Shown piece after piece: positions 1-37,007 of a stretch of DNA of 37,007 bases (its first letter is position 1; each line of letters starts with the position of its first letter). A program made the translations under genes and the position numbers. Source of the stretch: a virus (lineage: Duplodnaviria > Caudoviricetes); the IMG/VR virus record IMGVR_UViG_3300022666_000200, positions 1-37,007 of that record, one strand, 5' to 3'. The notes below the pieces were generated by a model. That model had not been told where the DNA came from. It was given only the letters and a program-made list of their open reading frames with translations, and searched no databases.

Positions 1-1
1 T

Positions 2-394
2 CCGAAGTCGGAAACAGATCAGCCAACCCCTAAAGGCGAACCAGATTCCAGGGTGAAAGTTAGTGAGGCTGCCGCGCCGGCAAGACCGGATCCGTCGATC
101 GATCGAGGCGAGGCGTTCGTGCGAGAGTTCCGACGGGTGGCCCCGCTTCTCTGCCCGGACGAACCGATGGGCGTCGTTCTGGAAATGGCCGACTGTATCC
201 GTCGCCGCCAATTGTCGGCCGACTGGTTGCTGGCTCGAGCGCGTGAGTTCAACGGGATGTTCGCCGAGCTGAAGGCCAAGGGCAAACCAACCAAGTGTGC
301 CCCCATCGATACCTTTGCGAAGGTGTTCCGCGCTGAGTTGGCGAGAGTCAGTTGCCCGAAGCCCATTCAGACTCCAGTGGCAGCGAGGAACTGA
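2..394 (+). CDS. 5'-truncated ORF, probably the C-terminus of the phage replication initiator
   Basis: Frame is open from position 2 to the stop at 394, directly upstream of the helicase. Function is inferred from position only. Confidence 0.5.
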   Translation, partial: PKSETDQPTPKGEPDSRVKVSEAAAPARPDPSIDRGEAFVREFRRVAPLLCPDEPMGVVLEMADCIRRRQLSADWLLARAREFNGMFAELKAKGKPTKCAPIDTFAKVFRAELARVSCPKPIQTPVAARN

Positions 395-401
395 GGCGAG
401 C

Positions 402-1748
402 ATGCTTGAGGCGTTGATCGACAGGAAGGCCCCGCCGCAAAACCTCGAAGCCGAGGCCTGCGTGATTGGTTCGATGCTGCTCTCGCCGGAGTGCATCGAG
501 GAGGTTGTTGCGATACTTCCGGACGCCTGCGCCTTCTTCGATCAGATCAACGCCCAGGTGTACCGCCTGATCGTCGCGATGTTCCGAGCAAGGGTGCCTG
601 TCGACACGGTAACGTTCGGCGAATGGACATCGAGGGATTCGTTCCGTGCGGAAGCGGTCGGTTTTGCTCCCACGGAGTATCTGGTCGACCTGTGGAATCG
701 CGTCCCATCAGCCGCCAACGTCATGCACTACGCTCAGATCGTTCGTGAGCACTACCAGCGGCGAACGCTGGCCATGGCTTCTCTGGATGCCAGCAACAGG
801 CTCGCGGGCGAAACGGGGCCCGACGAACTTAAAGAGGCCGTCGGTGATCTGCAAGAACGGTGCGCTTCCACGATGGAGTGGGGGGCTCTCGGCAAGACAC
901 AGAGACTGAGCGAGTTGGCGAAGGTGGCGTTGGAAGCGGGGACGCGATCCACCCGCATCGACTTCGGCCTGCCCTCCCTCGATCGCTTCACGCCGTTCCG
1001 TGGGGAATATCAGATCGCGGGTGCGAGACCGTCTACCGGCAAGACCACGCTGTTGCTTCAGCTCGCGTGGAATGTTGCCTGTCGCGGTGACGCGGTGCTG
1101 TTCTTTTCGCAGGAGATGCCGGCCGGGGATCTGGCTCTCAGGCTGTTGTCGATGCTGTCGGGAATCCAGGTGTTTGACCTGCGCACGGGATCGTATCCGT
1201 CCGAGATGGAAGGCTCGTTGCAATGGGCTCGCGAACAACTGCAGCGGAATGACGACAAGTTGATCTTCGCTCCACGCCAGGCGTCGATTGACAGTATGAA
1301 CGCCGAAGTCAAACGCTTCAGGCGGCAACATCCCACGGCCTCGCTGGTGTGCGTCGACTATCTCCAACTCGTTGACAGCGGCGGTCGGGGTGAAACCCGT
1401 CACGAGCAGCTCGGCCATGTGTCCGCCCAGATGAACGCATGGAAGCATGACGGCTTGGCCGTGGTGGTGGCGAGCCAGCTCAACCGCGATCAGGCTCGGA
1501 CCGACCGCGAACCCCAACTGACGGACCTGCGCGAGAGCGGAAAAATCGAGGAAGACGCTGACATTGTCTGGCTGTTGCACAGAAAAGACCGAAAGCAGTG
1601 TGGCCCGCGCGACGTGAACGTGATCGTCGCGAAAAACAGAAACGGAGCCACTGGAGAAGTTCAACTGGTGCTGGATCCGCGGGCATTTCTGTTCCGGGAC
1701 CCCACGGACGCACTGAAGGGAGCGATTGCAGATGAGTGGGACGGCTGA
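402..1748 (+). CDS. dnaB: Replicative DNA helicase, DnaB family
   Basis: N-terminal PPQNLEAEACVIGSML, Walker A GARPSTGKT, Walker B VDYLQLV, SQLNR, DLRESGKIEEDAD and AKNRNG motifs. ATG 402 follows GAGG. Confidence 0.95.
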   Translation: MLEALIDRKAPPQNLEAEACVIGSMLLSPECIEEVVAILPDACAFFDQINAQVYRLIVAMFRARVPVDTVTFGEWTSRDSFRAEAVGFAPTEYLVDLWNRVPSAANVMHYAQIVREHYQRRTLAMASLDASNRLAGETGPDELKEAVGDLQERCASTMEWGALGKTQRLSELAKVALEAGTRSTRIDFGLPSLDRFTPFRGEYQIAGARPSTGKTTLLLQLAWNVACRGDAVLFFSQEMPAGDLALRLLSMLSGIQVFDLRTGSYPSEMEGSLQWAREQLQRNDDKLIFAPRQASIDSMNAEVKRFRRQHPTASLVCVDYLQLVDSGGRGETRHEQLGHVSAQMNAWKHDGLAVVVASQLNRDQARTDREPQLTDLRESGKIEEDADIVWLLHRKDRKQCGPRDVNVIVAKNRNGATGEVQLVLDPRAFLFRDPTDALKGAIADEWDG

Positions 1749-2982
1749 GTTGGTGCATGACGAGCTGGAGCAGGAGGCAATGGATGAATCGGGGCGGACT
1801 GACGCGACGCTGGAAGACGCGCCGTCTCCGCTGCTGAAGATGCCTATCGACACGCTGACGGATTTCGGCGTGGACTCCGAGTTGATCGCCAAAATCAAGA
1901 GTTACGGCATCGATACGCTCGAAGATTTCTGCGATTCATGGGATGGGCCGGATTCTGTATTGTCCGACACAGACCGATTCGCTCACGACGAAATCGGTTC
2001 CATCAGCGCGGCTTACAACAAGGTTTGCGACGCGGTCGATGCCGGCACACCGGTCGAAGAAGCGGACGTAGCGGGGGCGACGGTTGAAACTCCGGCGGAG
2101 GTTGCTCCTTCAAACCAAGCCGCCGCACCCGTGGACGATCGCGTCGATCATGGCAAGCTGCTCCAGATTCAGGCGGCCGAAGCGGAGGTTGCGGAGGCTG
2201 AGACGGCGTTCGAACTTGCCAAGGCCAGGGCCACGCAGGCAAAGAAGATCTTTGACTCGGCGGTTGACCGTCTTCGCCAGACCATTCGATCACCGTTCCA
2301 GCCGCTACTTCCTGGTCTTGGAACGCCGACGTCCGCGGAGTCTCCGACCGTAGAGGCCGCATCGACGGAAGCCGTTTCAGACGTGGCACCTACCGAGCTG
2401 ACGCCATGGTGGGCGGAGCCGATCGAAGGCCTCAAAGAGTACGGCGTAGCTGAACAGGTCATTGCCAAGCTTCGAGACCACAACGTCACCACTCTCGGGG
2501 AATTCATGGAACAAGTGGATCGGATTGAGAACGAGGAGTGGATTGACGCCATTCGAGATCAGACGCAGTTTGAGACTACGGGGACCGACGACCTGGCAGT
2601 GCTGTACCGGGTCTACAACCAGATCGAGAAGCAGTATGACGTCGACGGTGGTTTGTCCGAGATGAAGGCTTCAAAGGCTGTCGTGGAACAGGCCCCGGCC
2701 TCTGAAACCCCCGAGGCCCAACCCGAAGATGAGGACAATGCCTGGCGCTTCGAGAAGCTGGAAGTGCTTCTGAACTACGGCGTCAAACCTCGAACTATCG
2801 AACTGATCAAGCTCGCCGACTTCTCGCCTGAGACGTTGGGTGACGTTGCCACGTGGTTCGCTGCGAAGCCTGGACGGAGTTGGACCAGCATCCGTGGCAT
2901 CGGTTCGGGTCAACAGCAAATCCTTGAGGACGCGCAGGAGCAGTACTTCGCGGACCGGAAACAGAATTTGGGGAATCCATGA
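1732..2982 (+). CDS. Acidic protein with three helix-hairpin-helix (RNAP alphaCTD / NusA-AR-like) repeats and a central coiled coil
   Basis: Repeats PIDTLTDFGVDSELIAKIKSYGIDTLEDF, PIEGLKEYGVAEQVIAKLRDHNVTTLGEF and KLEVLLNYGVKPRTIELIKLADFSPETLGDV...IRGIG. RBS GAAGGGAG precedes ATG 1732. Confidence 0.65.
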   Translation: MSGTAELVHDELEQEAMDESGRTDATLEDAPSPLLKMPIDTLTDFGVDSELIAKIKSYGIDTLEDFCDSWDGPDSVLSDTDRFAHDEIGSISAAYNKVCDAVDAGTPVEEADVAGATVETPAEVAPSNQAAAPVDDRVDHGKLLQIQAAEAEVAEAETAFELAKARATQAKKIFDSAVDRLRQTIRSPFQPLLPGLGTPTSAESPTVEAASTEAVSDVAPTELTPWWAEPIEGLKEYGVAEQVIAKLRDHNVTTLGEFMEQVDRIENEEWIDAIRDQTQFETTGTDDLAVLYRVYNQIEKQYDVDGGLSEMKASKAVVEQAPASETPEAQPEDEDNAWRFEKLEVLLNYGVKPRTIELIKLADFSPETLGDVATWFAAKPGRSWTSIRGIGSGQQQILEDAQEQYFADRKQNLGNP

Positions 2983-3043
2983 TGTTGTTGTAGAGGACCG
3001 CCATGCGGGAACACATGAACCCGCCTGGCCGTTGGAGAGCACG

Positions 3044-3442
3044 ATGCGTGGCTTAACGATCTGTCAACCATACGCGAGCCTGATCGTTCAAGGCGACAAG
3101 CCCGTCGAGAATCGAGGTTGGTACACGACCTACCGTGGTCCGCTTGTGATTCATGCTGGAAAGTCGAGGGATTGGCTCCCCACCTGTCCAGAGTTTCGTG
3201 GCACCCTCGTGTTCGGTGCTGTTGTCGGGGTGGCCGAACTGTATGACTGCATGCTCTATGAGCGACTGCCTGTGGATCTACGATCGCACAAGCACGCTGT
3301 CGGACCATGGTGTTGGTTGCTGCGAGATGTACGACGCATCGAACCGATTCAGTGGTCTGGAGCCCAGGGCCTATGGAACGTTCCCGCAGCGCTCGAGGCG
3401 AGGATCAATGCGATGCTCATGGAGGTGACGATTCGTGGGTGA
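3044..3442 (+). CDS. ASCH domain protein
   Basis: MRGLTICQPYASLIVQGDKPVENRGW...YRGPLVIHAG and C-terminal GAQGLW are typical of ASCH. GGAG RBS. Confidence 0.9.
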   Translation: MRGLTICQPYASLIVQGDKPVENRGWYTTYRGPLVIHAGKSRDWLPTCPEFRGTLVFGAVVGVAELYDCMLYERLPVDLRSHKHAVGPWCWLLRDVRRIEPIQWSGAQGLWNVPAALEARINAMLMEVTIRG

Positions 3443-4187
3443 GAGCACGCGAATTCCGTGGACGGATCACACGTTCAACATCGCGTGGGGATGCACACCA
3501 GTCTCGGAGGGTTGCCAGAACTGCTACGCCAAGACACAGGCCGAACGGTTCGGCTTCGATGTGTGGGGACCGGACAAACCTCGTCGTACATTTGGTCAGA
3601 AGCATTGGCGGGAGCCGTTGAAGTGGAACGCGGCTGCAAAGGCCGAGGGACGGCGGCACCGCGTCTTCTGCTCATCGATGTGCGACATCTTTGAGAGCCA
3701 CCCGACGATCTATGATGAGTTGGGGAAGTTGTGGGCGGTGATTCGGGCAACTCCATGGCTCGACTGGCAACTCCTGACCAAGCGCCCTGACTGGATGAAG
3801 ATCAGGCTTCCATTGGGCTGGGGAGATGGCTGGCCGAATGTGTGGCTTGGAACGACGATCGAGAGCAGTCGCTATGCCCACCGAGCCAACTACCTGAGAA
3901 GAATCCCTGCCGTTGTACGGTTCATATCGTGCGAACCTGCCCTTGGGTCATTGTACGCTGTCGATCTGAAGGGCATAGATTGGGTCATCTATGGAGGCGA
4001 ATCTGGCCCGCAATTCCGACCCCATCAATTGGAGTGGGCTCGAAATCTGAGGCGTTGGTGCCAGGCTAGCGGCGCGGCGTTTTTCTACAAGCAGGGTAAC
4101 GGGCTGAAGGCCGGAACCGATCCAATGCTTGACGGAGAGGTGATCCAGGAGTGGCCGGTTCCTCGGCTCGTGGAGGTGACGACGTGA
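3435..4187 (+). CDS. DUF5131 / phage Gp37-Gp68 family protein (radical-SAM-like Cys motif)
   Basis: TRIPWTDHTFN, GCTPVSEGCQNCYA, RVFCSSMCDIF, LLTKRP, RFISCEP, WVIYGGESG and FFYKQ motifs. Confidence 0.93.
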   Translation: MGESTRIPWTDHTFNIAWGCTPVSEGCQNCYAKTQAERFGFDVWGPDKPRRTFGQKHWREPLKWNAAAKAEGRRHRVFCSSMCDIFESHPTIYDELGKLWAVIRATPWLDWQLLTKRPDWMKIRLPLGWGDGWPNVWLGTTIESSRYAHRANYLRRIPAVVRFISCEPALGSLYAVDLKGIDWVIYGGESGPQFRPHQLEWARNLRRWCQASGAAFFYKQGNGLKAGTDPMLDGEVIQEWPVPRLVEVTT

Positions 4188-4411
4188 GCGACCATGAGCC
4201 TCGGGTGGGCGATGTCGTGTGGCACGTGACGGCTCAGGCCGCACCGCGGCTGTGTGTGGTTCGCGTCTGTGAGGATGGGTCTGAAGACATCCGGCTCGGG
4301 ACGATTCGCGAAAGCGGACCCTCATGGCCGGCCCGACGTGTGGACGTTCGACTGGCAGGCATCCTCTCTCCCGGTGGCGAGATCGTGCATTGGAACGTGA
4401 ACCATGGCTGA
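4184..4411 (+). CDS. Small hypothetical protein
   Basis: GTGA overlap with the upstream stop, GGAGG RBS, and it fills the gap in the operon. Confidence 0.6.
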   Translation: MSDHEPRVGDVVWHVTAQAAPRLCVVRVCEDGSEDIRLGTIRESGPSWPARRVDVRLAGILSPGGEIVHWNVNHG

Positions 4412-4892
4412 TGGTACAGCGAAGAAGTTTGACAACGGGAAGACCCGCCTTGATTTGCTGCCGGTCGGGCCGCTCCGGGATGTCGCGGACGTCCTTGAAA
4501 GGGGTGCCGAGAAGTACGGACCGCAGAACTGGCTCAAGGGTCTGCAGTGGTCTCGATGCTATGCCGCCACGTTGCGGCACTTGATGGCGTTCTGGGAGGG
4601 CGAGGATCTGGATCCGGAGACTGGTCTTCCACACCTCGCCCACGCTGCGTGCGACGTGCTCTTCCTGCTGCAATGGCGTCGTACCCACCCAGAACTGGAC
4701 GACCGTGTGAGGCATGCAGAAATGGACCCGCGCGACGGGGTTAGGAGGATAACACCAGATGAACGATCAGATCATGGAGGGTCTGCAACGCATCGACCGG
4801 GCGGCGGCGGAACTGCTCGAGTCGGCCGAGGCACCGTGGATGCGAGGCGTCCTTCATCAACCCAACGATCCAGACGGCCTGCCGACGGCTGA
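4404..4892 (+). CDS. dATP/dGTP diphosphohydrolase domain protein (DUF5664-like)
   Basis: KFDNGKTRLDLLP, GAEKYGPQNWLKG, AATLRHL, GEDLDPETGLPHLAHAAC. The last ~45 codons overlap the next gene and look non-conserved. Confidence 0.88.
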   Translation: MADGTAKKFDNGKTRLDLLPVGPLRDVADVLERGAEKYGPQNWLKGLQWSRCYAATLRHLMAFWEGEDLDPETGLPHLAHAACDVLFLLQWRRTHPELDDRVRHAEMDPRDGVRRITPDERSDHGGSATHRPGGGGTARVGRGTVDARRPSSTQRSRRPADG

Positions 4893-5223
4893 ATCGATCC
4901 GACTGCACAAGACACTCGATCGAGTCCGACAAGCGTCGGCCGCTCTCGACCTTATCCTGCGACTGACAGCGGGCGTCACCGCGGTAACCCCGCGAGATCC
5001 GGCCGCCTGGGAACAGCGAACGGCCGCACTGGCCGCCAGACGCATCGGTATCACCGCCGAGGTCTACCTGGCCCACCGAAGGGCCGGCCTGCGATGGTGT
5101 TCGCGGTGCAAGGCGTGGCATCCGCGACGGGCGTTCGCCAGACGGGTGGCATCCCGCGACGGTTGTCACAGCGTATGCACGGCCTCATGGAGGCAGGTCA
5201 ACGGTTCGCCCTCCGCCTCGTAG
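4759..5223 (+). CDS. Hypothetical protein with a C-terminal Cys/His zinc-ribbon-like motif
   Basis: AGGAGG RBS. WCSRCKAWH...RDGCHSVC motif. Confidence 0.7.
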   Translation: MNDQIMEGLQRIDRAAAELLESAEAPWMRGVLHQPNDPDGLPTAESIRLHKTLDRVRQASAALDLILRLTAGVTAVTPRDPAAWEQRTAALAARRIGITAEVYLAHRRAGLRWCSRCKAWHPRRAFARRVASRDGCHSVCTASWRQVNGSPSAS

Positions 5224-5244
5224 CCACAGGCTAAGATCGACCGC
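5219..5244 (+). promoter_or_regulatory. Putative late promoter 1 (CGTAGCCAC-N4-TAAGAT), leaderless start at ATG 5245
   Basis: The same 9-mer with the same spacing to a -10-like hexamer recurs at 12244 and 31610. ATG lies 7 nt after the hexamer and has no SD sequence. Confidence 0.7.
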
Positions 5245-5916
5245 ATGGATACGTGCGTACACCCCGCCGAACACAACCGAACGTCGCTCCGCCTCGAATG
5301 GATTGAGGCCGGATCGCTGTCACCCAACCCCATGAACTGGCGTCGGCACCCGGAGGCTCAGAAGCAAGCCCTCCGATCAGTGCTTGCCGATCCTGAAATC
5401 GGCTGGGCCGGGGCCCTCCTGTTCAACGAGAGAACGGGGAGACTCATTGACGGTCATGCCAGGAAAGAGGTTTCAGATCCGAACGCCCTTGTTCCAGTCC
5501 TCGTGGGTTCGTGGTCAGAAGAGGCAGAGCGAAAGATACTCGCCACCCTGGACCCCATTTCGGCCATGGCAGAGGCGGATGCCGCGATCCTCAAGCAACT
5601 ACTCGAAATGGCGGACGTTGGCGCCATACCACTTGAGGACATGTACGGAATCTCCATCCCAGAAGAGGGCGGACTCGAGAAGAGCCCGTCCGGCGAACTA
5701 GTTCGCAAGTTCGGTGTTCCACCCTTCTCCATCTTCGACACGCGGCAGCAGTACTGGCAGGACCGAAAGCGGCTTTGGCTATCGCTGGGCATCCAGAGCG
5801 AGTTGGGCCGTGAAGCCCCTCCGGGCGGCGGAGGCGGCATCTATGGGCGAAAGGGAATATCGGCCAAGTACAGGGAGAAGTACAAGGGTGTCAGGAAGGC
5901 AAAGCCAAAAGCATGA
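5245..5916 (+). CDS. ParB/Srx-like N-terminal domain protein carrying the N-terminal part of a methyltransferase module
   Basis: LSPNPMNWRRHP, GWAGALLFNERTGRLIDGHAR, LATLDPIS. C-terminal FGVPPFSIFDTRQQYWQDRKRLWLSLGIQSELGR. Confidence 0.8.
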   Translation: MDTCVHPAEHNRTSLRLEWIEAGSLSPNPMNWRRHPEAQKQALRSVLADPEIGWAGALLFNERTGRLIDGHARKEVSDPNALVPVLVGSWSEEAERKILATLDPISAMAEADAAILKQLLEMADVGAIPLEDMYGISIPEEGGLEKSPSGELVRKFGVPPFSIFDTRQQYWQDRKRLWLSLGIQSELGREAPPGGGGGIYGRKGISAKYREKYKGVRKAKPKA

Positions 5917-6724
5917 CGGCGTTTCGGCCGGCCTCACGTACGGGGCGTTCGGCCCACAGTTCCAGGCGCCGGACTGCGGGACGAGCATCTTCGACCCCGT
6001 GCTGTGTGAGGTGTGCTATCGTTGGTTCTGCCCCGAGGGAGGGCATATCTTCGACCCGTTTGCCGGCGGCTCCGTCCGCGGAATCGTCGCGGGGTTTCTC
6101 GGCTATCGGTACACCGGAATAGAACTCCGCCCGAAGCAGGTTGAGGCAAACAAGGTCCAGGCCGAGAGCATCGCCAAGGTCAACCCGGACCTCATCATGC
6201 CGCGTTGGGTCATAGGCGACAGTTCCAAGATGCGAGACCACCTGGAGCCGGCCGACAGCGGCTTCGACATGATCTTCACCTGCCCACCTTATTTCGATCT
6301 TGAAGTGTACTCGGACGACCCGCGGGACGGATCGACGATGCACGAATACAACGAGTTCATCGAATGGCTTACTGCAATCGTAAAGGCTTCCGTCGGTAGA
6401 CTCGCGGAAAACAGGTTCGCCGCCGTGGTCATCGGAGAGGTGCGTGGGAAGGACGGGGCATACGTCAACCTCGTTGGCGATGTTACACGGGCATTTATAG
6501 ACGCCGGCATGGCATACCACAACGAGGCGATCCTCATCACACCCGCATGCACCCTCCCCCTGCGAGTAACAAGCCAGTTTCCCAGGGGCAGGAAGTTGGG
6601 TAAATGCCACCAGAACGTACTCTTCTTCTGGAAAGGCGACGTTCGGAAGATCGGTGATGTTCTGGGGCCTGTGCCGCTTCCTGAAGCGATAGACAGCAAG
6701 ATACAGAGTGGTGACGTCGCATGA
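5843..6724 (+). CDS. DNA amino-methyltransferase (N4-C/N6-A type)
   Basis: GTSIFDPVLCE, SAM-binding FDPFAGGS, catalytic-type TCPPY and HQNVLFF. Start is uncertain: ATG 5843 behind GGAGG, or frameshift fusion to the upstream ORF. Confidence 0.88.
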   Translation: MGEREYRPSTGRSTRVSGRQSQKHDGVSAGLTYGAFGPQFQAPDCGTSIFDPVLCEVCYRWFCPEGGHIFDPFAGGSVRGIVAGFLGYRYTGIELRPKQVEANKVQAESIAKVNPDLIMPRWVIGDSSKMRDHLEPADSGFDMIFTCPPYFDLEVYSDDPRDGSTMHEYNEFIEWLTAIVKASVGRLAENRFAAVVIGEVRGKDGAYVNLVGDVTRAFIDAGMAYHNEAILITPACTLPLRVTSQFPRGRKLGKCHQNVLFFWKGDVRKIGDVLGPVPLPEAIDSKIQSGDVA

Positions 6725-7272
6725 CCTCGCGCGCGAGCAAACCCGGCAAGTACTTCAGATTGCCCGCGAAGGTGCGTGCCGTCGTCCTGGTCGACCTGGC
6801 CGGACAACTGTCTCGCATCATGGCACAACTCGGGTCCATGGGGCTCCGATCACGCCCAGCCAAGGAACTATTTCGAAAGTTCCTGACCACGCATCCCAAG
6901 GTGATCGAGTACTTCGGCTCCCAACCTATCCCTGTGATCTACTGGGAGACCGTGGAGCAGCTTGTCAACGAGGCGATGGAGGTCGCCAAACGCCTGTCCC
7001 CGAACGGAGGTAAGGAGCTACTCGACGAGGTGGCGGCCACGCAACGTGAGGCCAAGCGACTCGCGTTTGATGTCTTCCAGAAGACCGACTCGGACAAGAC
7101 GAAACTGTACAGCCTGGAGATCGCCAGCCGGGCGGCCGACCGGATGGCCAAGCTCCTGGGGATCGATGGAAACCAGGCTACGGCCCAGACCGATTGGGCG
7201 GCCACCTTGGCCGAAGCCCAACGCCGAATGCATGAAAGCACTTACCCGGAGGGCGAGACTCATGACGGGTAG
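6721..7272 (+). CDS. Probable terminase small subunit
   Basis: Helical protein immediately before the large subunit, with C-terminal ADRMAKLLGID. ATGA coupling to the upstream gene. Confidence 0.6.
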   Translation: MTSRASKPGKYFRLPAKVRAVVLVDLAGQLSRIMAQLGSMGLRSRPAKELFRKFLTTHPKVIEYFGSQPIPVIYWETVEQLVNEAMEVAKRLSPNGGKELLDEVAATQREAKRLAFDVFQKTDSDKTKLYSLEIASRAADRMAKLLGIDGNQATAQTDWAATLAEAQRRMHESTYPEGETHDG

Positions 7273-8617
7273 CGGCCCAACGCCTCGATGGACACCCTTG
7301 CGATACCACCCAGTGCAACACCGGCTGCAAACCATTCGCCTGCGCCGTCGGGAGGGCCTGCCCTTTCCGCACATCGCGTACGTCTGGGCCGGGCGCCGCA
7401 GCGGCAAGACCGAGATCCTCAAACGCGAGGTCGTCATGGCGTCGTGCGAGCCCAAGCCGTGGCCCAATCCGCGGTACTTTCTTGGGGGGCCCACCCATGA
7501 TCAGGCGAAGGCCATTTTCTGGGACGACCTCAACCGACTGGTTCCGTCCGGATGGGTTCGCAAGCGGAGCGATTCGGAGCTGTTCGTACGCATGGTGTGG
7601 GGGGCGGAAATCCACGTGTTGGGGCTCGACAAGCCGGCGAGGATGGAGGGACCGCCGTGGGACGGTGGCGGAATCGACGAGTCTTGCGACCAGAAGTTGA
7701 AGGTATTCGAGAAGTCGGTCTGGCCGGCAGTGGCTGACCGTAAGGGGTGGGTATGGCGTGTGGGCGTGCCCAAACGGGACGGCCCTTCGTCGCTGGAGTT
7801 CCGAGAGAAGTGTGAGGCGGCAGAACGCGGCGAACTCCCCGATGCGGAGGCGTTCCATTGGAAGTCGGCCGACGTCCTGGATAAGGCGACCATCGACACC
7901 TATAGACGTACGATGGATCCGAAGACGTTTCGCGAGCAATTCGAGGCCGAGTGGGAGACGGCCAGCGGCCTGGTCTACTATGCGTTCGACCGGAAGCTCA
8001 ACGTCCGGCCATGCTGCTACGATCCGACGCTGCCCATCCACGTCGGTTCAGACTTCAACATGAACCCGATGGCCTGGGAGTTGGCGCAGGACAAGCCCGG
8101 GTCTCAGCAGACCCGTCTAGAGGTGTTCGACGAACTCTACGTCAGGGACGCCAACACCGAGCAGACGCTTGACCTGCTGTTCAGCCGCTACCCCAACCAC
8201 GCCGGAGGCTGGCATTTCTACGGCGACGCGACAGGCCAGGGGCGTCGCACGTCGGCAAGTCAATCGGACTACCAGTGGATCCTGAACGACCGCCGATTCG
8301 AGAAGGCCGGACGGTCTGTGCACTATCCGGCATCGAATCCGAGGCAGCCCGACCGATACGCCAGCGTCAACGCCATGCTCCGGAACGCCCTGGGCGAGGC
8401 GAGGCTCATCATTGATCCGAAGTGCGTCCATCTGATCCAGGACCTGGACTCCGTAACCTATTCCGAGGGGACCCGTGAGGCCTCGAAGGACGTACCGTGG
8501 TTGACGCACTCCAGCGACGGCCTGGGCTATATGGTGCACTGGATGTACCCGATCTGGTCGGCGGCGAACGACGAACCGCCCAACCCCAACTCACGCTTCG
8601 GCGTGGGTATCTACTGA
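7262..8617 (+). CDS. terL: Terminase large subunit
   Basis: Walker A AGRRSGKT, GPTHDQAK, Walker B GIDE, FREQFEAEW, nuclease GSDFNMNPMA, YGDATG and HSSDGLGY motifs. Confidence 0.95.
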   Translation: MTGSGPTPRWTPLRYHPVQHRLQTIRLRRREGLPFPHIAYVWAGRRSGKTEILKREVVMASCEPKPWPNPRYFLGGPTHDQAKAIFWDDLNRLVPSGWVRKRSDSELFVRMVWGAEIHVLGLDKPARMEGPPWDGGGIDESCDQKLKVFEKSVWPAVADRKGWVWRVGVPKRDGPSSLEFREKCEAAERGELPDAEAFHWKSADVLDKATIDTYRRTMDPKTFREQFEAEWETASGLVYYAFDRKLNVRPCCYDPTLPIHVGSDFNMNPMAWELAQDKPGSQQTRLEVFDELYVRDANTEQTLDLLFSRYPNHAGGWHFYGDATGQGRRTSASQSDYQWILNDRRFEKAGRSVHYPASNPRQPDRYASVNAMLRNALGEARLIIDPKCVHLIQDLDSVTYSEGTREASKDVPWLTHSSDGLGYMVHWMYPIWSAANDEPPNPNSRFGVGIY

Positions 8618-8631
8618 CGGAGAATCGAACG

Positions 8632-9978
8632 ATGCCACTGATGAATCGAATCCGACGGATGCTGGCCCGAACCCTCGTCGACGCGCCGCTGCCGGCGGGA
8701 GACGGCGAACGCACCGGGTCTCAAACCGCATCCGGCGGTTCCGGACAGTCCGGGGGCAAACGCAGCCGCGGCGACCTGGCCCGCTATCGACAGATGCGTC
8801 GGAACCCGACGATCGCCCTCGCCAGGGCGGCCAGTCTCGCACCGATCCGGCTGCACAAATGGGCGTATACGGGGCCGGACGCCCCGGACGACATGATCGC
8901 GTTCGTGCGCGGGGTGATGGAACCCATGGAATCCGGGATCGTCAAGAACGCCCTGTACGCCGTGGACTACGGTTTCAAACCCTTCGAGAAGGTGTGGGCG
9001 CGAGACGACAACGGGCGGCTGGTCTACGAACGGATCAAGCCTCTGTCGATCGAGAAGTCCGAGCTTCGGCTCGACGCGAACGGCTTCGCTGGCATCAAGC
9101 AGGAGGACGTCATTCTGACGCCCGAATACGCTTGGTGGTTCACGCACGACCAGGAGGATGACGACTACTTCGGCCAGAGCCGCCACGAGAACATCCGCCC
9201 CGAATGGGAGGCGTGGTGCCAGTTGCGATCCAAGACCCTTCGCTATGCGGACCTCGCGGCCGGTGCCAAGCCGATCGTCGAACACCCTGGCGGTATGTCG
9301 CGGGATCGCAACGGGGCGGAGAGGCCGGACTATCAGATCGCCGAAGGCGTCGTCAACGACCTGTCGGCCGGCAAGGGCGTCTACATGCCCAACAGCCTGG
9401 CTCAATATGCCAAGGACCTTCTGAACCGCGGCGTGGACGTCTCGAAGTTCAAGGCGTGGAACATCTCGTTCCTCGAGCCGAAGAACACGCACGGCGATGA
9501 GTTCATCGCGATGATGCGGCATTTCGAGAGCCTCATGCTCCGCGGCTGGCTATGCCCCGAGCGAACGGTGACGGAGGGGCAGTACGGAACGAAGGCCGAA
9601 TCGGAGGCCCAGGCGGACGTCGCGATGCAGGCCGCCCAGGAGCTTCTGAACGAGTTGATTGACGGTGTGAACACCGGCCTGGTCCAGCCGCTTCTGGTCT
9701 ACAACTTCGGCCCCGAATTCCGGAACGCTGTCCGCGTGGAAGCCAGCCCATTGCAGGACCAGAAGCGGGCCGTGCTCGAGAAGATCATGGCGGCCCTATT
9801 GGCCTCGCCCGATACGGCCAGGCTGTGGTTGGACGTTGATGCGGCGATGGATTACCTGGGCCTGCCGAAGGTGCAGGCCGTGATCGACAACACCGAACAG
9901 GACGACGCGGACGGCGACAATCCGGAAGAGGTCGCCGACGCCATCCTGCGATATGGCGACGCACGGGGGGCAGCGTGA
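8632..9978 (+). CDS. Portal protein (DUF935 / Mu gp29-like)
   Basis: Follows terL. ALYAVDYGFKPFEKVW, DYFGQS, GQYGTKAESEAQ and LVQPLLVYNFG resemble Mu-like portals. GGAG RBS. Confidence 0.85.
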   Translation: MPLMNRIRRMLARTLVDAPLPAGDGERTGSQTASGGSGQSGGKRSRGDLARYRQMRRNPTIALARAASLAPIRLHKWAYTGPDAPDDMIAFVRGVMEPMESGIVKNALYAVDYGFKPFEKVWARDDNGRLVYERIKPLSIEKSELRLDANGFAGIKQEDVILTPEYAWWFTHDQEDDDYFGQSRHENIRPEWEAWCQLRSKTLRYADLAAGAKPIVEHPGGMSRDRNGAERPDYQIAEGVVNDLSAGKGVYMPNSLAQYAKDLLNRGVDVSKFKAWNISFLEPKNTHGDEFIAMMRHFESLMLRGWLCPERTVTEGQYGTKAESEAQADVAMQAAQELLNELIDGVNTGLVQPLLVYNFGPEFRNAVRVEASPLQDQKRAVLEKIMAALLASPDTARLWLDVDAAMDYLGLPKVQAVIDNTEQDDADGDNPEEVADAILRYGDARGAA

Positions 9979-11897
9979 TCCTCACCGCGTCGGCCATCCC
10001 GCATCGACCGTCGAGCCTGTCGCGAGGGACGGAGTCGGACCTGAATCGCCTCGAACGGCTCGGCCTGATCGGAGGGCAGCGATACCTGACGATTCTCAGG
10101 CACGCCGTCCTGTCGGCGGTGCGGCGCGGACGGTCGGTCAACGTGGCCATCCAATCGACGCTGCCGATTCTGTCCCGAATGGTCTCGGCCGCCATGCTGA
10201 CCGGGGCCCTGATGGGTTATGCCCGCCCGCGTCAAGCGGCGGGACTGACCCGCGGCCGCCGGATGAAGTTCGAGGCGGCGCCAGAGGCGGCCTTCGACTG
10301 GGCGCTCGAGTGGGCCAGACACAACGCCGGCCTGGCCGATCGCCAGGTGGCGGCCATCCGACGCGAATACCTGGCCGAGGGCAAGACGACCGCGGCCGAC
10401 TTCGGCCAGACGCTCGGGACACGCCTGAACAAAGCCCTCGTCGAGGTCGTGTCCAGCGGGGTGCACGTGCAGGGGGGCATGCGGATCGTCGAGACGGCCC
10501 TTCGCGACTCCGGCGTCGATCCGGACACGATCGGCAAGGGCACTGTCGAGACGCTGGTTCGCACGCAGGCGATGCTGGCGTACAACGCCGGCGGATGGGC
10601 CTCCAACAAGAACCCGGACGTCGATTGGCTCGTCTGGGGCTATGAATACGTGACCGTCGGAGACGACCGCGTCCGTCCGACGCACGAGGCCCAGGAAGGG
10701 GTTCGCAAACCAAAGGACGATCCGTACTGGAATATCTGGTGGCCCCCAAACGGGTACAACTGCCGCTGCGTCGCCGAGATGATCCTGAAGGGCGACAAGG
10801 AGGCCCAGGCAACGGAGGACCTGCAGCCGGTGGTCGAGGTCCGGGGTGTGCGGTATCTCAACGCCCCCGATAAGGGCTTCGCGTTCAACCCGGGCAAGCA
10901 GCTCACGGAGATCATCGGCGGACCTCCGCCCAGTTCCTATCCGAACCCCAAGCCGACGCCGCCTGACAAGCCATCGCCCGAAGCGTTCAAGCTGCCGGCG
11001 GATGGAAAGGTCGAGCCGGTTCCATTGGGGCCGATACCGCCTGAGTTGCCGGGCGAATCTCCGTCGGGGCAATTGGCTCGGTGGTCGAACTCGGATCGGA
11101 TGATGGAGGCCTTGGGCCAACAGACGTTCGACGTCTCTCCGGCAGAGGCCGCTGCGATGCAGAAGGAGTCAAACCGACTTTCAGCGCTGTCTCTAGAGGC
11201 GGCCAATGATTCCAAGATACGGGAAGCCCAGCAGATGGCGATACGGGCGGCCGAGCTAGAATACAGTGGCCGCCAAGCCCGTTCTCAGCACGAAGACGTG
11301 TTCTTCAGGCTGCTGGGTACGACAATCGCCGACGTTGGTCAGGTGAACCATGCCATTAACGCAACCGTACCGTGGGAGAAACAGCCCTTCATTCACGATG
11401 CCCTGCGGTGGCTTACCGGGACCATGGGACCGGACTTGGCGAAAAACCTTCCGGTGATCGGATGGGGCTACGATGCCAATCAGTCAAGGGCGGCCTATCA
11501 CGTGGACTCGGCATCAGCCATCTTGTGTCCCACTTCTACGGTTGAATCGTGCCTGCACGAATTCGGTCACCACATCGAACGATCGCGTTCCGCTACGTCC
11601 AGGCTCGCTAGGCGGTTTCTTCATGAGAGAACAGAGGGTGAGGATCTTACCAGCCTGAAGGAGTTGTTTCCGGACAACAACTTCCGGCCGAATGAGTTTG
11701 CCCGGAAGGATCGTTTCGACCTGCTATTTGAGAATCCTATTGAGGCATGGTACACTGGTAAAGACTACGGGATCGAATCAAGCACAGAGCTCATCGCTAT
11801 GGGGTTGCTAGCCATGTATCGCGACCCATACCGTTTCGCCCGCGTGGACCCGACATTCTGCAGGTTGATCCTGGCTGTGTTGCGAGGCGGACTATGA
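9975..11897 (+). CDS. MuF (SPP1 gp7-like) head morphogenesis protein with a C-terminal HExxH metallopeptidase-like extension
   Basis: ETLVRTQAMLAYNAG, YVTVGDDRVRPTH, PPNGYNCRC and PDKGFAFNPG mark MuF. A Pro-rich linker follows, then HEFGH (11556-11570) and YTGKDY...TELIAMG. Confidence 0.9.
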   Translation: MILTASAIPHRPSSLSRGTESDLNRLERLGLIGGQRYLTILRHAVLSAVRRGRSVNVAIQSTLPILSRMVSAAMLTGALMGYARPRQAAGLTRGRRMKFEAAPEAAFDWALEWARHNAGLADRQVAAIRREYLAEGKTTAADFGQTLGTRLNKALVEVVSSGVHVQGGMRIVETALRDSGVDPDTIGKGTVETLVRTQAMLAYNAGGWASNKNPDVDWLVWGYEYVTVGDDRVRPTHEAQEGVRKPKDDPYWNIWWPPNGYNCRCVAEMILKGDKEAQATEDLQPVVEVRGVRYLNAPDKGFAFNPGKQLTEIIGGPPPSSYPNPKPTPPDKPSPEAFKLPADGKVEPVPLGPIPPELPGESPSGQLARWSNSDRMMEALGQQTFDVSPAEAAAMQKESNRLSALSLEAANDSKIREAQQMAIRAAELEYSGRQARSQHEDVFFRLLGTTIADVGQVNHAINATVPWEKQPFIHDALRWLTGTMGPDLAKNLPVIGWGYDANQSRAAYHVDSASAILCPTSTVESCLHEFGHHIERSRSATSRLARRFLHERTEGEDLTSLKELFPDNNFRPNEFARKDRFDLLFENPIEAWYTGKDYGIESSTELIAMGLLAMYRDPYRFARVDPTFCRLILAVLRGGL

Positions 11898-12181
11898 CCC
11901 GGAATGGACACATCGACGTCACCAGTAGCGCCGGAGCGCATTGGCATATTGAAGTGTCCTGCCTGAAGGAGGGGGAGCCGTTCAGTGGGTATCCCGATCT
12001 CGTCATCGGCAACCTGAACCGTATGGCACGGCTCAACCACTGGATTGGGTCTCCGTTCGACTATCGCTTCCATCTGCTCGCCGAAGCATCCAAGGTTCTC
12101 CAGCGTTCAGGCTGCGCGCCTGTCGTTCATTGGCCTCGCACTGACCTGGACCCGGAGCCTAGAGCGGACGAAGTCTGGTAG
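11894..12181 (+). CDS. Small hypothetical protein, candidate immunity protein for the MuF C-terminal domain
   Basis: 95 aa, ATGA-coupled to muF and located before the next promoter. Role inferred from position. Confidence 0.55.
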   Translation: MTRNGHIDVTSSAGAHWHIEVSCLKEGEPFSGYPDLVIGNLNRMARLNHWIGSPFDYRFHLLAEASKVLQRSGCAPVVHWPRTDLDPEPRADEVW

Positions 12182-12243
12182 GACTGTCCTCGCGGCCTTT
12201 CATTCCATCCCTCTAGAATTTCCATGACAAGCCACTGGGCGCA

Positions 12244-12269
12244 CGTAGCCACGTGCTAGCTTTGTGGCC
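12244..12269 (+). promoter_or_regulatory. Putative late promoter 2 (CGTAGCCAC-N4-TAGCTT), leaderless start at ATG 12270
   Basis: Same geometry as 5219-5245, including 7 nt from the hexamer to ATG. Confidence 0.7.
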
Positions 12270-13439
12270 ATGAGCAGGAACCGACCACCCCGGAAGTTGG
12301 CGTGTTTTGGGGCCGACAGTCCCACGCAGGCCCTCACGTCTGCCGAAGGGACCGAACTGCCTTCCCAGAAGTTCCGCAAGACAGTCATCCGCTGCGGCCA
12401 GTATGTGCACCCGCACAAGGGGTGGAAGCTCACCGTCGATGAGAACCGGATGCAGCGATGGGTCAAGACCTTCGACCGGATGAATTCCGGCGGGGTTCAG
12501 GTGCCGATGGTCAAGGACCATACGGTGACCGCCGACACCACGCTGGGATTCGCCGACCGGCTCTTCGTAGCCGATGAAGGGCACGGCAAGGAGTTGGTGG
12601 CTGAGTTCACGGCCATCGGACGCGAGGCGATCGAGTGCGTCCAGCGCATTCGAAACGTCTCCATCTGCGTGGAAGAGGACGTACGCGACGGCCTGGGCCG
12701 GGCGTATGGCGAGGCCATCACACACATCGGTTTCACGCCGGTCCCCGTTGTACCAGGACAGTCAGACATTCGTATCGCCGCCTCGCTCGGCCAAGGCGAC
12801 GAGGCGATTCCCATGTGCTTCCTGATGGCCGACAACCCCGAACCCGACATGAAAGGACGTCCCATGGACCTCAAGGCCATTGCCGAAATCCTCGGACATC
12901 AAGGCGAACTGACGGAGGCCGGCCTTCCGGAGGCCGTCAAGGCGGCCCTCGACGCACAGAAGGCCACGAACGGCACGCTCACGACGCAGGTGACCGACCT
13001 GACCGCGGCCGTCGAAACGCTCAAGAAGGAGCTTGAAGCGGCCAAAGGCGGCGCCAAGGCCGAAGCGAGCCTCTCGCCAGACGCCCTCGAGGACAGCGCC
13101 GAGGCGGTGGCCGATCGGCTCCACGCCGTGGCCCTGAAGCTCGGCCTGACCCCGGATGCCGAGAGTAAGCTCTGCGCCGTTCTGACCGGTCCGGCCGCGA
13201 ACCGCAACGTATTCATGCTCTCACGCACGGATACGCCCAACGACAAGGGCAGGCGGCCTGTTCGAGCGATGGCCATCATCGATGCCCTCGATGGCATCGA
13301 CCCCAAGACGCTGATCCAGACAGGAAGCAAGACCGGAACGCAGGCACGCTGCTTCAGCTTCGGCGATGACTCTTCGGAGACCAAGCGGCTACAGCAGGAA
13401 ATCGAGGCCCGGTCAAAGGCGGTCTATCAACCGGCCTGA
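12270..13439 (+). CDS. Prohead protease / scaffold (Mu gpI-like), with a probable internal scaffold start at 12864
   Basis: VIRCGQYVHP, VPMVKDH, RNVSI and AITHIGFTPVPVVPGQ, followed by a coiled-coil C-terminal half. GAAAGGA precedes internal ATG 12864. Confidence 0.8.
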   Translation: MSRNRPPRKLACFGADSPTQALTSAEGTELPSQKFRKTVIRCGQYVHPHKGWKLTVDENRMQRWVKTFDRMNSGGVQVPMVKDHTVTADTTLGFADRLFVADEGHGKELVAEFTAIGREAIECVQRIRNVSICVEEDVRDGLGRAYGEAITHIGFTPVPVVPGQSDIRIAASLGQGDEAIPMCFLMADNPEPDMKGRPMDLKAIAEILGHQGELTEAGLPEAVKAALDAQKATNGTLTTQVTDLTAAVETLKKELEAAKGGAKAEASLSPDALEDSAEAVADRLHAVALKLGLTPDAESKLCAVLTGPAANRNVFMLSRTDTPNDKGRRPVRAMAIIDALDGIDPKTLIQTGSKTGTQARCFSFGDDSSETKRLQQEIEARSKAVYQPA

Positions 13440-13513
13440 ACGATCCGGCCACGCGAGTGAAACGCTGGCGACCAAACGTCCGAATTCGGACCTCATGAAA
13501 AGGAGTAGAACTC

Positions 13514-14512
13514 ATGCAGCTTGCGGGAAATATGCCGGGTGTGACCACGGCACAGTCCGTGACCTTCACGTCGGTGTTGAAGTCGGTCATCGGGAAGATG
13601 GTGCAGGCGATCAAGCCGATCATCATGGACGGCTCGAAGAGCCGAGACATCCGGAACACGCCGACGACCATCATTGGCCCCGGCCTGATCATCGGCAAGA
13701 TCACGTCGGGCGGGAAGTACGCCCCGTCGATCATCGGAACGGTGGGCTCCTCGTATGCGGGCACCGCCACCTCGCTGACCCTGTCCGTCGCATCGGCCGT
13801 CGAACTGGTCCGCCGCGTCGGTTCCAGCGGGACCTTCAAACTGACTGGTCCCCCGACCGCATCCGGCACCGTTCGCACGGTGACGGTCACCTACTCGGCC
13901 GTGGATACCGCGACCGGTGTCGTGACCATCTCGGCGATCGGCGTCAACGAGGTGCAGACCGTCACGGTGAGCGGCAGCGTCTCGGCCGGGACGTTCGTCA
14001 TTCGCGTCGGCGACATCGCGACCGGACCGATTGCGTACAACGCCAATCAATCGGCGATCCAGTCCGCCCTCGACAGTGCCTTCGGAACCAACGGAGTCGT
14101 CGTGGCCGGAACCCTGGCGTCGTTCACCTTGACCTTCAGCGGTACGGGCTACGCACAGACCGACGTGCCGATGGCCGTCATCGACTGTGCCGGCCTGACG
14201 GCCGGGACCAAGATCTTGGTCGAGCAGACCACGCAAGGCGTCGACGGCCGATTCGTTTCCGGCTCCTTGGTCCAGCCGACCGACGGCAGCGAGACCCCGT
14301 TGCTGATCGTGGGCACCGGTGACGGCTCCGGTTTCAAGGTGGTCGACCCGGACGGGAACAACATCGACGTCTTCGTCCCGGAGGCCCTGATCGGCGGCCA
14401 ACTCGATGTCGCCTGCATCGGGCAGTATCCGACGGATACGTCGCTGATCGCGTGGTTGAAGAACCAATTGGCGGCGAAGGGCCAGCAGTTCTTCTGGTCC
14501 GACGATCTGTAA
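13514..14512 (+). CDS. Head decoration protein (lambda gpD-like ends) with inserted beta-rich domains
   Basis: Sits between protease and capsid genes. N-terminal PGLIIGKITSGGKY, C-terminal PTDGSETPLLI, internal NEVQTVTV...IAYNANQSAIQSAL module. AAGGAG RBS. Confidence 0.7.
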   Translation: MQLAGNMPGVTTAQSVTFTSVLKSVIGKMVQAIKPIIMDGSKSRDIRNTPTTIIGPGLIIGKITSGGKYAPSIIGTVGSSYAGTATSLTLSVASAVELVRRVGSSGTFKLTGPPTASGTVRTVTVTYSAVDTATGVVTISAIGVNEVQTVTVSGSVSAGTFVIRVGDIATGPIAYNANQSAIQSALDSAFGTNGVVVAGTLASFTLTFSGTGYAQTDVPMAVIDCAGLTAGTKILVEQTTQGVDGRFVSGSLVQPTDGSETPLLIVGTGDGSGFKVVDPDGNNIDVFVPEALIGGQLDVACIGQYPTDTSLIAWLKNQLAAKGQQFFWSDDL

Positions 14513-14593
14513 TCGACGACGGCCGGCCGAAGGCCGTCCGTTTGGGTTTCCGCCCCGGATTCGGGGTGCACCAAACTGCAAAGGAGCCATGAC

Positions 14594-15718
14594 GTGTCCA
14601 AGACCTTGCAAGACCTCATCGGGTATCGGGTGATGACGGGAATCATCCAAAACCCTGCCGGTGGCATTCCGGCCAACATCCTTCCCGCGGAATTCACCCG
14701 GGTGACGCGGCGCATTACCGGGAACCAATGCTCGTGGATCCAGATTTCGGGAAATCGACAGGTGGCCCAGTTGGTCGCCTACGGGGATCCGGCCAAGCGG
14801 CGCAACGTGAGCGGTGTCTCTGAGCGATCCGCCATCCTAGGCCACACGTTCGAGGAGCACAGTATTCCGGCGGCAGTCCTGTCCCACCTGCAGGCCTACG
14901 ATAACCCGCAACGCCAACTCATGGGACAGCAGGAGATCGATCGGCGCCTCAAGGAGTTCCGAACGATCCTGAACAACTGGCGTCTGGCCATCCTCCATTC
15001 GGTCCTGGCTAACGGGAAGATCTGGTTCGACAAGGATGGCAACCTGTTGCCGTCGGCCAGCGGTGCGGCGGTTACTGTGGACTTCGGTATCCCGACGAGC
15101 GGTGATGTCTGTGCCGGCAATATTGCCAGCAACACCGGCACGAAGATTCTCACGACCGCCGGGGCCGAGAAGTGGTCCATCGCAGGCACGAACATCCCCA
15201 AACACGTCCAGATGCTTCAGAAGCTGGCGGCACGGTACACCGGGTACCAGTTGGAGTATGCGTTCTACGGGGAGAATGTCCTGGGTTATCTGCTGTCCAA
15301 CACCGCCATCCAAACGCTCTTCGTGAACAACGGTCAGCTCCAGGCGAGCCTGATGCAGGGTGTCATCCCTGACGGCTTCCTTGGGATCCGCAAGTGGGTC
15401 CCAGTGGACCGCGCGTTCTATGTGGATGCGTCGGGAACCGTCCAGGCATTCTTCAACCCCGAAAAGGTCGTGTTCACGCCGGCCCCCACCCCCGAATGGT
15501 GGGACGTCGTCGAGGGTACATTCCCTGTTCCGACCAATCTGGGAGGCGTGGCGGCAGACGCGGCCGAGGCGGCTACCTGGGTTGACGAGGTGAGCGGAAT
15601 GTTCTCCTACGCGGTTCTGACCCACAACCCGGTCGGTCTGAACCACTTCTACGGGGACACGTTCCTGGCGCTTCAGAGGGTGACGAAGGCCGTGTTCCAC
15701 GCGACCGTGAACTGGTAG
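14594..15718 (+). CDS. Major capsid protein (lambda gpE-like family)
   Basis: 374 aa, canonical position, AAGGAG RBS, VTVDFGIP, KWS and FFNPEKVVF segments, followed by a strong hairpin. Confidence 0.8.
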   Translation: MSKTLQDLIGYRVMTGIIQNPAGGIPANILPAEFTRVTRRITGNQCSWIQISGNRQVAQLVAYGDPAKRRNVSGVSERSAILGHTFEEHSIPAAVLSHLQAYDNPQRQLMGQQEIDRRLKEFRTILNNWRLAILHSVLANGKIWFDKDGNLLPSASGAAVTVDFGIPTSGDVCAGNIASNTGTKILTTAGAEKWSIAGTNIPKHVQMLQKLAARYTGYQLEYAFYGENVLGYLLSNTAIQTLFVNNGQLQASLMQGVIPDGFLGIRKWVPVDRAFYVDASGTVQAFFNPEKVVFTPAPTPEWWDVVEGTFPVPTNLGGVAADAAEAATWVDEVSGMFSYAVLTHNPVGLNHFYGDTFLALQRVTKAVFHATVNW

Positions 15719-15729
15719 GTCTTACTCCC

Positions 15730-15778
15730 AGTCGACGCCAGCGTGGTACTCGCCGACCCGCTGGCGTCGACTTTGTTG
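15730..15778 (+). terminator. Stem-loop after the capsid gene (terminator or mRNA stabiliser)
   Basis: Perfect 14-bp inverted repeat AGTCGACGCCAGCG (15730-15743) / CGCTGGCGTCGACT (15759-15772), followed by TTGTTG. Confidence 0.75.
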
Positions 15779-15796
15779 ACGCCGCGAGGTGCCGTC

Positions 15797-16252
15797 ATGC
15801 CCGACCCGACGATTGAAACGCCCTTTGATTCGGGGCCCAACAACTTCGCCGTGCCGATGGCCAAGCAGATCAAGATCACCTGGCCGGTCGGTTCGCTGTC
15901 AGGATCCACAGAACGGCACGCCATAACCCTGGATATGCGGGCGTACAGGTTTCTGGAGGGGACACTTCAGGTGCCGACGCAGGCGGACCTGACCGTCACG
16001 GCAAAGGCCTACGCCGTCATCTCCGAGAGCGAGACTGACAAGGCGAACGGAGCGGCATTCACGTTCGCTTCGGGATCCCAACTCAATCCGGGGCAATCCG
16101 GCAAGATCAAGACCGAGCCGATCTGCTCTACAACACTGTGCGCTGTCGGTGGGACCGTTCCGAAGGCGCCGCCGTTCGTCCTGATCACGATTCAACCGTC
16201 CGACACCGTATCCGCCGGGCCCGTTACGTTGCTGCTGACCATGCGTCGATAG
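15797..16252 (+). CDS. Hypothetical beta-rich virion protein
   Basis: GAGGT RBS before ATG 15797, located in the head gene block. Confidence 0.65.
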   Translation: MPDPTIETPFDSGPNNFAVPMAKQIKITWPVGSLSGSTERHAITLDMRAYRFLEGTLQVPTQADLTVTAKAYAVISESETDKANGAAFTFASGSQLNPGQSGKIKTEPICSTTLCAVGGTVPKAPPFVLITIQPSDTVSAGPVTLLLTMRR

Positions 16253-16264
16253 GGGAGGACGACG

Positions 16265-18442
16265 GTGTCGATCCTGCGATTCAATCGAAAGCAGCCGCTG
16301 GGTTCCGGAGGCCTGGCCCACTACGGGGCCATGTCGCACGCCGACACCGAATTCGGCTGGGTGCGAACCGCAGGAGGCGGAGCGATTCATGCCGAGTGGC
16401 TGTCTAACACACCCGACAACGCACGCGTCTATCTGAACGGCCAGGCTGGAAGCGCCGAACGGCCCTGGAATGAGTTTCAGTATCGGTTTGGCGGTGCCGT
16501 GTCCTCGGGCTTGCTCGTTCTCGACAGCTTCTGTGAGCACATGAACCACATGAACAGCTCGGAGGCGTGCGAGCACCGAATTCAGTTGCGAAGCGGTAGC
16601 ACCGTGGTCGCCGAACTGGTATTGACCCGTGATGCCACGTTGGGACCCATCGCACGCCTGGTGGGCGATGGGGAATCGAAGTACATCCTCCTGTCACCTC
16701 AATCGAACTTTCAGACCCTGCACGAGATCCTGTTGCTCAACTTGGACACGGGACGGTTGACGTGCCTGCTCGGTCATACGGATGCCGTCGTGAACGTCTA
16801 CATCAACCGCCATGACGCTGCCCTGATGGGACGATGCCATGCGTCGCGGTGGGGCACCGGAGACGAGGCCTCCGATGGGACGATCGGGGCGGCCCCGGCA
16901 GCCATCGATCGGGCGGTATGGCGGTTCCAGGACCCCGCCAACCCATCGCTTCAGAGCCATATGGAGTACGACGGGCGATGGGTGTCCATCGGGACCGATC
17001 CGCTATTCATCGTCGGAGACCCGTCGGCGATCGCTATGGCTGACCTGATCAACGGACGATCGTGTGGCGTCACGGCGATCCCCGTGGTGGGACCCGCCCA
17101 ACTGAATCTCTACACGCTCGAGGACTATGGACGGACGCTGTGTCAGCCGTCATCAGGAACCCGGATAGGAGAACCGTCGCTGGCATCGACGGCCGGTCCC
17201 ATGCCCGCACTGCTCGGCGTGGGCGGCAAACGGTTCATGGTGTGTGCCGGAAACGACGTGCCCCGCACCGGCTTCATCACTCAGCCCATGTCAGTGAGGT
17301 ACACCGGATCGGCCACGGCGGCCACGGTGGAGATCACCTCGACGGCGATGGTGATCCGAATCACGAACGGCGGTAACACGGTGACGTCCACACTGGACTG
17401 GGAGACCTATCCGTCCCTGGTCGATTTCGTCGGGGACGGTTCCGGCGTCTTCTTAGTCCCCGGCGTGAGCCATCCGGCTATCGGGGATGCGGCCTCACGG
17501 TTCCTGTCGCCCGGTTCGACGACATCACGATTCGTCCCGATGGCGCCGATCTCTATCCTGAACACCACGGTGAACCTGGACTATCGCGACTATCGACCGA
17601 TGACCATGATGCGGTCGGCGATCGAGTCGCTGGTGACGCAGATCCGCGGCATTACGGGTGTCGTTCCGATCGTGTGCACGCCGACACCTCGCGGTGGCGA
17701 AGGCTTCTCCCAGGAGGTCCGAACAGCATCGGCCCAGGCCGACGTCGAGGAATACCGAACATGGCTCCTGGAGATGTGCGACACGCTACAGATACCGGTG
17801 CTGGACCTATACACCCTCACCGGAACGGTGGGGCAGTTCAAGTCCGGTTACTCCTTGGCAGGAATTGCCCTGGACGCCAACGCGGTCACATTCGAGGATG
17901 CCCCGCTCTGGGCCGCCCTGCTGGATAGCATCAAGGCCCAATCCTCCACCGTACTGCCGAACACACTGGTCGGAACCGTGACGCCACGGAAGGCTCAGGT
18001 CTTCACCGCCCAAGCGATCGGCTCGGCCACGCTCGGAGACGCCCTCGCACGCTGCGGGACCATCTCCACGCCGGTCGGGGCTCGTGTGGCCACCGACAAC
18101 CTGGGGATCGGATCCAACGTCGAGGTGTTCCGACATGAACGACGAACCTTGTCGTTTGTGCTGACGGACGCCAGTGGAAGCCCGATTGATGTCCGCGGGA
18201 TATCGTTGCGATTCGTCGTTCACGACACCCAGGCGACGCCGACGACCACCCATGTGATGGAAGGCGACGACCTCACGGTATCCGGCGATGACGGCAATGT
18301 GATCAACGTGCATCTGACAGAGACGTCGACCGCGGCGGCCAGGCGGGACCTGGTTTACCGCCTGTGGAATGCAGACGACCAAGTGGTGTTGTCGCACGGC
18401 CAGTTCACCGTGCGGCAGGCCATCTACGTACTCGAGGCATAA
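16265..18442 (+). CDS. Large virion-associated protein with a degenerate SGNH/GDSL-like domain and a C-terminal BppU-like beta domain
   Basis: GGGGAGG RBS. FIVGDPS, CAGND, PIVCTPTP and IPVLDLY blocks. C-terminal TLSFVLTDASGSPIDVRG. Confidence 0.6.
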   Translation: MSILRFNRKQPLGSGGLAHYGAMSHADTEFGWVRTAGGGAIHAEWLSNTPDNARVYLNGQAGSAERPWNEFQYRFGGAVSSGLLVLDSFCEHMNHMNSSEACEHRIQLRSGSTVVAELVLTRDATLGPIARLVGDGESKYILLSPQSNFQTLHEILLLNLDTGRLTCLLGHTDAVVNVYINRHDAALMGRCHASRWGTGDEASDGTIGAAPAAIDRAVWRFQDPANPSLQSHMEYDGRWVSIGTDPLFIVGDPSAIAMADLINGRSCGVTAIPVVGPAQLNLYTLEDYGRTLCQPSSGTRIGEPSLASTAGPMPALLGVGGKRFMVCAGNDVPRTGFITQPMSVRYTGSATAATVEITSTAMVIRITNGGNTVTSTLDWETYPSLVDFVGDGSGVFLVPGVSHPAIGDAASRFLSPGSTTSRFVPMAPISILNTTVNLDYRDYRPMTMMRSAIESLVTQIRGITGVVPIVCTPTPRGGEGFSQEVRTASAQADVEEYRTWLLEMCDTLQIPVLDLYTLTGTVGQFKSGYSLAGIALDANAVTFEDAPLWAALLDSIKAQSSTVLPNTLVGTVTPRKAQVFTAQAIGSATLGDALARCGTISTPVGARVATDNLGIGSNVEVFRHERRTLSFVLTDASGSPIDVRGISLRFVVHDTQATPTTTHVMEGDDLTVSGDDGNVINVHLTETSTAAARRDLVYRLWNADDQVVLSHGQFTVRQAIYVLEA

Positions 18443-18444
18443 CC

Positions 18445-18870
18445 ATGGGCTACTGCACCGCCCAGGACATCTATGACGTCTTCCTTCAGACCGAGGTCGA
18501 TAGCTGGGTGGATCCCTCTGGCGTTCTGTCATCCGAACAGCGGGCGGCACGGCTGGAACGGGCCATCGCCTACGCGACGGCCGAGATTGACGACGCCCTT
18601 CGCGGCGGCCCGTACGTCCTGCCACTGACGGGAACTTCGACCGGGTCGATGGTTACGATCACCAACATCGCCGCGACGCTGGCGGGTGTCTGGCTGTACG
18701 AGGCCCGTGGTGTTGTGGATTTCAACCCCGACACCGGGGCCCCAAACCACCGTCTGACGTGGAAGCGGACGGAAGCCCGCAACGTGCTGAGAGACATCCG
18801 GTCTGGCCTCCGGGAACTCGATTGCGCCCGGGTCTTGTCGGCGCCGACGTCGCCGGGGGTGGTCCGGTGA
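18445..18870 (+). CDS. Head-tail adaptor, Mu gp36 / DUF1320 family
   Basis: MGYCTAQDI, AIAYATAEIDDALRGGPYVLPL and LRDIRSG. Confidence 0.85.
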   Translation: MGYCTAQDIYDVFLQTEVDSWVDPSGVLSSEQRAARLERAIAYATAEIDDALRGGPYVLPLTGTSTGSMVTITNIAATLAGVWLYEARGVVDFNPDTGAPNHRLTWKRTEARNVLRDIRSGLRELDCARVLSAPTSPGVVR

Positions 18871-19448
18871 GCGATATGGCACGCATTCGGGTGACGTATC
18901 AGATGCAGAACGCCGAGACGCTGCTGCGAAACGCCACGCCCGGATCCAGGGCGACCCGGAAGATACTGACGTCCTGGTCCACGCGATACAAGCGATCGTC
19001 CCACGCGCGCTTCCGTCTGCTGTCCCAGGCCGACGGTGGCGGCGTCTGGAAGCCCATGGCCGAAAGCACCAAGCGGCAGCGACGCCACGGACGCGGTGGA
19101 GGCCACAAACGAGGAACACAGGCATACCGCAAGGCCATCGCTTCGGGCGGAGGTCAGATCTCGCTGCTCTGGGACACCGGCCTGCTGAGAACGGCGCTCG
19201 ATCCGTCCGGCCAAGTGAAGCCTGGTGGCCTGCTCGAGTTCACGGATACGAACGTTCTGGTCGGATTCGGCGGGCCTGCAAAGCACGGGGAAGACGACTT
19301 CACAATCGCCCAGCTTGCGGAATGGCATCACTACGGCGGTACGAACGGACGTCCGCCCAAACGTGAACTCCTCGTTGAACCGACAGAGGACGTCAAGAGT
19401 GAGATGGTAAAGGACGCCGTCACGATCCTATCGGGGGGCTCGCGGTGA
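18867..19448 (+). CDS. Phage virion morphogenesis protein (Mu gpG-like)
   Basis: WKPMAESTKRQR, LWDTGLLR, AEWHHYG and PKRELL. Start is 18867 (GTGA overlap) or 18876. Confidence 0.8.
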   Translation: MSDMARIRVTYQMQNAETLLRNATPGSRATRKILTSWSTRYKRSSHARFRLLSQADGGGVWKPMAESTKRQRRHGRGGGHKRGTQAYRKAIASGGGQISLLWDTGLLRTALDPSGQVKPGGLLEFTDTNVLVGFGGPAKHGEDDFTIAQLAEWHHYGGTNGRPPKRELLVEPTEDVKSEMVKDAVTILSGGSR

Positions 19449-19954
19449 CCGAAGCAATCGTCAACCCGAACCCGTTCCGGATGCTCTACGATCTGCTCTG
19501 GCAGATCCTGGAAGACTCGGCCGACTTCTGCGAACTCGTCAAGCCCGGCAACAGAATCAAGTTCACAGGCAATGTCAGTAGCTTCGTGAAGGATCAGATG
19601 GGACAAGCAGACCTTCCCGAGGTACGCATCCTCCATTCTGGCGGAGAAACCAAGTATTTCATCGCCCAAGGCATTCACCAATGCGTGCGGAACCTTGTCT
19701 TGCAGATGACTACAGGGGACCTGCGTATTACCTCCATCCCGAGCGACCTGGAGTGGATCATCTTTCTGGCACTGGGGCAATGGCCGCAACGGGCGGGGGC
19801 GCTGACATGGAAGGACGAAACGTTCGTCAAGGAACTGCACATTAACGGCTCACAAACCGGGATCGTCCAAGACCACTTGGGCCCCGGAAATCGGGGCTGG
19901 ACGACGGTCTGGCAGTGCAGCGTCACATGCCGTTTCAAAACGATCCACCTGTAA
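19445..19954 (+). CDS. Probable tail terminator / tail completion protein
   Basis: Size and position just before the tube gene. GTGA coupling. Confidence 0.55.
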   Translation: MTEAIVNPNPFRMLYDLLWQILEDSADFCELVKPGNRIKFTGNVSSFVKDQMGQADLPEVRILHSGGETKYFIAQGIHQCVRNLVLQMTTGDLRITSIPSDLEWIIFLALGQWPQRAGALTWKDETFVKELHINGSQTGIVQDHLGPGNRGWTTVWQCSVTCRFKTIHL

Positions 19955-19966
19955 GGAGTTGAGAAC

Positions 19967-20758
19967 ATGGGCGTCATCAATGGCATGCTCGGGCTGGTCA
20001 ACGGGGTGGCCAACACCCGGAACTGGCAGGTGAAGTACAACACGAACCCTCAGGAAATCATCTCTTCGGCCAGCAAGGGCGGCGTCGATCGCTTCCTATG
20101 CGTCCGCGACTGGACGGGCAGTTACGCGGCGTTGGGCGGGGTGCCGGCGAGTATGCCCGGCGCGGCCCTGACGTTCAAGGGCGTGACCGACCAGACCTCA
20201 GGGGCTCAGAAGGGCTGTTACGGTACCGCCATCGTCGAATCGGTCTCGATCGCCTGGGACCTCGAAAGCGGCGCGCCGATCGCCCACACGGTGAATTTCG
20301 CCGGCAACGGTGTTCTCACGTGTGGGACCGTCAGCGGCATTACCGGAGACTCCGGGACGATCCCGGACGGTCCCCTGGGAACATTGGTGTTCACGGGCGG
20401 TCCGACGAACATCCAGCGGATCACCTTAACGATCACCGCCCGAAATGCTGCCTACTCCAGCAGTGGCACTTCCGGTTGGAAGAATCGCGTCAAGGGCGCA
20501 ATCGACGCCACGCTGGCCATCGCTGCGCTGGATGAGGCCCCGGACCTGTCGATTACTCCGGTTAGCAGCCTGGAGATCGCCACGGGCTCGGCCTGGACGT
20601 TCGGGGCCAACAGTTGGGCCCTGATCGACGCCGACGTCAACGATGACATCCAGGGAGCCGGCCTGGTCGTTGTGAACTACAACTGGGGCTTCAAGTCGAA
20701 CACCGGCACGATCACGGTGCCCGGCGGCGGTACGACGTGGTTCCCGGCGGCCGCCTAG
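19967..20758 (+). CDS. Major tail tube protein with two tandem tube-like repeats
   Basis: AAGGAG RBS, position before chaperone and tape measure, and the two halves align with each other. Confidence 0.75.
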   Translation: MGVINGMLGLVNGVANTRNWQVKYNTNPQEIISSASKGGVDRFLCVRDWTGSYAALGGVPASMPGAALTFKGVTDQTSGAQKGCYGTAIVESVSIAWDLESGAPIAHTVNFAGNGVLTCGTVSGITGDSGTIPDGPLGTLVFTGGPTNIQRITLTITARNAAYSSSGTSGWKNRVKGAIDATLAIAALDEAPDLSITPVSSLEIATGSAWTFGANSWALIDADVNDDIQGAGLVVVNYNWGFKSNTGTITVPGGGTTWFPAAA

Positions 20759-20812
20759 CGGCGCGTCGGTCGGATCGGGTTGGAAGGACATCACGACATA
20801 GGGAGCTAGCAC

Positions 20813-21268
20813 ATGAGTGACGGAACAGGCATGAACGCGGCAGAGGTAACGGGTGCTCCGGGCGAGGTGACCCTCGGCGGGCGTACGCTGACGATGGGTC
20901 CGATGACCTTGGGCGACTGGGGCCGGTTGAATCAGTTCCTTCGCAGCCAATACGTGGCGACGGCCCGTGCGAGCCTTGCCAAGGACGCCAATGAGTCCCA
21001 GCGGCGGATGACAGAAGAGGTCGCTCTGAAGGCCTCCTTCGGGATCACCTGGGAGGCGCCGGACGCTGCTGGTTATGTCGAGTCTTGGGAATGCATGACC
21101 TGGATTCTCTGGATGTCCATCAGCAAACACCACCCGGACATCACCCTGGAGTGGATTCGCAAGGCCCTGGATGACCTTCCGACGTTCCGTCGGCTGCGAC
21201 ACGACTGGGCCCGGATAAACAACCTAGTTGGCGGGGGGGAAAAAAAAGACTCACAGCAGACGGACTGA
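20813..21268 (+). CDS. Tail assembly chaperone (lambda gpG-like)
   Basis: Lies between tube and tape measure, with a G7A8 slippery run near its 3' end. Confidence 0.8.
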   Translation: MSDGTGMNAAEVTGAPGEVTLGGRTLTMGPMTLGDWGRLNQFLRSQYVATARASLAKDANESQRRMTEEVALKASFGITWEAPDAAGYVESWECMTWILWMSISKHHPDITLEWIRKALDDLPTFRRLRHDWARINNLVGGGEKKDSQQTD

Positions 21269-21446
21269 CCTGGAGTCCGTCTATCAATTGCTGGCCGATC
21301 TGCATGGGTGGACGGCTGAGCAGTGCGATGGACTGACACTCGACCAGGCTGGGATGTATCTGAGGAAACGTTCGCGACCGGACTCGCCGCTGGGCGGGAC
21401 TGAGTCGCTGTTCGCCTGGATGCGAGGTTTGAGACGTCATGGGTGA
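21228..21446 (+). CDS. Frameshift extension of the tail chaperone (gpT-like)
   Basis: LLADLHGWTAEQCDGLTLDQ motif, no clear RBS of its own, overlaps the slippery run and abuts the tape measure start. Confidence 0.75.
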   Translation: MAGGKKKTHSRRTDLESVYQLLADLHGWTAEQCDGLTLDQAGMYLRKRSRPDSPLGGTESLFAWMRGLRRHG

Positions 21447-23808
21447 GACCAACCGCGTTGCCTACGAGTTCACGCTGGACACCTCGGCCTTGGCTGAACG
21501 GCTGCGTGGTGTGAAGGCCGAGTTTCTCAACATGGAGAACACGGCCAAGTCCACCGCGCGTTCGATCAGCGACGCCATGCGGCAATCCGTGGCGGCCGGA
21601 TCCGGTGGCGGCGGCTTTCGAATGGCTGGTCTGTCCAGTGGTCCTACCGGCGGTACCGCATCGTCCGGGTTGGGCTACGTGGCTGCCGCGGCGAGACAAC
21701 GCGCCTTTCGCGAGAACATGATGGCGTCGCTGGCCGATTCCGAGAGAGCCGACAACGAACGGTTTTCCATTCGGATGTCCGGACTTCGGGAGACGATGCG
21801 ACGCGAGATGGGCACAGGGGCTGTGTCCAGTGACTTCTCGCCGCGCGGATGGTCGCAACGGATGGGGGGGAGCAATCAGACACTGTTCAAAGGCTACGAT
21901 CTGTCAGACCTCACGGCCATGGCTGGGAAGAAGGTTGGGGCAGCGGCCGAAGGAATGCCATTTCTTCAGAACCTCGGCATCACACAGGCCCTCGGGAAGT
22001 TCGGCGGGGCACTCCCCGGCATCGGTATTGCCGCGGGTGTCGGATCACTCGTTTCCCAGGCCTACGGGGCCGCATCTGAGAAGAACGCGTCCTTCGGCGA
22101 CCTGAGGCGATCGTTCAGAGCGATGGGGGCGTCCAATGCTGAGGGCGAGGCGAAACGCATTCGAGGTTTTGCCGAATCCATGGCCGACGTGACCCATTAC
22201 ACGCATGAGGAGGTGGAAGCGGCGTCGGCATTGGCATCTCGGCTCAGTGGGCTGACCGGGCCGGCACTGGACGAAGTCGCCAAGGTCGCCATTGGTCTTG
22301 CCGCACGCCTTGGGATGGATCTGCCGGAAGCCACGAAGCTGGCTGAGCGTTCCATGAACGGTCACACCGAGACGCTGGAACGATACGGCGTGAAGATCAC
22401 GGAGGGGGCCAGCGCGGCCACGAAGTGGCAAGAGGTGATGGCATACTCGGCCAGAGGCTTGGACCTGGAGAAGGAGAAGCTGAATAGCGTGTCCGGTGTC
22501 ATGTCGCGTCTTCGGAAGGAATGGTCGGACATGTTGGCCGAATCAGGGCAGCCGCTGACCTGGGTCGTCAATTGGGTGGTCAAGAAGACGGCCGGGGCGG
22601 CCGTGGAGACTATTGACGCGGCTCGGGAGGCAAATGCGGACTTCGGCACGCTGATCCGTGCCTTCTTTGGCAGCGAGGATGCCAAGAAGGAGATGGCAGA
22701 CCGGGCATCCTGGAAGCAGCAGAGCGACAACGCGAAGCGCACGAAGGTCGCGGAGGATGCTGAGGCTGCCCGGAAGAAGGCGGCCGAGGAAGAGGCCAAG
22801 GCCGAACAGGACAAGAAGGTTACAGCCTTTGCCGAAACAGCTGCCGCCTTGCGCGATCAGACCTCATCCTGGGACTTGGAGGCCCAAGGGCTGACCAGCC
22901 AGTTCGATGACAAGCGGATGAAGCTGGAAGACGAGTATCGCAAGAAGCTACGCGATGCCGGCAACGACAAGCAGAGGTCGGATGTGGAGAACTGGAAGCG
23001 CTCTGGTAGTGCGAAAATAGACTTCGAGGAGGCCAAGTACTGGGAGAAGTTCGACGAAGAGCTGTCGCCGCTGAGGCTTCGCGCGCAAGGGGCTGATGAG
23101 TGGACTATCAGGCGGAAAGAGATTGAGAATCAAGCCGCCCAAATGCGGCGGGAATTCGGACCAGCCCAAGCCTACAAAGCAGACGAGTGGGAGAAGGTGC
23201 ATCTGGCAGAGGGGTTGAGGCAGAAGAAGGAGGCCGAGAGAGGCGATTATGCGTCGATCGACCTGACTGCCCTCAAGGTATCGGGTGCTAACCCGTTCGC
23301 CCTGCGTGAAGCCCAGGCACTTCAGGAGTACGAGGCCAACGTCGCCAAGGGCATGGACGCTCTGTTAGCGAATAACCTCCGATGGTCTCGTCGAACAGAA
23401 ATCCAGTTCGATCGCGACGAAGTCAATCAGGGAATCCGCCGGCAAGCGGAACTCATGCAGACAGAACGGCTGTTCGGCAAGGCGGCATCACGGGAGAAGG
23501 GGCTGGAGTTCGAGGCCGAGGACCTCCGCAAGAAGGGCATCGATGATGAGACCATCCAGTCACTCATGGAAGAGAAGCGGTTGGCGATGGCCGAGCAGCC
23601 CACCTTCTCCGGCCTGACGGAGATGTGGGACAAGATTCAACTCTCCGCCGCACAGGGCGGGTCCGACCCCAATGCCCGAGCGAACGAATCCACCGCCAAG
23701 AACACTGAGAGGAGTGCCGCAACGCTGGAGAAGGTCCTGGCCGCCATCGAAAAGGGATTCGACAAGAAGAACGAGGCCCGCTTCGCCGCGGGAACTACGG
23801 TGGGATGA
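21439..23808 (+). CDS. Tail tape measure protein
   Basis: 789 aa, Ala/Glu/Lys-rich and helical, includes MNGHTETLERYGV, and follows the chaperone pair. Confidence 0.9.
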   Translation: MGETNRVAYEFTLDTSALAERLRGVKAEFLNMENTAKSTARSISDAMRQSVAAGSGGGGFRMAGLSSGPTGGTASSGLGYVAAAARQRAFRENMMASLADSERADNERFSIRMSGLRETMRREMGTGAVSSDFSPRGWSQRMGGSNQTLFKGYDLSDLTAMAGKKVGAAAEGMPFLQNLGITQALGKFGGALPGIGIAAGVGSLVSQAYGAASEKNASFGDLRRSFRAMGASNAEGEAKRIRGFAESMADVTHYTHEEVEAASALASRLSGLTGPALDEVAKVAIGLAARLGMDLPEATKLAERSMNGHTETLERYGVKITEGASAATKWQEVMAYSARGLDLEKEKLNSVSGVMSRLRKEWSDMLAESGQPLTWVVNWVVKKTAGAAVETIDAAREANADFGTLIRAFFGSEDAKKEMADRASWKQQSDNAKRTKVAEDAEAARKKAAEEEAKAEQDKKVTAFAETAAALRDQTSSWDLEAQGLTSQFDDKRMKLEDEYRKKLRDAGNDKQRSDVENWKRSGSAKIDFEEAKYWEKFDEELSPLRLRAQGADEWTIRRKEIENQAAQMRREFGPAQAYKADEWEKVHLAEGLRQKKEAERGDYASIDLTALKVSGANPFALREAQALQEYEANVAKGMDALLANNLRWSRRTEIQFDRDEVNQGIRRQAELMQTERLFGKAASREKGLEFEAEDLRKKGIDDETIQSLMEEKRLAMAEQPTFSGLTEMWDKIQLSAAQGGSDPNARANESTAKNTERSAATLEKVLAAIEKGFDKKNEARFAAGTTVG

Positions 23809-23811
23809 GAT

Positions 23812-24372
23812 ATGGCAATCACGGACACCACAACCGAACGCATTGGCGACGTGGTTCGTGTATCCGTGACCAGCAACCTCACCGCCCCGGTTTACTTTCA
23901 CTGGTATGTGGACGGCTGTTGGTTCGGATCGACGGATAAGCCGTCGCGGTCGTTCGTCATTCCCGAGGATCAGCAGCCACGCATCACCGTTATCGACACG
24001 GGCGACGAGTACTTCGACGGCCTCGCAGCGGCGACGGCCCACTGGTCGCACCGCCGGGTTCTCTGGTGGGTCCGGAGCCTCGATACCGACGTGGCGTACT
24101 ACCGAATCGAGCAGAGCAAGGACAGTGGGGCGTGGACGCCGATCGGTCGCGTCCCGCGGAACCGAGAACAATGGTCTTACGAGTTCTTCACGGATCGGTT
24201 GGACGACCTTTCGACGTATTCCTGGCGAGTGGTCCCCGTCGACGCAGTAGGCAACGACGGCGACCCGTTGTTACTCGGAACGGAGCGGATCGTCCGTCGG
24301 CCTGATGCCCCTGCCGTATCGGCGAGCTACTCGGCGGGCACGCGACGCGTGACCTTTGCGGAGGCCGAATAA
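23812..24372 (+). CDS. Tail-associated protein with a fibronectin-III-like domain
   Basis: DVAYYRIEQS...YSWRVVPVDAVGNDG is an FN3-type pattern. Confidence 0.6.
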   Translation: MAITDTTTERIGDVVRVSVTSNLTAPVYFHWYVDGCWFGSTDKPSRSFVIPEDQQPRITVIDTGDEYFDGLAAATAHWSHRRVLWWVRSLDTDVAYYRIEQSKDSGAWTPIGRVPRNREQWSYEFFTDRLDDLSTYSWRVVPVDAVGNDGDPLLLGTERIVRRPDAPAVSASYSAGTRRVTFAEAE

Positions 24373-25721
24373 TGGGCGTGGTATTCGACGGCTCCGAAGC
24401 CCTGAAGGTGTCCGGCCCCAGCGGGTTGTCAGGGATGTCCGCCTGCACATGGGCCTGCTGGTTGTATCTGAACGAATACCCTTCGACGGTCGATGGCGTC
24501 TTGGCCTTACACGACAGTGGCGGCAGCAACTTCCTGAAGGCCCTGTACCTATTCAAGAACGGAAGTGCCTACGAGCTGGTGGCACAGATCAGCTATTCCG
24601 GAACACCGAAATTGGCGGCCGCCCTGTGTCCACCTGTGGGTGAATGGCACCACATCGCCTTCCGATGGGCGTCGGCGGTGAACTCGGGATTGCCCGAGGT
24701 GTTCGTCGACGGCGTGGATGCGACGTCGCGAACCGATTCGGGTAGTGGTTCGCCAAATGATAGTGATACCGGCCCTCTGACCGTTGGCGCGGCACGGCTG
24801 GCGGCGTGGCTCTACATGGTAGGAGCGGTTTACGACGCAGCGATATGGGACAGTCGCCTTACGGACGGACAGATCGCGTCCTTGGCGGCGGGAACCGAAC
24901 GGCCCTCCGATCTTGGTGCGACGTGGTACTCCACGCTTTCCGGCCCGGACGGCGAGGCCGTGCAAGTTGGGGACGAAGGCCTGGACGACCTGGGAGATGG
25001 CCCGAACGATCTCGACACCATCGTCGGGACTCCGGTCTACTTCGCCGACCCTAACGACGAGCCGCCCGTTCCGGCGTCCGCCGACAAGGTCAAGGTGAAG
25101 GTCGGCGGCCTCGAAGTGATCAGCCTTCGGATCGCGGGCACGGTTGGCGGCGTCGTTCCTCTGATGGCCGCCGGCATGAACGGGCCCGGGTTGGGCCGTC
25201 TGCGATACGTGGCGGCCGATGCGACTCTCGCGTGGCGGGCCCCGTTCTCATTGAACTACGGAGCACCCGTGGACGTGTCCGCGGATGGGATCTATGTCCT
25301 GACCGACGGTGGCGATGTGGATAAGTGGTTCCGCGTCGAGGTGGTGGCGGCCTGTCTGCCGGCGGACGACGAGGAAGAGCTCGTGCAACTCCGCGACATC
25401 AGCAACAACGACGTCGCCAGCCACGATGTCACCGCGTCGGAATCCTCAGAGGGCGACGTCGAGATCTGGACGTTCTCCGTGGTCAACGAGAGCACCGAGA
25501 GGGTGCATGACTTGAGGGCGTGGCTGGCCACCGCCAATTCACACCTCTCCCTGTCGGCTAACGGCTCAACGTGGACGGGCCCAAACAATGAAGCCGACGG
25601 AATCGCCCTCGGCGATCTGTCACCAAGCGAAACAGCATCGCTGTATGTGCGGCGTTCGATCCAGGCAAGCACTGCGTCAGACCCGAGCGTCTTGGCACAC
25701 GTGCGGTTTTCTTACGGTTAG
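24372..25721 (+). CDS. Tail protein with an N-terminal LamG/concanavalin-like domain
   Basis: FDGS, TWACWLY, GEWHHIAFRW, VFVDG and GAVYDAAIWDSRLTDGQIASLA. Confidence 0.8.
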   Translation: MGVVFDGSEALKVSGPSGLSGMSACTWACWLYLNEYPSTVDGVLALHDSGGSNFLKALYLFKNGSAYELVAQISYSGTPKLAAALCPPVGEWHHIAFRWASAVNSGLPEVFVDGVDATSRTDSGSGSPNDSDTGPLTVGAARLAAWLYMVGAVYDAAIWDSRLTDGQIASLAAGTERPSDLGATWYSTLSGPDGEAVQVGDEGLDDLGDGPNDLDTIVGTPVYFADPNDEPPVPASADKVKVKVGGLEVISLRIAGTVGGVVPLMAAGMNGPGLGRLRYVAADATLAWRAPFSLNYGAPVDVSADGIYVLTDGGDVDKWFRVEVVAACLPADDEEELVQLRDISNNDVASHDVTASESSEGDVEIWTFSVVNESTERVHDLRAWLATANSHLSLSANGSTWTGPNNEADGIALGDLSPSETASLYVRRSIQASTASDPSVLAHVRFSYG

Positions 25722-25735
25722 GAGGTATCCAAGAC

Positions 25736-26230
25736 ATGGCCGTGTACACGCTGGTTCTGACCGGTCTGCAGACGGGAGGCACTGCCAACAGTTTCACAAC
25801 GATCGCAGGCATCAAGCTCGGCGGGGCCGCGGGATCCCGTGCCCGTCTGAGATCGTTGGAGGTTTCCGGCGGGGGTGGAGCAGCCCAGGACGTACAAGTC
25901 ACGTTGAAGGGATTTCGCCATACGAGCAACGGCTCGAATGATGGTACGCCCGGTTCTTCGCCGAACGTAAACACAGTCGGGAAGAACAATCCCAACAGCG
26001 TCGCATCCAACGTGTCGAGCATTGGGATCAACTACTCTGCCGAACCGCAGGCATTGGACACCGGCCCTTGTTGTGGCGGAGGGCTCAATAGTCGCGGGAC
26101 GTTCATCAAGGAGTATGACATCGTAACGGCCCCTGAGTGGAACAAAGACCAGATACTCTGCCTGCAGGCGTCGCCCGGGTCGGCGACACAGGTGAACCTC
26201 ACGGCAACGTTCGTGATCGAAGAGTTCTAG
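25736..26230 (+). CDS. Small beta-rich tail protein, paralog 1
   Basis: AGGAGG RBS. Shares motifs with the next two ORFs. Confidence 0.75.
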   Translation: MAVYTLVLTGLQTGGTANSFTTIAGIKLGGAAGSRARLRSLEVSGGGGAAQDVQVTLKGFRHTSNGSNDGTPGSSPNVNTVGKNNPNSVASNVSSIGINYSAEPQALDTGPCCGGGLNSRGTFIKEYDIVTAPEWNKDQILCLQASPGSATQVNLTATFVIEEF

Positions 26231-26276
26231 TGGGGCTTTCAACGGTCGGAGCTGTCGGCCACCAGGCGGGAACGCG

Positions 26277-26750
26277 GTGAGATACTCCATTTCAGTCTCC
26301 GGGGTGCTGTGTCCGACGGCCGGATATCGGATGGCCATCGCACCGCCGTTTCTACCGAAGCCTCTGCGTCTGTGGTCGTTGTCCATTGGGGCCACCAACG
26401 ACGCGTCGGATATGGCTGCAGATGAGAATCAGGACGTGCTGGTGTTTCGTGCCGGCGTCCAGGCGTTTGATTACCTCCATCGCGACCGAACCGCCGACGT
26501 GCAGATCCTGCAATTGGACAACACCGTGGCCGTGTACGGAACGATCCCAACCGTATCGGTCAGTCCGACCGGGACGCTGAGTTCGGTGGAGCCCGGCGCC
26601 GTGGCCGGTGGTGGACGGCATGTGAGCTATCCATTCATGCGGCGCTGGACTCAGGACATGGCACCAGAGGCCCTGGCGAACCAGATGCTCCTGGTGTGGG
26701 CATCGGCGATCGAGGGTGCCATCACGATCAATGCGGAAGTCGAGGTATGA
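26277..26750 (+). CDS. Small beta-rich tail protein, paralog 2
   Basis: LRLWSLSIG, GGG, APE and QMLLV correspond to segments of paralog 1. Confidence 0.7.
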   Translation: MRYSISVSGVLCPTAGYRMAIAPPFLPKPLRLWSLSIGATNDASDMAADENQDVLVFRAGVQAFDYLHRDRTADVQILQLDNTVAVYGTIPTVSVSPTGTLSSVEPGAVAGGGRHVSYPFMRRWTQDMAPEALANQMLLVWASAIEGAITINAEVEV

Positions 26751-27256
26751 GAACCTACCTTCTGGAAGACAACTTTCCATGCCCGCAGGGCGGGTGCTCA
26801 CCCGTGATCCTGACTCCAATCTGGGGCCTGTTTCCAGGGGCACATCGCATCCGACTGCGTCGCGTCGGCATGATCACAGGCGACGAATACAGCAATACGC
26901 AACTGTACACCGTCACGCACTTCGCGATCTGCATCGCCAGCGGCGCCTCGGCAGGGTTCGGTGATGTCTTCAATGTGGACAACGTCGTTGGCAAGCAGAG
27001 TCCGGACCAGCCGACTCCCTACGGGATGACGTTCAGACGCTTCGCCCAGAATCCTGCCGTGCTCGGCAAGTGGTCGTACACGGGTCAGACGTCGGGCCGC
27101 GGCACCTGGTTGGATTCCGTGTTCGAGTGCGGACCATGGATCCAGTCGCCGCAGATCCTGGTGGTTGGCGTGAGACCACAGAAGCTCCTCGGTTACCTCG
27201 GCGGAATGATCAAGCAGTGGTACCGGGTTCGCGTGGAGTGGGAGGGCCAGCAGTGA
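26747..27256 (+). CDS. Small beta-rich tail protein, paralog 3
   Basis: ATGA coupling. RIRLRRV, NVVGK..P, SGRGTW and QILVV correspond to paralog 1. Confidence 0.7.
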   Translation: MRTYLLEDNFPCPQGGCSPVILTPIWGLFPGAHRIRLRRVGMITGDEYSNTQLYTVTHFAICIASGASAGFGDVFNVDNVVGKQSPDQPTPYGMTFRRFAQNPAVLGKWSYTGQTSGRGTWLDSVFECGPWIQSPQILVVGVRPQKLLGYLGGMIKQWYRVRVEWEGQQ

Positions 27257-28254
27257 GTCGCGCCGCCTGGGCCATAGTCGATGACTTCGGGGAGTGCCGA
27301 TCTCACGTGGTCGAATCGGTTCCCCAGGAGCCGCCTCCGACGCCGCCGTCGCGGGCCTTCCTGGTCTACACACCCTCCGAACCGCCACCAGAGGACCTCC
27401 CGACAGGCTGGATGTTGCTGGAGCCGATCAGCCCTCCCGAGCCGCCACCACCTCCGCCGTCTCGCAGCTTCTTCGTGAAGCCTCCGGAAGAGACGAGTTC
27501 GGTCAATCTCGGCTGGCTGTTCGTCCCGGATACGTTGCCGCCCGAACCGCCGGCAGCACCGCCCAGCCGATACCTGCAACCCGTGATCCAGGGTGAAGCC
27601 GTCCAACGCCGTCAGATCGACATCCGCGGTGTATATCGCATCTTCAATGCTTCTGCCGTTCGATTCCGCCGCGGTGCCACGCCGCCTGCGGAGGGTGACA
27701 CGCCCTACGCCGAAGCCTCCGGTCTCCCGGCCACGCCAACGAACACATTCGCCAACGGGACGTGGTACGTGGCGGCGTCGCGTTTCAACGGGTGCCTCGA
27801 TTCCGGATTCGCCCGTCTCGATTCGTCCGACCGGACGACGATACGTCTGGACGTAAGCGACGACGGTGGCGTACGGGCGGCCCCGGACGGCCCGGGGACG
27901 TTCTACCTCGAGGTCCAGGCCGGCGGCGTCGTCCGCGTGTGTGCCGTCTACCGACAGACGGGAGACCTGCGGGCGACCCAGTGGGCGATCACTTACACGA
28001 CGAACGGGGCAACCCCGGGCGAGGATGCCCCGGACCTGACCCGCGGGATCATCTCGTCTGGCCCGTCTGTTTTGCTCTACGACCTGCCTGCCCAGGAGGA
28101 CGGAACGGTCGTGAAGGTCCGGCTACAGACGAGGCGTAACGACGGGACCGACGGGGATCCATTGTGGGTCTACTCGGACGGGTCCGTGGTGTTGACGGCA
28201 ACGGCAGACGCCGTCGTGACGGACACGCCCCCGGCGGGCGACGAACACGAATAG
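27253..28254 (+). CDS. Tail protein with three N-terminal EPPxxPPSR repeats and C-terminal FN3-like domains
   Basis: GTGA coupling. Repeats lie at about 27320-27570, followed by a beta-rich C-terminus. Confidence 0.7.
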   Translation: MSRAAWAIVDDFGECRSHVVESVPQEPPPTPPSRAFLVYTPSEPPPEDLPTGWMLLEPISPPEPPPPPPSRSFFVKPPEETSSVNLGWLFVPDTLPPEPPAAPPSRYLQPVIQGEAVQRRQIDIRGVYRIFNASAVRFRRGATPPAEGDTPYAEASGLPATPTNTFANGTWYVAASRFNGCLDSGFARLDSSDRTTIRLDVSDDGGVRAAPDGPGTFYLEVQAGGVVRVCAVYRQTGDLRATQWAITYTTNGATPGEDAPDLTRGIISSGPSVLLYDLPAQEDGTVVKVRLQTRRNDGTDGDPLWVYSDGSVVLTATADAVVTDTPPAGDEHE

Positions 28255-28264
28255 GAGTCGTTTC

Positions 28265-29110
28265 ATGGGTCGCGTCATGGTGCCCTACGAGGAAATGGAC
28301 GGCAGCCCCGAAGAGGTGTTCGGCCATGATGAGTTCCGGGCGACGGTCCGGATCATGGTCCCTTGGAACCGGCGATACGACGCCGTCGATGCGATGATGT
28401 ACTCCCGGTATCCGCGGCGGCCGGACTACCCGGCCTTCTGTTGGCACGTCGGCATACAATCGTTCGGCCAGTGCCTCGCCGCCGAAGACGTCGCATCCAT
28501 GACGGCGTTCGACAAGGCGATCCTCACGGCCACCTACTCCACGAAGAACCCGTCGGCGGAGGACCTATACACCGAGGAACTCATCCCAACGATGCGGTTC
28601 CTTACCGAGCCGTCGGAGGGGCTCTACTGGGATGACGGGTCGACGGACAAGATTCCCGTCACCGCGGAACAGGCTCAGGGCCGGCCGATGATGGGAGCTA
28701 TCTATAGGCTGAACCGATTCCTGCTGACCGAGGTTCCCGATTGGACAGACACGTTGCTGGGCAAGACGAACGCGTCGGCCTACACGGTTCGGACACCTGG
28801 CCTTTCACGGACCTACGCTCCGCAGACGCTGGTGTTCCAACAACCAAAGATCAGCCGCGCGTTCAAGGTGGACGGCACGTACAAGTTCAACATAGGGATC
28901 GAGCTCGAATGGAAGCCGAACCGCTGTCCACTCACCGGGAAAGACTACGGGTGGAACTACTTCTGGCGGCCCCGGGTCGGCACGTTTCAACGAATGGTGC
29001 GGTTGACGGGATACACCACCGTCGGCGAGGGCGAGGACTACAGAGAGGTTCCGGATTATGAACCGTACGACCCGTTTCCCCCGGACAACTTCAACCAGAT
29101 ATGGAGTTGA
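28265..29110 (+). CDS. Putative tail-tip (distal tail / hub-like) protein
   Basis: AGGAG RBS, 281 aa, within the tail block. Function is positional inference. Confidence 0.55.
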   Translation: MGRVMVPYEEMDGSPEEVFGHDEFRATVRIMVPWNRRYDAVDAMMYSRYPRRPDYPAFCWHVGIQSFGQCLAAEDVASMTAFDKAILTATYSTKNPSAEDLYTEELIPTMRFLTEPSEGLYWDDGSTDKIPVTAEQAQGRPMMGAIYRLNRFLLTEVPDWTDTLLGKTNASAYTVRTPGLSRTYAPQTLVFQQPKISRAFKVDGTYKFNIGIELEWKPNRCPLTGKDYGWNYFWRPRVGTFQRMVRLTGYTTVGEGEDYREVPDYEPYDPFPPDNFNQIWS

Positions 29111-29754
29111 TCGTGGCCACGCCGATTCCCTTGGTACAACCCGACGACGCGATAACGGCTGACCTGTTCAACGCCATCGCCCGAACCCTCAATGAATTGA
29201 CCGGGGCGACGGACGCAACGAAGCAGCCTCGCGGCCTGGACCGCAACCAGGATGTGATCTGGGCGTGGGTGGTCGAGGACATCGCCGACGGGGCCCTCTG
29301 GGGCAAGATTCGACAGTGGGACGACATACACCACATCCCGATCGGCCCTGAGCTTCGCCTGATCGGGACGGAGGTTTCTCCGTTGCCGGCGTTGGCCAAG
29401 GCGAAGATCGTCGCCGTCCGTCGATTCCGCGACGTCCAGCGGAAGATCGATACGTATCGCTTGGTCAGTGGGGCATCCGGATCGATCAATCAGATAATGG
29501 TGGTCACGACGACACCGGGGGCGGACGACACGACGATCCGCGGGGCCAAGCGTGCCACGGTGACGGTCGACGAGGGCACGCTGATCTTCGGCGTTGAAGG
29601 CGACGAGGTCGAGGTGCTGGTGCTCACCGATCCGTCCGGTGGGAAGGTCAGGGAGTGCAGTCCGCTGCTCGACCTGGGATGCAAGTTCTGGGCGACCCGG
29701 ATTTCGGGTTGGTGGGTCTGCCAGCAGATCCTCCTGGTCGGTAAGGAGTGTTGA
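29101..29754 (+). CDS. Putative tail-tip protein with a Cys-containing C-terminus
   Basis: Overlaps the upstream stop. N-terminal PDDAITADLFNAI; ends with KEC. Confidence 0.6.
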   Translation: MELIVATPIPLVQPDDAITADLFNAIARTLNELTGATDATKQPRGLDRNQDVIWAWVVEDIADGALWGKIRQWDDIHHIPIGPELRLIGTEVSPLPALAKAKIVAVRRFRDVQRKIDTYRLVSGASGSINQIMVVTTTPGADDTTIRGAKRATVTVDEGTLIFGVEGDEVEVLVLTDPSGGKVRECSPLLDLGCKFWATRISGWWVCQQILLVGKEC

Positions 29755-29756
29755 AT

Positions 29757-30014
29757 ATGGACGCGGGCCTCACATGTGGGAATGCCGTCGGGTGCTGTGG
29801 CGATCAGGTGTGTAACGTCTATCGCCAGCCCCTGGCGATGCTCGATTGTTCGCTCTGTTCTCACAACGGAGGCTCGGGGTCGGCGGTGGTATGTCGTCCG
29901 GGTTGCCCGTCGAAGCTCGTCTCTGGCGGCAGGGAGGCGTGTGCGACCCTTGGCAAGAACTGGCCGCAAGGCGACCGGCCGCCCGGTCTTTTGTGCCCAC
30001 GAGGCAGGGCGTGA
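29757..30014 (+). CDS. Small Cys-rich protein (10 Cys in 85 aa)
   Basis: AAGGAG RBS 8 nt before ATG 29757. Its stop overlaps the next GTG. Confidence 0.65.
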   Translation: MDAGLTCGNAVGCCGDQVCNVYRQPLAMLDCSLCSHNGGSGSAVVCRPGCPSKLVSGGREACATLGKNWPQGDRPPGLLCPRGRA

Positions 30015-30559
30015 TATACCGCGACGCGACAACCCGACGGGTCCTGCGCAACAGTGACCGAACGCTGCGGCGGTGCTGCTGCTGCCCGGCCTATGTGCGG
30101 GCGGATTGGGGGCCGATGCTGCACCCGGAGATCAACTGGTTGCCATTGGGGTGTCCGGATCTGATGGGTGGGACACGGCCTGGTGAATCAGGGCGTTGCG
30201 GCTGGGTCACGTTCCTCAACAACCCGCTCGAACTGCCGGTCGTGGCGGGTGCCGAGAGTGATTCGGTTGGGATCCTGTTCGGCTGTGGCGTAGACATCAG
30301 TAACAGGGATTTGTCCTACGCCAGATACTGCGGGTGCGGAACCGGTGATTTCCTGTGGCTGTTCACCGCCTCCACGCGGTTCGAGATGGTCGCAGTGGAC
30401 TCAGACCTGTTAAGAAGGTTCCTGAGCGGCCAGGCCTCGATCACGCTGGCGGGGTTGTATCGGTACTACTACCACTACACCGGAGGTTGGCCCGGGACGT
30501 CCGAGTTCCTCGAAGACCACAACGGAACGGTGACGCTGACGGTGGTCGTCGGGCCGTAA
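30011..30559 (+). CDS. Cys-rich protein with an N-terminal CCCC motif, last gene of the tail block
   Basis: GTGA coupling. RRCCCCP and YCGC motifs. Confidence 0.65.
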   Translation: MIYRDATTRRVLRNSDRTLRRCCCCPAYVRADWGPMLHPEINWLPLGCPDLMGGTRPGESGRCGWVTFLNNPLELPVVAGAESDSVGILFGCGVDISNRDLSYARYCGCGTGDFLWLFTASTRFEMVAVDSDLLRRFLSGQASITLAGLYRYYYHYTGGWPGTSEFLEDHNGTVTLTVVVGP

Positions 30560-30581
30560 ACTGTGCCAATATCTGGCCTCG

Positions 30582-31433
30582 CTATTCCCACCGTATGCGG
30601 AAGGGGTAGTCCCTGTTGCCGGCGTGCGTGAAGATCCGCATGGTCAGAGTCACTTCCGGCGATGTCGGAGACTCCATGAAGGTGAAAGCGAAATCCAGGA
30701 ATTGGTCAGAGAATAGGTTGGTGCGGACAAGGTTGGTGAGCGTGTAGAGGTACTGGCCCGTTGGCGGCACTATCCTGGTCTCATTCAGATCTTCAGATGG
30801 AGCGAACCTAAGGTAATCCTCGGGTGTGATCAGGCTTACTGTAAGGTCACCGGGGGCGAAGGTGCGGCCGGAGCCATTGTGAATCATGCATGAGAACCAT
30901 GTCGATGCCTTCGGGCTTGCGACGACCAAGTCGTTTGACGAGATGTCTTGCCGGTTCACATAGACGTCAAGGTCTATCTTCCCGGCCTGTCCATCCTTCG
31001 TCGGATTCTCCACGCACCAGCGAATTCGTTTGGTCAGCTCCGGCAGCAGGATATCCTTGATCTGCCCCTTGTAGACGATGTGGGGGAAGTGTTTGAGATC
31101 GAACGGAATATCGTCTACCGTTCGCGCCAGCAGGACCGTTTCCTTGCCGAGGGCGTGAGCATAGCCGATCTCGTAGAAGACATTCGCGTTCTGTCCTGTC
31201 ACATCTGCAACGATGAAGTCCGCCTTGGCGATCTGGTTGTAGATCCGCTGCAGAATGGTACCCGTGAAATTCTGTTTGTCCACACGTTCGCAATACGCAC
31301 CTGCCTGCTCACACGCCTTCTTGATGCCAAGCTCGTAGATGTCATTGAACTCCTCTTTAAAGGGCATCAGGACGAAGCAGAAGGGTTTCGGCCTAGTGGT
31401 CATGGATTGTGTTGGTTCTGGCTTGTCGGACAT
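30582..31433 (-). CDS. Nucleoside 2-deoxyribosyltransferase-like / TIR-like domain protein (moron)
   Basis: FCFVLMPF, ERVD, IAKADFIVADVTGQNANVFYEIGYAHALGK and IPFDLKH. GAGGAG RBS. It is the only convincing antisense gene in the prophage. Confidence 0.88.
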   Translation of the reverse strand: MSDKPEPTQSMTTRPKPFCFVLMPFKEEFNDIYELGIKKACEQAGAYCERVDKQNFTGTILQRIYNQIAKADFIVADVTGQNANVFYEIGYAHALGKETVLLARTVDDIPFDLKHFPHIVYKGQIKDILLPELTKRIRWCVENPTKDGQAGKIDLDVYVNRQDISSNDLVVASPKASTWFSCMIHNGSGRTFAPGDLTVSLITPEDYLRFAPSEDLNETRIVPPTGQYLYTLTNLVRTNLFSDQFLDFAFTFMESPTSPEVTLTMRIFTHAGNRDYPFRIRWE

Positions 31434-31491
31434 CGGTCGGCTCGCTCCTCATCTTGCCCATGGTGGAGAAGACGCCTACGTCATTGGCGTC

Positions 31492-31519
31492 AGAATACCC
31501 GTCCCTCAGTTGTGATCAA
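31492..31519 (-). promoter_or_regulatory. Putative sigma70-type promoter of the moron (TTGATC-16-TATTCT)
   Basis: Near-consensus hexamers about 60 nt upstream of the start codon. Confidence 0.45.
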
Positions 31520-31609
31520 GGCCCAATCTCCGCCAAGGAGCATTGATTCGAGGTCATAACCCGCCAGCGATCGCATCCAGACCATTCGCCGAAAATCGCA
31601 GTTGCACTT

Positions 31610-31628
31610 CGTAGCCACGTGGCACAAT
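31610..31628 (+). promoter_or_regulatory. Putative late promoter 3 (CGTAGCCAC-N4-CACAAT) for the lysis-type cassette
   Basis: Third exact copy of the 9-mer, intergenic, with the same spacing to a -10-like hexamer. Confidence 0.65.
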
Positions 31629-31678
31629 GCAGCCTTACAGACAGGACGTCTAAGTGGCATTTCAGAAAGGACAAGCCC

Positions 31679-32509
31679 ATGACCCTGGACAATGTACTGA
31701 GCTTCCTCAAGGACAACGGACCGGCGATCGGAAACTGGTTTCTCTGGATCCTCGGGGCCACTGTTACGATCCTCACGGCCGTGAAGACGTTTCGGCAGGG
31801 GCCGACGCAATCCGCGGCCGATCTCTGGGCGAGCCTCTGGAACGCATTCAAGAGCCTGCCGAAGCCTCCGACGTCGCTGAAGTTGCTGCCCTTCGGATTG
31901 GCCGGCCTGCTCGTGTTCGGGTGTGCATCTCCGTATCAGAAGATGTTGGACACGATCCAAGGCGCCACGGTCGAAACGATCAAAGAGACGGCCAAGAACG
32001 GCCTCGGCCAATATCAGGCCGGAGCCCAAGTCATCAATCCTGGATACGACGTCGAGGTGGGAATCCTGGCCCGATGCTCGGTGAAGATGACGGGCGTCGC
32101 TGGCCAGATTCAATCGTCGGGCCAAGGTTCACGGACACCGATGACCACGCAGGAAGCGGAGACCGCCAACCACGTTATCCGCGATACCTCGATAGCGAAT
32201 CAGGACAAGCGTGACATGCTCAAGGGGGTCGGGCGAGCGATCGCCTCAGGTGCCAGTGCCATCAACGAAGACGTAAGGGACGCCGCTGGCCTGAACAACC
32301 AGGCGTTGACCGATCAGAGCATTCTCGTGATGTGCTACAGGATCATGCTCAGTAGAGAGCTTTCTAGCGAGAACAAGCGTGCAACCGTGTGGAGCTTTGC
32401 TCTGGCCGCCTCTCCGGAAACGAAGCGAGAGATTCAGACGGCACTGAACCAGGTTATCGGAGAGGAAGTGGTGGTCCCTCCGAGTCCGACTACGGCCCCA
32501 GCCCAATGA
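31679..32509 (+). CDS. Membrane protein with an N-terminal TM helix and an internal lipobox-like LLVFGC
   Basis: GAAAGGA RBS. Hydrophobic WFLWILGATVTILTAV and LLPFGLAGLLVFGC segments. Confidence 0.65.
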   Translation: MTLDNVLSFLKDNGPAIGNWFLWILGATVTILTAVKTFRQGPTQSAADLWASLWNAFKSLPKPPTSLKLLPFGLAGLLVFGCASPYQKMLDTIQGATVETIKETAKNGLGQYQAGAQVINPGYDVEVGILARCSVKMTGVAGQIQSSGQGSRTPMTTQEAETANHVIRDTSIANQDKRDMLKGVGRAIASGASAINEDVRDAAGLNNQALTDQSILVMCYRIMLSRELSSENKRATVWSFALAASPETKREIQTALNQVIGEEVVVPPSPTTAPAQ

Positions 32510-32512
32510 CGA

Positions 32513-32887
32513 ATGCGAGGGCTCCGCCTCATGCGACTCTCTGTCTTCCTTCCTCTGACCTTTGCCTTGGGCGTCCCCGGTGGGTGCGTTTCACCAAACA
32601 AGCCCATCGTCGACGCCCAGGTGAAGGCGGACGCGAAGGTAGGGCTCGCGAATTCCACGCAGGAACAACAGACGAGGCAGGGCGGGACATCTGGGGGAGA
32701 CCTCACACAAACCAACAACGACACCGTGCTGCTTCGATCCCTCATCCGATGGAACGGGGTCGTTGACCTCGTGGGGATTGTGTCTGCGGTAGCTGTTATG
32801 GGGTGGCTTGTCTGGATGTTCGGGTACAGGCCCGGGAACTGGCAACGTAAAGAAGCGTGGAGCAACGGGAATGCCCAGCCTAAGTAG
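32513..32887 (+). CDS. Putative lipoprotein with a C-terminal TM helix (u-spanin-like topology)
   Basis: Signal-like MRLSVFLPLTFALGVPGG-C, polar middle, and TM LVGIVSAVAVMGWLVWMFGY. Confidence 0.55.
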   Translation: MRGLRLMRLSVFLPLTFALGVPGGCVSPNKPIVDAQVKADAKVGLANSTQEQQTRQGGTSGGDLTQTNNDTVLLRSLIRWNGVVDLVGIVSAVAVMGWLVWMFGYRPGNWQRKEAWSNGNAQPK

Positions 32888-33191
32888 CATGCTGAAGGGG
32901 TGGCGACAAGCCCTGGCGATACTGATCGTCGGTCTCGGAGGCGGCGCCCTGACGGTGACCGTGGCCGGATTCGGCCTCGATAAGAGAATCGACGTCCAGG
33001 CTACCAAACACGACGGCGATATGAAGGCCAACGACGCTACGCATCGCGCGATCGATGCGACGCTGACACGCATCGACGGGCGCTTGAACGGAATCGAACG
33101 AACTGTGAGCCGAATCGCTGGGAAACTCGGGATCCCCGAAGAGGCCGTGGCGGCCCGCATTGAACCCGTCCGGGCGGAGCCGACTCCATGA
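32871..33191 (+). CDS. Single-TM coiled-coil protein (holin / anti-holin-like)
   Basis: GGAG RBS. TM ALAILIVGLGGGALTVTVAGF, then heptads LTRIDGRLNGIERTVSRI. Confidence 0.55.
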   Translation: MPSLSSMLKGWRQALAILIVGLGGGALTVTVAGFGLDKRIDVQATKHDGDMKANDATHRAIDATLTRIDGRLNGIERTVSRIAGKLGIPEEAVAARIEPVRAEPTP

Positions 33192-33556
33192 AGCACTTCA
33201 TCCTCGCCGCCATGTTCGGACTACTCGGTCAAGTCTCGTTTACGGAGGTGCATTGCGACCGCGTGCAGAGGCCGGGTCTGTCACGAATCAACGGCAAGGT
33301 GACGGATGCCGTAGGAATGCCCATCCCCTATGTGAGGGTGGCAGCGTGCGATCCGAACATGAATCCGGCCACGCCCGACATGCGATACTTGGTCGGACTG
33401 ACCGTCACCGACGCCAATGGCGGATTCGAGTTGTGGGGCCACCCGAACTATCCTCTCACCGTTTGGCCTATCTCGCGTCAACTCTGGCCGTGCGACGACG
33501 GCAACTATCTCATCGGCCCGGCCCCAACGACGCTTTGGATCGAACGAAGTCAGTAG
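33188..33556 (+). CDS. Secreted protein with a carboxypeptidase-regulatory-like beta-sandwich domain
   Basis: Signal peptide MKHFILAAMFGLLG. INGKVTDAVGMPIPYVRV...TVTDANGGFEL. Confidence 0.75.
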   Translation: MKHFILAAMFGLLGQVSFTEVHCDRVQRPGLSRINGKVTDAVGMPIPYVRVAACDPNMNPATPDMRYLVGLTVTDANGGFELWGHPNYPLTVWPISRQLWPCDDGNYLIGPAPTTLWIERSQ

Positions 33557-33566
33557 GTACCGTGTG

Positions 33567-33884
33567 ATGATGTTTCCGGTGAAGTCTGTCTGCCATCGCG
33601 TGCGAGTGTGGCTCATCGCCTGGTGGTGCAGGCTGCGACTTTGGGTGTGGCCGGTTCGTCCCACGCCATCGCTGGGCCTGTTGGCAACCGTGGCCTACGG
33701 CGTCCTGCGTGAGTCTCTTGGTATCGACTACAATGCCCTCCAGGAAGAGGAGCAAGCGCATATCGTGGCATCTATGCAGGCCGTGACCACAGACCGACTC
33801 TCGGACTTCTGCCAGGCCGCCCTGGATGCCGCCCAGGAGATCGTCTGGCGCCACCGAGTTGCCATGACCGCCACCCGGAATTGA
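33567..33884 (+). CDS. Hypothetical protein, last prophage gene
   Basis: ORF follows the previous stop by 10 nt. Trp/Arg-rich N-terminus. Start is uncertain. Confidence 0.5.
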   Translation: MMFPVKSVCHRVRVWLIAWWCRLRLWVWPVRPTPSLGLLATVAYGVLRESLGIDYNALQEEEQAHIVASMQAVTTDRLSDFCQAALDAAQEIVWRHRVAMTATRN

Positions 33885-33885
33885 T

Positions 33886-33905
33886 GTAGCAACCAACGTA
33901 GCAAC
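33886..33905 (+). repeat. Direct repeat GTAGCAAC x2, putative integrase arm-type sites
   Basis: Copies at 33886-33893 and 33898-33905, about 120 bp inside the att core. Confidence 0.5.
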
Positions 33906-34027
33906 GCACGCGCAGACGGTTATCGAGTGAAATCTCATGAAGGGTATTGAAATCCGGAACCCGCAAGCCCATAATGCGTTGCGTCACAACCTACGCTGCC
34001 ATGGGACCTTATGAAACCCCCAGAATC

Positions 34028-34071
34028 GCTTCCCAAGCTGGACGTCGAGGGTTCGAATCCCTTCGCCCGCT
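34028..34071 (+). other. attR core: 3' half of tRNA-Gly(CCC)
   Basis: GCTTCCCAAGCTGGACGTCGAGGGTTCGAATCCCTTCGCCCGCT contains the CCC anticodon loop, T-arm GAGGG-TTCGAAT-CCCTT and 3' acceptor strand. No D-arm or 5' acceptor strand upstream. Confidence 0.9.
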
Positions 34072-34135
34072 GTGCCGCATAGCATCGCTATGCTGTTACT
34101 CGACATCGTCCCAAAGCGCGTTAAAGACCCCCTTT

Positions 34136-34525
34136 CTATTGGTCAGCATAGCGGACGGGGACCTTCCCCTTGATGCCCATTCCACACTCAGGACACCGCC
34201 CTATCTCATCGCCTGTCAGGTTGTACCCGCACCTCTGGCAATGTCCCGGAGGGAAGCGGAAGCGACCACGGTATCGATGTCGATTCTGAAGGGTCCACAG
34301 CCGACGCAGACCCCACATCATTGCAGCAAGCGGCAAGGTCATACAAGCGAGGCTACTCAGGGAGTAGCTCTGCGCTGTTTGCGCGGGTTGCGGAGTCGAA
34401 CGAGCAGACACGACACGAGTCGCTACGCTCCTTGTCAATATCAGCGCGTACACAACCGTCAAGCAGCTAATCACGGTGAAGCTGCCCCATATCGACACGT
34501 GTTGCCATCGAAGTCGCCGTATCAC
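34136..34525 (-). CDS. Host membrane protein with a C-terminal zinc ribbon
   Basis: Two hydrophobic segments, then PPGHCQRCGYNLTG...RCPECG. Start is uncertain. Confidence 0.7.
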   Translation of the reverse strand: MIRRLRWQHVSIWGSFTVISCLTVVYALILTRSVATRVVSARSTPQPAQTAQSYSLSSLACMTLPLAAMMWGLRRLWTLQNRHRYRGRFRFPPGHCQRCGYNLTGDEIGRCPECGMGIKGKVPVRYADQ

Positions 34526-34638
34526 GGCTCAACCCGCCGGATCGGTCACGAGACATCACAGCTGAGCGCGTTCTGGTTCGGCCGTACACTGGAAACTCAG
34601 CCCGCCGAAGCCATACGGCGTTGGAGCGTTCGGGACTG

Positions 34639-36414
34639 TCAGTTCTTATACTTGTTCTCTACCCGAACAAACGGAGTCGCGATCCGCTCGACCGCCCAAG
34701 GCTTTGGTGAATAGGGCAGGTCGAACTGTTCGTGTCGGATGTTGCCCTGCACATTCATTTCGGCGACCGTTTTGTAAGCCGATATGGCCTCTTCTCTCCT
34801 CCCCATCAGGTCCAGCATATGACCTTGCCATACGAGGGCCAGAGCGGAAGAAAACACGTCCTTCTGTGTCTGTAGCTTCTCCGACATCCTCTTGAAAACC
34901 TCAAGCGCGTCCTCGTAGCGTTTCACGTCGTACAGGGCGAGGCCCACTTTGAAGAGCGATTTGGAATCGAGTTCGGTCAGCCACTTGTCCGAATAGGCCT
35001 TGGCAATCTTCTCGTTCGAGCCTCGACCATACCCGGAACGGGTTACGAACTCTTCCGCATTCAGCGGTGGCGGCGGGACGTCAGCGGGGAGGTCCCGCCT
35101 GAAGCTGTTCGGGTCTGTCATGTGCCGCCTGTAGGTGTTGCCCACCCGGTACCACTTCCCGTCAGAATAGACAAACGCGTGCATGTGATCTCGCATCATG
35201 CTGCCCGGCCGTGATACAAAGATGGGGTGCAGACAGCCGTTCGACGGGGCGTCGGGCCACGCGGGCGTGCTGAGGAACGTCATATTGTCCACAAAGTGCT
35301 TGCAGCGCCAGCGCCATTGCTGGTCGGCATCGGTTCTCGTTTTCGTGGAAGTCCACCCCGCCACGTCCGCCTCGAGCTTCTCCTGCTTTGTGCTGTCCTC
35401 TGTGAGTGAATCCACGCTGGAGTTGACGTAGAGAGCCTTGTCCCGTTGGGCGATGGCGCAGCACCATGTGAGCAACGCTCGAACCGGTGTGCTCTGGTCA
35501 CAGTATCTGGCGCCGGAGCAGATCTTCGCCTTCTCGCGTTCGTACTCCTCGGCCAAGGCGGCGTCTCGCTCGTTCCGCAAACCGCGATATTCCGGTGGAA
35601 CATCGGCGAAGGTCGTGCCGTCCCGCTCCGGCCACAAAAAGGCAACGACGCCATCTGCACCTTCCCTGCCGTCAAAGTGTGTGCGGATCGTGACGGCCGT
35701 ACGGCCGTCGACCTGATCGACCGCGACAGGCCGAGGGAAGGCGTCAAAGAAGATCGCGGACCTGGGCAGGACGAACCGAAAGTAGTTCAGGAAATTGTTG
35801 GAGCCGTTGCACTGCCACACGTACCAGGCCTTTCCCTCTTGCCACATCAAGTCGCGGTAGACTTCAAACCCAGACACTTTGATGAACCGGAATTTCTCTC
35901 CAGGCGGTACGGGATTCGGGAAATGGAGGTGGTAATAGCCGGTCGTCTTGGTGACGGGTTCCAGTTCGAAACGGAGTTCTCTGCCCTCCATGTCATAGTA
36001 CTTGGGGTTCTGGTGAATCCCCATGAGCCCGACGCGGCATTTGTTGCTCGGCGAGGATTCCCTGTTCGGCACTTCGCTGATGCTGGCCAGCTTCCAGAGG
36101 CGGTCGCTCTCGACGTACGACGCTACAACGACGAGGCCATTGATAGGGATTCGTTTGGCCTCCTTCTCCTCTTGGGCGCACTTGTCTATTGCGAGTAGAT
36201 CCTTGACCAGCGGGTTGTCCACCTCGAGCTTGATGGGTGCGCCGGAGGCCAGGGTGGCCTTCTGCCCCGGTGCGATGGTCGTGGTTGCTGAGGGTGTTTG
36301 AACCCTCACCTCCCCCTTTTGCACCGTCACCTCTGTCTTCTCCTGGGCGACTCCGACGAGTGCAAAGAACGACAGGGCAAACGCGGCGCGCAAAGCCTCC
36401 GTCCTGTGACACAT
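34639..36414 (-). CDS. Host secreted protein: FecR C-terminal-like segment, central domains, C-terminal TPR repeats
   Basis: AGGAG RBS before ATG 36414. Signal peptide ending LVGVA-QE, then TEVTVQKGEVRV. TPR-like GLALYDVKRYEDALEVF and GHMLDLMGRREEAISAY. Confidence 0.8.
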   Translation of the reverse strand: MCHRTEALRAAFALSFFALVGVAQEKTEVTVQKGEVRVQTPSATTTIAPGQKATLASGAPIKLEVDNPLVKDLLAIDKCAQEEKEAKRIPINGLVVVASYVESDRLWKLASISEVPNRESSPSNKCRVGLMGIHQNPKYYDMEGRELRFELEPVTKTTGYYHLHFPNPVPPGEKFRFIKVSGFEVYRDLMWQEGKAWYVWQCNGSNNFLNYFRFVLPRSAIFFDAFPRPVAVDQVDGRTAVTIRTHFDGREGADGVVAFLWPERDGTTFADVPPEYRGLRNERDAALAEEYEREKAKICSGARYCDQSTPVRALLTWCCAIAQRDKALYVNSSVDSLTEDSTKQEKLEADVAGWTSTKTRTDADQQWRWRCKHFVDNMTFLSTPAWPDAPSNGCLHPIFVSRPGSMMRDHMHAFVYSDGKWYRVGNTYRRHMTDPNSFRRDLPADVPPPPLNAEEFVTRSGYGRGSNEKIAKAYSDKWLTELDSKSLFKVGLALYDVKRYEDALEVFKRMSEKLQTQKDVFSSALALVWQGHMLDLMGRREEAISAYKTVAEMNVQGNIRHEQFDLPYSPKPWAVERIATPFVRVENKYKN

Positions 36415-36434
36415 GGCTGTTTCTCCTGCGGTCC

Positions 36435-37007
36435 TCAGTGGACCGATACCGTGAATTCCGTACCGAGCGCCTCGATCCTTCCTTGGGGTGTACTTATGAA
36501 GAACGGGCCGTGAGGGCCCTTCAGGTCCGCCGTCACTGTTCCCGAATCGACCCTGAACTCGACTTGCCCATTGAAAGCCTCCAACGACAACGTGCCGTTG
36601 GCTTTGAGCCGGACCGTGTTGTCGCCCTTCAGAGCCAAGCCCAGGGATGAACCGGGCGATGCATGGATGCGGTCTCCCACGCAGATGCGCGTCGATGCCG
36701 CCACTTCCTCCCATATCTTCGCGCCGGGGTGCTTGATCAGGACTGTGCCGGTAACGCTGCAAACCCGAATCGGCGTTACAGTCTCCGGCGCACCAGGTGT
36801 CTGTCGCGACCCGGCGACGATGCTCTGCACATGCGGAGCGCCGGATCGGGATCGGCCCAGCCCCAGCCCGATGGACACCCCGAGGACCAGCAGGAGGCCT
36901 GCCGCTGCGGGAGTCGGCAGCCCAAGGTGCACCGGCCATCGGAAGCTGACTCCCTTGGGTGCCAGGGGCCTGTTATCGAGTACCGGAAGAACCCGGTCTC
37001 GGGCCTC
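36435..37007 (-). CDS. Host FecR-domain anti-sigma-like membrane protein (5' end outside the window)
   Basis: Frame is open to the window edge. TM AAAGLLLVLGVSIGLGL, then VGDRIH, VRLKANGTL and FFISTPQGRIEALGTEFTV. Confidence 0.85.
   Translation of the reverse strand, partial: EARDRVLPVLDNRPLAPKGVSFRWPVHLGLPTPAAAGLLLVLGVSIGLGLGRSRSGAPHVQSIVAGSRQTPGAPETVTPIRVCSVTGTVLIKHPGAKIWEEVAASTRICVGDRIHASPGSSLGLALKGDNTVRLKANGTLSLEAFNGQVEFRVDSGTVTADLKGPHGPFFISTPQGRIEALGTEFTVSVH

Follow-up and report, generated by a model that had tools for sequence, protein, structure and literature searches.

Peptides that dock on the bacterial beta clamp have been described by the consensus Q-phi-x-[LM][FL] or Q-phi-x-[LM]-x-[FL], in which replacement of the leading Gln by Glu reportedly causes a large drop in affinity (PMC11139829), and the clamp motif of Escherichia coli MutL, for which a structure has been solved, reads QPLLIP (PMC6511837). 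Among phage proteins, MuC of phage Mu, which belongs with Mor (PF08765), binds specific sites and uses the beta clamp of its host through internal clamp motifs, QHDLF and QPDLF, that are reported to be needed for late transcription (PMC12867686). In phage T4, the late-transcription co-activators gp33 and gp55 are described as tethered to gp45 (PMC2988020); both this clamp and the sigma-like factor are the phage's own. Gp168 of phage Twort also targets the beta clamp, although, by the title of its report, it blocks the DNA channel and not the peptide pocket (PMC8565349). On the side of protein fold, the domain at the C terminus of RNA polymerase's alpha subunit (alphaCTD) has a DNA-binding determinant, named 265, whose centre is R265 (PMC1874639), and related folds are found in the N-terminal (HhH)2 domain of Rad51/RadA and in the repeats AR1 and AR2 of NusA. 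Two further alphaCTD determinants, 287 and 261, serve contact with activators and with sigma region 4, respectively.

P0001, a protein of 416 aa encoded at 1732..2982 (+ strand) of a phage record, joins elements of both kinds: a coiled coil, a clamp-motif-like peptide and three domains of predicted alphaCTD fold. Its family has internal motifs that resemble those of MuC (family QPSLF and QLPLF next to MuC QPDLF), but differs from it in having an HhH domain and no Mor domain (PF08765), for which no match was obtained in P0001 or, among the matches listed, in 45 relatives. We tentatively propose that P0001 is a DNA-binding protein that assists phage replication while tethered to the clamp, and weigh this reading below against three others.

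The P0001 Gene and Its Product

The window, i.e., the whole stretch of 37,007 nucleotides that was analysed, is a linear phage record estimated by CheckV to be 41% complete. The start of the P0001 gene overlaps the stop of a DnaB helicase gene (297..1748, +; Pfam DnaB_C, 3.8e-52) and is preceded by the Shine-Dalgarno-like AAGGGAG recognised in the sequence at 1716..1722 (+), with the ATG 9 bases further on; an ASCH-domain gene identified by domain scan (3044..3442, +) lies directly downstream. Besides dnaB and the ASCH gene, the window carries genes for DUF5131, a dATP/dGTP diphosphohydrolase domain, a ParB-like protein and a methylase, followed by terminase, portal and head genes, the terminase genes being located about 3.7 kb downstream of the P0001 gene.

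P0001 is strongly acidic (pI 4.19; 83 D+E and 34 K+R residues) and has no covering model in Pfam, PHROGs or NCBIfam, and no characterised family spans the whole protein. An AlphaFold2 model built on a 52-row alignment (mean pLDDT 73) consists of three helical domains, a long amphipathic helix at residues 136-189 (2137..2298, +) and disordered acidic linkers, with pLDDT values of 96-98 in the third domain and of 83-89 over residues 141-190. The helix coincides with the conserved coiled coil that a family HMM predicts, and the model, with its low-confidence acidic linkers, bears out an earlier description of P0001, made by a sequence-only reading, as one coiled coil with acidic low-complexity linkers.

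Membership and Architecture of the Family

An exhaustive homolog search over 1.84 billion representatives (E<=1e-3) returned 45 matches other than P0001 at E<=0.001, 44 of which are true relatives, and a word-index search with P0001 returned the protein itself only. A profile search added four further members, and viral contigs supplied another eight. The family set used here comprises 56 members, after P0034 (a false match) and P0037 (a near-duplicate of P0017) had been left out. Cultured phage and plasmid records held no relative beyond one match at E 0.4, and no family locus was found in scans of GTDB genomes or metagenomes, among about 600 candidate stretches in three of the four scans. 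In a structure atlas, two viral clusters (185 and 200 aa) resemble the family with scores of 0.82-0.88, below the bar of 0.9. Two borrowed identities were discarded: a PmgS-like PHROG matches the domain alone, in 2 of 52 members, and the DUF3701 matches that would suggest an integrase are to this same family domain.

Every member has a Trp-led helical domain, and the coiled-coil HMM matches 54 of the 56, once each. The linker between the coil and the next domain has a median length of 31 residues (range 10-78), and the smallest members, about 141-150 residues long, are made of the coil, the motif that follows it and one domain. The conserved core of the family is a coiled coil, a short [Q/E]xxLF, xxPLF or LPF motif, a flexible linker and one domain with an intact hairpin. 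To this core, P0020 adds a fused ASCH domain and P0044 a fused FtsK-gamma DNA-binding domain; P0020 is outside the 51-row motif set used below, but inside the 56-member counts of domains, coil and motif patterns.

The domain is present once in 45 members, twice in 7 and three times in 4. Multi-copy members are dispersed on the family tree (9 changes versus a shuffled mean of 10.2, with 91 of 500 shuffles as low), which is poorly resolved and whose well-supported branches force at least three copy-number changes. Among the 15 extra copies, 9 of which were aligned over their first half only, the hairpin is visibly kept in 2. Since most members are single-domain, multi-copy members are scattered and the extra copies mostly lack the hairpin, the triplication seen in P0001 is a lineage detail and not a conserved feature of the family.

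Three Domains, One with the Hairpin

The three domains of P0001 were first noticed as repeats of 30-60 aa starting at 1843, 2419 and 2749 (residues 38, 230 and 340). Their homology is upheld by shuffled alignments, by the family HMM and by the AlphaFold2 model, but the repeat units are domains of about 70-80 aa: R1 (residues 33-103; 1828..2040, +), which precedes the coiled coil, R2 (residues 226-303; 2407..2640, +) and R3 (residues 337-412; 2740..2967, +). R1 and R2 align with a z of 11.5 (0 of 5000 shuffles score as high) and R2 and R3 with a z of 6.0 (1 of 5000), and the alignment of R1 with R3 is weak (z 2.5; 140 of 5000). The family HMM detects all three, R1 and R2 over their first halves only (i-E 0.0027 and 4.7e-8) and R3 over its full length (7.2e-17). 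The repeat pattern written at the time fits R1 and R2, whereas R3 begins with KL, is longer by an insert of two residues and closes with TLGDV.

R1 and R2 are acidic, degenerate copies without a G-h-G hairpin. Structurally, R2 matches SAM-like folds only (VIA Z 5.6), and the best PDB sequence matches of R1 are to NusA AR2, at a non-significant E of 0.22 over 60 residues. Both are probably decayed duplicates, dispensable in most of the family, and DNA binding by them is unlikely. R3 is the intact family domain: as the sequence-only reading had recognised for the last repeat, it carries an HhH-type hairpin, G389-I390-G391 (2896..2904, +), which is confined to R3 in P0001 and is preserved almost without exception across the family, its two glycines being kept in 55 and 56 of the 56 best domain copies. 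The acidity of P0001 had been taken to argue against ordinary DNA binding. R3, however, is neutral (10 acidic and 10 basic residues) and is the only copy with the hairpin, so the charge of the whole protein says little about DNA binding by this domain. Across the family, the net charge of the best domain copies averages -3.2, on the acidic side, and ranges from -8 to +1.

A G-h-G hairpin followed by Lys is typical of ordinary HhH DNA binders. In the family, Lys follows the hairpin in 34 of 56 members, and P0001 R3 has Gln there. The column that we take to correspond to R265 in the numbering of E. coli alphaCTD, mapped through an alignment with Thermus alphaCTD, holds Arg in 7, Lys in 7 and Gly in 16 of the 56 domains; P0001 R3 has Arg354 at this place.

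Comparison with Known Folds

The intact domain is predicted to fit the RNA polymerase alphaCTD best, the Rad51 N-terminal domain next and the NusA repeats weakly. In structure searches with predicted models, in which VIA Z scores were middling, R3 matched alphaCTD at Z 7.7 (rmsd 2.0, 63 residues aligned; next alphaCTDs 7.6 and 7.6) ahead of a Rad51-N type domain at 6.2, and the one-domain relative P0016 matched alphaCTD at Z 9.1 (rmsd 2.1, 63 aligned; next 8.8 and 8.8) ahead of the N-terminal domain of RAD51C at 7.0. Foldseek likewise matched alphaCTD (TM by target 0.86, E 0.02) and returned no match at E 0.001. By sequence, the family profile scores about equally against Thermus alphaCTD (4.6e-8) and the N-terminal domain of human RAD51 (1.8e-7), so that a recombination family is met as well as alphaCTD by profile, and structure favours the latter. 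Pfam RNA_pol_A_CTD (PF03118) does not match P0001, whole or repeat by repeat, but at least 3 of 45 relatives, among the matches listed, pass its curated cut-off, and the viral structure library includes phage proteins annotated as alphaCTD-containing. NusA is absent from the 52 matches of the family profile, and neither its AR repeats nor R1 appear among the best 50 VIA matches in the P0016 and R3 searches. The resemblance to alphaCTD and NusA AR first proposed from the sequence stands in its alphaCTD half, alphaCTD coming first in both structure searches, and is weak in its NusA half. R3 models as an alphaCTD-like (HhH)2 domain.

The family resembles alphaCTD (PF03118; 1z3e_B, 4mex_A, 9dvt_A) in its predicted fold, which matches over 63-65 residues with Z 7.7-9.1 and an rmsd of about 2, and in having a flexible linker behind a predicted dimeriser. 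Unlike the alpha subunit, it has no match to the alpha N-terminal domain and has a coiled coil instead, and its domain differs in the general G-I-G-x-x-K hairpin, a family-specific Trp at both ends, the attached clamp-like motif and the lack of conservation at the R265-aligned column. The Rad51/RadA N-terminal (HhH)2 domain (PF14520; 1b22, 3lda, 8gj9) is alike in profile, including the K-G-I-x-x-x-K-A hairpin region, and in structure (Z 6.2-7.0), but ranks below alphaCTD, and the RecA-type ATPase is absent from P0001 and the 45 relatives scanned. NusA AR1/AR2 have a related fold and recall the acidic, hairpin-less R1, whereas P0001 is without S1, KH or other NusA domains.

A Conserved Motif after the Coiled Coil

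Directly after the coil, the family carries a conserved LF, LPF or close variant, which the sequence-only reading had passed over; the P0001 version, QPLLPGL (residues 190-196; 2299..2319, +), is an atypical candidate beta-clamp-binding motif. Occurrences within 21 residues after the coil were compared with a background of 2941 windows from 244 phage ORFs and with 1000 shuffles. The strict consensus as given in PMC11139829 occurs in 10 of 56 members versus 17 of 2941 background windows (0.6%), and no shuffle exceeded 3. The form [QE]xx[LM](x)[FL] is present in 24 of 56, with 3.4% in the background and at most 9 in the shuffles; for an [LM]F or [LM]P[FY] core, the figures are 44 of 56, 6.6% and 13. 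The pattern that scored best, seen in 42 of 56 members against a background of 1.6%, had been fitted to the family itself and is excluded from the evidence. In the 51-row set, both spacings of the published consensus are present, LF in 28 and LPF in 10, and Q or E stands three residues before the Leu in 25. The distance from the motif to the coil anchor varies between 9 and 22 residues, and in monomer models the motif lies in a low-confidence loop (pLDDT 54 over P0001 191-200 and 56 over P0016 81-90). The first four residues of the MutL motif are those of P0001, QPLL (PMC6511837).

Several features sit less well with a clamp motif. The strict consensus is unmet in 46 of the 56 members, P0001 included; in P0001, P0002 and P0003 the motif reads QxxLPGL and fits none of the clamp-motif patterns scored; and Pro before LF (27 of 51) is commoner than Gln at position 1 (15 of 51). 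The LPF form also recalls the tail motif of SSB, a reading that was rejected because the family motif is internal.

Co-folding of P0001 residues 164-201 with DnaN of an Isosphaeraceae planctomycete gave a score of 0.51 (runs 0.54, 0.48 and 0.51), the best of three controls reaching 0.02; the runs have at least 81% of contacts in common, the pLDDT of the partner is at least 64, and no interface was returned. The mark applied was attained by 116 out of 157 pairs with solved structures and by 2 out of 215 mismatched ones; passes at 0.60 or below, however, came from only 18 of the 157 solved pairs and from both mismatches, and in this range a pass is wrong in the majority of cases if the guess was not a likely one beforehand. 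The clamp used is moreover a stand-in, and the pass may reflect likeness to solved clamp-peptide complexes. Taken together, we lean somewhat towards binding of the clamp, in some form, by the P0001 family; alternatively, the motif may be packed against the oligomer that the coiled coil would form.

Gene Context in Related Phages

Context was drawn from eight related viral records, with selected same-strand ORFs annotated (42, 44 and 30 proteins) and, for G003 and G004, 63 of 99 called ORFs. In all eight, the family gene is co-directional with replication and recombination genes. In six records, one of them by a weak match (E 5e-4), a gene for an initiator, helicase, loader or primase lies within 6 kb. 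Four have a gene for a resolvase of RusA or RuvC-like type no more than two genes away, all eight have a DNA methylase gene and three have DUF5131. As in the window, dnaB lies upstream in L007 and L006, immediately or at one gene's distance. No gene for PolA, PolB or PolIII alpha was found in the five related records searched, two of which are at least 90% complete; these phages thus likely use the PolIII of their host and its clamp. A beta clamp is encoded in one of the eight records, L006, two genes downstream of the family gene. The named nearest relatives of this clamp are from Planctomycetota, and planctomycete hosts are, by the sequence of this one relative, likely. Late-gene regulators, e.g., Q of lambda, often sit at the end of the replication module too, and the context therefore does not separate the readings weighed below.

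Possible Functions of P0001

As a clamp-tethered accessory of replication, P0001 would dimerise through its coiled coil and so present two motifs, one to each pocket of the host beta-clamp ring, while the hairpin-intact domain would grip the DNA backbone beside the clamp without sequence specificity. Clamps might in this way be held on newly made phage DNA and host partners kept off or, alternatively, DNA might be handed to the products of the neighbouring resolvase and methylase genes. This tentative preference draws on the enrichment of the motif, its two spacings, its position in a floating loop, the likeness to MutL, the co-fold and the conservation of the G-h-G hairpin, as well as on the gene context, the missing phage polymerases, the clamp of L006 and the FtsK-gamma fusion of P0044. 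Against it count the QxxLPGL of P0001-P0003, the many members that fail the strict consensus, the caveats of the co-fold, the net acidic domains, the rank of alphaCTD above Rad51-N/HhH and the presence of an own clamp in a single record. The rank of alphaCTD speaks for a second reading, in which P0001 would ride the clamp for transcription, its alphaCTD-like domain standing in for the tail of alpha, so that late genes would be switched on only on replicating DNA. Such a free-standing tail, on long linkers behind a dimeric coil docked on the clamp, would contact upstream promoter DNA and/or sigma region 4, an arrangement of dimeriser, flexible linker and alphaCTD fold that mirrors the tails of the alpha dimer. 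All of the clamp-motif evidence applies here as well, Arg occupies the R265-aligned column in R3 of P0001, and the terminase genes follow closely in the window. MuC provides a precedent described for the host clamp (PMC12867686), and T4 gp45 with gp33 and gp55 another, if only by possible analogy (PMC2988020); Mor/MuC genes were absent from the five related records searched, so that this job is not visibly filled. Yet Arg is rare at that column in the family as a whole, the hairpin belongs to the general kind found in HhH domains and the family has no sequence-specific DNA-binding domain, and we regard such a co-activator as unlikely.

The other two readings dispense with the clamp. Proteins of the H-NS/Lsr2 type combine an oligomeriser, a linker and a DNA-binding domain, and P0001 might by analogy be an oligomeric DNA-bridging or DNA-coating protein whose motif is structural or serves another partner. 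The near-invariant hairpin and the almost universal coil agree with this, as do the frequent failure of the strict consensus and the prevalence of Pro over Gln in the motif; two motif spacings and a variable distance from the coil, on the other hand, are as one would expect of a linear docking motif, the strong acidity of the linkers and the net acidic charge of the domains set the family apart from DNA-coating proteins, and the co-fold with the clamp passed, weakly, which leaves this alternative improbable, to much the same degree as the co-activator. The idea put forward by the sequence-only reading, a multivalent decoy with alphaCTD or NusA-AR modules that titrates host activators or Nus factors, has in its favour the best structural match, the relatives that pass the RNA_pol_A_CTD cut-off, the alphaCTD-annotated proteins of the viral library, and the acidic, hairpin-less R1 and R2 with the faint NusA AR2 match of R1. 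It has lost ground and is now the least probable of the four: multivalency is restricted to scattered members whose extra copies seldom show the hairpin, what relatives keep is one G-h-G hairpin and a clamp-motif-like peptide, NusA does not come up in the family profile, and the conserved post-coil motif is left unexplained.

Implications for Phage Biology

No description of this family was found in the literature covered, mostly outside subscription journals. Domains like alphaCTD are common in phages and clamp-binding phage proteins are known; what is new is their combination. Few phage proteins make use of the beta clamp of their host, and only recently, for MuC, was the clamp reported to serve transcription by bacterial RNA polymerase (PMC12867686). 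If the co-activator reading were true, P0001 would add to T4 gp45 and MuC a third way, of independent construction, to activate transcription through a clamp. With at least 56 divergent members, a compact minimal form and the cognate clamp of L006, both the accessory and the co-activator reading are testable with purified parts. The family is also a warning that a phage protein annotated as alphaCTD-like is not necessarily a transcription decoy.

Gene Neighborhood and Domain Fusions

The family gene of the window (1732-2982), which codes for P0001, is adjoined by an ASCH gene (3044-3442), and the related protein P0020 carries an ASCH domain and the family core in one polypeptide, a fusion hinting at a functional link between the two. 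Other small modules are joined to the core in the relatives P0044, P0010, P0036 and P0038 and in the product of L012:5470-6666; these fusions include FtsK-gamma (P0044), Rmf/CrpP-like and CXXCXGXG zinc-finger-like segments. Further along the window, a DUF5131 adjoins a dATP/dGTP diphosphohydrolase N-terminal domain (3435-4892), possibly forming a nucleotide or DNA modification module, and DUF5131 lies near the family gene again in the related loci L001, L003 and L006.

A ParB-like ORF (5245-5916) and a methylase ORF (5714-6724) overlap in different frames and match, respectively, the N-terminal and C-terminal parts of a single PHROG, phrog_498; this arrangement may come from one gene split in two, from a frameshift or from an error in the assembly. 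Past the structural region, the minus strand codes for a nucleoside 2-deoxyribosyltransferase-like protein (30585-31433) and a protein of 766 aa that shows weak matches to TPR (34642-36939). Minus-strand genes of related phages encode an Acb2/Tad1 hairpin domain of the anti-defence sponge family (L023:5141-5482, phage G004) and a group comprising DUF2201 metallopeptidase/VWA, DUF6744 and AAA_5 (L019:7036-11476, phage G003).

Relative to the family gene of L006, a phage-encoded beta clamp (DnaN) gene (L006:7873-9066), whose product is ~48% identical to planctomycete DnaN, lies two genes downstream. The L006 family protein has three domain copies, like P0001, and together with this clamp is a natural cognate pair for a binding study.
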